A stretch of DNA of 51,725 nucleotides, from positions 1-51,725 of the forward strand of contig MAGU01000082.1 of NCBI GenBank assembly GCA_001717025.1, given 5' to 3'. Below, piece after piece: positions 1 to 51,725 of this stretch. The number at the start of each line of letters is the position of its first letter. Within the stretch, counting starts at the first letter, position 1. Origin of the DNA: Candidatus Methanomethylicus oleisabuli (GTDB lineage: Archaea; Thermoproteota; Methanomethylicia; Methanomethylicales; Methanomethylicaceae). The translations under genes were made by a program, and so were the position numbers. Under the pieces are notes generated by a model. That model did not search any database, was not told the origin of the DNA, and saw only the letters and a list, made by a program, of their open reading frames with translations.

Positions 1-33
1 TCTCGTGGGCTCGGAGATGTGTATAAGAGACAG
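1..33 (+). other. Illumina Nextera read-2 adapter / Tn5 mosaic end (sequencing artefact)
   Basis: TCTCGTGGGCTCGG-AGATGTGTATAAGAGACAG matches the Nextera transposase adapter and creates the false 'MYKRQ' N-terminus. Confidence 0.98.
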
Positions 34-807
34 GTCGCATTCTTAGAGGAGACCAAGGAGATACTCTATGCAATGGGGTTCGAGGAGACCGCCGGTCCTT
101 TCGTCGAGACCGAGTTCTGGAACTTCGACGTGCTATTCCAGGCGCAGGACCACCCGGCTAGGGCCATACACGACAGCTTTAGGGTCCGTGGTGTAGATCC
201 TGGCATCGATGCACCAGAGGACCTAATACAGCGTGTGAGGGCTGCCCACGAATCAGGCGGCGGCACCGGATCGCGTGGCTGGGGATACTCTTGGGACCTC
301 GACGTAGCGAGACAGCCGCTGCTCAGAACACAGATGACCGTCGCATCGGTGAGATACCTCGCATCACACAAGGAGCCGCCAGTGAAGGCTTTCTCCCTCT
401 CGAAGGTATTCCGCCCAGACGTCATAGACGCCAGGCACATGATCGAGTTCAGCCAGCTCGATGGCATCATTGGGGGCGAAGGCATAAACGTCAGGCACCT
501 CCTCGGCGTCCTGAAGGAGTTCGGGCACCGGCTGGGGTTCGACGACATGAAGTTCAAGCCAAGCTACTTCCCGTTCACAGAGCCTAGCATAGAGGCATAC
601 ATCAAGCACCCCACGCTTGGCTGGATCGAGTGCCTCGGATCTGGGCTATTTAGGCCGGAGGTCCTCGCCCCCCTCGAGATCACCTTCCCCGTCATAGCGT
701 GGGGCATCGGAATAGACCGATTCGCAATGATTAGGCTCGGTCTCAATGACATCCGAGACTTAAACACCTCAAGCCTAGAGCGGCTGAGGCAGTGGGGGTG
801 GTGGTAA
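34..807 (+). CDS. pheS: Phenylalanyl-tRNA synthetase alpha subunit (5'-truncated)
   Basis: FWNFDxLF..QDHPAR, motif 2 FRPD..DARH..EFxQ, YFPFTEPS, motif 3 AWGIGIDR; directly upstream of the beta subunit. Confidence 0.97.
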   Translation, partial: VAFLEETKEILYAMGFEETAGPFVETEFWNFDVLFQAQDHPARAIHDSFRVRGVDPGIDAPEDLIQRVRAAHESGGGTGSRGWGYSWDLDVARQPLLRTQMTVASVRYLASHKEPPVKAFSLSKVFRPDVIDARHMIEFSQLDGIIGGEGINVRHLLGVLKEFGHRLGFDDMKFKPSYFPFTEPSIEAYIKHPTLGWIECLGSGLFRPEVLAPLEITFPVIAWGIGIDRFAMIRLGLNDIRDLNTSSLERLRQWGWW

Positions 808-810
808 GGC

Positions 811-2472
811 ATGCCCACCATCACTGTTAACTCGAAAGACCTCGCCGCGCAGGTTGGGATAGGTGCCACCGCCGAGCAGCTAGAGGAACTGCTGTCATCT
901 ATAAAATGCGAGGCGGAGAATGTAGTGGGTGAGGAGATCTCGGTCGAGGTCACTTCAGACAGACCGGACCTCTTCAGCACAGAGGGCATCGCGAGGGCAA
1001 TAAGGTTCTATCTTGGGGCCGCGCCGCCTTATGAAATCGACAGCTTCGGAGGATCACCGCTGCAGCTGAGGGTCGACCCGGTAACAGCAAGCGTCCGCCC
1101 CATCATAGCCGCAGCGGCCGTGCGCGGCATCTGCCTCTCCTCGGAGGCTACCCGCCAGATTATGCAGCTGCAGGAGAAGTTGCATAACACGTACGCCTCC
1201 GGCCGCAAGAAGGCGTCGATAGGCATCTACGACATGGACACCGTCACCCACGAGTTCGTATACACCGCCTTGGAGCCGTCAAGGATATCATTCGTGCCGC
1301 TCGAGTGCGCCTCGCAGATGGACGGAACGGCGATCCTCACCGGAACCCAAAAGGGGAGGGAGTACGCCCATCTGCTCTTGGACAAGAGCCTCTACCCGCT
1401 GCTCACTGATCGTGACGGCAAGGTGCTCTCAATGCCCCCCATTATCAACAGCGACGGAACGAAGGTCACCGAACGGACAAAGAACGTCTTCATCGACGTC
1501 ACCGGGCTGGACGAGAAGGCGGTTGGCATATGCCTTGCAATAATGGTAACTTCCATACTCGAGCGCGGAGGCAAGCTACAGCAGGTCGAGGTGGCTTACC
1601 GCGACCGGAAGGTTGTCACGCCGCGCCTAGGGGCATGCGCCCAGACGATAACGGCCTCAGGCGTGAAGGCGTATTCCGGTCTTGACCTTCCATTAGGCGC
1701 CGTTGCCTCCCTCCTCATGCGCATGGGATACGCCTGCTCCGAGCCCAATGGCGACGCCATCGAGGTGTTAGTCCCGCCATACCGCGTCGACGTGTTACAC
1801 GAGGTCGACCTAGTCGAGGACGTCGTCATTGCTTATGGGCTCAACAGGATCGAACCAGAGTTCCCGCGCCTCATGACCTTCGGCAAACCACTTCCAGGAA
1901 GCAGGCTCGCGGCGCGCGTCCGGGACCTGATGATAGGGATGGGATTCCAAGAGGTCTCGACCTACCATCTGGCAAGCAGGGAAGTGATGGTCGAGAAGCC
2001 CATGCTCCCCGAGAGGAACCTGATCGAGGTCATCAAGCCGGCCTCACTCGAGTACACTGTTCTGAGGGACGCGCTCCTGCCGAAGCTGCTGCAGCTCCTC
2101 GGGATGAATACCCACGTCGAATACCCGCAGAAGATATTCGAATACGGGGTCGTGGTTAAGGAGCGCGGAGGCAGGCCGGAGAACATACCGCACCTCGGGG
2201 CTGCCATAAGCGACGACCGCCTCAGCTTCGAGGAGATGCAGGCGGTGGCGGCTGCCCTCTTCAGGGGGCTCTCAAAGGAGGCAACCTTCTCTCACCTGGC
2301 ATCTCCGCCATTCATAGATGGGCGCGCCGCCAAGGTATCCGTGGACGGCGTGGATGTGGGCGTTGTCGGCGAGACCTCCCCCCAAGTACTCGTAAACTTC
2401 GGTATGACGTGCCCGGTCCTGCTGCTGGAGCTCGACATGTCGCCGCTTCTGCACTTGGAAAGCTTATCTTAA
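811..2472 (+). CDS. pheT: Phenylalanyl-tRNA synthetase beta subunit (archaeal type)
   Basis: MPTI start, DRPDL.S.EGIAR, QEKLH, PPIINS, PPYRxDVLHEVDLVED. Confidence 0.97.
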   Translation: MPTITVNSKDLAAQVGIGATAEQLEELLSSIKCEAENVVGEEISVEVTSDRPDLFSTEGIARAIRFYLGAAPPYEIDSFGGSPLQLRVDPVTASVRPIIAAAAVRGICLSSEATRQIMQLQEKLHNTYASGRKKASIGIYDMDTVTHEFVYTALEPSRISFVPLECASQMDGTAILTGTQKGREYAHLLLDKSLYPLLTDRDGKVLSMPPIINSDGTKVTERTKNVFIDVTGLDEKAVGICLAIMVTSILERGGKLQQVEVAYRDRKVVTPRLGACAQTITASGVKAYSGLDLPLGAVASLLMRMGYACSEPNGDAIEVLVPPYRVDVLHEVDLVEDVVIAYGLNRIEPEFPRLMTFGKPLPGSRLAARVRDLMIGMGFQEVSTYHLASREVMVEKPMLPERNLIEVIKPASLEYTVLRDALLPKLLQLLGMNTHVEYPQKIFEYGVVVKERGGRPENIPHLGAAISDDRLSFEEMQAVAAALFRGLSKEATFSHLASPPFIDGRAAKVSVDGVDVGVVGETSPQVLVNFGMTCPVLLLELDMSPLLHLESLS

Positions 2473-2516
2473 TGGCACGCGCATGGAGTACTGTGCGATG
2501 AAGTCGGGAGCGGAGC

Positions 2517-2797
2517 ACTGCGGGGCGACACAGCAGGTCACAGGAGTCAAGCGAGCAAGGGCGAGAGCTCGGCGATGAACGAGACCTAACCCACACCTGC
2601 AACAGCCCCGCAATTCCCTTATCGAATAGCGGGCCATTCATGCAACGGCGCGCCACTCGAAAGCCAAAAAGGTCACCTCCGACCCATCTCATACTGCAGG
2701 CGGCCGGACATCACCCGGTGTAGAGAGCCCTGCCTAGCGGGATGCAACGTCCCTCAGTGAAGCTGGGTGTTAGCACCGGGCAACACGGCAGCCTGCA
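2517..2797 (+). ncRNA. Candidate structured ncRNA: two nested hairpins, each inner stem followed by ACA
   Basis: Pairings 2519-2526/2605-2612 and 2533-2538/2595-2600 (then AACA); 2695-2706/2786-2797 and 2714-2720/2774-2780 (then CAACA). No convincing ORF. Strand is uncertain. Confidence 0.35.
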
Positions 2798-2875
2798 CCA
2801 CCGCCGACCAAAAAGAGTAAAACGCAGTTCAGTATAGCAAGACCGTACAATCACGCTGGTAAGGGGGTTCATCTT

Positions 2876-3955
2876 ATGGACGTGTCAAGGAAGGTTGACC
2901 TAGTCGCAAGGAATTCGCTTGAGGTCATAACAAGAGACGACGCCGAGGAGGTCTTCCAGACCAATGCATCGCCCCGCGGCTACCTGGGCTTCGAGCCCTC
3001 TGGGATGTTCCACCTCGGGTGGATGATCTGGGTGAACAAGTTCAAGGACATGATGGATGCAGGCATAAAGATGACCCTGCTTGAGGCCACATGGCACGCG
3101 TGGATCAACGACAAGTTCGGTGGCGACATGTCCAAGATCCAGTCCTGCACCGCATACATCGAGCACTGCCTCAGGGCGCTGGGCGTAGACCTCGACCGGG
3201 TGGACATAGTCAAGGCCGATGCGATGGTAGGCAACAGCGATTACTGGGAGGGCGTCATAAAGGTCGGCAAGGCCATCTCGCTCTCGAGGGTGAAGAGGGC
3301 AGTCACCATCATGGGGAGGAAGGAGGACGAGACGCAGGTCGACTTCTCCAAGCTGATCTACCCCTGCATGCAGGTTGAGGACATCTTCTACCTGAAGCTA
3401 GACTTCGTGCTCGGCGGGATGGACCAGCGTAGGGCGCACGTCTTGGCGAGGGAGGTCGCGGGGCATTACGGTTTCAGGAAGCCCGTGGCGATCCACACGC
3501 CTCTGCTGTCGGGGCTGCAGGGCGCCGGCAGGATGGATATGGCTGGCGATGCCGACGCCGCAATGATAGAATGCAAGATGAGCAAGTCGAAGCCGGAGAC
3601 CTGCATCTTCATCCACGACCAGCCCGAACAGATCCGGGCAAAGCTTAACAACGCCTACTGCCCCCCGAAGGAGGTCGAGGGAAATCCCGTAATCGAGATC
3701 GCTAGGTATATACTAATGAGGGACGCACCACTGACCGTGACGAGGCCCGCCAAGTACGGCGGGGACATCTCGTTCGAGACCGCGGATGAGCTGATCAACA
3801 CCTACAGGGAGGGGGGACTGCACCCGATGGACCTCAAGGGGGCCGTCGCCAATGGCATGGTCTCCACCCTTGCACACGTTCGCGATTACTTCAAGAGGGT
3901 CCCGGAGGCGGCAGAGGCGATGGCGAAGATGGGGTTCACAGAGAGGTGCGGATAG
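2876..3955 (+). CDS. tyrS: Tyrosyl-tRNA synthetase
   Basis: GFEPSG..HLGW (HIGH-like), YPxMQxxD, GGMDQRRAH, KMSKS. Confidence 0.96.
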   Translation: MDVSRKVDLVARNSLEVITRDDAEEVFQTNASPRGYLGFEPSGMFHLGWMIWVNKFKDMMDAGIKMTLLEATWHAWINDKFGGDMSKIQSCTAYIEHCLRALGVDLDRVDIVKADAMVGNSDYWEGVIKVGKAISLSRVKRAVTIMGRKEDETQVDFSKLIYPCMQVEDIFYLKLDFVLGGMDQRRAHVLAREVAGHYGFRKPVAIHTPLLSGLQGAGRMDMAGDADAAMIECKMSKSKPETCIFIHDQPEQIRAKLNNAYCPPKEVEGNPVIEIARYILMRDAPLTVTRPAKYGGDISFETADELINTYREGGLHPMDLKGAVANGMVSTLAHVRDYFKRVPEAAEAMAKMGFTERCG

Positions 3956-4133
3956 GAAGGTTTTTAAGTTTTTTTTATTTCCTAATGTTATAGGAAAATA
4001 AAACGCATAATATGAATCAGGTGTTATTGATTTAGGAGTTATGATTAACATGTTCTCAACTTATAGCAGAGAAAAACTTCTCTGTGCCGCAGGCCATGTG
4101 GAGGCCTAACCCATTTTTTTCTAGGTGGCTCAT

Positions 4134-5516
4134 ATGGGCGGCACGCCAACAACTGCAAAGTACACTATCTACGCAGGAATAAACATAGATGGTGTTGTAG
4201 ACAAACCGGACGTCATTGGGGCGATATTCGGTCAGACCGAGGGACTGCTCGGCGAGGAGCTCGACCTACGGGAGCTCCAGAAGAGCGGTAGGATAGGGCG
4301 CATACAGGTGGACATGGAGTCCAAGTCTGGCAAGTCCTACGGAACGATCATCCTGCCTTCTAGCCTCGACCGGGTCGAGACCGCTATAGTCGCGGCTGCG
4401 GTGGAGACGATCGACAAGGTCGGCCCTTGCTCCGCGCAGGTCGAGATCAAGAAGATCGAGGACGTGAGGGAGGAGAAGCGCCGTAAGATAATCGAGAGGG
4501 CTAGGGACATCCTCACCCACTGGGAGACGGAAGGGGCGTTTGAGATAAAGGAACTCTCAGAGGAGATCATGAAGTCAGTCCGCGTCCACGAGATAGGCAA
4601 GTACGGCCAAGACAACCTTCCATGCGGACCAGACGTTGACAAGTCCGATACCGTCATAATAACCGAGGGAAGGGCGGACGTCGTCAACATGCTGAGGCAC
4701 GGCTACAAGAACATAGTGGGCATGGACGGAGCATCTGTCCCTGACACGATCAAGGATCTGAGCAAGAAGAAGACCCTCATAGCCTTCGTGGATGGTGACA
4801 GGGGCGGTGAGCTGATCCTCCGGGAGCTCCTGCAGGTGGCCGACATTGACTACGTCGCGAGGGCCCCGCACGGCAAGGAGGTCGAGGAACTGACCGGCAA
4901 GGAGCTAGCGAAGTGCCTCCGCTCGAAGGTTCCGACGGAGCAGTACCAGCTAATGATGGGCGAGAAGAGGGGCGAGCCATCGCAAGAAGAACGCGAAGAG
5001 AGGAGTGATAAGGAGCGCGGAAGAAGGTATCCCCAGGAACGCCATGAGCGCATACAGGCGCAGGCACCAGGGAGCTCTCAGGCAGATGCATATGCCTATG
5101 AGGCGCCTCAGCAGGAGTACGCGCCCGCGCAGGTCCAGGAGCCAACAACTCAAGCCGAGCTCCATGAGCCTGCCCCAAAGGAGGAGAAGGCGCCAGCGCC
5201 AGTGGCGATACCCGGGGTGGACATGTCAAAGGTCAAGGCAATGATCGACCAGCTCCAGGGCAGCCTCGAGGCGATCCTTGTCGACGAATCATGGGAGCAG
5301 AAGCAGAAGGTTGCTGTGCGAGAGCTTGCAGAAGTGCTTCAGTCGTCAGAGGAGAAGTTCCACGCCGTCATCTTCGATGGAGTGATAACGCAACGCCTGC
5401 TCGACATATCGAACAACAAGGGCGTGGCATTCCTGATCGGGGCGAGGGTCGGGAACATCGCAAAGCGCCCGCAGAACATAACGATCCTCACGTTCGAGAA
5501 CCTGAGCTCCCGCTGA
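4134..5516 (+). CDS. dnaG: Archaeal DnaG-like TOPRIM protein (exosome-associated)
   Basis: DVIGAIFGQTEGLLG.ELDLRELQKSGRIGRI, TOPRIM EGRADV and DGDRGG, C-terminal FDGVITQRLLD. ATG at 4134 follows a GGTGG SD. Confidence 0.95.
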   Translation: MGGTPTTAKYTIYAGINIDGVVDKPDVIGAIFGQTEGLLGEELDLRELQKSGRIGRIQVDMESKSGKSYGTIILPSSLDRVETAIVAAAVETIDKVGPCSAQVEIKKIEDVREEKRRKIIERARDILTHWETEGAFEIKELSEEIMKSVRVHEIGKYGQDNLPCGPDVDKSDTVIITEGRADVVNMLRHGYKNIVGMDGASVPDTIKDLSKKKTLIAFVDGDRGGELILRELLQVADIDYVARAPHGKEVEELTGKELAKCLRSKVPTEQYQLMMGEKRGEPSQEEREERSDKERGRRYPQERHERIQAQAPGSSQADAYAYEAPQQEYAPAQVQEPTTQAELHEPAPKEEKAPAPVAIPGVDMSKVKAMIDQLQGSLEAILVDESWEQKQKVAVRELAEVLQSSEEKFHAVIFDGVITQRLLDISNNKGVAFLIGARVGNIAKRPQNITILTFENLSSR

Positions 5517-5970
5517 GCTCCATCACTATCGCCGACTCGCCGTCGGCATAGTAACCCTCTATTTTTTCCATGTCAACAAATCCAAACTTCCTGTACAGTC
5601 CGATTGCGGGGGCGTTAGACTCCCTGACCTCGAGCACGAACCTCTTAGCGCCTGCCACGGCAAGCCTAGCCAGGGCCTCCTCCAAGAGCGCCTTGCCCAC
5701 ACCGCTCCTTCTATGCGAGGTCGAGACAGCGACCGAGACGAGGTGGCCGGTCGTCCTATGCCTGATGATGCCTATGGCGTAGCCTATGACAGTTCCCCCG
5801 TCCGTGGCGACAAGGTAAGCGCCTGGCATGTAGAGGAACGACTTAAGTAGCCCCTTGGGGTAGGGGTCCGGGAACGCCCCCTGCTCTATCTCGACTATGC
5901 CGTCGATGTCCGCCAGGTTAGCTTCCCTTATGGCTATCCCATGGTCGACGCCGGTTCTTGCCATCTCCAT
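5488..5970 (-). CDS. rimI: RimI/Ard1-type GNAT N-acetyltransferase
   Basis: GHLVSVAV..HRRSGVG, LEVRESN..AI.LY.KFGF, YYADGE.A..M. Start moved to the ATG at 5970 because the upstream part of the ORF overlaps pelota. Confidence 0.88.
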   Translation of the reverse strand: MEMARTGVDHGIAIREANLADIDGIVEIEQGAFPDPYPKGLLKSFLYMPGAYLVATDGGTVIGYAIGIIRHRTTGHLVSVAVSTSHRRSGVGKALLEEALARLAVAGAKRFVLEVRESNAPAIGLYRKFGFVDMEKIEGYYADGESAIVMELSGSSGSRT

Positions 5971-6026
5971 GCACAATGAATATCTTACTGAAGCCGAATA
6001 TAACATAATTCCTGTTGGTGCGGGCG

Positions 6027-7109
6027 ATGCGTATAATCGAAACAGATCGCAAGCATGGGGGCGTCGAGGTGGAGGTCGAGGATTCGGACGACCTGTGGCA
6101 CCTCTATAACATAATCGACCGCGGCGACTCTGTGTGCGGTTACACCATGCGCGAGGCGAGGGTCTCCCGTGGCGCCGAGGAGGAGCGCGGCGGCAAGAGG
6201 CGAGTGTTCCTCTGCATCTCCGTCGAGGACATGGCCTTCCAGACATTCACAGAGAAGCTAAGGATAAAGGGGCGCGTCACCGTCGGACCGGACGACATGA
6301 ACATACAGGGCTCATTCCACTCGTTTGCGGTAGGGATAAGGGACCGAATAAGGATCACGAAGAGCGAGTGGCTATCTTTCCACGAGGAGCGCCTTCAGCG
6401 TGCGGCTTCGAGGTCGCGCCCCAAGGTCATAGTCGTCACGATAGACGACCAGGACGCCACTATATTTCTCATACGCGATTACCAGGTGGACGAGATACTC
6501 ACGATAAGCTCGCACATACCTGGCAAGTATGTCGAGACGTCTGACAGGCCTGCGCTCAAGTCCAAGTACTTCGGCGCGATAGGGGAAGAGGTCTCGAGGC
6601 TTCTCCAGCGGGAGCCGGCAGCCATCGTCACAGCCGGTCCCGGATTCACGAAGAACGACCTAGCAAGGGTTCTCAGGGAGAGGCTGAAGGGTGCGAAGAT
6701 CATCGAGGAGAACACCTCGAGCACCGGTGAGCCCGGGGTCAGGGAGGTCATGGCGCGGGGCGCCCTCACCAAGCTGATGGAGGACTCCACCATGCTGAGG
6801 GATTCGAGGCTGGTCGACGAGTTCCTGTCGAGGCTCTCGAAGTCGCCGAATATGGTCAGCTACGGCATCGCCGACGTGGAGATGACCGTAGACCGGGGCG
6901 CCGTCGAGTCGCTACTGGTCTCAGAGCGGCTCCTTAAGTCCATGCCCCCCGAGGAGCGGAGGGGAATAGAGTCCCTCTCAAGGAAGGTCGAGCGCTACGG
7001 CGGCAAGGTATTCTTCATAGGCGGAGAGCACGAGAAGGGCAGGCAGCTCGCCAATATGGGGGGGATCGCCGCCCTCCTGCGGTTCGCAGTCTCGCGGCGT
7101 AGCACCTGA
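6027..7109 (+). CDS. pelA: Pelota/Dom34 ribosome-rescue factor
   Basis: DDLWHLYNII..GD, LRIKG, G.FH, eRF1-like C-terminus with HEKG.QL..MGGIAALLRF. Confidence 0.95.
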   Translation: MRIIETDRKHGGVEVEVEDSDDLWHLYNIIDRGDSVCGYTMREARVSRGAEEERGGKRRVFLCISVEDMAFQTFTEKLRIKGRVTVGPDDMNIQGSFHSFAVGIRDRIRITKSEWLSFHEERLQRAASRSRPKVIVVTIDDQDATIFLIRDYQVDEILTISSHIPGKYVETSDRPALKSKYFGAIGEEVSRLLQREPAAIVTAGPGFTKNDLARVLRERLKGAKIIEENTSSTGEPGVREVMARGALTKLMEDSTMLRDSRLVDEFLSRLSKSPNMVSYGIADVEMTVDRGAVESLLVSERLLKSMPPEERRGIESLSRKVERYGGKVFFIGGEHEKGRQLANMGGIAALLRFAVSRRST

Positions 7110-7118
7110 GCCTGCTGG

Positions 7119-8189
7119 TCAGCAGGGGAACTCCGCGAACTTTTCCCTCGCCGCCGTCGGGTAGGCCTGGACGTACGACACTGCCGCGCCTGGAATGACT
7201 GTCCGAACAGCGTCGAGCATGCGCCTTGGGACCTCCACCGAGCTTCCGTCATCCGCCACGCCGACTTGGGCAACATCAACGCCGAGTGCCCTGGCAAGGA
7301 TGCGCTTCGCCGCCCTTCCTGATGCCCCCGGCACCTTGACTACGAACTTTCCGACGGTGCCATCATCGAGCCGCTCCTCCCACGGTCTTGCAGCGTTGGC
7401 AGCCCTCCTTGACAGCCTCATCCTAGTCTGAACGGCGTCCTTGACTGAGCTTGGGCAGTAGTGGACCGGAAACTCGATCCCCTCGGCCTCGGCCCAGCCG
7501 ACGACCTCCTTCGCGGCCTCCTCGCTCCCCTCGGCCGCCGCCATCGAACCGCCGATTACCCTGAACCCCCTCTGGCGAAGCTGGAATGCGTTCTGAGGGC
7601 AGAACTCCAGCTGGTTGATGTTTATGAAGTCAGCCCTGACCGAGGCGAGGTACCTTATGAGCCCCTTTATCTTGTCAGCTTCACCGGGGATGGATGGCAC
7701 CTCTGCCCCAGCGTACATCCCGAGCGCCTTAGCCTCAGCCACCCTTTCCCAGTCCCGCCTAGCCGGGTGGAACCTTATCTCGTCAAGCCCTGCGGACTTC
7801 AACCTAACAAGCGCATCCCTGCTGGCACGCCTGCCGTTTGTGTATAGGTGTATATGGTGGTCTTCCCCGAAGAAGCCCTTCAGGAGCCTGATGAACTTCA
7901 GCGTCCTCGTCAGCCTCATGAGCGGGTCGCCGCCGGTTATGCCCGTCCCCTCTGCGTCTATTGCCCTGCCCTCGAGTATTATGTCGAGGTCACCCTCCAC
8001 TGCCACCTCGTCGGCATAGATCACATCGAGGTTCTTCCTCCTCTCGCTGAGGGGGCAGTAGTAGCACGAGCCCTCGCACTTGCCCGTGACGAAGAGCACC
8101 ATCTTTGCGCCCCTCAGGCACGCCTCGCATCCCCTCGGCATATCGCCTGCCATGAGGAGGACTATCCAGATGACTGCTAATAAAACCAA
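7119..8189 (-). CDS. Radical SAM protein, conserved archaeal uncharacterised family (COG2108-like)
   Basis: GCxxC..GAKMVLFVTG, CxxxCxxC (CEGSCYYC), TGGDP, GLDEIRFH, HYC...KD..Q. The start may be the ATG at 8153. Confidence 0.85.
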   Translation of the reverse strand: MVLLAVIWIVLLMAGDMPRGCEACLRGAKMVLFVTGKCEGSCYYCPLSERRKNLDVIYADEVAVEGDLDIILEGRAIDAEGTGITGGDPLMRLTRTLKFIRLLKGFFGEDHHIHLYTNGRRASRDALVRLKSAGLDEIRFHPARRDWERVAEAKALGMYAGAEVPSIPGEADKIKGLIRYLASVRADFININQLEFCPQNAFQLRQRGFRVIGGSMAAAEGSEEAAKEVVGWAEAEGIEFPVHYCPSSVKDAVQTRMRLSRRAANAARPWEERLDDGTVGKFVVKVPGASGRAAKRILARALGVDVAQVGVADDGSSVEVPRRMLDAVRTVIPGAAVSYVQAYPTAAREKFAEFPC

Positions 8190-8193
8190 CCGC

Positions 8194-8556
8194 TTAGAGG
8201 AGTACCTCAGCGACGAACGCCATTGCCAGCGCGCCGAGAACCAGCCTCTTCCCCGAGTACCTTGAGACGCCGGACGACCACATGAGGAAGCCAGCGAGGC
8301 CGACTATGAAATAGACTGCCTTTATCACCCCCTTCACGAGGCTGGTCATCGCCTCGGAGAGCCACAAGATGTTGGACTGGATTAGCGCGATCCACCCCTC
8401 TATCGTCGACCTGAACTTGTCCTCAACGTCCGCCGTCCCGTTAGTTTCAGCGCCGACCGGCATGACCAGCGCCGTGAATGCGCAGAGCGCAGCCACCAGA
8501 CGCCCCACCACCACAAGAGGAACCTTCACCCAGACATCCCCGTGGCTAAGGCTCAA
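8194..8556 (-). CDS. Small membrane protein with VirB2/TrbC pilin-like topology
   Basis: Signal-like hydrophobic N-terminus, an amphipathic helix, then two hydrophobic helices joined by a short basic loop (WSSGVSRYSGKRL). Co-oriented and tightly packed with its neighbours. Confidence 0.6.
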   Translation of the reverse strand: MSLSHGDVWVKVPLVVVGRLVAALCAFTALVMPVGAETNGTADVEDKFRSTIEGWIALIQSNILWLSEAMTSLVKGVIKAVYFIVGLAGFLMWSSGVSRYSGKRLVLGALAMAFVAEVLL

Positions 8557-9278
8557 TATTTAAGACTGCCACCCCTGCTCTGGAGGAGCCTCCGGAGGCT
8601 CGGGTCCTCTGCCGCTCTTGCAGCCAGCCTCCCCTCGAAGGTCTCGTCGTCGAGGACCTCCTCCTTGAAGTAGACCCCAGTCCTGCCGACCGTGTCCCTC
8701 CTCGTTAGGACCCTGATCCTCTCCTCAACCGTCTCGACGCTGACCCCGACCGTCCTAGCGACCTCGGTCGCATTGCCTACAGCCGATACCTCGTAGTGCC
8801 CGACCTCAGTCGGGACTATCATCATGAGCCTCTTATCGACGCCGGGGGCGCGGACCCTGCCCTTCATCCCTGCGATGCCAACCTCCCCCCCGAACCTGTA
8901 AAAGTCCCTTTCCCTCCCCCTGAGGGGCACCAGCGGGAATGTGAGCTTGACCCTCTCATCCACGTGGATTATCGCCTTGACCGCATGGGCAGGCGTCGCC
9001 TGGGCGATCTCCCTCTTAGCGAAGTGTATGCCTGCAGCCGCCAGCGCCCCCTCCACCATCAGCGACGGCGCAACATCGGGAACCAGCACGTCCACGTCGC
9101 TCGCCGGTCCAACGTCCCCGCGGGCGGCGCTGCCGTGCACTATCGGCTCCATCCCCCTCGCCGCCAGCGCCCCCATAACGCACACGCCGGCCGCGCGCAG
9201 CTCCCAGAGGAGCTCCCACCTGCTTGGCGGGTACCTGACCTCCCTCATCTCGTATGAAGGCGCGACCTTCCTCGCCAT
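8553..9278 (-). CDS. Archaeal Pol-beta-superfamily nucleotidyltransferase (COG2413-like)
   Basis: HGS.ARGDV...SDVDV, QATP, FY.FGG, GVDKRL, R.RVL.RRD..GRTGV. Confidence 0.85.
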   Translation of the reverse strand: MARKVAPSYEMREVRYPPSRWELLWELRAAGVCVMGALAARGMEPIVHGSAARGDVGPASDVDVLVPDVAPSLMVEGALAAAGIHFAKREIAQATPAHAVKAIIHVDERVKLTFPLVPLRGRERDFYRFGGEVGIAGMKGRVRAPGVDKRLMMIVPTEVGHYEVSAVGNATEVARTVGVSVETVEERIRVLTRRDTVGRTGVYFKEEVLDDETFEGRLAARAAEDPSLRRLLQSRGGSLKY

Positions 9279-9601
9279 CAGCCGACCGCCCCCGAGACGC
9301 TCTCGCCGATCCAGTCCAGATAGCTCTGGTTGCCCCCCTCGACCCTGAGCGCAATGACCTCGGGCACCTCGTAGCTGTGGAGCTCCCTCACCCTAGCGGT
9401 CACCCTGCCGAAGAGCCGCTCCTCGGTCTTCGCGATCAGGAGCCACTCCCTCCCCTCCTCGACTTTGCCCTCCCACCTATAAACCGAGTCTATGCCTCCT
9501 ACGATATTCACGCACGCCGCCAGCCTTTCCTCGACGAGCGTCCTCGCTATCTTTAACCCTTCATGCCTCGCTCCGACAGTTATAAGAATGACCATGTACA
9601 T
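9278..9601 (-). CDS. cutA: Divalent-cation tolerance protein CutA
   Basis: IA..LVEERLAACVN, SVYRWEG, HSYEVPEV, YLDW. Confidence 0.93.
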   Translation of the reverse strand: MYMVILITVGARHEGLKIARTLVEERLAACVNIVGGIDSVYRWEGKVEEGREWLLIAKTEERLFGRVTARVRELHSYEVPEVIALRVEGGNQSYLDWIGESVSGAVG

Positions 9602-9640
9602 CGGACTTACACCGATCAACATTAGTCCTGATCTCAATAT

Positions 9641-9675
9641 AAACCATAAACCATAAACAACAAACCATAAACAAC
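9641..9675. repeat. Five-copy 7-bp tandem repeat (AAACCAT/AAACAAC) in a divergent promoter
   Basis: aaaccat-aaaccat-aaacaac-aaaccat-aaacaac. Confidence 0.9.
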
Positions 9676-9695
9676 CTGCCGGTCTGGTGGAATCC

Positions 9696-10862
9696 ATGGA
9701 TCAATGGGTATATCTACTTGCCTTTCTGCTCGCCTTCTGGTCAGCACTCTTTATTGCGAAGCAATTCCTGCCAAAGAGCTTTGAAGTTCATCCTTTCCTC
9801 GTCATGTGGAAGACCACCAGGTTCAACAACTTCATCGATAGGCTTGGTCGGAGGCTGAGCCGGTTCTGGAAGATAATATGGACCTTCGGTATCGCGCTGG
9901 GTCTCGGCGCGATGGGTTACATCACCTTCATTCTGGCGAGGAACCTCTACTACATCTTCTTCAGCACTGAGTCCGCATCCCCCGTCTCCCTTATCATCCC
10001 GGGAATCACGCTATCGCTCAACCTAAACACGCTCTTCTTCTTCGGGCTATCGATCGCCATAATCCTAGTGACCCACGAGCTTGCACACGGCCTCGCAGCC
10101 AGGGCCGAGGGCGTCAAGGTCAAGAGCACCGGGCTACTTCTCATGGTACTCATACCTGGCGCGTTCGTGGAGCCGGACGAGGAGGATCTCAACAAGGCAC
10201 GGAAGTCCACCCAAGCGAGGGTCTATGCCGCCGGATCGACTACGAACATACTCATAGGGCTGATTGCACTCCTGCTCCTCATCAATGCTGGGACCCTTAT
10301 CTCGCCCCTCTACTCGGCGACCCCGTCCGGCGTCGTCGTCATAGAGGTTGTAGCAGGCTCGCCCGCCTACGGCGTGCTGAACGCATGGGACGTGATCACA
10401 ACCATAAACGGCACTGCCCTGAGTGGCATCGAATCGCTGACGTTGGCTCTTAACGCAACGCTGCCAAACAGCACGGTCCCCATGGCCATAATAAGGGGCG
10501 GCGAGGAGACGGCCATCAACTTCACGCTAGGCTCCACCTCGAATAACGTCTCCTACATCGGGATCAACACCTACAACTACTACGCCCCCCACTACAGCTG
10601 GGCGCCTATCAGCCTGCCGTACTACGCACTCGGCTCCCTCTCGTGGATCTACCTATTCTCGCTGAACATAGGCTTGATCAACATGATGCCCGTTGCATTC
10701 TTCGACGGCGACAAGCTACTCACCATCATGCTGAAGTTCATATTCAAGGATGAGAAGAAGGCGCAGCCATACGCCAACCTCATCCGGTGGGGATGCGTGG
10801 CACTGCTGGTGCTCAATATCATGATGAGCTTTGTACTATTCCCCGGCTACAGGCTTGGATGA
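9696..10862 (+). CDS. Site-2 protease (M50) with PDZ domain
   Basis: HELAH, GAFVEP, AAG..N, PDZ-like V..GSPA..L...D.I..ING, N..P...FDG. Confidence 0.93.
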   Translation: MDQWVYLLAFLLAFWSALFIAKQFLPKSFEVHPFLVMWKTTRFNNFIDRLGRRLSRFWKIIWTFGIALGLGAMGYITFILARNLYYIFFSTESASPVSLIIPGITLSLNLNTLFFFGLSIAIILVTHELAHGLAARAEGVKVKSTGLLLMVLIPGAFVEPDEEDLNKARKSTQARVYAAGSTTNILIGLIALLLLINAGTLISPLYSATPSGVVVIEVVAGSPAYGVLNAWDVITTINGTALSGIESLTLALNATLPNSTVPMAIIRGGEETAINFTLGSTSNNVSYIGINTYNYYAPHYSWAPISLPYYALGSLSWIYLFSLNIGLINMMPVAFFDGDKLLTIMLKFIFKDEKKAQPYANLIRWGCVALLVLNIMMSFVLFPGYRLG

Positions 10863-10886
10863 TCACGTAAGATAAACTCAAAAAGG

Positions 10887-11858
10887 GTGGTACGCCTGCC
10901 ATCTGCACGGTGCAAATGCGGCAAGGATGCGTTCTACTTCAGAAGGGAGTCCGGCGAGGCGCTATGCCGCAGATGCTTTGCCAGGAGCATCGAGAGGACC
11001 GTCCACAGAACCATCAAGCGGGAGAAGTTATTCACCCCAGACGACAGGGTGATGATTGCCCTCTCGGGTGGCAAGGACAGCGTCGCCCTCGCCCACATCC
11101 TGTCAAAGATCGAGAGGCCATACCGCACGACGCTCTTCGCTTTGACCATTGACGAGGGGGTCAGCGGGTACCGTGAGGAGGGCCTCTCTATAACCCGGGG
11201 CGTTACTGATGACCTAGGGATGGAGCACCACATAGTCACCTTCAAGGAGGCATATGGTTACAGCCTCGAGGAGGTCTATGCGATGGCGAAGGGGCGTGGC
11301 ATCAGCCTACTCGGTTGCACCTTCTGCGGCATCATGCGCAGGCGCCTCCTGAACGACATGGCGATGAGGCTGGGTGCCACCAAGGTCGCAACCGGGCACA
11401 ACCTGGACGACGAGGCGCAGACATTCCTCATCAACATCCTGCGGGGCGACGTCGCGCGGTTAGGTCGTGCCGGCGTCCAGCCCGTCAAGGTCAGAGAGGG
11501 TTTCGTCCCTCGCGTGAAGCCTCTGCGCTACATACCTGAGAGGGAGATCGCCGCCTATGTCTACATGAAGGGGTATGCGCTTTACGAGCGGGAGTGCCCA
11601 TACGTCAGGGAGTCCGTCAGGGACGAGATCAGGGACATCCTGAACGGCATCGAGGAACGGCACCCCGGCACGAAGCACGCGATCGTAAATGGCTCTGACA
11701 AGCTCATGGAAGCCCTGAAACCATCGGTCGAGGCCTCAACTGTCGGCACGTGCAGCCGCTGCGGATCGCCATCTAGCAGGGGCGTCTGCCGCATGTGCGA
11801 GATCCTCGATATGCTGGGGATCAGCTCTAATACTTTTATAAACCACCTCGCAGAATGA
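10887..11858 (+). CDS. ttuA: tRNA 2-thiolation protein TtuA/Ncs6 family
   Basis: N- and C-terminal Zn fingers, PP-loop SGGKDS, CxxC..RR..LN, TGHNLDDEAQT, KPL, CPY. Confidence 0.9.
   Translation: MVRLPSARCKCGKDAFYFRRESGEALCRRCFARSIERTVHRTIKREKLFTPDDRVMIALSGGKDSVALAHILSKIERPYRTTLFALTIDEGVSGYREEGLSITRGVTDDLGMEHHIVTFKEAYGYSLEEVYAMAKGRGISLLGCTFCGIMRRRLLNDMAMRLGATKVATGHNLDDEAQTFLINILRGDVARLGRAGVQPVKVREGFVPRVKPLRYIPEREIAAYVYMKGYALYERECPYVRESVRDEIRDILNGIEERHPGTKHAIVNGSDKLMEALKPSVEASTVGTCSRCGSPSSRGVCRMCEILDMLGISSNTFINHLAE
11834..11842 (+). promoter_or_regulatory. TATA box of the SRP RNA gene (inside the ttuA 3' end)
   Basis: TTTTATAAA lies about 23 nt upstream of the predicted SRP RNA 5' end. Confidence 0.7.
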
Positions 11859-11864
11859 TTTTAG

Positions 11865-12186
11865 CGGTGCGGCAGGTAGGGCCGGAGGGTTCGGCCTCCT
11901 CTACACTACAAACGGTCGTCAAGGTAGGGCCAGCAACTCCGGGAGGCGGCGGTACCAGCCGCGATTCCTAGGGCTGCAGGCGTGGAAGTCTCGCCCTGTG
12001 GGGGCGTTGGAACGGGTTCAGCCCATCCGGAGGGATGGTCTTCCCGCGAGCCAGGCGAACCGGGTCAGATCCGGAAGGGAGCAGCCCTAAGTCTGGACAG
12101 TGCCGTTCACAGGATAACGGGATGGATGCCTGCTCACCCAAAGGGTCACGGCATGGGCCGCTCACTTCTGGGGGGCTGTCGCACCG
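11865..12186 (+). ncRNA. ffs: Archaeal SRP (7S) RNA
   Basis: Terminal helix CGGTGCGGCAG/CTGTCGCACCG, Alu-like GGAGGGTTCGGCCTCC, helix 6 CCATCC-GGAG-GGATGG, helix 8 GGGTCAGATCCGGAAGGGAGCAGCCC; about 320 nt. Confidence 0.95.
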
Positions 12187-12273
12187 TCCCATGCATTTCT
12201 TCCACACAGCGCGCCGGTTCGCCCCTAGGAGCCAAAATATATAATAAACCAGTTCGAATCACTCTTTGCAGAT

Positions 12274-12362
12274 GCCCGGGTTGCCTAGCCTGGTAGGGCG
12301 ATGGCTTGCTAAGCCATTGTCTAGCAATAGACTCGTGGGTTCAAATCCCACCCCGGGCGCCA
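12274..12362 (+). tRNA. tRNA-Ser(GCT), CCA encoded
   Basis: Acceptor GCCCGGG/CCCGGGC with G73, anticodon arm ATGGC-TTGCTAA-GCCAT, long variable arm, GGTTCAAATCC. Confidence 0.97.
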
Positions 12363-12400
12363 TTAAAACTTTTACTTTTTAAAGTTTTATCCACAAACGG

Positions 12401-13144
12401 TCATGGTTGGAACGATCTCTTCTCCACTATCTTCACACCAGGCGCATATTTCTTTATAAGATCCAGTGCCGTCGTAAAATTATCCTGAGTGCAAAAGACA
12501 CCTATTGGAAGAGCCAACTCTTTACCTCTGATCAAGATGCTGTGCTGCCCTTTGTAAGTGGTTACGCTCTTGATATCTTTCCACCGGATCGACTGCGATT
12601 CCCTGGAGATGGAGATGAGGCTCCCTCCCGCCACTACTGGCGAACGCAGCAGCACCGCCCCCAGTAAACCTGCTCTGTTAAGGGTTTTAGATGACTCGCC
12701 CGCCTCATACTCTATGCCCTTCTCATTTATGATAAACTCAGCGTCGATGCCGCCTTTCATTGCCCTTTCGAGTGCAAACATCACTATGAATGATAATCCC
12801 ATAATCGCCACGAAGAGCGACAACAGGACGGGTCCCATGCCTGTTATGACTAGGATCCAATCCTCGGGCACTAAAATTATGCCTAAAATCAACACAAACA
12901 GAAACCCGCCTCCAAGTGCCATGCTGAGCTGCCTTATCAAAAGGGTGTTTCTAACGAGAGGGATGCGGGTGCTCCAGCGCAGCTCGTAACCTTCCGTGCT
13001 GCTGAGGATCTCGCCCTGCGAAGGCGGAGGTGGGGGCTCTGATGGGGCGCCTGCCCCCGACCTGGCCGACTCCTTTATCGGGGCCTCACCGGCTTCAAAC
13101 GCCTCATCAATTTTGACCATCCTATTCCTATCATGCGAATTCAT
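12401..13144 (-). CDS. Hypothetical membrane protein (Pro-rich N-terminus, 2-3 TM helices, PH-like C-terminus)
   Basis: 247-aa ORF with hydrophobic segments and IRWKDIKSV; TATA-like TTTATTTATA upstream. Confidence 0.7.
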   Translation of the reverse strand: MNSHDRNRMVKIDEAFEAGEAPIKESARSGAGAPSEPPPPPSQGEILSSTEGYELRWSTRIPLVRNTLLIRQLSMALGGGFLFVLILGIILVPEDWILVITGMGPVLLSLFVAIMGLSFIVMFALERAMKGGIDAEFIINEKGIEYEAGESSKTLNRAGLLGAVLLRSPVVAGGSLISISRESQSIRWKDIKSVTTYKGQHSILIRGKELALPIGVFCTQDNFTTALDLIKKYAPGVKIVEKRSFQP

Positions 13145-13287
13145 TGATGGTGTTGACTAATCGGCGCCTTCTATAAATAAATTTATGCAGCAAGTTATGA
13201 ATTTTAAAGTTTTAAATCAGGTTAACCGAGGCAAGGGGGCACGATTCAGCGGCAAACGCCAATATCGAGGGTCCTCGGTCTAGTCTA

Positions 13288-13602
13288 TCACTCGGAACAA
13301 GCATTCATGTTCTTTATGTCTCCTCGGCCCCTTAGGCTTTCGGTATTCTGCACGTGGACGTGATCTCCAGCTTCTATGTTCTCGCTCGCCATGCCTATCA
13401 CTTCACCATACTTGATCACGTGCTCTCCCTTAGGGATCCTTTTTAATGCAAACTTGTGCCCAAATGTAATGTCGGATCTCAATTTAATCTTATATGAGGA
13501 CTGCCCGATTCCTGCCTCAACCACTGCATCCTTTTTCAAGCCGGTCAAGGCAGTCGCTACATTGTCGCGCTCATCAACCACGATGGCCCTTCCTTTTACC
13601 AT
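13288..13602 (-). CDS. UxaA-family dehydratase/sulfo-lyase small (SAF-domain) subunit
   Basis: DNVATAL, I.FGHK.AL..I..G..VIKYGE.IG.A...I..G.HVH..N..S.RGRGD; GGTGA SD. Confidence 0.9.
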   Translation of the reverse strand: MVKGRAIVVDERDNVATALTGLKKDAVVEAGIGQSSYKIKLRSDITFGHKFALKRIPKGEHVIKYGEVIGMASENIEAGDHVHVQNTESLRGRGDIKNMNACSE

Positions 13603-14754
13603 CTAGATCACCGGTCCTTTAGTGTATATGTTAAAGAACTTTTCATAGCCACAAATTTCGGCTTTGGTCCTCTTCGACGACGCCACATCCGCCACCTCTT
13701 TGAAAAGCCGTTGGGCGGCGGCGTCCAGACCCTCCTCACCGTAGAATACCGCGCTAAGGTCTACGTCAATATGCTCCTTCAGTCTGGAGCAGGTCTCAGG
13801 GTTACCTGAGATCTTGACTACCGGTACGATTGGGAAGCCCTGCGGCGCGCCCAAACCCGTCGTGAACAGGATTAGCTGGGCGCCTGCCGCGGCAAAGCCT
13901 GTCAGTGCCTCAATCTCACGACCCGGACCATCCATGAAAACCAGCCCTTTCTTTGAAGGGACGTCGCCATAATCCACAACATCAACAAGTTTAGATGAAC
14001 CCGTCTTGCATATTGCTCCTAATGACTTTTCTTCTATCGTTGTTATGCCGCCTTTAATGTTGCCTTCAGTCGGTTGACCACCACGCATATCCACCCCCAT
14101 CGCAATGACCCTCTTCTCCATCTCGCCGATTGCATTATACAGCCTTCTTGCGACCCCTTCGCTCGCGCACCTTTTTGCAAGAATATGCTCCGCACCGATG
14201 ACCTCAGTTGTTTCACCGAAGATCACCGTTCCGCCCCCTCCGACGATCAAGTCGGCAGCCTTTCCGGCAACAGGGTTGGACACAATGCCGGAAGTGGCGT
14301 CCGATGCCCCGCACTTTATTGCCACTTTGACCTCGGAAAAATCCACGGCAGTCCGCCTGACCTTTTCAGCCTCCTCGCACATCCTCTTTGTGATCTCTGA
14401 ACCCCTTGCTACGGCGTGCTGCAGCCCCTTCTCTTGAACCTCAACAACGCCAACCTCCTTTAGAGCCGATATCTTGTCGGCAATCCTGTCGACTGAAACG
14501 CTTTCGCAACCTAAACTGACAAGCAGCACCGAGTTGACGTTAGGGTTGGATGCCAGGTTCACAAGAACTTTTTCAACCAACGCAACGTCTGGAGGTGTCT
14601 GAGTACAGCCCTGAGTGTGAACGAGAAGTTTTGCCTTGGGATTAAGTTGCGCGATCCTCTCAGCCGCATCGCCGGAACAGCCTACGGTCACCATGACCGC
14701 AACGTAATTTCTTATGCCTACGCCATTGGCTCTATTATAGCCTGCAATTTCCAT
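13603..14754 (-). CDS. UxaA-family (altronate/galactarate dehydratase or SuyB-like) large subunit
   Basis: GIRN, H..GC, NPN, SLGCE, KCG.SD..SG..SNP, GETTE..GAEH, GN..GG.TTIEEKSLG...K.G, FTTG.G.P.G. Confidence 0.9.
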   Translation of the reverse strand: MEIAGYNRANGVGIRNYVAVMVTVGCSGDAAERIAQLNPKAKLLVHTQGCTQTPPDVALVEKVLVNLASNPNVNSVLLVSLGCESVSVDRIADKISALKEVGVVEVQEKGLQHAVARGSEITKRMCEEAEKVRRTAVDFSEVKVAIKCGASDATSGIVSNPVAGKAADLIVGGGGTVIFGETTEVIGAEHILAKRCASEGVARRLYNAIGEMEKRVIAMGVDMRGGQPTEGNIKGGITTIEEKSLGAICKTGSSKLVDVVDYGDVPSKKGLVFMDGPGREIEALTGFAAAGAQLILFTTGLGAPQGFPIVPVVKISGNPETCSRLKEHIDVDLSAVFYGEEGLDAAAQRLFKEVADVASSKRTKAEICGYEKFFNIYTKGPVI

Positions 14755-15140
14755 GTTGATCGCTTTTCGACGCACCGCATTTAAGCTTTATTTAAACGCT
14801 CCATCTTTTCAAGGGGGCTTTGTGCTCCTCACACGCATTTCCAACTCTACGTTTTAGAAACAATCTCTTCAATAATCCGGGCCTATACTGCCGCTCGCTG
14901 GCAAGCCCATGCGCCCAGCTCTCCCAACGAAGCTGCCGGCGGCATGGACATAAAAATGGCCGGCAAGCTCGCCGACTTCCTTCAAAAAGGTATGAAACTC
15001 ATTCAAGACGGGCAAAAAATACTTCCCGATGGAGTGTCAACTGAATTGAATGCTAATTTGAGGGAAGACTATAGAGAGCGTGCGCGTGCACGTGCGCAAG
15101 GACGTTATTATTAAAATGATTGGAGGCATGAAAAAACATA

Positions 15141-15859
15141 TTGAGCAAAGAAAGGATTGGAGAGATCGTTCTTGGCTGGTGCAAGGAGGAAGGCATATTC
15201 AGGGAGGAGGTAAAAGAGATCGATGCTGCGTTCCATTATAAGGTCAACGTTCCTGGAAATACCTCCTTTCCATGATCATCATCCAGCCAGTAGGCGCCGA
15301 CAAGGCGTTCATAACTTCAGGCGTGAGGCTAGAACCAGAGTTCATAGCCGCGATGAGGAGCATTGGCGAGCAGAAGAGGACGGAGTTCATCGCCTATCTG
15401 AGCTACAACCTGTACAGCTAACCAACGATATTCCACATACAGGAATCCGACGGCGTAATACAGCAGGTCACGATAACAGATCAGGTCTACTCGGACGAAC
15501 TCACCAAGGGCAGATTCATGAGGTCCATCCAAGACGTGTATCGCGTTACGGCACTCGCCTTTCTGCAGATCCAAGGCTTCCTCGCGACGATCCCCCTTGA
15601 GCGAGGCGCCGGTAAGGCTGCACCGCAGGAAGCCGGCACTCCCGGCGCGCAGGGCAAGCTTGAGACCTGCAGTCAATGCGGGGCCAAGTTGGCAGAGGGG
15701 GCAAAATTCTGCACAAAATGCGGAAAGCCACTCCAGCCCGCCGCATCCGTTGAAGTCAAGCCTCTAGTAGAAGCGAGGATCAACCGGTGCCCAAAGTGTG
15801 GGGCCGAAGCTAAGGGCGGGGGAAAATTCTGCACAAAATGTGGGGCTCCCCTTAAATAA
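15141..15859 (+). pseudogene. DUF2299-like protein fused to a double zinc ribbon, disrupted
   Basis: TTG at 15141 gives MSKERIGEIVLGWCKEEGIFREEV...FHY to TGA at 15273. It continues in the -1 frame from ATG 15272 with an in-frame TAA at 15419-15421, then VY.DELTK..FM..I..VY and two CxxCG...FCxxCG ribbons. Confidence 0.75.
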
Positions 15860-15892
15860 TCGTACGACGCTCAAAAGGAGGACGCGCATCAC

Positions 15893-16047
15893 TAGCGCTT
15901 TTTATTGAGCCGCGAGAATGCCGCGCCCGCAAGGCGCGGAGGAATCGCGCCTCCTTCTTTGCCTCTTACGGCGGCAGCCCCCTTGGAACTTGTGGCGCTC
16001 CGCCGTCACCGCCCCCCCTCACCAAGCGGCTCCAAATAAAATCGCTA
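15893..16047. mobile_element. MITE-like element (~155 bp) with ~21-bp imperfect TIRs and TA ends
   Basis: Left end TAGCGCTTTTTATTGAGCCGC; reverse complement of the right end TAGCGATTTTATTTGGAGCCGC; GC-rich non-coding interior. Confidence 0.45.
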
Positions 16048-16094
16048 TTGCTTGGCACATTGAATGGTTGCAAGCGCCCATCTGGTGCCGACGG

Positions 16095-16472
16095 CTACCC
16101 CTGCCTGTAGGCCAGGCCGTCCGCCACAGCGACCAGCTTCCCCTCCCCATTCGTGACCTTGATCCGGCACACGGCAGTGGTCTTACCCGCGCTCTCCTCG
16201 TACCCCTCGGCGGTCAGGACCTCGCCCTCGTGTGCCGGTCTCCTGTAGTTGATGTTCATTGCCAACGCTACAGACTTGGCGCCGCCTGAGTTGCACGTGG
16301 CTGCGAACGCGACATCGGCGAGCGCGTAGATAACCGCCCCGTGGGTTGCACCGTAGGCGTTTAGCATGTCCTTCCTTACCTTCATCCTTACCCTGCACGA
16401 TCCAGGCTTGGACTCTACCAGTTCCATGCCGTAATTCTGCGCCATCATGTCGTTCTTCACTAGCTCTTTCAT
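16095..16472 (-). CDS. PaaI-family hotdog thioesterase
   Basis: LN..G..HG..IY.LAD.AFA..CNS, INY.RP, L.AE..E. Confidence 0.9.
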   Translation of the reverse strand: MKELVKNDMMAQNYGMELVESKPGSCRVRMKVRKDMLNAYGATHGAVIYALADVAFAATCNSGGAKSVALAMNINYRRPAHEGEVLTAEGYEESAGKTTAVCRIKVTNGEGKLVAVADGLAYRQG

Positions 16473-16599
16473 GTCCGAATAAGGTTCCTCACGATACAAA
16501 AAAATCACCATCTCTCTATTGCATCTCTTAATATTTAGGGCGATTGGCTAATTTGAGGGGCCGGTTGCAATGCCAGACCTGCCACCACGACGCCCGGCA

Positions 16600-17178
16600 T
16601 CACTCGGTATCCTTGAGTTCGTCATGCCTAAAGCATCGTACCAGGTGGTCGTTGACCATGCCGACTGCCTGCATGTACGCATAGCAGATTGTAAGCCCTG
16701 CAAATGTGAATCCGCGCCTCTTCATGTCTGCGCTCATCGCCCTCGACTCCTCTGACTCCGTCTGCATCTCCGACGGCTCTTCCAGGTAGTGCTGAATCGC
16801 ACTCCCGCCGACGAATCCCCACGCATACCTCTCAAACGAGCCGAACTCCTTCTGCACCTCCACGACCCTCTTCGCGTTGTTTATGGCGGACTCTACCTTC
16901 CTTCTGTTCCTGATCATCCCGCCGGTTTCCATTATGCGCTCGACGTCCTTCTCGCCGTACCTTGCGACCCTCTCGGGGACGAAGCCCTCGAACGCCTTCC
17001 TCATCGCCTCTCTCCTGTTCAGTATCGTTCTCCAGCTCAGCCCCGCCTGGAACCCCTCAAGCACAAGGTGCTCGAAGAGGAAGCTGTCGTCGTGAGAGGG
17101 GGTGCCCCACTCCCTGTCGTGGTACTCGCGTTCGAGCGGGTTCTCGTCGCCCCAACACCTCGCCCTGTCCGGTGGCAT
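16600..17178 (-). CDS. tag: DNA-3-methyladenine glycosylase I
   Basis: C.W...YHD.EWG.P, LFE.L.LEGFQAGLSW.TIL.RR, IRNR.K, QAVGMVNDH...C. Confidence 0.95.
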   Translation of the reverse strand: MPPDRARCWGDENPLEREYHDREWGTPSHDDSFLFEHLVLEGFQAGLSWRTILNRREAMRKAFEGFVPERVARYGEKDVERIMETGGMIRNRRKVESAINNAKRVVEVQKEFGSFERYAWGFVGGSAIQHYLEEPSEMQTESEESRAMSADMKRRGFTFAGLTICYAYMQAVGMVNDHLVRCFRHDELKDTE

Positions 17179-17289
17179 GCATTCAGTACCTCCAGTGATC
17201 GATTTAGGTTTTTCTTGGCCATAACCTAGCCTAGGCGGTGTTACCTAGCGATACTTATAATAAATGGCTGGGCGTTTCATCTTTCACGC

Positions 17290-17367
17290 GGGGCTGTAGG
17301 CTAGCTTGGTCCAGACTGCGAGGCTTGGGCCCTCGTGACCCCGGTCCGAATCCGGGCAGCCCCACCA
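17290..17367 (+). tRNA. tRNA-Pro(TGG), CCA encoded; atypical C55 and C12:A23
   Basis: Acceptor GGGGCTG/CAGCCCC, anticodon arm CGAGG-CTTGGGC-CCTCG, T arm CCCGG-TCCGAAT-CCGGG. Confidence 0.93.
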
Positions 17368-17557
17368 CCTCCCGAGGGCGCTTGGTCAGCCTGCCGAAAA
17401 TCCAAAAAATAAGGTAAATTAAAGCAAAGCAAGGCAATCGCGTAAGTTAGTTAATATGTAAACAACCAGCCAGCGTGCGAGCACCTTCGCAGAAAGGCCT
17501 ATACCATGCTGGTAGCCGACTAGTCTGGATGTTATGAATAAAAAGGTCTCTTGACAA

Positions 17558-17980
17558 TCAGAGGAAGGCCTGGAGCTTCTTGCCCCTCTCCTCTCTCTCC
17601 TTTCCCATCTTTATCAGGGCGTTCTTTGCGTTCCCAAGGAAGCCGAGCTTTGCTGCGGCGTCGGCATAGAACTTAGCGGCGCTCATCTCTACCCTCGCGG
17701 CGTTCCTTATGCCCTCCTTGAGGTCGTTGCCAACATCGTACTTGCCGTCGTAGTTGATCGTGTCGAGACCCGTTATCGCCTCGAGGATCATCTCCTGCAT
17801 CTCCATCCTCCTGATCCTCTCCAGCGTCTGCTTGTTCTTCTTTGAGGCGCCGGACATGCCGTTGAGCAGTGCCTTGCATTCGCCATCTGCCTTCTCAGAG
17901 AGCTTCGCATAAAAATGGGAGGCGGCGTCCTCCGCCTCTATGGCGTAATTGAGGACCGCGCCGAATGTACCGAGCTCCAC
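17558..17980 (-). CDS. Ferritin/rubrerythrin-like four-helix protein
   Basis: AI..E..A..FY..L and A..E..A.KFY helical repeats. The ExxH ligands are missing. Translationally coupled to the aldehyde dehydrogenase (TAG-GTG). Confidence 0.7.
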   Translation of the reverse strand: MELGTFGAVLNYAIEAEDAASHFYAKLSEKADGECKALLNGMSGASKKNKQTLERIRRMEMQEMILEAITGLDTINYDGKYDVGNDLKEGIRNAARVEMSAAKFYADAAAKLGFLGNAKNALIKMGKEREERGKKLQAFL

Positions 17981-19450
17981 CTATAGCCACCTTGTGATTA
18001 CCGTCTTGCTCTGCGTGTAGAAGTTGACAATGTCCTGCGCCTGCGCGTGGAGGTCGCCATACATCGAGTTCTTCCAGCCTGAGAACGGGAAGAAGAAGAC
18101 CGGCGCCGGGACACCGATGTTGATGCCCACGTTGCCCGCCTCGATCCTGTAGGTGAACTCCCTCGCGCTCTTGCCGTTGCTCGTGAATATGGCTGCGGCG
18201 TTGCCGAACTGCGAGGTGTTAGCCAACGCTATGGCCTCATCCAAGCTCTTAGCCTTCATCATGCACACGACAGGGCCGAAGATCTCCTCCTTGAAGATCC
18301 TCATGCTCGGATTGACATTCTCGAAGACGGTCGGACCAACGAAGTAGCCGTTGGAGTACTTCTCGGGCTTCTTGTTCCTGCCGTCGAGCGCCAGCGTCGC
18401 GCCCTCCTTCAAGCCAATCTCGATGTAACTCATGACCTGGTCATAAATTGCCTTGTTCGAGAGCGGACCCATCTGCGCGTCAGGGTCCATGCCGTATCCC
18501 ATCTTGAGCTTCTTGACCCCATCGATATACTTCCTCTTCAGCTCATCGTAGATGTCGCCGACGGCTACGAAGATCTCGCCGGCTAGGCACCTCTGCCCCG
18601 CGCAGCCGCACGCCGATGTTATCAGCGCCGAGACCGTCGCGTCTAAGTTAGCGTCCGGCATGATCACAATGAAGTTCTTGGCCTGCCCCTGGCACGATGC
18701 CCTCTTGTTGGTCTGAGCGGCCTTCGTATATATCGACGAAGCGACCTCCGACGACCCCACGAATGAGACCGCCTTCACGTCCTTGCTGAAGAGCAGGGCG
18801 TCGGTTGCATCCCTGCCGCCATAAACCATGTTCACGACGCCTGGAGGTATGCCCGCCTCCTCGCACGCCTCTATTATTGCCTTGGCCGTGAGCGGGACCG
18901 AGCTCGCCGGCTTCAGTATGAATGTGTTCCCGCATGCAATAGCATTCGGAAGGAACCAGAGCGGTATCATCGCAGGGAAGTTGTACGGCGTTAGACCAAC
19001 GCACACGCCCAGGGGCTCCCTCACGAACGCCTCGTCGATGCCCTTAGCCACATCCTCTTCAACGTCGCCCATCATGTGGGTCGTTATGTTTGTCGAGTAC
19101 TCTATGGACTCTATGCCCCTCTTGACGTCTCCCCTAGCCTCGTCGAGGGTCTTGCCATGCTCCTTCACTACCGTCTGCGCTATATCCTCGAAGTGCTCGA
19201 CCATGATGTTCCTGAACTCGAACATGTAGCTTGCCCGCACAGCTGGTGGGGTGCAGCGCCACTCCCAGAATGCATCTTTGGCTGCCTTGATTGCCACCTC
19301 GACCTCGTCCTTCGTCGTCCTTGGGACCTTTGCCAGCGGCTCAAGGGTTGCTGGGTTGATGACATCCTGCAGCTGCGTGCTGCTGGACTCGACCCACTCG
19401 CCATTGATGTAGTTTTTCAGAACGTCAACCATGTTTTTTATTTCCTCCAT
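17981..19450 (-). CDS. mmsA: CoA-acylating (methyl)malonate-semialdehyde dehydrogenase
   Basis: P.NFPAMIPLW, GNTF..KP, SFVGS, AKN...MPDA, G.AGQRCLA, EEIFGPV, GIN.G.P.P..FF.FSGWK.S..GD. Confidence 0.9.
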   Translation of the reverse strand: MEEIKNMVDVLKNYINGEWVESSSTQLQDVINPATLEPLAKVPRTTKDEVEVAIKAAKDAFWEWRCTPPAVRASYMFEFRNIMVEHFEDIAQTVVKEHGKTLDEARGDVKRGIESIEYSTNITTHMMGDVEEDVAKGIDEAFVREPLGVCVGLTPYNFPAMIPLWFLPNAIACGNTFILKPASSVPLTAKAIIEACEEAGIPPGVVNMVYGGRDATDALLFSKDVKAVSFVGSSEVASSIYTKAAQTNKRASCQGQAKNFIVIMPDANLDATVSALITSACGCAGQRCLAGEIFVAVGDIYDELKRKYIDGVKKLKMGYGMDPDAQMGPLSNKAIYDQVMSYIEIGLKEGATLALDGRNKKPEKYSNGYFVGPTVFENVNPSMRIFKEEIFGPVVCMMKAKSLDEAIALANTSQFGNAAAIFTSNGKSAREFTYRIEAGNVGINIGVPAPVFFFPFSGWKNSMYGDLHAQAQDIVNFYTQSKTVITRWL

Positions 19451-19633
19451 GCTGATGAGATGTAACGTCTCTTGGTTTAGACGCAGTAGGTTTATGTGAT
19501 ATTTTTACCATCTTATTTAAACTTTCGTCATATTGTAATCAATCTATAATTCCAAAGAGCGCGGGTCATAGATCTGTATTATGAATCGAGCATTTTTTTA
19601 AGGGCTCTTGAATATTATATCTGGTGATGCTCC

Positions 19634-20056
19634 TTGAAGGCAATGCGCGCAGATAACTACCTCATCTTGCGCCTCGACCAGGGCGACGAGGTCATATCCT
19701 CGCTAGCCGAGGCTGTAAAGGTCGAGGGCATCCGCTCGGCCGCCATCCTCTCCTTCGTGGGCGCGATAATGGGCTGTCGCCTCATACTCAGGAAGGGGCT
19801 AGAGAAGGAGATACCCACCCACGTCGAGGCGGTAGGGAACGGGAACATATCCTACTTCAGGGGGTCGCCGATGATCCACCTGCATGTCTCTGTCGGCAGC
19901 GATGCCGGTACCTGGGTCGGGCACCTGCTGAGGGGGGTCACTGACGTCTTCTGTGAGGTAGTGCTCGCCGAGATCCCCGCGGAGATGGTCCGCAGCTACA
20001 GCGAGGAGCTCGCGTCCTCCGGCGTGACCGTGCCCTACGTCCTAGACATCGGGTGA
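19634..20056 (+). CDS. PPC/DUF296 (AF0104-like) domain protein
   Basis: RLD.G.E, GNIS, HLH, GHL metal-binding pattern. Confidence 0.85.
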   Translation: MKAMRADNYLILRLDQGDEVISSLAEAVKVEGIRSAAILSFVGAIMGCRLILRKGLEKEIPTHVEAVGNGNISYFRGSPMIHLHVSVGSDAGTWVGHLLRGVTDVFCEVVLAEIPAEMVRSYSEELASSGVTVPYVLDIG

Positions 20057-20066
20057 GGCGGCAAGA

Positions 20067-20519
20067 ATGCCTGTATACTCCGACTGCGATATTGTTGCAG
20101 CGATCGCGTCAGGAGCGATCTCCATCTCCCCATTCGCCGAGCAGTCACTCTCGTCATCAGGCTACGACCTCCGGTCTGCGGTCGAGGTGATGATGCCGCC
20201 GGGCGGGAGCGCCCTCATCCACAGCGTCGAGCGGGTCGGGCTCTCGCCATCCCTCTGCGCCCAGATCTTCATAAGGTCCTCCTTTGCAAGGGAGGGGATC
20301 GTCGGCAGCTTCGCGCTCGTCGACCCTGGCTTCAATGGGCAGCTCACCCTACGCGTAGCTAACCTCGGCGCCAGCACCGTCAGGATAGGGGAGGGCGAGC
20401 GGGTCGCGCAGCTTGTCTTCTACAGGCTCCAGACGCCGTCGAGTAGGCCGTATGCCGGCAGGTACCAGGATAGCTCTGGCACCGTCGGCAGCCGCCGTAA
20501 TTTTGCATCAGATATGTAA
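20067..20519 (+). CDS. Trimeric dUTPase (Dcd-like, deaminase Glu absent)
   Basis: GYDLR, RSS.AREG, VDPGF.G.LTL, GER..QL.F, Y.G.YQ; 150 aa. Confidence 0.8.
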   Translation: MPVYSDCDIVAAIASGAISISPFAEQSLSSSGYDLRSAVEVMMPPGGSALIHSVERVGLSPSLCAQIFIRSSFAREGIVGSFALVDPGFNGQLTLRVANLGASTVRIGEGERVAQLVFYRLQTPSSRPYAGRYQDSSGTVGSRRNFASDM

Positions 20520-20571
20520 AAAATAAATACGCCATCATACTAAACTGATATAGGTATTGGAGCGATGACAT

Positions 20572-21309
20572 TTGAGTGATGGCACAAGATACGAGTCTCT
20601 AAGGACGCAGATCAGGGCTGTCGAGTTCTTGCGCCTCACCAAGAGCGACTGCAGCTACCAAGAGCTGATGCAGCTGACCGGCATCCCTATCACCGTGCTC
20701 AACAGGTACGTCAAAGGGCACATACTGCCCAACCCGGAGCGCGCGCAGGCGATCCTTGAGAAGCTCGAGAAGGGCTACGACGTCACGCGGCACATCATGG
20801 ACAAGCTGGCGTTTGACAGGGGCGGGTTCCTCGACAACACCAAGATCGTTGGGGATACCCTCCTGCTTAGGTTCATAGCAAACCACGTCGTCCAGAAGCT
20901 TGCCGGCAGGAGGGTGAGCAAGGCACTCACGGTCGCCGTAGATGGCATCCCCCTTGCCGTCCACATAGCCGACTCGTTCGGCGTGCCATTCCTGTACGCC
21001 AAGAAGGAGAAGGAGATCGGCGTCTCCAACTTCCTAGAGGAGACATACACCGTCTCGAGGGCCGGCATACAGGTCTCGCTTTACATCCCCCGTGGCTTAC
21101 TTGACAAGAGGGACAGCGTCCTCATAACTGACGACGTCGTCCGGTCTGGCGAGCAGCTCAAGGCGTTGGTAAACTTGGTGAGGAAGAGCGGTGCCGAGAT
21201 CTCGGCGATCTTCGTCCTCATAGCCGTCGGAGACCGGTGGAAGAAGGAGATCGATGACTCCTCCGACTTTCCGATCTTCTCTATCGTGACGCTACCTGAA
21301 AAGGACTGA
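20572..21309 (+). CDS. HTH + phosphoribosyltransferase domain protein (PurR-like regulator)
   Basis: N-terminal SYQEL..LTG.P.TVL.RYV.G..LP; PRPP loop VLITDDVVRSG. Confidence 0.85.
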   Translation: MSDGTRYESLRTQIRAVEFLRLTKSDCSYQELMQLTGIPITVLNRYVKGHILPNPERAQAILEKLEKGYDVTRHIMDKLAFDRGGFLDNTKIVGDTLLLRFIANHVVQKLAGRRVSKALTVAVDGIPLAVHIADSFGVPFLYAKKEKEIGVSNFLEETYTVSRAGIQVSLYIPRGLLDKRDSVLITDDVVRSGEQLKALVNLVRKSGAEISAIFVLIAVGDRWKKEIDDSSDFPIFSIVTLPEKD

Positions 21310-22314
21310 CAGGTCGTACGGAGGGGTGAAGACCCCCTTCTCAGTTATTATCGCAGATACCAGTTCGCTAGGCGTCAGGTCGAAAGCAGGGTTCAGCGCC
21401 TCTGTCCCAGCTGGCGCTATCAACGCTCCGCCCATGTGCGTCACCTCTTCGGGGGCGCGCTCCTCGATCGTTATGTCAGCCGCGTCGGCTTCCAGGTCGA
21501 CCGTCGAGAGCGGGGCGGCGACGTAGAATGGGATGCCGTAACGCCTCGCTATTATGGCATGCCCGCACGTCCCCACCTTGTTGACCACGTCGCCACGCCT
21601 TGTTATCCTGTCCGCTCCTACCACAACCTTCTTCACGAGCCCCCTCTGCATCACCGACGCTGACATGCTATCCGTTATTAGCCTGAAAGGTATGCCCTCG
21701 CTCTTCAGCTCAAATGCCGTTAGCCTCGCCCCCTGAAGTAGCGGCCTGGTCTCGCAGGCGTACACTAGCACCCCCTTGCCGGACTGCACTGCGCTGCGTA
21801 TCACGCCGAGCGCCGTCCCGTGCTCTACGCAGGCGAGTGCCCCGGCGTTGCAGTGCGTCATTACCCCATCCCCATCTTCAATGAGCGCCGCCCCGTAGCC
21901 TCCGATAGCCCTGCACCTCGCGACGTCATCCTCGGCTATCCTCCTCGCCTCCCTGACGAGCGCCTCCCTGATCGCTGCTGTGCCGCCTCCAGCCTCCTGC
22001 TCCCAGACCCCCCTCATCATCTCAAGCCCCCAGAAGAGGTTCCTCGCGGTTGGGCGCGTCCTACCTATTCGCTCTGCTGCCCGCTCAAGGTCTGCAACAA
22101 GCCCCCCCACGGTATCCGCGGTGCTGCTTCTGCCCGCCAGCGCTATCCCCATGGCTGCCGCTACTCCAAGTGCAGGGGCGCCCCTTATCTCCATGGTCTC
22201 TATCGCCCTCGCCAGCCTCTCGTAGTCGCCGCAGCTCACCATCCTGACCTCGGCCGGAAGCCTGGTCTGGTCTATTATTTCGACACGCCCGTCCTTCCAC
22301 TCAATCGTTCTCAT
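21292..22314 (-). CDS. mtnA: Methylthioribose-1-phosphate isomerase (eIF2B-like)
   Basis: IDQT.LP, IRGAPA.G, RPTA.NL, THCNAGALA, ETRP.LQGARLTA.EL, VGADR, NK.GT, NPAFD.TP. Confidence 0.93.
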   Translation of the reverse strand: MRTIEWKDGRVEIIDQTRLPAEVRMVSCGDYERLARAIETMEIRGAPALGVAAAMGIALAGRSSTADTVGGLVADLERAAERIGRTRPTARNLFWGLEMMRGVWEQEAGGGTAAIREALVREARRIAEDDVARCRAIGGYGAALIEDGDGVMTHCNAGALACVEHGTALGVIRSAVQSGKGVLVYACETRPLLQGARLTAFELKSEGIPFRLITDSMSASVMQRGLVKKVVVGADRITRRGDVVNKVGTCGHAIIARRYGIPFYVAAPLSTVDLEADAADITIEERAPEEVTHMGGALIAPAGTEALNPAFDLTPSELVSAIITEKGVFTPPYDLSVLFR

Positions 22315-22801
22315 GGCAGGTGCACCTTATTGCATTGGAGACCTCTTCTGACATCGCACTAATACCCCTTGCGACTGGCCTGCTGATGCCCCGGCCGAAC
22401 TCTGTAGTCTTTGGCTGTATGCCCGCCAGCGCTATCCGCACGCCCGGGATGCCTTCCCTAAGAACCATGAACAGGACCTTGACTGACTGCTTATGGGTCG
22501 AGAACGACTGCACGATCAGCTCGTCCTCCGCTATCATGGCGCGGCTCCCCGGCTCAGCCCCCATCTCCACGGCGTCGAAGAAGACCAGATGCGTCGGCTG
22601 GAACCTCTTCATATCGAGCGAGTAGTTCTCAGGCACCGTTCCACAGTCGAGCATGCCAACCGAGGGAGGGACCGCCCCCCTGAGCCTAGAGATCACGGCT
22701 AGGCCTGCGGCATCATCGCGCCTGATCCTGCTGCCGATCCCCACGAGCATCAGGCGGCGCCATCCTGTGAGGAACTTGGTCAGATCCTCTTCGAAGGGCA
22801 T
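22301..22801 (-). CDS. hycI: Hydrogenase maturation endopeptidase (HycI family)
   Basis: GIG...R.DD.AG, GTVPENY, DA...G.EPG, STH, GIQP. Confidence 0.85.
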   Translation of the reverse strand: MPFEEDLTKFLTGWRRLMLVGIGSRIRRDDAAGLAVISRLRGAVPPSVGMLDCGTVPENYSLDMKRFQPTHLVFFDAVEMGAEPGSRAMIAEDELIVQSFSTHKQSVKVLFMVLREGIPGVRIALAGIQPKTTEFGRGISRPVARGISAMSEEVSNAIRCTCHEND

Positions 22802-22831
22802 ATTATTAACCAGCCCCAAACTAAGAGATAA

Positions 22832-23371
22832 ATGTTGGTCGTCATGTCCGAGGATACCCCGAAGGCGCTTCTTTCAGGTCGGTCCGCAAGAATGAGCGGT
22901 CCCGACGCCGACAGGACCCACCAGCAGGGCACCTTCGGCGAGATGGAGAGGGGGGTCCTGACGCTCTCGGACGTCGAGATAATGTACCTGCTCGAGAAGG
23001 ACAAGATAATGCTCATCGACCGCGACGGGAAGGCCCTCTCTATGGAGGACTTTTTGAGGCTGGCGACAGAAGAGGACCCGGACCTCTGGATGCGCTACCT
23101 GCTCTACTCCGACCTCAGGAAGAGGGGATACGTCGTCAAGCCGGGTTTCGGCCCCAAGCTGGAGTACCGTGTCTACAGGCGCGGCGCCGCGATGGGAACT
23201 GAGCCCGCCAAGTACCTCGTGTACGGGCTCGTCGAGGGGAAACCGGTCGCTATCAGCGAGATCGCAGCAGTCTCCTCCTCTGCAAAGCTCTCGAAGAAGG
23301 AGCTGATATTCGCCGTAACTGACAGACAGGGTGAAATTACCTACTATGACGCCTCGGAGATCGACTTCTAG
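22832..23371 (+). CDS. endA: tRNA splicing endonuclease subunit (probably structural/beta)
   Basis: L.LS..E..YL, Y.DLR.RGY.VK.G, C-terminal D..G.ITYY. The catalytic His position reads Pro (TEPAKY). Confidence 0.88.
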   Translation: MLVVMSEDTPKALLSGRSARMSGPDADRTHQQGTFGEMERGVLTLSDVEIMYLLEKDKIMLIDRDGKALSMEDFLRLATEEDPDLWMRYLLYSDLRKRGYVVKPGFGPKLEYRVYRRGAAMGTEPAKYLVYGLVEGKPVAISEIAAVSSSAKLSKKELIFAVTDRQGEITYYDASEIDF

Positions 23372-24212
23372 GGCCGGGGCAGCCGTTAGGATGATGCGCC
23401 CTGTCAACTGTTCCATGATGGGCGCGGCCGTCATAGTCAGCGAGATCGCCATACTGGGCGCCATCCCCTCGCATGCCCAGATGGTTCTGGGCTTCGCCGT
23501 CGGCTTCCTGCTCACCGCATCCTCCATGATAATGAACGACATCGTGGACGTCGAGATCGACCGGATCAACGCCCCTGAGAGGCCACTGCCATCTGGTCTG
23601 CTCTCGCGGCGGCAGGCGATGTGGATGGCAGGCGCGACCGCGGTGCTCGGCATGTTGGCCGCCGTCCCCCTGTCTTACTATGCCCTTGCAGTGGCGGCGC
23701 TTACCTTCGCCTCATCATGCCTGTACAACACCCACGGTAAGCGGCACGGCATCTTGGGCAACTCGATGGTGGCATTCTGCGTGGCCATGCCTTTCCTCTT
23801 CGGCGGCCTCGTCGTCGTGGGATTCATCGACCTGCTTGTCGCCGTCTTCTTCCTTCTGGCATTCCTTGCCACCATCGGGCGGGAGGTGACAAAGGGCATC
23901 GCAGATATGGAAGGTGACCGTACGAAGAACATCAGTACCGTGGCGATCTCCAAGGGCGCACGCTTCGCCTCGAGGGTGGCTGCCCTCTTCTACATCCTGC
24001 CTGTCCTGTTGACACCGTTACCTTGCCTCTACGGCGCCATAGGGCTCGCATACGTGCCCGTTGTGGTCGCCGTGGATGCCGGTTTCTGCTACTCCGCAGT
24101 AAGCATACTGCGATCACAGGACAAGCAGAGCGCCCTCAGGGTAAAGACGCAGGCGCGGTACTGGATGCTACTCGCGCTGGTCGCGTTTCTCCTCGGCGGG
24201 CTCTTCCGCTGA
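23331..24212 (+). CDS. UbiA-family prenyltransferase, likely digeranylgeranylglyceryl-phosphate synthase
   Basis: RP.N, NDIVD.EID.IN.P.RPLPSG, YN...K, GN..VA, RE..K.I.D.EGD. The start is uncertain. Confidence 0.88.
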   Translation: MKLPTMTPRRSTSRAGAAVRMMRPVNCSMMGAAVIVSEIAILGAIPSHAQMVLGFAVGFLLTASSMIMNDIVDVEIDRINAPERPLPSGLLSRRQAMWMAGATAVLGMLAAVPLSYYALAVAALTFASSCLYNTHGKRHGILGNSMVAFCVAMPFLFGGLVVVGFIDLLVAVFFLLAFLATIGREVTKGIADMEGDRTKNISTVAISKGARFASRVAALFYILPVLLTPLPCLYGAIGLAYVPVVVAVDAGFCYSAVSILRSQDKQSALRVKTQARYWMLLALVAFLLGGLFR

Positions 24213-24272
24213 TGTAGATGGTGGGGCGCGCGGGCGTTTTACTGCCCGCCATCTCCGTGATAAATAATAATG

Positions 24273-25562
24273 CTACCGCACGAGGGACGGGACTCCCTGC
24301 AGGTCCGTGACGGTCTCCCGCTTCTCCGCCATCTTCCGTAGCTTGAACTTGCCCGACTTGACCTCCTCGGGCCCTACTATCAGCACGTAAGGTATGCCCT
24401 TCTTCTCGGCATACTCGAGCTGCCTGCCTAGCTTCCTCCCCATTATGTCCGGCTCCGCAGGAACCCCCATCCCGACGAGCTCCCTGCTGACCTTGATTGC
24501 ATCCTCCGCCGCCGACTCGTTCACGCTGGCGACGAAGACCACCGCGCCAGACCGCCTCGCCTCCGCCCTTATCCTGTCCATCAAGACCTCGTAAAGCCTC
24601 TCGACGCCGAGCGATATGCCCGTCGCAGGCGTGGGCGGCCCTCCCAGCCTCTCGACGAGCCCATCATACCTCCCGCCGCCGCCTATGCTGCCTATCTGGG
24701 CAGTCTTGGTCTTTATCTCGAAGACCGGGCCCGTGTAGTAGTCGAGACCGCGGACGAGGCTGAAGTCTATGCGCATCGTGCCGCCCAGCCCGAATGCGCC
24801 GGAGAGCGCCTCTATACTCTTGAGCTCCTCGACGCCTTTCATCGCCTCCTTCGAGGACGCAAGCTCCTGGGTGACGTAGTCGAGCGCCTCCCGCCCCCTG
24901 AAGTTCGTGAACTCGAGCACCTCCGCCACCTTCTCACCTGGCAGGCCCATCGCTGCCAGCTCTTGAGCGACCCCCTCCTCGCCGACCTTGTCTAACCTGT
25001 CCAGCGACCGGAAGACCTTCGCCTTGCCATCCGCTTCCATCCCAAGCCCCTCGACCATGCCGTCGAGTATCTTCCTGTCGTTGACCCTGACCTCGAAGTC
25101 GCCCAGCCCGAGCGCCCTTAGCGCATCCACAGCTGTCGAGACGCACTCCATGTCTGCCTCTATCCTTGGCGCGCCGACTATGTCTATGTCGGCCTGGACG
25201 AACTCCCTGAACCTCCCGCTCTGGGGCTCCTCGTAGCGCCAGACCTTGGCGATGTTGAACCTCTTAAAAGGCTTGGTCAGGTCGGGCGCGTTTGCGACGA
25301 CCCTTGCCAATGGCACCGTAAGGTCGAACCTGAGGCCAAGCCACCTCTCTCCCTTGTCCTGGAACCTGTAGATCTGCCTCTCCACCTCGTCCCCGCCCTT
25401 AGCCGCAAGGACCTCCCACAGCTCAATCGCTGGGGTGTCCATCTCCTCGAAGCCGTGCATCTCAAATGCGTTCCTGATCGTGTCTATGATGACCCTCCTG
25501 ACCCTCATCTCATCCGGGAGGAAGTCTCTGGTGCCTCTTGGCCTTCCGAACTTAGTTGTCAT
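24273..25562 (-). CDS. hisS: Histidyl-tRNA synthetase
   Basis: PRGTRDF.P, LRFDLTVP.AR, WRYE.PQ.GR.REF.Q.D.D, RGLDYYTG, GGGRYD.L, G.ERL. Confidence 0.97.
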   Translation of the reverse strand: MTTKFGRPRGTRDFLPDEMRVRRVIIDTIRNAFEMHGFEEMDTPAIELWEVLAAKGGDEVERQIYRFQDKGERWLGLRFDLTVPLARVVANAPDLTKPFKRFNIAKVWRYEEPQSGRFREFVQADIDIVGAPRIEADMECVSTAVDALRALGLGDFEVRVNDRKILDGMVEGLGMEADGKAKVFRSLDRLDKVGEEGVAQELAAMGLPGEKVAEVLEFTNFRGREALDYVTQELASSKEAMKGVEELKSIEALSGAFGLGGTMRIDFSLVRGLDYYTGPVFEIKTKTAQIGSIGGGGRYDGLVERLGGPPTPATGISLGVERLYEVLMDRIRAEARRSGAVVFVASVNESAAEDAIKVSRELVGMGVPAEPDIMGRKLGRQLEYAEKKGIPYVLIVGPEEVKSGKFKLRKMAEKRETVTDLQGVPSLVR

Positions 25563-25679
25563 CGCCTTCCCTCTTGGAGTAAGGTTCACCTGCAGCCTCT
25601 ATAAAAGCATCTCCCGGAGTCGCGCTGGAGGCATCCGTTAGGATTAAAAGGAAGCTTCGGTTCGAGGTTATTCGGTCGT

Positions 25680-25771
25680 GGGCCCATAGCTCAGTACGGT
25701 AGAGCAGCGGGCTTTTAAGAGGAATCGGAGATACCCGTTGGCCGCGGGTTCAAATCCCGTTGGGCCCGCCA
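25680..25771 (+). tRNA. tRNA-Lys(TTT) with a 15-nt intron at 37/38 (25718-25732), CCA encoded
   Basis: Acceptor GGGCCCA/TGGGCCC. BHB: CTTT/GGAG central helix, bulges TA^A and AT^A, GA-GGAA-TC outer helix. Confidence 0.95.
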
Positions 25772-26189
25772 CCAAACATTTTCGGTTCCTCTAGCATACC
25801 CATGGCATCATGCTCTATATGAATTGATTATTTACAGCATCATAGAAGAAAAAGCTGAAACGTTTTTTATTTAACAAACAACTCATTAGAATAATCAGCA
25901 CTACTTTACTTAATATGACGCTTATTTTTTATAGTTTTACTTACAAGAATATTATGCACTGATTTGTCAGACTGATTAACATGGTTCTTTGCATCTTCTA
26001 TGTTAGAATAGAGACGGCGCTTAAATTATCTCATATGGGTACGAGATATTATTCAACTCTACATGTCTAAGATGGTACCATCTCCTTTCTTTAAATTAGG
26101 CTGCCCCCCGCTCTTGGAATTGATACGCGATAGAACTCCGCTGAATTACAAAAACCAATTGCCTGGCAAAGAAATCAACAGTCGTCTCA

Positions 26190-26351
26190 TCAGCTTTGCA
26201 TTATTGCTTGAGAGACGGTGTTAAAGTCATCATCCCCATCTTTTAGGAATTTTTCAAATGTGACGTAATACCGTGCATCCATCCCCCAAAGCCTGTTATT
26301 TTTGCATATTTTCCAATTTTCTTCAGATGTAGAAATACACCAGTACCTCAT
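26190..26351 (-). pseudogene. Truncated EVE-domain (PUA-like) protein
   Basis: MRYWCISTSEENWKICKNNRLWG...LKDGD matches the EVE N-terminal pattern (YW...ENW......WG...GD). Similarity ends after about 40 aa and the ORF stops after aa 53. AT-rich context. Confidence 0.7.
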
Positions 26352-26560
26352 AATCCAAATTTATTATAATAACAAATATTTAAAATGATTATATAACATC
26401 ATTGTTTATAAAAATTCGCATAATACCTGCCGCATTGGATGCAGATGAATATGCAAATCTTATCTTTTCTGGCAGAGCTATGATGAGAGAACCTTAGCTG
26501 TATCTGCGACCGAAGCCCGCATCAAACACAAAACTGCTGGTATACTGTAAAGACTCCCGT

Positions 26561-27703
26561 CTAATAATGCCCCCTTTGCGCATTCCCCTCCATCTTATTC
26601 TCTGCCCCGCTCTTCGCATCTGCCTTCCTGTCCGCAAATATCCTCTTGGCTCCGCCAACTGCAACCATGATTCCGGTCTCCCCCTCCCTCATCCCCCTCG
26701 GAAAGGCGTCCGAGAGCGCCTCGAAGAACCGGTTCCCTGTGACGTCGTAGAACGTTCCACAGCCGGGCGACCTCGAGTCGAGCCTGACGGGCCTTATCTC
26801 GTCGTCCCTGATGATCCTGATTCTGCCCATATCCCTCTTGAGGATGCGCCTGCTCCTCCCGTCCTCAAGCCCCTCCACGACCGCCATGCCCCTGTCGAAG
26901 CCGGATATCCTGAACGCCTTCCCCTCATACTCTATGAGCGTGCCGGTCCTAGCGGCAGGCAGCCTCGCCGAGATCGTGTTCCTGTAAGCCCGGCCGCCGG
27001 TGTCCTTGCTGACGCCGATGAGCTTCGGGCTCTCACAGACCGTCGCGCCGAAGAACTCGGAGAGCCACCTCGAGAAGATCCGGGCGGAGTTGAGCGAGAC
27101 GAACTTGATGTCGTAACCCCCTCCCACCTCCTTTATCTCAGTGACCTCCTGCCTTCCCCTCCCGGCGGTCTTCCTGTCGACCTCCCTGAACGCCGCCTCG
27201 ATCGCCCCCTCGTCCTGGGCGTCGACCTCCCTGCCCTCGCCCCTTACCTGGACCGTCGCCTCGTAGGCGCCCCTCGTCGCGCCGTCGCAGTCGCCGCACT
27301 CCATGTAAGCGACCCTAGCCAACGATGTGACCTCCTTGGTCGTTCCGCACACCGCCTCCTTCAGGCCAACCTTAAGGGAGAGCAGCTTCGGGAGCCCCTC
27401 GTCGTCCTCGCCGACCACCTCTGCCCGGACGTAGCTGATCGCAACCCCCTCTGGCAGCTCGACAACCCTCCCAACCTCGGTCATCGCGGCATCCTCCATG
27501 TCCTCGCGGAGGGGTCTCGGCCTCATCCTGAACCACCTCTTGCCCTGCATGTGCGAGTGGCAGACCCTGCAGTAGAAGAGCCTGACCTCCGGCGGGATCT
27601 CGACATCCGCCGCCTCCCAGAAGCACTTGCTGCAGACGCCGTGGATGTAGCACCCCTCCTCGGAACCGCACCTAGCGCAGAAGCGACCCACGATCCCCAC
27701 CAC
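26561..27703 (-). CDS. nmd3: NMD3-family ribosome biogenesis protein
   Basis: FC..CG...C..C, YC..C, C..C...G.YEA.VQ.R, GG.D, KL.G.....G...YR.TIS.RLP. Confidence 0.88.
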   Translation of the reverse strand: MVGIVGRFCARCGSEEGCYIHGVCSKCFWEAADVEIPPEVRLFYCRVCHSHMQGKRWFRMRPRPLREDMEDAAMTEVGRVVELPEGVAISYVRAEVVGEDDEGLPKLLSLKVGLKEAVCGTTKEVTSLARVAYMECGDCDGATRGAYEATVQVRGEGREVDAQDEGAIEAAFREVDRKTAGRGRQEVTEIKEVGGGYDIKFVSLNSARIFSRWLSEFFGATVCESPKLIGVSKDTGGRAYRNTISARLPAARTGTLIEYEGKAFRISGFDRGMAVVEGLEDGRSRRILKRDMGRIRIIRDDEIRPVRLDSRSPGCGTFYDVTGNRFFEALSDAFPRGMREGETGIMVAVGGAKRIFADRKADAKSGAENKMEGNAQRGHY

Positions 27704-27706
27704 GCA

Positions 27707-28024
27707 TCACAGGTAGACAAACTGGGCGTGGGGCACGCCGCCTATCATTATGACGCCCTCCTCGTGAACTATGCCTGCGTCTGTGCCGCACCTGACCGCG
27801 TTGACTCCGACGATATTCGCAATGGTTGCGGTCCTTAGCACGTCTGTAGCCGCCTCCGGAGTCATGAGCTCGCCCCCGTAGAACTCCCTAGAGACGTCCA
27901 GCGCGAGCCTCCCCTCCTTCAGCTTCTTCCCGATCAGTTCGCAGTCGCATGCGGCGACCATCAGCTCGCCCTTCCTAACGTTCCAGACCTTTACAAATAT
28001 GCACTTATCAGCCAACGCACGCAC
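27707..28024 (-). CDS. DUF424-family protein
   Basis: VAACD.ELIGK, V..EFYGG, ANIVG, I.GVPHAQ. Confidence 0.88.
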   Translation of the reverse strand: MRALADKCIFVKVWNVRKGELMVAACDCELIGKKLKEGRLALDVSREFYGGELMTPEAATDVLRTATIANIVGVNAVRCGTDAGIVHEEGVIMIGGVPHAQFVYL

Positions 28025-28085
28025 CCTTTTAACCCCCCTGCACCGGAGACGGCGCGGGAGCCGCCGCTAACACCCTGCTGCCCCA

Positions 28086-28499
28086 TCAGACGAGCGTCTT
28101 GGCGGGGTTCTTGGCGCCGCAGACCTCGCAGACTATGAACGTCATCCTGTCCTCGCGCAGGAGCTTGGTGTCCGGCTTGTTGCACGAGGTGCACAGGACG
28201 TAAGCCTTCATGTACCTCACCACGAGCTCGTCGAGCGCCTCCTTAGTGAACCTCCCGTGGAGCGATGCCCTCGAGTCCTCAAGCACCCCCGATGTCGCGA
28301 GCTCCCTCACCATGAACTTCAGCAGATGATTGGGGTCCCTGTTCAGCTTTGCAGCGACGTCCTTAAAGTTGTAGATTACCGTCTTGGCGCCTATGACGTT
28401 GGTCTCGGTCTGCGGCGTCTCATACTTGGACGACTTTATCGCCTTCTCAGGTATCTTCGACATGCCCCTGTTGAGCAGGGTCTCGTAGTCCATCTGCAT
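28086..28499 (-). CDS. eif2b: Translation initiation factor 2 beta subunit (aIF2-beta)
   Basis: YE.LL.R, G.KT.I.NF, LNRDP.HL.KF..RELATSG, YV.C..C..PDT, C..CGA. Confidence 0.95.
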   Translation of the reverse strand: MQMDYETLLNRGMSKIPEKAIKSSKYETPQTETNVIGAKTVIYNFKDVAAKLNRDPNHLLKFMVRELATSGVLEDSRASLHGRFTKEALDELVVRYMKAYVLCTSCNKPDTKLLREDRMTFIVCEVCGAKNPAKTLV

Positions 28500-28639
28500 A
28501 CGCATCCCAATGGAAATGGAGCAGAACCACCCTAATAAAGGGAACGCCGTCCAAGAATGGGGGGCAGCCGCCTGATGGCTATGAAAGACAAAAATAAGGC
28601 ATCCCCTCATAATAATAACAAATTTTGAAGGGATGCTCG

Positions 28640-30640
28640 ATGGAACCAATCGTAGTCACATCCGCCCTGCCTTACAGCAACGACAGGCTTCACCTGGGGC
28701 ACCTCAGGTCGACATATCTGCCGCCCGATGTATTCGTGCGATACCTCCGCCGCGCCGGGCGAGACGTAATCTTCATCTGCGCCACCGACGAGCACGGGAC
28801 TCCGATAGCCCTGAGGGCCGAGAAGGAGGGGGTAAACCCTAAGGCCATCACCGATAGGTACCACCCCATGATAAAGGACGACCTCGCGCGTATGGGCTGC
28901 AGCTTTGACTTCTTCTCGAGGACGACCACACCAACCCACTATGAGCTGACGCAGGAGATCTTCAGGAAGCTGCTCTCGAACGGGTTCATATATGAGCAGA
29001 CGCTCGAGCAGCTCCGCTGCCCAAAGTGCGACAAGTTCCTCCCGGACAGGTACGTCGAGGGGGTCTGCCCTTACTGCGGATACGATGGGGCGAGGGGCGA
29101 CTCCTGCGACTCCTGCGGGCGCTACCTGCGCCCGGTCGACCTCAAGGAGCCTAGGTGTGCGATCTGCGGCACCATGCCTGTTCCGACGCCCACGAAGCAC
29201 TGGTTCTTCAAGCTGACCGCCTTCCAGGAGAGGCTCAAGTCCTGGCTCGAGTCCAACGAGCAGACGCCAGACAACGTCAAGAACTACGCACTCGGCTGGG
29301 TTAACGAGGGCCTCAAGGACTGGTGCATCACCCGAGACATGGCGTGGGGGGTGCCGGTCCCGGTCGATGGGACAGAGAATAAGGTCATATACGTCTGGTT
29401 CGACGCTCCCATCGGCTACATCTCCTCTACAAAGGAATACTTCCAGTCGAAGGGGGAGCCGGACGGCTGGAAGAGGTACTGGCAGGGGGGCAACAAGATA
29501 TTCCACTTCATAGGGAAGGACATCATCTACCACCACGCTATATTCTGGCCAGCAATGCTCATGGGGACCGGTGAGTACGACATCCCGACAGCCGTCGTGG
29601 CTAGCGAGTACCTTACGCTCGAGGGCAAGAAGATGTCCAAGAGCCGCGGCTGGTACATCAGCATAGACGGTTACCTTAAGAGCTTCGAGCCGGACCCGAT
29701 GCGGTACTACCTTATGTCGGTAGCGCCCTTGGAGCGGGACGCCGACTTCTCGGTGGACGAGTTCATCAAGCGCTACAACAACGAGCTCGCCGACGTGCTG
29801 GGCAACTTCGTGCACCGCACGCTCACGTTCCTTGAGCGGTTCTTCGGCTCCACAGTCCCAGATGCGACGCTATCCGAGCAGGACAGGCGGATGCTCTCGG
29901 CTGTCGCTACGGCGCAGACCGAGGTGGCTTCCATGATCGAGTCCCTCAAGTTCAGGGAGGGGCTGGTCGCCATAATGGCGCTCGCGCGCGAGGGCAACAA
30001 GTACCTCAACGACTCCGCCCCGTGGGCTACAATGAAGACCGACCCTCAGAGGGCCGCAGCGGCGCTATACGCCTCTGTACAGGTCGTGAAGGCCCTCGGC
30101 TCAATGCTATCGCCTTACATGCCCTTCACCGCCGAGAAGATCTGCCAGATGCTTGGGCTGTCGCAGCCCGTGCACGCCATGCCGTGGTCCGCAGCCTCGG
30201 AGCCGCTGCCTGCAGGGAGCAGGATCGGGAAGCCCGTGCCGCTCTTTAGGAAGATCCTGCCGGCAGACGTGCCGAAGGTGAAAGCCGACCTGATCCCATT
30301 CAAAGAGATCGGCGCTAAAATAAAGATGGACGACTTCAAGAAGGCAAAGATCGCCGTGGGCGAGGTCGTCAAGGCCGAGAAGATAAAGGGTGCCCGCGAC
30401 CTGCTGCACCTCGAGGTGGACCTCGGTGAGTACGGGGTGAAGTCCTGCGTAGCCGGGGTGGCGAAGTACTACGCACCCGAGGAGCTACTGAGGAAGCGGA
30501 TAGCCGTCCTTGCAAACATCGAGCCCTCCGTGCTCTTCGGGGTCAAGTCCGAGGTTATGATCCTTGCAGCGGAGGGAGAGGATAACGTCTCGGTGCTGGT
30601 GCCCGACCGGGTCGTCCAGCCTGGCTCGGGGGTGCGCTGA
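28640..30640 (+). CDS. metG: Methionyl-tRNA synthetase with C-terminal tRNA-binding domain
   Basis: TSALPY...HLGH, TDEHG, Zn knuckles, YVWFDAPIGY, FIGKDI..HH, KMSKS, C-terminal OB domain. Confidence 0.97.
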   Translation: MEPIVVTSALPYSNDRLHLGHLRSTYLPPDVFVRYLRRAGRDVIFICATDEHGTPIALRAEKEGVNPKAITDRYHPMIKDDLARMGCSFDFFSRTTTPTHYELTQEIFRKLLSNGFIYEQTLEQLRCPKCDKFLPDRYVEGVCPYCGYDGARGDSCDSCGRYLRPVDLKEPRCAICGTMPVPTPTKHWFFKLTAFQERLKSWLESNEQTPDNVKNYALGWVNEGLKDWCITRDMAWGVPVPVDGTENKVIYVWFDAPIGYISSTKEYFQSKGEPDGWKRYWQGGNKIFHFIGKDIIYHHAIFWPAMLMGTGEYDIPTAVVASEYLTLEGKKMSKSRGWYISIDGYLKSFEPDPMRYYLMSVAPLERDADFSVDEFIKRYNNELADVLGNFVHRTLTFLERFFGSTVPDATLSEQDRRMLSAVATAQTEVASMIESLKFREGLVAIMALAREGNKYLNDSAPWATMKTDPQRAAAALYASVQVVKALGSMLSPYMPFTAEKICQMLGLSQPVHAMPWSAASEPLPAGSRIGKPVPLFRKILPADVPKVKADLIPFKEIGAKIKMDDFKKAKIAVGEVVKAEKIKGARDLLHLEVDLGEYGVKSCVAGVAKYYAPEELLRKRIAVLANIEPSVLFGVKSEVMILAAEGEDNVSVLVPDRVVQPGSGVR

Positions 30641-30670
30641 CGTCACTCCATGAACCCCGGTCGCCAAATA

Positions 30671-30720
30671 CAGCACGGCACAGGGAAAGGATATGATATG
30701 AAAGGATAGTGTAGGATAGG
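30671..30720. repeat. Degenerate 5-bp periodic repeat (AAAGG/ATATG/ATAGG) in intergenic DNA
   Basis: aaagg-atatg-atatg-aaagg-atagt-gtagg-atagg. Confidence 0.55.
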
Positions 30721-30734
30721 GTGGCGAAACCGAA

Positions 30735-31436
30735 TTGAGGCTGCGCGTCGACCTCCACGTCCACTCCGCCGCATCCGAGGACGGCTGCTCCACCATTGGC
30801 GACATAATCGCCGCGGCCCGGATGAAGGGGCTCGACGGTGTTGCGATAACAGACCATGACGTTCGGCTCAGTGCACAGTCTGCCAAGGCGTTCTCAAGCG
30901 CCTCCTTCGTGGTCATCCCTGGGGTCGAGGTCAGCACCGACGCAGGTCACCTCCTCGTGATCCTCCCCCGGCGTGACTTCCGCAAGGGGATTCCGCTCAT
31001 GGAGGCCGTGGACCAGTCTCTATCCGACGGCTCAGCCGTTGCGATCCCCCACCCCACTGACCCGCTCAGCCACGGCGTGGGGGAGCCCGCCTCCGAGTCC
31101 GCCTCCCGCCATGGCGCAATCGCCCTCGAGACCATGAACGCCTCCACGCTAACCCGCTACAACCGGAGCGCCGCCCGCCTAGCCCTCCGCCTTTCGCTGC
31201 CACAGATAGGCGGTAGCGACGCCCACCTTGCGAAGGCAGTTGGCGACGCATGGACCGACATTGACATCGATATCGAAGGCGGACCGGGCGTCCCGCCCCC
31301 AGAGTCGATTGCCAACGCCATAATCGGGGGATGGGTATCGCCATCAGGCAGGCGCACCTCCAAGGCGACCTATCTCGAAACGGTCCTCAGGCGGACCATG
31401 AGGAAAGGAAGCGAGCGCCAGTGTCAATCTCCATGA
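30735..31436 (+). CDS. PHP-domain metal-dependent phosphoesterase
   Basis: DLHVHS..S.DG, AITDH, PG.E.ST..GH, PHP, GGSDAH. Confidence 0.9.
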   Translation: MRLRVDLHVHSAASEDGCSTIGDIIAAARMKGLDGVAITDHDVRLSAQSAKAFSSASFVVIPGVEVSTDAGHLLVILPRRDFRKGIPLMEAVDQSLSDGSAVAIPHPTDPLSHGVGEPASESASRHGAIALETMNASTLTRYNRSAARLALRLSLPQIGGSDAHLAKAVGDAWTDIDIDIEGGPGVPPPESIANAIIGGWVSPSGRRTSKATYLETVLRRTMRKGSERQCQSP

Positions 31437-32701
31437 AGGCATATGTTAAGACATTCGGCTGCGAGCAAAACAGAGCCGATACCGAGTCCATGCTGACGCT
31501 CCTCTCAGCCTCCGGCATCTCGTTGGCGCCGTCCGAGGAGTCCGCCGACGTCGTCATCGTAAACTCATGCACCGTCCGGGGGGAGACCGAGCGGAAGGTT
31601 CTGAGGTATGCCTCGTCTGTGCCATGCCGGCGCGTCATAATAACCGGCTGTATGGCGGCAGTCCAGCCTGCCCTGATACGCGCGAAGGTCCCATCTGCAT
31701 CTATAGTCTCACCAAACAACGCCGCCTCCATTCCGTCGATAATCCGCGAGGGCAGTCGGGCGGTCGAGCTGAGCCGGGACCGAGACGGGCTACCCCCAGC
31801 ACCGTTCTCCCGCGGACTAACCTACACCATCCCGATCTCCCGTGGCTGCACCGGCTCATGCTCTTACTGCATAGTCAGGCTTGCAAGGGGACCGCTCAAG
31901 AGCTCCCCCCCAGCATTCGTCGCCGCGCTGGCCGAAGAGGCAGTCAGGGCAGGTGCCTACGAGATACGACTGGCAGCCCAGGACACCGGCGTCTATGGCG
32001 CAGACATCGGGTCCAGTCTGCCAGAACTCCTTAGGGCAGTCACGTCTATTGATGGCGCGTTCAGGGTGAGGGTCGGCATGCTCAACCCCCCTCCCGCCTC
32101 CAACCCCGCGCAGCTGTGCGCCCTGGTCGACGCCTACTTGTCGGAGAAGGTCTACAGGTTCGTGCATATGCCATTGCAGAGCGGAAGTGGCACAATCCTT
32201 GAGGCGATGGGTCGAAGGTACTCCCCCGAGGACTTCTTGGGGGCGGTCTCGTTATTCCGGGGGCGCTTACCGGACATCACCATCGCGACGGACATCATTG
32301 TAGGTTACCCGGGGGAGTCTCAGGACGACTTCGGGATGACCGTCGCCGCCGTTCTGAAGTCCCGCCCCGACAAGATCCACATCGCCCGGTTCTCACCACG
32401 CCCACACACCGCGGCTGCTTCCCTACCGCAGGTCCATGAGCTCGTGAAGAAGCGCCGGAGCAGGGAGCTCGCCTCGGTCAAGAGGGAGGTGCAGCTATCG
32501 AACAACGAGCGGTGGCTGGGTCGCTCGGTCGAGGTATTCATCTTCGGTGCCTCCGGGGGGCGCGCAATGGCGGCGCGTATGGACAACTACAAGCCAGTCC
32601 TGGTAACCCCATGCTCGCGAGAACTCTTCGGCAAGCGGATAGCGGTGGATGTGGACTCCTGTACTCCGTTCAGCCTCAGGGCGTCCGTCACCCGCCGCTG
32701 A
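31433..32701 (+). CDS. mtaB: tRNA t6A37 methylthiotransferase (MtaB/CDKAL1-like radical SAM)
   Basis: TFGC..N..D, NSC.V, GC, GC.G.C.YC...ARG, QD.G.YG.D, RVGM.NP, H.P.QSGS, TDIIVG.PGE, C-terminal TRAM; ATGA overlap with the PHP gene. Confidence 0.88.
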   Translation: MKAYVKTFGCEQNRADTESMLTLLSASGISLAPSEESADVVIVNSCTVRGETERKVLRYASSVPCRRVIITGCMAAVQPALIRAKVPSASIVSPNNAASIPSIIREGSRAVELSRDRDGLPPAPFSRGLTYTIPISRGCTGSCSYCIVRLARGPLKSSPPAFVAALAEEAVRAGAYEIRLAAQDTGVYGADIGSSLPELLRAVTSIDGAFRVRVGMLNPPPASNPAQLCALVDAYLSEKVYRFVHMPLQSGSGTILEAMGRRYSPEDFLGAVSLFRGRLPDITIATDIIVGYPGESQDDFGMTVAAVLKSRPDKIHIARFSPRPHTAAASLPQVHELVKKRRSRELASVKREVQLSNNERWLGRSVEVFIFGASGGRAMAARMDNYKPVLVTPCSRELFGKRIAVDVDSCTPFSLRASVTRR

Positions 32702-32975
32702 CCGGGGGCAGCAGCGCGACCCTCGGGCCGGCATTCTGCGCAAACCCTTCTGGCGGGACCACGCTCTGCCCGACAAGGACCTTGTACTTGTGGTTGAACT
32801 TGCCATTTGGCTTGAGCGACTGCGCAAGCGCGGGAAACTTGGCGATCGTGGCATCAATGACGTCGCCCACTGTAGGCGGTCTGCCGAAGTCGAGTAAGAC
32901 CGACCCTGCGCCAGCAACCTCCCTGAGGTCTGCGAAGAGTCTGACCTCTACCTTGAGCCTCATATTTTCAGGCAA
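32688..32975 (-). CDS. Ubiquitin-like sulfur carrier (MoaD/ThiS/SAMP)
   Basis: V.LFA.LRE.AG, TV.D.I, C-terminal PPVSGG diglycine. Confidence 0.92.
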   Translation of the reverse strand: MPENMRLKVEVRLFADLREVAGAGSVLLDFGRPPTVGDVIDATIAKFPALAQSLKPNGKFNHKYKVLVGQSVVPPEGFAQNAGPRVALLPPVSGG

Positions 32976-32997
32976 CGCAGTCCGCCCTTCAATTATG

Positions 32998-33282
32998 CTA
33001 AACGTTGACAGACTTGTTGATCTGGTCCTCCATCATGTGCCCCTTACAGTCGACCCTCACCTTCTTGACGCCGCCGACCTTCTGCACAGCCTCCTTTATC
33101 TCCTGCGCAAGGTAGAACGCTATCGGGCACATCGGGCTTGAAGGTATGAACTCGACGGTGACGTTGCCGTCCGCCTCCTCGACCTTGCTTATGAGCTGCA
33201 TGTCCACCAAGCTCATCCCTGTCTCGGGGTCCATGACCGTCTTAAGCGCTTCTATAACCTTCTCCTCGATCTCCTTGCCCAT
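32998..33282 (-). CDS. DUF59/SufT-family Fe-S assembly protein
   Basis: L..V.DPE.G.S.VD..LI, SP.CP.A. Confidence 0.9.
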   Translation of the reverse strand: MGKEIEEKVIEALKTVMDPETGMSLVDMQLISKVEEADGNVTVEFIPSSPMCPIAFYLAQEIKEAVQKVGGVKKVRVDCKGHMMEDQINKSVNV

Positions 33283-33656
33283 ATGAAATCCCACTATAGA
33301 TTATTCTCCTCTACCGTTTATAAATAGCATCTGTAGGGGGCTGCCACATTCGGGCGGCTGAGGGCAGCATCGCATTGGTGTTGCTCCTCAATGAACAAGC
33401 CGATCCCCTATCAATGGCATACTAGGTCGGCTCACCCTTATGCGGCGAGACCCCGATGACCGGGTGGCACAGGCACGCCGCCGGCAGCGGGTTTGCTTAC
33501 CATCGCGGACAAATTATTCTATAATCTGTCTATATAACTAATTTTTTATATAAATATATTGTATGATGTATCTTAGATAAACCTTTTATATAAATTGAAC
33601 GAGTTGGTATTCAACTTAATTATACTGCAACACACTTGTGGTTGGTGCCCTGATAG

Positions 33657-35066
33657 TTGGCTGAAAACTCGTCGGAGAATGTCGGGCGCCCAAGGGACTT
33701 CGCGATATACCTTGGCGCGGTGGCCGTTACCGGTATCGTGCTATGGTTTGCTCTCGACAGCTTCCTTCAGGTTATGGCTGGGACCATATTCATAGCGACG
33801 GTCATCGGGACCCTCATGTTCTGGCGGTTCAGGCTGGCGATTGCATTCATCGGGATAACCTGCCTCCTCGCAACCCAGACGCTTGACATCGCTCACATGA
33901 TCGAGTTCATGAGCATCGACGTGATCATCTTCCTTGTAGCGATGATGATCCTTGTCGACATCGCGAAGGACAGCGGCTTCTTCACATGGCTTCTTGGCAA
34001 GCTCCTCAGGCTAACGAATTATGACCCTAAGAAGGTGCTGATATCCATGATGGTGGTCTCCACCCTCATGGCCGCGATGGTCGACGAGGTCACCTCGATC
34101 CTATTCATCACCGCGATCGTCTTTGAGTACTGCAGGCACTTCGAGCTGGACCCCCTGCCCTACACCCTCTCTTGCGTGCTCGCCACGAACGTCGGCAGCT
34201 CGGCAACGATGCTAGGAAATCCCGTGGGCATACTGATCGGGCTCAGGGGCAACCTGACCTTCGAGGACTTCTTGGTCTGGTCTATGCCGGTCGCTATGAT
34301 GTCGCTCGTGCTCCTGATATTCGTATGCACCTTCTGGTACCGGAAGCCACTCCGGGAGGCGAAGTATAAGGTCGGCGCTCATATGCGGGGGGGCGACAAC
34401 GCACTCTTCGAAGAGATAAGCAATGACAAGATGCGCGAGGTCAAGCTCAGCGGCATCCTGCTCTTCGCCACGATCATAGCTGTCGCCCTCCACTACCGCA
34501 TAGAGCTCCTCCTCGGCGCCGAGAAGTTCACATACCTGCTCGTTGCGGCATTCGCCGGGGCAGGGATAGGTCTACTCTGGAAGCGCAGCAAGGCGCAGCA
34601 CATAGTGGAGCGGGGGGTCGACTGGTGGACCCTCCTCTTCTTCACGTTCCTCTTCGCCAAGGCAGGCGCACTCAAGTACACCGGTCTGACCGACATCCTC
34701 GCTGGCGGGATAGCGTCGATGGCTACATCACAGCTGCAGATAACGACCTTCATGCTATGGTTCAGTGGCATCATGTCCGCCCTCCTTGACAACGTGGTGC
34801 TCATCGCTGCTCTGATCCCCGTTGTGCAGAGCCTAGCCACGATCGGCTTCAACGCTGCGCCGCTTTGGTGGGCCCTCCTCTTCGGCGGCGTCTACGGTGG
34901 CAACATCACGATGATTGGTAGCACCGCCAACATTGTGGCGCTTGGCATGCTTGAGAAGCAGTTCAACTATCACATGCGCTTCTTCAAGTGGCTCGGCATA
35001 GGCATAGCCGGCGGGGTGATACCCATGCTGGTGGGGCAGGTCTGGCTGATGGTATTCTTCCACTGA
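33657..35066 (+). CDS. ArsB/NhaD (IT superfamily) ion transporter
   Basis: About 12 TM helices; SGFF.W, D.VTS, ATN.GS..T..G.P, VDW.TLLFF..LF, S..LDN, GGN.T.IGS.AN. Confidence 0.88.
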   Translation: MAENSSENVGRPRDFAIYLGAVAVTGIVLWFALDSFLQVMAGTIFIATVIGTLMFWRFRLAIAFIGITCLLATQTLDIAHMIEFMSIDVIIFLVAMMILVDIAKDSGFFTWLLGKLLRLTNYDPKKVLISMMVVSTLMAAMVDEVTSILFITAIVFEYCRHFELDPLPYTLSCVLATNVGSSATMLGNPVGILIGLRGNLTFEDFLVWSMPVAMMSLVLLIFVCTFWYRKPLREAKYKVGAHMRGGDNALFEEISNDKMREVKLSGILLFATIIAVALHYRIELLLGAEKFTYLLVAAFAGAGIGLLWKRSKAQHIVERGVDWWTLLFFTFLFAKAGALKYTGLTDILAGGIASMATSQLQITTFMLWFSGIMSALLDNVVLIAALIPVVQSLATIGFNAAPLWWALLFGGVYGGNITMIGSTANIVALGMLEKQFNYHMRFFKWLGIGIAGGVIPMLVGQVWLMVFFH

Positions 35067-35138
35067 TGGGCGGATTGGCATCCGGTCAGCCAATGCCCAA
35101 CATGCCACCGCTGCGGAGCACCGTCGCCAAGCCGCGCG

Positions 35139-35582
35139 TCACTTGGAGCTCACGTTGTGCTCGACTATGTCGTTGATGTACCTCTCTATCCAGCTGTGGC
35201 TGACCAAATCGCTGCCGCCGGTGGCAACGTTCACGAGTGACCTGAAGAAGAACTTCTGGTCGAGCCTCCCCACCGGCACGTTCTTGCTGTCAACGACTAT
35301 GAGCCGCCAGACCTTCTTGTCCCTCATGTGCTTAAGAGCATACTCAAGGGACATATTCTGGTTCACCGTCACGGGGTCTCGTGTCGCCACATCCTTGAGG
35401 CGGGTCTTCTTAGGGTCCAAATTTGCGCCTATAACCCTGAAGACGAGGTCGCTCTCGGTGACGACTCCAATCTTCCCATCCTCAAGCTTAACTATAACGA
35501 ACCCGATGTCGCATTCCATCATCTTATCAACGGCATCTGAAACCGTTTCGTTGCCGTCCAATATCTCTCCCCTATCCTGCAT
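35139..35582 (-). CDS. CBS-pair domain protein (true start possibly an upstream ATC at 35630)
   Basis: TV.DA..KM, G.VTE.D...RV, KDV.T..P.TV, A...M.....RL.VVD...P.G. Confidence 0.85.
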   Translation of the reverse strand: MQDRGEILDGNETVSDAVDKMMECDIGFVIVKLEDGKIGVVTESDLVFRVIGANLDPKKTRLKDVATRDPVTVNQNMSLEYALKHMRDKKVWRLIVVDSKNVPVGRLDQKFFFRSLVNVATGGSDLVSHSWIERYINDIVEHNVSSK

Positions 35583-35891
35583 CGTGTACCTTACTGGTCT
35601 AGTGAAGAAGTTGTGGACGGTAGTCGTGATTTCAGCTCACCCAAATCCCACATATAATCCTAATGCCCGAACGCCCGCTGCGAAAGACAGGGCCAGCGCC
35701 GCCCCGCATAGAAATCGGCGTATATCGCATCCAGCAAGCTGCACGCCTGTCCAATACCGCGAATTCCGCACCCCCGTCCATCGATGAACCGCCGTCCGGG
35801 GCCGTCAGGTGCTCCTTTGAGGCGTATCGGGAACACGCATCTTAATATTGGGGGTTGCAGGATATGTAATTTTATCTTAAGGTGGTAAGTA

Positions 35892-37181
35892 TTGCATCAT
35901 AGGACTTTAGCGGCCTTAGTAATGCTCTCGCTGATCTTCACTTCATTCACGCCGTCCGTAAGCTCAACTGATGCCGCCGTGCAGAGGTATGTGTATCTGG
36001 AGCCGGGATATCAGATCTATATCGACGACTACAGCCTACCTGCTCCTGCAGGCAACTTTACCATCAGCTTCAATCTTGGGTCTCTCTACTACCTATACTC
36101 CGTGAGGGCATTCGGTCCTGAAAACCAGGCCCTCGGCATATCCGGCAACTGGACGCAAGAATCAAGCACCTTCAAGGTCACGGTCCAGGCTGGAGAGCTA
36201 ACGAACTTCAAGGTCATAACGACGCTCATCGGGACAACGACGTACTCATCTAACTACACGACCCCCATCAACTTCTTCCCGTCCATAAACGCCTCGCTGA
36301 GCGCCACGACAACGGTCCGGCTGCCTGCCGGAGCCGAGCTGCTCGAATTCAACGAGACCGGCGTCTCCCAGTCCACCATCGATGGGGTGATCCTCCTCTC
36401 CGGGTCGATCCAGACGACGCCAGGCGCCCACTACTACAGCAACGTAACCTACAACGGCACATTTGACCTCTTGGCTATACAGTCGTTGGAGCGGACCATT
36501 GAGGTCCACGCCGCCGGCGAGCACGTCCGCGAGTCCTTCAAGCTCATAAATGTCGGGAACGTCAAGGCTACGAGCGTCACGTTGGGCATCCCTGAAGGCG
36601 CCACAAACCTGCGCGCCTACGACCTGATCGGCAACCTCCCCATGACTTTCGGCGACGACAACGTGACCATCGCCTTCCACGCCAGGATACTCACGGGCGA
36701 GTTCGCCGCCTTCACGCTCGAATACGACCTTCCTCAGTCCTCGATCTCCATGAGCGGAAACACAATCTCCGTCTCCGGAAGCCTCCTGCCTGAATGGTGC
36801 AACTTCCTCGTCCGGCAGCTCAACCTGACCGTCGTGATGCCAGAAGGCAGCTCGAACGCGGTGGTGCAGGGCGGGACGGTCAATACGAGCGGTGGCAAGA
36901 CAATTGCATCATTCTCCAACGTGAGCCTAACGCCGTTCTTCAATGCAGATTACTCTCTATCCTTCTCCTACTCCCCGGTCGCTACAATGAGCTGGGGTGC
37001 CGCTATTGCGGTCATTATCGTGGTTGCCGTTGCTGCATATCTGGCATACCTCGCCTTCAGGCGTAGAAGGGTTGCCCATGACGAAGGCAATGCCCGCGCG
37101 CCCGCGCAGCAACCATCGCCCTCCCGGCAACCCCCTCCATCGCCCCGCGACCATTCAAAGGGCCAGAAAGCCAAGAAGTAA
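35892..37181 (+). CDS. Ribophorin I (RPN1/Ost1)-like secreted glycoprotein with C-terminal TM anchor
   Basis: Signal peptide, two beta-rich domains and a TM followed by RRRR. Motifs SLERTIEV, D.IGNL, LEYDLP and VVMPEGS.N are colinear with ribophorin I as recalled. 11 N-x-S/T sequons. Confidence 0.7.
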   Translation: MHHRTLAALVMLSLIFTSFTPSVSSTDAAVQRYVYLEPGYQIYIDDYSLPAPAGNFTISFNLGSLYYLYSVRAFGPENQALGISGNWTQESSTFKVTVQAGELTNFKVITTLIGTTTYSSNYTTPINFFPSINASLSATTTVRLPAGAELLEFNETGVSQSTIDGVILLSGSIQTTPGAHYYSNVTYNGTFDLLAIQSLERTIEVHAAGEHVRESFKLINVGNVKATSVTLGIPEGATNLRAYDLIGNLPMTFGDDNVTIAFHARILTGEFAAFTLEYDLPQSSISMSGNTISVSGSLLPEWCNFLVRQLNLTVVMPEGSSNAVVQGGTVNTSGGKTIASFSNVSLTPFFNADYSLSFSYSPVATMSWGAAIAVIIVVAVAAYLAYLAFRRRRVAHDEGNARAPAQQPSPSRQPPPSPRDHSKGQKAKK

Positions 37182-37328
37182 AAGGCAGCCGTCATGGCAA
37201 CGTTATCTCCAACCTTCATTCGTACTCTTCCTCAAGTCGCCTTCGCTGGCGCCTCCACGCCACCTGCGCCGCCGCGCCATCCTTCTACAAAAGGTTGATA
37301 AAGTCCTGCATCCAAGTGTGTGCAACAC

Positions 37329-38051
37329 ATGAGCCGAGCTGATTACATGGTTTTCGGCCTTCACTTCGAGACGCTCGTGCACACTAATCCGACACAGGAA
37401 CTATTGATAGCATTTCTGATGTTTGCGTACCTTCTGGCGGTCGTATTCGGTACAAAGTTCACATATGAGAGCATGATGAAGCACAACTTCGACAAGGGCG
37501 TGGCAGTGTACTACAACCGCAAGATCATCCACATCTTAGGCGCGGGGGTGATCACGCTCCTCTTCCCGATATGCTTCACCGCCCTCACAATCCCTGCGAC
37601 ATTGGTATTGCTCCTCGTTCTTATCATATACCTCCCCCACCGCACGAACCGGCTACTGTACTGGTTCCAGGTACCTGAAAATGCATACGAAGTAAACTTT
37701 GCGATCGCATGGGGCATAGTGATTGCCTTCTCTTGGTTCTTCCTAGGAGACCCGATATACGGGGTCATCCCCGCCCTCTTCATGGCTTTCGGAGACGCGG
37801 TCACGGGGCTCGTGAGGAACGCCGTCTTCAAGAGGCGGACCAAACACTGGATAGGCAACTTAGCCATGCTCTTTGTCTGCCTCCCGATAGGGTGGTTCTA
37901 TGCCGGCACGGCTGGGCTCGTAGCAGCGGTCGTCGCCTCGATCGCAGAGCACTTCGAGTACAAGCCTATAGACGACAACATATTGATCACCTTAACCTCC
38001 TTTGTTACCCTGCTTATTCTGAGGGGGGCTCTGACCGTTCGCGCCGGCTAG
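37329..38051 (+). CDS. Dolichol/phytol kinase-family (CTP-dependent polyprenol kinase) membrane protein
   Basis: RKIIH...G, M.FGDA.TG, K.W.G, AE.....DDN; multiple TM helices. Confidence 0.82.
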   Translation: MSRADYMVFGLHFETLVHTNPTQELLIAFLMFAYLLAVVFGTKFTYESMMKHNFDKGVAVYYNRKIIHILGAGVITLLFPICFTALTIPATLVLLLVLIIYLPHRTNRLLYWFQVPENAYEVNFAIAWGIVIAFSWFFLGDPIYGVIPALFMAFGDAVTGLVRNAVFKRRTKHWIGNLAMLFVCLPIGWFYAGTAGLVAAVVASIAEHFEYKPIDDNILITLTSFVTLLILRGALTVRAG

Positions 38052-38092
38052 AACAACAAAAAATAAAACTGACCCGCCCACACTCTTCTCTC

Positions 38093-38168
38093 AGCCCGGT
38101 GGTGTAGCGGCCAAGCATAGCGGGCTTTGGCCCCGCCGACAAGAGTTCGAATCTCTTCCGGGCTACCA
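38093..38168 (+). tRNA. tRNA-Gln(TTG), CCA encoded
   Basis: A1:U72 acceptor AGCCCGG/CCGGGCT, anticodon arm GCGGG-CTTTGGC-CCCGC, AAGAG-TTCGAAT-CTCTT. Confidence 0.96.
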
Positions 38169-38523
38169 CCTCCTTCGTCTACGGTACTGCTATCATACAA
38201 AGCGCCTCTAGCGCCCTTTGAATGATGGCGCCAATGATGCCTCGGCGCGCGCCGTGGGGCGATGAGTCCGATCGATGTGGGGCCCTTGCAAATTTGCTCT
38301 TCTGAGCTATCTGCATAAATGCCATGGCCGACAGGCGCTGCTATGGCTCCAAAGCGTTGAATTCGGTCGAAGCGAACGTCGAGATCTGCTAAACTTTGCG
38401 ATCGCCTTTCCTGCCCCGCATCCTAATCATTCTTGCATTGCGCCACTTTGTCTCGCCCATCAGTGAATTTATGACTAACCGCCCATCATTCATTTAAATT
38501 TAAATAAATGTATCCTTCCCATT

Positions 38524-40248
38524 ATGCATGCTGGAGGCATATCAACGTCATACCTTGAGCGACCTTGGCTCAATCTTTACCCGCCGAACGTCAATATCGA
38601 TATGGAGGTTGAACAGGTACCGCTCTTCTCACTAGTTGATGACTCCATTCTGCGCTATCCAGACCGCGCAGCGATGGTCTATCTTGGCACGACCATAACC
38701 TACAGGCAGCTTGGTGGCTACATCGACCGGACGGCCGAGGCGCTCTTTTCAATGGGCATCAAAAAGGGTTCCGTCGTCGCGATCTACCTCCCCAACTGCC
38801 CACAGTTCGCGATGGCGTTCTATGCGCTGCTGAAGATTGGGGCGATACCTACCGCCGTCAGCTTCCTATACACGCCCCGCGAGATGAGGCAGCAGCTCTC
38901 CGACTCCGGCGCCGAATGCGTCATAATGCTCGATCTGATGTACGAAAAGCAGATGCAGATGCTGAGCGAGCTGAAGATAGAAAAGGTCATACTCACGAGC
39001 CTTGTATGCTTCCTGTCTCCGGTGAAGCGGCTCTTTGGGCGGCTGGCTGGGAAGATCCCGAAGTTCACCCCGCCTGAAGGCACGAGCCCCCCATTCCTAG
39101 AGCAGCTCATCGCTCCCCTCTCCGGAAAGGTATACCCGAAGGCCGATGTGAAGCCGGGCGATGTCGCCTTGATATCCTACACTGCCGGCACAACCGGACT
39201 GCCAAAGGGCATTAAGCTGACCCACTACAATTTCGTCGCCGGCATGAGGCAGGTGCTGGAGTTCTCCAACGGCTACGACCTCGGCAAATCGAACTACCTG
39301 TTGTCTTACCTTCCGTTCTTCCACATCTATGCGCAGTCGATAATGCTCACCGCTGGGCTGGCAAAGGGGATGACCTTGGTCGTGATCCCGGTTCCCAAGT
39401 TCGATGAGATCTTGTCGATGATCGACAAGTACGCGGTGTCGATGTTCTTCGGCGTGCCCGCATCGTATAGCCTTATGCTGAAGCACCTCCATGGTGACAA
39501 GTACCGCCTCAGGTCGCTGAGGATCTGCTTCAGCGGCGCCGACAAGATGCCCCCTAACGTCATGAGGGAGTTCTCACAGCTTACCGGCGCCCCTATTGCT
39601 GAGGGCTACGGCCTCACGGAGACCTGCGGGGCTGCGCTGGCCCAGCTATGCAGAGGGCAGAAGGATGGATCCGTAGGCATACCTCTACCGATGACATACG
39701 CCGCGATACTCAATCCGGAGGCGGACGAGTTCGTCCCAGTTGGCAAGGTGGGCGAGATCGCTGTCTGCGGTCCACAGGTCACGACAGAGGTCTGGAGGAA
39801 CCCAGAGCGGACAGCCAAGTACTTCGCGACCGTCGGGGGCAAGAGGTGGCTGAGGACCGGAGATATAGGGATGATGGACGACGAGGGTTGGTTCTATTTC
39901 GTTGAGCGCATAAAGGACATCATAAAGTACAAGGGCTTCCAGGTATTCCCCAAGGAGCTCGAGCGCATAATGTGCGCGCACCCTGCCATCAAGGAGGCGG
40001 CTGTCATTGGTGTATCCGCTAAGGAGGGATATCAGGTGATCAAAGCGTTCATAGTCTTGAAGGATGGCATGCTTGGCAAGGTCAGCAAGGAGCAGATAAC
40101 CGACTTCTGCAGCCAGAACCTTGCCCCTTACAAGATTCCCAAGGAGATCGAGTTCATAGACGAGCTGCCAAGGAACCGGCTAGGCAAGGTGATGAGGGAG
40201 GACCTGCGCGAGCGCGAGAACCACGCCAACGGCAACCACACGAAGTAG
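38524..40248 (+). CDS. Long-chain acyl-CoA synthetase (AMP-binding)
   Basis: YT.GTTG.PKG, LP.FH.Y, EGYGLTE, WLRTGD.G..D..G, R.KD.I...G..V.P.E.E, LP....GK. Confidence 0.93.
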   Translation: MHAGGISTSYLERPWLNLYPPNVNIDMEVEQVPLFSLVDDSILRYPDRAAMVYLGTTITYRQLGGYIDRTAEALFSMGIKKGSVVAIYLPNCPQFAMAFYALLKIGAIPTAVSFLYTPREMRQQLSDSGAECVIMLDLMYEKQMQMLSELKIEKVILTSLVCFLSPVKRLFGRLAGKIPKFTPPEGTSPPFLEQLIAPLSGKVYPKADVKPGDVALISYTAGTTGLPKGIKLTHYNFVAGMRQVLEFSNGYDLGKSNYLLSYLPFFHIYAQSIMLTAGLAKGMTLVVIPVPKFDEILSMIDKYAVSMFFGVPASYSLMLKHLHGDKYRLRSLRICFSGADKMPPNVMREFSQLTGAPIAEGYGLTETCGAALAQLCRGQKDGSVGIPLPMTYAAILNPEADEFVPVGKVGEIAVCGPQVTTEVWRNPERTAKYFATVGGKRWLRTGDIGMMDDEGWFYFVERIKDIIKYKGFQVFPKELERIMCAHPAIKEAAVIGVSAKEGYQVIKAFIVLKDGMLGKVSKEQITDFCSQNLAPYKIPKEIEFIDELPRNRLGKVMREDLRERENHANGNHTK

Positions 40249-40362
40249 TTGCCTTTACTTTATGTGCATGCTGCCAACCCTGCACTGGGGTATACATAGT
40301 GGACTACATGCCCTAAACGTTTATTGGCGCTTTGCATAAGTGCGTTATTACTGGGTAATTTC

Positions 40363-40779
40363 ATAGCAAGCCAAATACTGATGGGCCCACTGAACGCAGG
40401 AGCGGCAAGTGATGTCCAGGTCAATACCTTATATCTGCGGCACATGGTTTGTAGGGGGATGTTCAGTGAGCCCGCCTCAAAGGTATTCGAGGGGGGGCTT
40501 GCGATAGCTGAGATGAAGCGCTATAAACTGATCGCAGAGAGGATGGACTATCTGGGCGGGAACCCTGCAACCAACATGCACGCATCAAGTTCGGCAAGAC
40601 CGTAAAGGGGGGCGCTCCCGGACATGAAGGCGGAGGAAGAAGCAATTGCCATCTACAAGCAGACTGTAGGAGCCGCGATGGAAGAGAATGACTGTGCTAC
40701 AGCGCTCCTCTTAGAGGAGATCTTGAAGGACGAGGAGGGTCGCCACTACAAGTTATCGACACCACTGGAAAATGATTAG
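40363..40779 (+). pseudogene. Bacterioferritin/ferritin-like pseudogene
   Basis: ATA (degenerate start) then ASQIL..LN...A.D.QV..., AIAEMKR...IAER..YLGG.P, TAA at 40603 with the expected IKFGKTV in a shifted frame, then D.KAEEEAI..Y...LLEEILKDEEGR. The ExxH His ligands are replaced by Arg. Confidence 0.8.
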
Positions 40780-40988
40780 TGAACCTAATAACTTTATATA
40801 AATAAAACAATTTATTATATTTTTTCCCCATGTTTTTATACAACTGTTTAAATCCATCAACATCATTGCGCCTCCATCAGCTACCATAACCCCCATTAAC
40901 GCCACTTGTTGATGGTACATCCTTACCATAACTCTTTTTAATATCATGGACCATGATTATCATCAGAAGCTCTTGGAGTAGATTCGCG

Positions 40989-41132
40989 ATGGCCAAGTGT
41001 CCGAAATGCGGCGTAGAAGTTGCTAAGCCAACCAAGACCTGGCGCTTAGCACCTAAGGGTAAGAAAGCAATCACGATTGGCCTGTACAAGTGTTCAGGCT
41101 GTGGTGCATTCTTCAGGGCAGCTCAAAAGTAA
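40989..41132 (+). CDS. creN7: Cren7-like chromatin protein with CxxC pairs (47 aa, absent from the ORF track)
   Basis: MAKCPKCGVEVAKPTKTWRLAPKGKKAITIGLYKCSGCGAFFRAAQK carries the Cren7 core P.K.W.LAPKG+K...IGL.K....G..FR. GGAG SD upstream and T-tract terminator downstream. Confidence 0.85.
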   Translation: MAKCPKCGVEVAKPTKTWRLAPKGKKAITIGLYKCSGCGAFFRAAQK

Positions 41133-41144
41133 GCGGCGCCCCAG

Positions 41145-41157
41145 TTTCCCTTTTTTT
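41145..41157 (+). terminator. Oligo-T archaeal terminator after the Cren7-like gene
   Basis: TTTCCCTTTTTTT about 13 nt after the stop codon. Confidence 0.55.
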
Positions 41158-41240
41158 GTCCTAATCTCTTATCCCAAGATCAGCGCCGCCCTGCCTCCCT
41201 TTTTGCCCATGATTTAGGCGCCGGGTATGGGCTAGATCCT

Positions 41241-42053
41241 TCAGAACCTCGCCGCTTTTGCCGCCTCGATGCAGCTGAGCCTGCGCCGGACCTGCTCGAC
41301 CATCGCTGCGCTGATGACGGCTGATATAATGCATTCCTCGGTGCCGGCGCGCGCAAGAACCCTCCCCCACGGGTCTATTATGCAGCTGTGGCCGTAGTAA
41401 TGTGCCCCAGGCCCATCGCTCAAGGCCTGGTTGGCGGCAACGACGTATACTTGATTCTCGATCGCCCGTGCCCTCAGAAGCGTCATCCAATGCGCCCTCC
41501 CAGTCTCCATCAGGAATGATGCGACATTGGTGATCACTTGTGCGCCCTCCATTGTTATCTTCCTGTATAACTCCGGGAACCGCAGGTCAAAGCAGGTGGT
41601 CATCCCGATCCTCAGCCCCGCGACCTCCGCAAGACCGATTCTGTCCCCAGGCGTGAAGATCTGCGCCTCGTTTATGCCCCCGTATGAGAAGAGGTGCGTC
41701 TTCCTATACTTCGCAACTATGCCATCCGGAGCTACTGCGAAGCACGTGTTGTATATCCTGCCGCCATCCCTCTCTGCCATGCTGCCAGCGATTATGCAGA
41801 TCCCTCTCCTCTTGGCGGCATCAGATAGCATCGAGAGCGTCTCGCCCCCAATCCCCTCTGCCTGCTCCTCGTAGCCCTCCCACGCCGTCCGCGCAGGCAA
41901 AAAGTTGAAGAACTCCGGCAGCAGCACCATCTCCGCACCGGCATCCGCCGCCTCACCCATCATGCCCCGCGCCTTTGAGAGGTTCCTCTGCTTGTCTCCG
42001 CAGCTCGCCATCTGCACAACAGCGGCACGGACTGCCGCCTTGCCTCCAGACAT
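41241..42053 (-). CDS. Carbon-nitrogen hydrolase (Nit1/Nit2-like amidase)
   Basis: Catalytic triad LPE, YRK.HLF and CFDLRFPE; HW..LLRARAIENQ, GHS.I.DPWG. Confidence 0.92.
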   Translation of the reverse strand: MSGGKAAVRAAVVQMASCGDKQRNLSKARGMMGEAADAGAEMVLLPEFFNFLPARTAWEGYEEQAEGIGGETLSMLSDAAKRRGICIIAGSMAERDGGRIYNTCFAVAPDGIVAKYRKTHLFSYGGINEAQIFTPGDRIGLAEVAGLRIGMTTCFDLRFPELYRKITMEGAQVITNVASFLMETGRAHWMTLLRARAIENQVYVVAANQALSDGPGAHYYGHSCIIDPWGRVLARAGTEECIISAVISAAMVEQVRRRLSCIEAAKAARF

Positions 42054-42167
42054 CCTCCAGCACCCTGTGACGCTGCAGCATCTTCACTAAAAAAATTTGC
42101 CCTCTTGCTCAGACCCATTTAACAGTCAATGTGTGCGTGCTAAGGCTCCCTGAAGCATGTCTTTTCC

Positions 42168-42182
42168 TTCCGAAATTCGGAA
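42168..42182. promoter_or_regulatory. Perfect 7-1-7 palindrome, candidate transcription-factor site
   Basis: TTCCGAA-A-TTCGGAA about 20 nt upstream of TTTATATA (42202) in a divergent promoter. Confidence 0.5.
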
Positions 42183-42257
42183 ATGCCTAGACCTAATAAT
42201 GTTTATATATCAGGTCAAAGTTTTAGGACTGTCGATCTATCCGGAGGTGTAACTGGA

Positions 42258-42401
42258 ATGCCATCGTGCGCTCTGTTTGAGATTTACAAGACTCCGTCTG
42301 GTAGCACATACTATATCTGCCACCGCCCGCCATTCGGCGAGGAAGGGACGATGCTGCCGAACGGGGAGATCCATTGCCAGAAATGCGATAAGAGGAAGTA
42401 A
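42258..42401 (+). CDS. Small Cys/His-containing protein (47 aa)
   Basis: TATA TTTATATA at 42202 and a strong GGAGGTG SD before ATG 42258; MPSCALFEIYKTPSGSTYYICHRPPFGEEGTMLPNGEIHCQKCDKRK. Confidence 0.65.
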   Translation: MPSCALFEIYKTPSGSTYYICHRPPFGEEGTMLPNGEIHCQKCDKRK

Positions 42402-42547
42402 ATAAGCAAGCAGATAAGCTAGCTAACGAGTAAGCAAGCGACCCTTTCCATTTAAAGTAAAATCTGGGCGCTGCTCTTCCCCTTCTCTCCATTATTTCCG
42501 AGGTCGTCTTTTTAAAGATGCATATGATTGCATATGACGGTTCAGCC

Positions 42548-42817
42548 TCATTCGAGGCTGAATGGCTTGCCGCCCTTCAAGACACCCTCCGGCAGGTGGG
42601 GCTTCCACTTCTCCAAGAACCCCCTGTCCTCCGTTGCGTCCCTGAGGTCGTCCGGCAGCATCCGCGGTATCGTCTCGATAATGGGGTACCACCTGCCGCA
42701 TCTGCCGCAGAGCAGTACGCCCTCATCGATCTCATCTTTCTCTGTGAAGACGATGAGCTCGAGCGGGTGGCTCTTGCAAATCGGGCAAGCGAGGATATCC
42801 ATGAGCCTTCTCTTCAT
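42548..42817 (-). CDS. Trm112-family methyltransferase activator
   Basis: L.DILACP.CK..PL.L, EI.EG.L.C..C.RWYPI...IP.MLPD.LR. Confidence 0.9.
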   Translation of the reverse strand: MKRRLMDILACPICKSHPLELIVFTEKDEIDEGVLLCGRCGRWYPIIETIPRMLPDDLRDATEDRGFLEKWKPHLPEGVLKGGKPFSLE

Positions 42818-42884
42818 AGCACACACCTGTTGAAATAGGCATTCAGTATGCCTATAAGCTTTCCAACGTCAACCGTTCAGAACG

Positions 42885-42923
42885 AAAAAACGGCATCGTG
42901 CGGCCACTGAGCGGTCGCACGAT
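42885..42923 (-). terminator. Hairpin plus T-run after glnA
   Basis: ATCGTGCGGCC/GGTCGCACGAT stem followed by TTTTTT on the minus strand. Confidence 0.5.
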
Positions 42924-42932
42924 CCTTGCCGA

Positions 42933-44297
42933 TCAGAGCTTCTTGAGGTACCTCTCAACCTCCCAGCTCGAGATCTGCATCTTGTAGGCGTCCCACTCCT
43001 TCATCTTGACCGAGAGGAAGTTTTGGTAAGCCGTCTCTCCAAGCGCCTCCCTCATGAACTCGCTCCTCTCTATCTCGTCGATCGCCTCCTTGAGGCCCTC
43101 TGGGAGCGAGACTATGCCCTTGGCCTTCCTCTCCTCGTAGCTCATCTTGTAGACGTTCAGCTCCATGGGCGGGCCCGGGTCCGTCTTCTTCTTGACGCCG
43201 TCAAGCGCCGCCGCCGCCAGGACCGCTATCTGCAGGTACGGGTTCCCGGACGGGTCAGGGCACCTTATCTCGAACCTCGCCGCGTTCTTCCTTCCGCCGA
43301 AGTTCGGCACCCTTATGAGCGGTGACCTGTTCTTCAGCGCCCATGCCACGTAGACCGGCGCCTCGTAACCTGGGACCAGCCTCTTGTACGAGTTGGGCCA
43401 AGACGCAAGGACGCCCCACATCTCCCTCCCGTGCGCCAGCTGCCCGCCGATGCTGTATCGGGCGATATCAGAGAGGTAGCCGGTCGCCGGGTCATCTGCG
43501 TAGAAGAGGTTCGCGGTGGCGTCGGCGTTCCAGAGGCTCTGGTGCACGTGCATGCCCGAGCCGTTGACGCCGAAGAAGGGCTTCGGCATAAACGTCGCCA
43601 CGTAGCCGTTCTTGGCTGCCACGACCTTCGTCACTACCTTCATGGATACCGCGCGATCCGCCGTTGCGAGCCCCTCGTCATACTTGAAGTCCATCTCGTT
43701 CTGCCCCCGCGCCACCTCGTGGTGGGATATCTCGATCTCGATGCCGAAGTTCTCCGCGGCATCGGCTATCTCCCTCCTGAGGTCATCGGTCAGGTCGCTC
43801 GGATGGAAGTCGAAGTAGCCTCCCATGTCTATCGGCGTCGGCGCATCGCCGTTCTGCCCCTCCTTCACTATGAAGAACTCTAGCTCAGGGGCGCAGAAGT
43901 AGGTGAACCCCGCATCGCGGCACTTGCCCAACGCCCTCTCCAGGACGTACCTCGGGTCCCCCTCGAAGCGCTTGTTGTCTGGGGTGTATACGTCGCAGAG
44001 CAGCCTGCAAGACGACTTCTCCTTCGCCCTCCACGGGATTATCGCAAAAGTCGCCGGGTCCGGGTAGAGGACCATGTCCGACTCCTCTATGGCCCTGTAG
44101 CCAGTTATGGACGACCCGTCAAACGACTGGCCGTTCTCGAAGATCCCTTCTATGTTCTTCGAGTTGACCGCTATGCTCTTCACCATTCCGTTAATGTCCG
44201 TGAACTGAAGCCTGACGAACTTGATCTCCTCCTCCTCAAGCTTATTCACGACCTCCGTCACCTTCTGCTTCCATACTGCATCCTTGATGTTCCTCAT
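42933..44297 (-). CDS. glnA: Glutamine synthetase type I
   Basis: FDGSSI, ESDM...PD, HHEVA..Q.E, TFMPKP..G.NGSGMH, YKRLVPGYEAP, NRS..IR.P, E.R.PD...NPYL. ATG 44297 follows a GGTGA SD. Confidence 0.97.
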   Translation of the reverse strand: MRNIKDAVWKQKVTEVVNKLEEEEIKFVRLQFTDINGMVKSIAVNSKNIEGIFENGQSFDGSSITGYRAIEESDMVLYPDPATFAIIPWRAKEKSSCRLLCDVYTPDNKRFEGDPRYVLERALGKCRDAGFTYFCAPELEFFIVKEGQNGDAPTPIDMGGYFDFHPSDLTDDLRREIADAAENFGIEIEISHHEVARGQNEMDFKYDEGLATADRAVSMKVVTKVVAAKNGYVATFMPKPFFGVNGSGMHVHQSLWNADATANLFYADDPATGYLSDIARYSIGGQLAHGREMWGVLASWPNSYKRLVPGYEAPVYVAWALKNRSPLIRVPNFGGRKNAARFEIRCPDPSGNPYLQIAVLAAAALDGVKKKTDPGPPMELNVYKMSYEERKAKGIVSLPEGLKEAIDEIERSEFMREALGETAYQNFLSVKMKEWDAYKMQISSWEVERYLKKL

Positions 44298-44462
44298 TGT
44301 TTCACCACTTATCAAAACAATTTTTTACACATATTTTACATCATATATAAAACTATCTGGTAAAAAAATGAACAACATTCAAATATACTGCTAAAAAATA
44401 AAAATACTTGCTAAGGCGCCATGTGCATCAGCGCCTCAAAAAATAGGGATGGCGGTCGAGCA

Positions 44463-44843
44463 TCACTTCTTGCTCGCCCACAGCCCGTGGACTGTGCAGT
44501 ACTCCCTGGCCCTGTCGACCTTTGATGGCGCCTCGAACAGCGCCTCTGGCGCGATCCCGGGCTTGAGGAACCTCAGCATGACCGTCTCGCCCGCATCCGC
44601 CTCCACCCACTCGATGTAGTGCTTCTCCTCCATCGGGTGCGGCACACTGCCGACCTTCACGAGCACGCCCTTAGCGGACTTCTCCACTACTGGGACGTGC
44701 TTCTCCTTGCTTGCGTCAACGGTGTTCTCCTGCTGAAGCTTCATGGGCTGCCCGCAGCAGACCAGCGCCCCGGCACCCGCGTGCAGTACCATCACTATGT
44801 TCCCGCACACCTCACACTTGTATACCTGTAGCCTCTCGGTCAT
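44463..44843 (-). CDS. dfx: Desulfoferrodoxin (2Fe superoxide reductase)
   Basis: YKC..CGN.V, L.CCG.PM, EKHVP, HPM...H.I.W, YC..HGLW. Confidence 0.95.
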
Positions 44844-44879
44844 TGCAACCAACCCTCCATTTATGTTACATCAATCCCA

Positions 44880-45533
44880 TTATTCGAGTTTGCGGTGGCA
44901 GAACCACCAGTCGTAGCACTCGTACTTCTTCGTCCTATCCTTCGCCTCGTCCTCGTTGGTTGGCGCCGGCACAATTACCCTGTCCCCTATGAGCTCGTTC
45001 TTAGGCCAGTTCGCCGGCAGCGATACGCCCTCCTTGTCAGATACCTGCAGCGCCTTGATGATTCTGAGGATCTCGTCTATGTTCCTGCCTACCGAGAGCG
45101 GGTAGTACAGTATCGTCCTTACGACGCCTTCCCCATCCAGTATGAAGACAGCCCTCACCGCCTGGGTCCCTTTAGCCTCCGGCTGCAGCATGCCGTACTT
45201 CGTCGCCACCTTCCCCGTGCTGTCCGCGATCACCGGGAATGGTATCTCCTTGCCGAGCTTCTCCTTGATCCACTCGGTCCACTTCATGTGCGCGTAGACC
45301 TGGTCCACCGATAGTCCGACAAGCTCCGTGCCAAGCGCCTTGAAGTCGCCCGCCCTGCTCGCGAAGGCGTAGAACTCCGTCGTGCACACCGGCGTGAAGT
45401 CTCCTGGGTGGCTGAAGAGGACTACCCACTTCCCCTTGTATCCATTTGGGAAGTCGATTACGCCCTTCGTCGTCTGCGCCGTGAACTCAGGCGCCCTGTC
45501 ACCAATCAGCGGTAGCTTCATATTTTCTGACAT
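44880..45533 (-). CDS. Peroxiredoxin (archaeal Prx6/TDXH type)
   Basis: [38 protein letters not shown]. Confidence 0.95.
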
Positions 45534-45675
45534 TTTTATCCCCAAATATTATTGTAAAGGCTAAAATATAAACCTTAAATCAGCCGACAGCGGGGCGCCA
45601 ACCTAAAATCCCTGCTCGCTAATAGTAAGCGTCGCGGCGGGCCGCCCAAAATCCGCCGCCTGGAGCTTAGCAAAG

Positions 45676-46563
45676 ATGTCCGGCACGCCCCCATCATACG
45701 CGCTGGTCGCCGCCGACGAATTCAACCGTCGGATCTCGAACGGCTATGCCGTCGAGGTCTGCGGGTCACACGGCGCAGCGCTCGAGGTCGCTATCAGCGG
45801 CGACGCCGGTTCTATCAGCGGCCTCTACCATAGTATCGGCGACCTATTGTCACTCTTGGAGTCTAACTCGGGGTGCCCGCATGCCCTCTGGCTCCTCAGG
45901 CAACCGTCGACCGGTGATCCGCGCAGCCGCGCCGTTATCGCCCGAATCGGCTTCATCGACGAGATCGCCCGCGCAGCCGCCTCCGTCGGGGGGGTTGTGA
46001 AAGCCCGCCTGCGTGAGTTCGAGTCTGTGCGGGGCTCCGAGGACGCCACCTTCAGCGAGCTATGCTTCTGCATCCTCACCGCCAACTACACCGCCGAGGG
46101 GGGGATGCGGATACAGCGCGAGCTCTCACGGGACTTCATGACTGCCGGTCGGGAGGAGATCGCGGCCAAGCTGAAGAGGATGGGGCACAGGTTCCCCAAC
46201 ACGCGTGCGGCGTTCATCGCCGAGTCGCAGCCCCTCCGCTGGACGCTGTGCAGCACGCTCCAGGGGTTCGCAAGCGGCCCAGAGGCGAGGGAGTGGCTAG
46301 TTGAGAACGTCAAGGGGTTCGGCTACAAGGAGGCAAGCCACTTCCTCAGGAATGTCGGCTTCAGGGACGTCGCCATAATCGACCGCCACATAATATCCTA
46401 CCTCGCCGGAAATGGGCTGGTCGACCAAGGTAAGGCCCTGACCAAGAGGCGATACTTGGAGATTGAGCTCCTCCTCTCTGCCATCGCCACGAAGCTTGGC
46501 ATTGATCTTGCCGAGCTTGACCTATACATCTGGTACCTCAAGACCGGGAAGGTCCTGAAGTGA
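45676..46563 (+). CDS. ogg: 8-oxoguanine DNA glycosylase/AP lyase (Ogg2 type) with N-terminal extension
   Basis: F.EL.FCILTAN..A, GHRFPN.RA.FI, HhH VKG.GYKEASHFLRN.G, AI.DRH, LDLY.WY..TG.VLK. Confidence 0.92.
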   Translation: MSGTPPSYALVAADEFNRRISNGYAVEVCGSHGAALEVAISGDAGSISGLYHSIGDLLSLLESNSGCPHALWLLRQPSTGDPRSRAVIARIGFIDEIARAAASVGGVVKARLREFESVRGSEDATFSELCFCILTANYTAEGGMRIQRELSRDFMTAGREEIAAKLKRMGHRFPNTRAAFIAESQPLRWTLCSTLQGFASGPEAREWLVENVKGFGYKEASHFLRNVGFRDVAIIDRHIISYLAGNGLVDQGKALTKRRYLEIELLLSAIATKLGIDLAELDLYIWYLKTGKVLK

Positions 46564-46589
46564 GGATGGATGGATGGAGGGAGGGGGGT

Positions 46590-46681
46590 GGCAGAGCCAG
46601 CGCTGGCTCTGCCGCCTCTTCAACGATGCCAGTCACTGGCATCACATAAAATTCCATGCTATATGGCATTATATGATGCCA
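46590..46681. repeat. Cluster of palindromes between the convergent ogg and tRNA-Leu genes
   Basis: Perfect 24-bp palindrome GGCAGAGCCAGCGCTGGCTCTGCC; GATGCCAG-TCA-CTGGCATC; TGGCATCACATAA...TTATATGATGCCA. Confidence 0.8.
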
Positions 46682-46699
46682 TGCAGCAGAGCAGAATAG

Positions 46700-46784
46700 T
46701 GCGGGGAGTGGGATTCGAACCCACGAAGGCCTTCGCCATAAGGTCCTGAGCCTTACGCCTTTGACCTGGCTTGGCAACCCCCGC
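46700..46784 (-). tRNA. tRNA-Leu(CAG), CCA not encoded
   Basis: Acceptor GCGGGGG/TCCCCGC with A73, anticodon arm TAAGG-CTCAGGA-CCTTA, long variable arm, GGTTCGAATCC. Confidence 0.96.
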
Positions 46785-46828
46785 CCGTTCCTACTAATTT
46801 AAAAATGCCTACATATATTCTTACAGCT

Positions 46829-47635
46829 ATGGCTCTAGATCTTCTTCAAGGCATATGTGCCGCCGCACAAAAGGCCATCTCTGCACTGCCGCGTGAGACC
46901 GCCGCGCAGGTCCTAAGGAAGGGCGCCAGCGGCGACTACACGAAGATCATCGACTCCACTGCGGAGGCTGCAGCGGTCGCCTACCTCGAGGCCGCCGGCT
47001 TCCGCGGTCGGCTCGTCAGCGAGGAGCTTGGAGAGAGGCGCTTCGGCGCTGAGGACTACCCGATCGTGGTGCTGGACCCCGTAGACGGCACCACCAACGC
47101 CACTAGGGGCATAAGCTTCTACTCCATATCAGCCGCTATTGCCGACGGTCGGTTGCTGAGCGACGTCTACGCCGGCGCGGTACTGGAGCTCCCTGCAGGC
47201 AGGCTCTTCGCGGCAGAGCGCGGTAAAGGCGCCCTCCTCGACGGTCGCACGATAAGGGCAAACGGGGACGAACCCATTGCCTCGGCGCTGATAGGCGTCG
47301 ACCTCAACGTCATGGGCAACCGGGCAAAGTTCATGGAGATGGCTCCACTCTGCATAACCGCCAAGCACGTGCGCAACATGGGCTCCGCCGCCATCGAGCT
47401 CTGCTACGTCGCCAGCGGTGCGCTCGCCCTCTACGCTGACAACCGGAGCAAGCTAAGGGTGACCGACATTGCCGCAGCCCTCCTTATACTGAGGGAGGCA
47501 GGCGGAGTCGCGCTCGACCTCTCGGGGAACGTTCTTGACTGCCCGCTTGACCTCAAGCAGAGGGTCTCGTTGGTGGCCGGCTCGAGAGGCACCTGCTCGG
47601 AGGCCCTCTCCATAATCGGGAGCAGTAGCAAGTGA
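46829..47635 (+). CDS. Inositol monophosphatase / FBPase family
   Basis: G..GD.T...D..AE, SEE, DPVDGTTN, R..GS.A.ELC.VA.G, D.R...R.TD.AA. Confidence 0.9.
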   Translation: MALDLLQGICAAAQKAISALPRETAAQVLRKGASGDYTKIIDSTAEAAAVAYLEAAGFRGRLVSEELGERRFGAEDYPIVVLDPVDGTTNATRGISFYSISAAIADGRLLSDVYAGAVLELPAGRLFAAERGKGALLDGRTIRANGDEPIASALIGVDLNVMGNRAKFMEMAPLCITAKHVRNMGSAAIELCYVASGALALYADNRSKLRVTDIAAALLILREAGGVALDLSGNVLDCPLDLKQRVSLVAGSRGTCSEALSIIGSSSK

Positions 47636-47819
47636 GAAGCCATGGCGCCGGCGGGAGAGCCCTCTGCCATGCTACAAACTCCATCAACAGGACGAAATTG
47701 AACAGAAATGGAATGGGCTGATACGGAATTGAACCTGAACCTCGACCGTCGTAAATATGCTATAAATCAGAATTCGATCTTCAATCTTTAAATTCGGTCT
47801 TTGAATCCCCCAGCCCGCA

Positions 47820-48074
47820 TCAATCCTTGATCTGCTCAAGGACGCTGATTGCCTGCCAGATGGCCGTCCTCGCGAAGAGCGGCATATTCGGGTCCTGGCT
47901 GCACTCCTCAAGGATGCTTATCGCGTTCGATGCCTTCACGGCGCTCGAGTAGGTCTTCCCCTGTAGAACCCTCATCGCATCTGTCGCCGCCCGCCTTATG
48001 TTCCTCGGCACCCCATTGTCCTCTGCAATCTTCTGCAGGACATTAAGCGCCTGCGCCATTTTATCATCGACCAT
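47820..48074 (-). CDS. UPF0147-family protein
   Basis: [25 protein letters not shown]...RT.IW...S.LE. Confidence 0.92.
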
Positions 48075-48142
48075 GTGAGCCACCCTTGTACCAGCAAATA
48101 GCATATAATCCTACTTATATTATTTTTACTCGTGATCCAGAG

Positions 48143-48496
48143 ATGGTCGACAAGGACGAGAACGTCAAGAAGATGGCAGACCTACTCAGGGGCGGATCCA
48201 CTATGCTATCCCATTCATGCCCCGACTGCAAAATCCCGCTCTTCAAACTCACCGATGGCGACATAATCTGCCCTGGATGCGGCAGGAAGGTCGTATTCGC
48301 CAAGCCACACGAGGTGGAGGCGGTGAAGGCGCAGGAGGAGGAATCATCGGAGATTGAGGCTATAGTCGTTCAGAAGATCTCCCGGATCAAGCTGAAGATC
48401 GCCGAGAGCGACGACCCAAGCGAGCTTGCCAACCTCTCGAAGACGATGACCTCCCTATACGACCTGTTGAACCGGGTGCGTCGGGAGAAGAAGTAA
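48143..48496 (+). CDS. UPF0148 / autoantigen p27-family Zn-ribbon protein
   Basis: MA.LL..G.TML...CP.C..PLF....G...CP.C. Confidence 0.9.
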   Translation: MVDKDENVKKMADLLRGGSTMLSHSCPDCKIPLFKLTDGDIICPGCGRKVVFAKPHEVEAVKAQEEESSEIEAIVVQKISRIKLKIAESDDPSELANLSKTMTSLYDLLNRVRREKK

Positions 48497-48515
48497 GAAT
48501 TAAGAAGTAAGAAGT
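48488..48515. repeat. Four-copy 7-bp tandem repeat (AAGAAGT) spanning a stop codon
   Basis: aagaagt-aagaatt-aagaagt-aagaagt. Confidence 0.85.
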
Positions 48516-48528
48516 AAGCACCATCTCC

Positions 48529-49257
48529 TTAGGGATGCCTGCCGTACTCGCCGGAGACCACTTCCCTTATCCTCTTTGCCTTCTTGGGACCTATCTTGTC
48601 TATCTGCTGCAGCTCCTCCTCGCTCGCAGTGAAGACCCCCTCCACCGTCTTGAACGCAGTTAGCAGGCGCTTAGCCAGCGTCGCCTCGACGTAGGGGAGG
48701 CTGGCAACGACGTACTCCCTCTCGCCATCCGGAGTCTGCGGCTTCCTCCTGTCCTTTATCGAGAGGTCGTTGGGGGGTCCCCTCTGAACCCTCTTCGCCA
48801 CCGCCACGAGCATCTCTGCTGCGTCTCTTGTGTCTTTCCCGACAAGAGCCGGCACCCCGATGTCAAGCACGATGCTCAGCAGCGCACCCCTCATCGCCTC
48901 CTTCGATATCCCCCGCTCCACCCCCTCCTCATTCTCTAGCAGCAGCAGCGGGCGAGCATAAGCGTCCTTCATCGCCTTTGCCTGCTCGAAGAGCCTCCTG
49001 TCTATTATCGAGCTGATGAAGTCGTTGAGGGTCTTCCTCTCCACAGCCACTTCGTTCGAGACGATATAGTCGCCGACCTTGAGCGCCCTGAACTCAAGCT
49101 CAACGCCGAGCCTACGAAGCTCCTCGACGAAGGGCGTCCCGTTCTCCCTGTGGTCAGCAACGATGGATAGCGCCTCCTTGGATGAGCCCTTCTTGACGTA
49201 GCCCGCCAGCGTCGCCTGCCCTTCAGGCTTCGTTCTACAGGCCTTCACCTTGACCAT
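48529..49257 (-). CDS. xpf: XPF/ERCC4 structure-specific endonuclease, short form (nuclease + HhH2, no helicase)
   Basis: D.RE, GDY, ERK...D...SI.D.RL..Q, tandem HhH; ATG 49257 follows a GGAGG SD. Confidence 0.9.
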   Translation of the reverse strand: MVKVKACRTKPEGQATLAGYVKKGSSKEALSIVADHRENGTPFVEELRRLGVELEFRALKVGDYIVSNEVAVERKTLNDFISSIIDRRLFEQAKAMKDAYARPLLLLENEEGVERGISKEAMRGALLSIVLDIGVPALVGKDTRDAAEMLVAVAKRVQRGPPNDLSIKDRRKPQTPDGEREYVVASLPYVEATLAKRLLTAFKTVEGVFTASEEELQQIDKIGPKKAKRIREVVSGEYGRHP

Positions 49258-49437
49258 AGCGTAACCTCCTTTGCGCTCGATAAAAATATAGCCCCTGTGC
49301 CCTGTTGGCATCATCCTGTGAAAAAATCAGGTCGATGCCAAAGCCGTGCAACGAGCAGGTTTTTGCCCTCATGATCATGGTCGGCAATGCAAATTAAAGA
49401 GATAGGGATATAATCGCTGCACCCCAAATTACAAAGC

Positions 49438-50061
49438 ATGCCCGCTATCAAGCGCGGAATATTCATAGCCCTCGATGGGGTTGACGGCTCAGGGTCTTCT
49501 ACGCAGGCGAAGATGCTGGTCGACCTTCTGAGGGAGAAGGGCTTCGACGCCGTCGCCACGAAGGAGCCGAACCCTGAGGGCAGGGTCGAGCCGGTCATAA
49601 GGGGCTATCTTGCGGAGACCGGTGGGCTGCCTGCGCTGGACGCTCTGCTCTTCGCGGCCGACCGAGTCGACCACTCATGCCGCCTTGTCGCGGGGTGGGT
49701 CGAGTCGAGGAAGATCGTCGTCTCCGACCGCTATCTCGAGTCCTCGGTAGCCTATCAGACGTCGCAGGGGCTCAGCGAGCGCTGGGTACTTTCCATTAAC
49801 CGCTTTGCCCTGAAGCCCGACCTCACGATCATAATGGACATCGACCCGGAGGTCTCGCTCTCCAGAAAGGGCGGCCAGCGCGAGCGCTTCGAGAGCCTCC
49901 CCTTCCTCTTGAAGGCGAGGGCGCGCTTCCTTGAGCGGGCAAAAAAGATGGGCTACGAGGTCGTGGACGCCAGCAGACCAGTCGAGGAGGTGCACGCCGC
50001 GATCGTGAGGGCCGTCCTGCCCCTCCTGCTCTCGGTCACCGTCCTGCCCTCCAAGGGGTGA
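49438..50061 (+). CDS. tmk: Thymidylate kinase
   Basis: P-loop DGVDGSG.STQ, EP, LLFAADR, DRY..SS.AYQ, PDL....D. Confidence 0.92.
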   Translation: MPAIKRGIFIALDGVDGSGSSTQAKMLVDLLREKGFDAVATKEPNPEGRVEPVIRGYLAETGGLPALDALLFAADRVDHSCRLVAGWVESRKIVVSDRYLESSVAYQTSQGLSERWVLSINRFALKPDLTIIMDIDPEVSLSRKGGQRERFESLPFLLKARARFLERAKKMGYEVVDASRPVEEVHAAIVRAVLPLLLSVTVLPSKG

Positions 50062-50136
50062 CCCGCCGCTCGGGACCCTGAGGCGCGCTTACATCTCGGC
50101 TCGGAGCTAGTGCGTTATAGGCCAAATCCGCCAGCG

Positions 50137-51402
50137 TCAGTAGGAGATCCTGGCCGAGTCGGGGATGTTGCCGAGGACCTTCTTGGCCGCCTCCTCAACC
50201 TTGCCCCTCTGCTCTGCCTCTGTGTAAACCCTTACTATGTTGACGAAGCCCTTCAGCACCTGTATCGTCTTGGAGACCTTGGTCGCCTTCAGCAGCCTCC
50301 TCCCGCTGCCCTCCCCCTCAAGCACCGGGACCTCCATCGGGTCCAGGCTTAGCTTGTGGAGGTACGGTATCGACGGCAGCGAGGGCGTGTCTATGAATAC
50401 GCTCCCCTGCGGCACCCCTGCCATAGACGCTACCTCCTCCTCAACCTGCCTCCTTATGCCCTCGAGCCCGAAGAGGCTGCTTACAGACTTGTCCTCGGCC
50501 TGGACCTCCCTCTCGTATGCGCACTTGAGCAGCCTGCGCCTCTCGAGGTCCCTGATCAGCTTGCTCGATTTGCTGCATGCCTTAAGCCTCGCCCAGACGC
50601 TGTAGTCGTCCAGCTCCATGTACTCCTCTGGCGTCCTGAAGTCGCATAGCCCGAGCTCCTCGTCAGCCGCCTCCATCGCCCTTACGAGCTGTATCTGCCC
50701 TGCCCTTGTGGTCTTGTGGTAGTATATGGCGCGGAACGACTCGACCCTTGCGATCAGGAACGCCTCGAGTGCCGGCAGCGATGAGCTGTCGACTGCAAGG
50801 GTATCGTCGAAGACATCCATAGTATATATCAGCCTGTAGATGTCGATCTTCCCATACTCGGCGCCGGTGTGGTGCGTGTCACGCACGAGGAAGTCCATCT
50901 TGTCGACGTCCACCGCGCTCGTTATGATCTGGTTCATATATGCCCTCTCCCCCGCTGCCCTCCCGACCGCGAGATCGGCGATCGCCACGGGGTCTATGCC
51001 GCAGCCGGAGATGACATCCCTCAGCTCCCCCTCCTTGACGATCCACGCCGTCAGGTCCTCGTGGGTCTTATTGAGCTTCTTGAGCAGGATCTGCTCGAAG
51101 GTGTGCGAGAACGGCCCATGCCCGACGTCGTGGCAGAGCCCAGCCAGCCTGAGCCTCTGAAGCTCCTCCTCGCCCATTTCGACAGGCAGCGACCTCCCGA
51201 GGACCCCCGCTAGGTGCATGACCCCTATGGAGTGCTCGAAGCGGGTGTGGTTGGCCCCGGGGTATACGTAATCCGCAAAGACTAGCTGCTTGATCCTCCT
51301 GAGCCTCTGCATTGGCAGCGTGTCCATTACCCTCTGCTCGTCCTCTGAGATGTGGACGTAGCCGTGGACCGGATCCTTGATCATCCCCCAGGGTGTTACC
51401 AT
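50137..51402 (-). CDS. HD-superfamily phosphohydrolase (SAMHD1/dNTPase-like, COG1078)
   Basis: DPVHG, QRLR.IKQL, YPGA.HTRFEHS.G, HD.GHGPFSH.FE, HE, D.DK.D.L.RD, Y.HK. Confidence 0.92.
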   Translation of the reverse strand: MVTPWGMIKDPVHGYVHISEDEQRVMDTLPMQRLRRIKQLVFADYVYPGANHTRFEHSIGVMHLAGVLGRSLPVEMGEEELQRLRLAGLCHDVGHGPFSHTFEQILLKKLNKTHEDLTAWIVKEGELRDVISGCGIDPVAIADLAVGRAAGERAYMNQIITSAVDVDKMDFLVRDTHHTGAEYGKIDIYRLIYTMDVFDDTLAVDSSSLPALEAFLIARVESFRAIYYHKTTRAGQIQLVRAMEAADEELGLCDFRTPEEYMELDDYSVWARLKACSKSSKLIRDLERRRLLKCAYEREVQAEDKSVSSLFGLEGIRRQVEEEVASMAGVPQGSVFIDTPSLPSIPYLHKLSLDPMEVPVLEGEGSGRRLLKATKVSKTIQVLKGFVNIVRVYTEAEQRGKVEEAAKKVLGNIPDSARISY

Positions 51403-51436
51403 GATCCTTCCCGATTAACCTCTGACCTTCATAAAC

Positions 51437-51725
51437 TTATACCTGATGGTCACCGCGAACGGAAACGGTGCCGGATCTGCCATCCACCAAGACCCTGTCG
51501 CCTGCCCTGATCGCCACGAGCGGGTCCGCCTCCATCCTGTCCACGAGCGGCACCTCCGCCAGTATGCACCCCGCCGCTATGATCGCCTCGGTCTCCACGT
51601 TTATGATGGCTGCCGGCGCCTTCCCGTTCTTCTTGAGCTGGTATATCACATAGGACCCCACGGTGCTGCCCTTCCCCTTGGGGAATACGAGCACCCTGCC
51701 CGCCACGCTCTCCCCGAAGAGCTCG
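51437..51725 (-). CDS. DUF126 / aconitase X swivel subunit (phosphomevalonate dehydratase small subunit-like), 5'-truncated
   Basis: G.S..G..LVFP..KGSTVGSY..Y.L...G.AP.A, GD.V.VDG..G.V; runs off the window end. Confidence 0.88.
   Translation of the reverse strand, partial: ELFGESVAGRVLVFPKGKGSTVGSYVIYQLKKNGKAPAAIINVETEAIIAAGCILAEVPLVDRMEADPLVAIRAGDRVLVDGRSGTVSVRGDHQV

Follow-up and report, generated by a model that had tools for sequence, protein, structure and literature searches.

Yeast Ost1, a non-catalytic subunit of the oligosaccharyltransferase (OST), sits in an eight-subunit complex together with Ost5, Wbp1, Swp1 and Ost2, and it has a short cytosolic tail, consistent with its length of 476 aa (PDB 6c26/6ezn). 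Human RPN1 (ribophorin I; PDB 6s7o chain E, 607 aa) has a cytosolic helical domain that contacts the ribosome. Ribophorin I is frequently counted among the “eukaryotic signature proteins” of Asgard archaea. Eme et al. (2023) likewise treat it for Asgard only. Carilo et al. (2024; PMC11417166) report that the cytosolic domain of human RPN1 and Asgard OST1 binds ribosomes, that the C-terminal four-helix bundle of OST1 from Ca. Prometheoarchaeum syntrophicum MK-D1 pulled down human ribosomes, and that both TACK and Asgard archaea possess OST1 and OST3/6. In the literature searched, no paper on ribophorin I in Methanomethylicia was found; Table S1 of Carilo et al. (2024) and the supplementary tables of Eme et al. 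(2023) may list TACK Ost1 or Ost3 homologues.

The window studied here is a 51,725-nt contig (MAGU01000082.1) of Candidatus Methanomethylicus oleisabuli, a member of the Thermoproteota and so of the TACK type, as had been proposed from the letters alone. It carries two co-oriented reading frames, ORF A and ORF B, at the positions given in the original prediction (Table 1). The predicted topology of ORF A is type I, with a signal-peptide-like segment, a large extracytoplasmic region, one C-terminal TM and a basic tail; the original prediction of a secreted protein with one C-terminal TM was therefore right about the single TM, but “secreted” gives way to a type I membrane protein. An SD-like GGTGG lies 6–10 nt upstream of the TTG, and close relatives begin alike (MHH...); the N-terminus as a whole is kept in close relatives. 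The N-terminal domain aligns with the N-terminal half of the longer archaeal forms described below and the TM with theirs (hhalign), and the boundary of the N-terminal domain was estimated from these alignments. Within the Pfam-matched stretch, D244 is invariant across the family, and G247 and Y278 are nearly so (family alignment columns). A recount gave exactly the 11 N-x-S/T sequons that had been predicted, all of them in the ectodomain (residues 25–365) and seven of them inside the N-terminal extracellular domain, whereas shuffled ectodomains carried a mean of 4.8 (sd 1.9) and reached at least 11 in 0.15% of 2000 shuffles. With 11 sequons, ORF A is itself likely to be a glycosylation substrate.

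Table 1. Features of the ORF A/ORF B locus (positions in the window; residues are those of ORF A).
Feature	Position	Strand	Remarks
ORF A, short-form ribophorin I/Ost1-like type I membrane glycoprotein (predicted), 429 aa	35892..37181	+	TTG start
Signal-peptide-like N-terminus, residues 1-25	35892..35966	+	Hydropathy scan; hydrophobic core about 5-24, then SVSS/TD
N-terminal extracellular domain (predicted), residues about 26-195	35967..36476	+	Sequon positions, long-form alignments
Pfam Ribophorin_I-matched stretch, residues 227-326	36570..36869	+	HMM match; profile 258-363 of 437
Single transmembrane helix (predicted), residues about 366-391	36987..37064	+	Hydropathy segment 360-391, peak 2.67
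Basic, Pro-rich cytoplasmic tail (predicted), 38 aa	37065..37178	+	Stands where long forms carry an about 150-aa helical domain
Intergenic spacer between ORF A and ORF B	37182..37346		165 nt if ORF B starts at ATG 37347
ORF B, polytopic membrane protein, Thermoproteota family with members named “dolichol kinase” or “phytol kinase”	37347..38051	+	Longest frame 37320..38051, 243 aa from GTG

Judged from its profile matches, ORF A is a genuine ribophorin I/Ost1 homologue. This likeness had been proposed from blocks shared with ribophorin I, and it was upheld when profiles were applied: PF04597 matches ORF A at 30.6 bits (curated cut-off 25, E=2.4e-7) and also matches 45 of its 54 aligned relatives (best E=2e-24), with no match at E<=0.01 in any of 14 control genomes. 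The four proposed block pairings fall in the same profile columns, both where ORF A is aligned with the long forms and where the long forms are aligned with RPN1. A profile of the 16 closest relatives (A2) found yeast Ost1 (6c26_1, E=5.5e-5) as its sole PDB match below E=0.8, and it matches 38 long archaeal forms with a probability of 100% (hhalign; E=5e-45, 394 columns). The profile of long forms (A4) matches human RPN1 end to end (residues 10–607, E=1.2e-38) and yeast Ost1 at E=1.4e-17, and the MK-D1 OST1 cytosolic domain (8whn) is matched by the mixed profile at 9.3e-31. Homology of the whole ORF A ectodomain to RPN1 is, on these comparisons, transitive via the long forms, and for the N-terminal domain it runs through long forms of unassigned taxonomy. 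A profile made from nine long forms from genomes of the same class only matches RPN1 at 2.4e-19 (residues 272–598), Ost1 at 7.4e-7 and 8whn at 3.8e-5, and it matches A2 at 99.8%. Yeast Ost1 and, by prediction, ORF A both start with a signal peptide, expose a long region outside the cytoplasm and end in a single TM with a short tail, and the profile alignment shows the D-x-x-G and LPEG blocks in both; identity between them is low, however, and only the second domain is matched directly.

That PF04597 matches by chance or through a generic Ig-like beta-sandwich likeness, ORF A being a surface protein of some unrelated kind, we regard as hardly credible. It is true that the single-sequence Pfam match spans only 100 residues, that ORF A, searched with phmmer as one sequence, returned no OST subunit from the PDB (the best match, HisF at E=0.013, was taken as noise), and that a CARDB-containing protein gives a weak cross-match. 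A long form of 543 aa from the same order, searched likewise as one sequence with phmmer, returned nothing at E<=0.01. The Pfam score nevertheless lies over the curated cut-off, the same family is matched by most of the relatives and by none of the controls, and the profile alignments run over the full length, with domains, TM and cytosolic domain arranged alike; generic Ig/CARDB resemblance as the account of the match was rejected on these grounds. An outcome with S-layer or generic Ig-like proteins only, for which the original prediction had allowed, did not arise, the matches to ribophorin I being significant.

Two side observations concern the same protein. The CARDB-bearing protein is encoded in the same genome and is a surface protein of the transglutaminase-like kind; it weakly matches the profile of the ORF A second domain (E=8e-7), which suggests that this fold is also used outside OST. 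An Atlas feature search with ORF A listed eukaryotic Ribophorin_I clusters first at 0.87, which we treat as a lead only.

The C-terminus separates ORF A from the long archaeal forms. In the long forms of the class the match to RPN1 extends as far as residue 598, and 8whn is matched as well, whereas ORF A ends 38 residues past its TM; since this leaves no room for an RPN1-type cytosolic domain, ORF A is a short, Ost1-like form. In place of the ribosome-contacting domain of human RPN1 it has its basic tail, and it is likewise without the cytosolic domain of MK-D1 OST1 (607 aa, same family). All 13 Ost1-like frames of the Methanomethylicaceae (family f1) are 416–454 aa long, whereas the 14 best frames from the other families of the class (f2–f9) measure 541–572 aa and keep the cytosolic helical domain that the short form is without. 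Long forms in other Thermoproteota, which are homologous to ORF A over the ectodomain and TM, have frames of about 533–643 aa, with one of 714. In a tree of 33 rows the 12 Methanomethylicaceae rows formed one clade (SH-aLRT 100); the tree was made by a quick method with the cytosolic-domain columns included and with several long branches flagged, it left out repeat genomes or near-copies (L008, L012, L014, L015, L018, L045 and L046), and we use it for this clade only. Taken together, distribution and tree suggest that the Methanomethylicaceae lost the cytosolic helical domain, once, and that the other families of the class retained it.

The original prediction had noted that ribophorin I is usually discussed as a eukaryotic/Asgard signature protein. 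The protein is no rarity, though: of 401 Thermoproteota species genomes, 58 have a PF04597 match above cut-off, and the family is well established outside Asgard, in agreement with Carilo et al. (2024), who already name TACK. Because relatives are fairly common in the phylum and already in print, ORF A is a solid but unsurprising find. Particular to the Methanomethylicaceae are the short form and an OSTC/DC2-like protein with a gene elsewhere in the genome.

Within that family the gene is unevenly distributed. An Ost1-like gene was not found in 12 of the 24 other Methanomethylicaceae genomes, among them all sampled genomes of three genera (g5, 0/4; g8, 0/3; g9, 0/2), and AglB is present in 22 of those 24; the Ost1-like gene thus appears to be dispensable for AglB-bearing relatives. 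The window genome itself has one AglB/STT3 (G000:C33, at L003:718-2814 on the minus strand), which matches PF02516 at 119.2 bits (E=4.2e-34) and also the STT3-PglB core domain. Its WWDYG motif (W515-W516-D517-Y518-G519) is invariant in 46 aligned relatives, and it carries a DNSTxNxT double sequon.

A second candidate partner is encoded elsewhere in the genome (G000:C9:6653-7018), an OSTC/DC2-like 3-TM protein of 122 aa. Its family profile (A8) matches MAGT1 at 2.7e-7 and OSTC at 5.5e-7 in the PDB, with the next match at 0.19, and 17 of 21 family members match PF04756 at E<=0.1 (best 1e-13), while the window genome's own copy falls under the cut-off of that model (15.1 vs 27 bits). This family profile places the protein in the OST3/OST6/OSTC membrane-domain family, with OSTC/DC2 and the membrane portion of Ost3/Ost6/MAGT1 (6s7o chain H, 6s7t chain H) as its nearest known counterparts; it has no thioredoxin domain. 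Two further PF04756 matches in the genome, to the thioredoxin-like part of the model (positions 13–104), were set aside as non-specific; the control matched 12 of 14 genomes. The OSTC-like gene is also present in genera without the Ost1-like gene.

The suggestion of a multi-subunit OST gains support in that one AglB and an OSTC-like protein accompany ORF A, but WBP1/OST48, DAD1 and ribophorin II, as against the yeast complex, were not found: none of PF03345, PF05817 and PF02109 matched the genome at E<=1 (for PF05817 the controls gave no match either). For Ost5 there was nothing credible, PF05251 reaching only E=0.15 and 0.95. The genome being 95% complete, we write “not found” and not “absent.” The three OST-like genes are dispersed. 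No gene linkage of Ost1-like with AglB was seen in 41 genomes, the two coming at best within 15–17 kb of each other, in families other than the Methanomethylicaceae, and the OSTC-like gene adjoins a CDP-archaeol-synthase-like ORF (read from its translation), not AglB or ORF A.

On balance we favor, with a fair measure of confidence, the reading that ORF A truly belongs to the ribophorin I/Ost1 family in a short form and is a non-catalytic partner of AglB, and that its pairing with ORF B is specific to the lineage. The ectodomain and membrane anchor of ORF A correspond, as the profile matches show, to those of eukaryotic Ost1/RPN1, and the protein would most likely work at the outer face of the cell membrane beside the single AglB, where it might hold newly exported polypeptides or present them to the catalytic subunit, as is thought for ribophorin I; the OSTC/DC2-like protein may join the two.

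A competing reading, which we think doubtful but give some weight, accepts ORF A as a true ribophorin I homologue and makes it a surface glycoprotein independent of AglB (an envelope component, a holdase for exported proteins or an adhesin-like anchor), with association to the OST arising later, in the Asgard/eukaryote line. The patchy distribution set against near-constant AglB would suit such a protein, as would the missing linkage to AglB genes, the weak match of the second domain to a CARDB-bearing surface protein and the 11 sequons that make ORF A a likely substrate. Yet the domain order, the TM anchor and, in the other families of the class, the RPN1-type cytosolic domain are those of eukaryotic OST subunits, and a second OST-type subunit, the OSTC-like protein, is encoded in the same genome. 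Eukaryotic Ost1 genes, moreover, are likewise not linked to STT3, so that missing linkage says little.

The gene downstream is less easily named. ORF B has three start candidates (GTG 37320, ATG 37329 and ATG 37347), of which ATG 37347 agrees with the start of 34 aligned relatives (M-x-FGLHFE) and with the length of the called protein, 234 aa; this start was inferred from an alignment of 35 family members. The gap to ORF A is accordingly 138, 147 or 165 nt, so that the 147 nt of the original prediction hold for ATG 37329 but not for the start that the relatives favor. That prediction had also labeled ORF B a CTP-dependent polyprenol kinase, a label that no HMM confirmed. We found 628 relatives at E<=1e-3, some of them named dolichol kinase or phytol kinase by NCBI/JGI, and none of the 120 relatives listed has a Pfam domain on record. 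ORF B itself gave no Pfam or NCBIfam match at E<=1; none of 35 family members matches PF01148 or PF01940 at E<=10 or the relevant NCBIfam models; and the family profile found nothing in the PDB at E<=10. The Atlas model of ORF B (pTM 0.84) has as neighbors a DUF92 cluster (TM 0.73) and a CTP_transf_1 cluster (TM 0.61), both below the bar for naming a family. Like Sec59/DOLK and the PF01148/PF01940 superfamily, for which Makarova et al. (2015; PMC5898192) is cited for the archaeal counterpart arCOG01881, ORF B is polytopic, and its family has invariant motifs with Asp, Glu and Lys/Arg (alignment of 35); the likeness extends to names and predicted-fold neighbors, but not to Pfam, NCBIfam or PDB sequence matches. 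The label “dolichol kinase” comes from source names and predicted-fold neighbors only, and we describe ORF B as a membrane protein of predicted CTP-transferase/DUF92 fold class and a putative dolichol kinase. PF01148 was not found in its own genome at E<=1, and the PF01148 proteins of 12 of 61 phylum genomes (146–189 aa, CarS-like by eye) were rejected as kin of ORF B (hhalign probability 0.3%).

The original prediction had gone on to couple the OST to phosphorylation of the lipid carrier through the pairing of ORF A with ORF B. In all 13 Methanomethylicaceae genomes with both genes the two lie within 1.7 kb of each other, adjacent and co-oriented in eight, adjacent and convergent in two, and with one gene between them in three genomes of g7 (Methanosuratincola), where the inserted gene is of the NAD-dependent epimerase/GDP-mannose dehydratase type. 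Outside the family the neighborhood occurs in none of 12 genomes (0/9 relatives with both genes and 0/3 further phylum genomes), the long-form genes standing apart from the ORF B family gene in each, by 9.6 kb in one relative; as a general archaeal module the pair was therefore rejected, and its synteny does not extend across the Thermoproteota but is confined to the Methanomethylicaceae. Among 41 relatives, 22 have both genes, 5 ORF A only, 6 ORF B only and 8 neither, although kin are not independent. The Ost1-like gene has another companion: gcvP lies divergently beside it in f1, f2, f3 and f7, four of the families in the class, so that the ORF A–ORF B neighborhood is no more widely conserved than the Ost1-like/gcvP neighborhood. 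As the functionally unrelated gcvP adjoins the gene too, conserved adjacency can be plain inheritance.

Whether ORF A and ORF B form a functional module, an Ost1-like protein with a dolichol kinase that, for example, re-phosphorylates the released lipid carrier beside the transferase, has to be weighed against this background, and we hold it to be unlikely. The constancy of the neighborhood within the family speaks for it, as does the fact that in three g7 loci (L010, L011 and L045) none of the 18 other window genes tested (24–50 kb) was found within about 6 kb of the pair; the pairing also outlasts an inversion of ORF B in two genomes, the sole inserted gene is of a nucleotide-sugar epimerase/dehydratase type, and 22 of the 41 relatives have both genes. 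Against this stand the lack of adjacency outside the family, the gcvP adjacency, the convergent orientation in two genomes, with which an obligatory operon is incompatible, the occurrence of one gene without the other in 11 of 41 genomes, and a kinase activity that is itself putative, no family member having a kinase-family HMM match. Under the reading that we favor, the neighborhood would be an arrangement of one family, at most loosely functional, and would not mean that OST and phosphorylation of the lipid carrier are coupled in general.

Taken by itself, the locus brings a modest gain: its annotation is sound, the notion of rarity has been corrected, and the “kinase” label is to be used with caution. 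The tail-less and tailed forms within one class do, however, offer a natural contrast for the role of the ribosome-binding domain, and relatives of Methanomethylicus have been cultured, which would make them a convenient system for learning whether archaeal AglB has Ost1-like and OSTC-like proteins as working partners. One could go further and imagine in the Methanomethylicaceae a minimal OST of three parts (AglB, a tail-less Ost1 and an OSTC-like protein) that gave up ribosome docking, glycosylates after translocation and sits beside a supplier of dolichyl phosphate, with OST subcomplexes I and II coming from a TACK/Asgard ancestor. This is speculative and, in our judgment, improbable; if true, subcomplexes I and II would predate the Asgard–eukaryote line.

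Contigs from RNA libraries (at least 95% likeness; four runs, two studies), which may include DNA carry-over, cover parts of ORF A (35886-37270) and ORF B (37564-38095); none lies over 37271-37563 or joins the two, a gap that is silent on one versus two transcripts, and with run shares of at most 0.26 no habitat is named. The surroundings of the pair in the window are not a glycosylation island, the neighboring genes encoding a CitMHS transporter, a CBS protein, an AMP-binding ligase and a CN-hydrolase, together with glutamine synthetase, a UPF0004/radical-SAM protein, Met-tRNA ligase, Ogg and an inositol monophosphatase.

Both genes of the original prediction, the ribophorin I-like gene (ORF A) and the downstream gene named as a dolichol kinase (ORF B), are present where it had placed them. 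On the evidence of profile comparisons, ORF A is a ribophorin I homologue. Its product matches the Pfam family Ribophorin_I (PF04597), against which the prediction was to be checked, above the curated cut-off (30.6 bits against 25, E=2.4e-7), with residues 227-326 lying on profile positions 258-363, and the same family gave no match at E<=0.01 in any of 14 control genomes. A HMMER scan of 1.84 billion representatives returned 59 relatives at E<=1e-3; among 54 aligned sequences, drawn from that scan and one further relative search, 45 match PF04597 themselves (best E=2e-24). D244 is invariant in alignments of 53-54 sequences, and the four sequence blocks originally paired with ribophorin I fall in the same profile columns. 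A profile of the 16 closest short relatives found yeast Ost1 (6c26 chain 1) in the PDB at E=5.5e-5, the only match below E=0.8, and an Atlas feature search, taken as a lead only, ranked eukaryotic Ribophorin_I clusters first (score 0.87).

The N-terminal domain of ORF A would be homologous to that of Ost1/RPN1 transitively, via the long forms of the family. The short-clade profile matches a profile of 38 longer forms (probability 100%, E=5e-45, 394 columns) across the leader, the entire ectodomain and the TM, and this long-form profile in turn matches human RPN1 (E=1.2e-38, residues 10 to 607), yeast Ost1 (E=1.4e-17) and 8whn, the crystallised cytosolic domain of an Asgard OST1 (E=2.1e-31). 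Because the 38 longer forms carried no taxonomy, a second profile was made of 9 long forms solely from genomes of the window's class; it matches RPN1 (2.4e-19, residues 272-598), Ost1 (7.4e-7), 8whn (3.8e-5) and, at 99.8%, the short clade. Elsewhere in the window's genome, outside the window (G000:C8:20234-20725; L025:2010-4487, +), lies a gene for an 825-aa protein that has a transglutaminase core besides a weak CARDB-like stretch. It weakly matches the Ost1-like family profile over the part for the second domain (E=8e-7), as is also seen in the related genome G005, which suggests that the Ost1-like beta-sandwich is related to common prokaryotic surface domains.

Judged by its sequons, its hydrophobic N-terminus (followed by SVSS/TD), its single strong stretch of hydrophobic residues (about 366-391, inside the interval 360-391) and its basic, Pro-rich C-terminal tail of 38 residues, ORF A is a type I membrane protein, and its extracellular part is large and probably glycosylated. 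The predicted total of 11 N-x-S/T sequons and one C-terminal TM was borne out by our count; residues 25-365 hold 11 sequons against 4.8 +/- 1.9 in 2000 shuffles, of which 0.15% reached at least 11. GGTGG stands a short way 5' of the TTG start, and the MHH... beginning is common to close relatives.

Coordinates of the genes discussed (G000, the window's genome; C, contig; L, locus or record)
Feature	Location	Strand	Remarks
ORF A, Ost1-like	35892..37181	+	429 aa, TTG start
ORF B	37320..38051, longest frame	+	243 aa
AglB/STT3, single copy	G000:C33 (L003:718-2814), outside window	-	679 aa; 119 bits; WWDYG
OSTC-like 122-aa, 3-TM protein	G000:C9:6653-7018 (L005:1492-1860), outside window	+	PF04756 lead, family profile
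Gene between A and B, 314-aa NAD-dependent epimerase / GDP-mannose 4,6-dehydratase type	L011:7557-8501	-	Methanosuratincola verstraetei record

ORF A belongs to a short variant of the family. With a mixed family profile, the Ost1-like gene was found in 27 of 41 related genomes; all 13 copies in the Methanomethylicaceae lie in frames of 416-454 aa, and the best frames in the other class families (f2-f9, n=14) measure 541-572 aa, their extra C-terminal part being, by profile comparison, the RPN1-type cytosolic helical domain. A maximum-likelihood tree built by a quick method from 33 rows joins the 12 Methanomethylicaceae proteins in one clade (SH-aLRT 100) and places two further short proteins, 394 and 417 aa long and from other families of the phylum, among long forms elsewhere. 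Frame lengths and tree together are most simply read as a loss of the cytosolic domain once at the base of the Methanomethylicaceae and independently elsewhere. Carilo et al. (2024, PMC11417166) describe ribosomes being pulled down by the cytosolic domain of human RPN1 and of Asgard MK-D1 OST1; by its predicted architecture, ORF A cannot dock ribosomes via an RPN1-type domain of this kind. Yeast Ost1, at 476 aa, is likewise short.

The start of ORF B is most likely ATG 37347 (234 aa), because 34 aligned relatives begin there and the called protein is also 234 aa long. The gap between the two genes is then 165 nt; the 147 nt first proposed is correct to ATG 37329 but not to the likelier start. 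A relative search with ORF B yielded 628 proteins at E<=1e-3, the majority from Thermoproteota, some of the 628 being named at source “dolichol kinase,” “phytol kinase” or “phosphatidate cytidylyltransferase”; no Pfam domain is on record among the 120 relatives listed. The family has 38 invariant columns, including YYNRKxIH, WFQ..N..EV, GDxxTG..R, RTK.W.GN and E..E...DDN. The polyprenol kinase label originally given to ORF B found no supporting HMM: ORF B matched nothing in Pfam and NCBIfam, nor in the PDB, none of 35 family members matched PF01148, PF01940 or any relevant NCBIfam model, and comparison with CarS-type PF01148 proteins showed no relationship. The nearest non-self structural neighbours of its Atlas model (pTM 0.84) are clusters of DUF92 (TM 0.73) and CTP_transf_1 (TM 0.61), and Makarova et al. 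(2015, PMC5898192), where they treat these families, assign archaeal dolichol kinase (arCOG01881) and DUF92 to the cytidylyltransferase family. From source names, fold neighbours and this placement, we take the predicted product to be most likely, and with fair probability, a dolichol-kinase-like membrane enzyme. One genome of the phylum (G115) has two dolichol-kinase-like gene copies 3 kb apart (C6:114623-115261 and 118133-118771), one with an in-frame TAG.

The 41 relatives comprise 22 with both genes, 5 with A alone, 6 with B alone and 8 with neither. The synteny of the pair holds within the Methanomethylicaceae, where A and B lie within 1.7 kb in 13/13 genomes with both (8 adjacent and co-oriented, 2 adjacent and convergent, in G001 and G004, and 3, of genus g7, which a matching named record identifies as Methanosuratincola, with one gene between), but not outside the family, where 0/12 are adjacent: 0/9 relatives with both (one pair 9.6 kb apart, the rest on different contigs) and 0/3 further genomes of the phylum. 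Two observations favor selection on the pair: in the Methanosuratincola loci L010, L011 and L045, A and B alone among the 20 window genes tested (24-50 kb) were found within about 6 kb of it, and the gene inserted between them has a sugar-nucleotide theme. We regard the proposed coupling to lipid-carrier phosphorylation as weak. Evidence against a general module comes from the confinement of adjacency to one family, the convergent cases, and the behavior of gcvP (glycine cleavage P protein), which is unrelated to glycosylation and yet divergently adjoins the Ost1-like gene in four class families (L011, L007, L020, L021, L022).

Candidates for other OST parts are encoded outside the window. In AglB, WWDYG is closely followed by a DNSTxNxT double sequon, a type common to TACK, Asgard and eukaryotic STT3 according to Meyer et al. 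(2022). Plant STT3A proteins are among its sequence matches (E about 1e-50), and a NAD-kinase gene adjoins it divergently. The 122-aa protein, to which a weak PF04756 match (E=0.015) gave the first lead, is by its family profile an OSTC-like (Ost3/6 membrane-half) subunit without the thioredoxin domain: its gene recurs in 28/41 relatives, a profile of 21 members matches human MAGT1 (2.7e-7) and OSTC/DC2 (5.5e-7; next match 0.19), and 17 of the 21 match PF04756 at E<=0.1 (best 1e-13). By eye from translations, the ORF upstream of this gene resembles CDP-archaeol synthase and that downstream a CoaBC-type protein. The search for WBP1/OST3 homologues thus yielded the OSTC-like protein but no OST48, and family HMM searches of this 95% complete genome likewise did not find DAD1 or ribophorin II, with Ost5 matches at E=0.15 and above only. 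The multi-subunit OST first proposed is plausible, with the OSTC-like protein as a candidate member. The three OST-type genes are dispersed, and the Ost1-like gene lies beside AglB in 0/41 genomes (closest spacing 15-17 kb, in other families). AglB is present in 30/30 good-quality genomes and in 22 of 24 other Methanomethylicaceae genomes, whereas 12 of these 24 yielded no Ost1-like gene, so that the Ost1-like protein, if an AglB partner, would be dispensable.

The host (1.37 Mb, 86 contigs, of which the window is C79) belongs to the class Methanomethylicia (Verstraetearchaeota) of the Thermoproteota, in line with the TACK placement first given and with the closest named relatives of ORF A: Ca. 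Methanomethylicus mesodigestus (73% identity) and Ca. Methanosuratincola (35-37%), a genus available in culture; two MAGs filed as Nitrososphaerota are also close. The rarity implied for archaeal ribophorin I does not hold, since 58/401 Thermoproteota species genomes (41/158 genera) pass the PF04597 cut-off, mostly in frames of about 533-643 aa, and 68/401 match at E<=1e-3. Carilo et al. (2024) report OST1 and OST3/6 from TACK as well as Asgard archaea. In the passages concerned, Eme et al. (2023) say of prokaryotic Ost1 and Ost3 no more than that they were “previously reported in Asgard archaea,” and Meyer et al. (2022) cite Asgard alone; in the library searched, no paper dealing with ribophorin I in Methanomethylicia turned up. 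From these counts and the literature, the archaeal ribophorin I-type protein is already known and its family common; this locus adds a member to it, of the short variant that runs through the Methanomethylicaceae.

In two same-genus relatives (L007; L009 and L046, one genome) about 3 kb separate the CBS gene from the Ost1-like gene, and in L007 the space holds an ORF of 806 aa (3529-5949) whose product has a glycine-cleavage P-protein domain; the window interval (35583-35891) is only about 310 nt. A 423-aa ORF at 26567-27838 (+) has no Pfam match at E<=1e-3. Contigs from RNA libraries (four runs, two studies, at least 95% likeness) cover parts of A and B, with DNA carry-over possible. One, from run X1 (window 36973-37270), runs through the ORF A stop and 89 nt into the spacer, followed by 9 unmatched letters, and its end could be a transcript 3' end or an assembly end.
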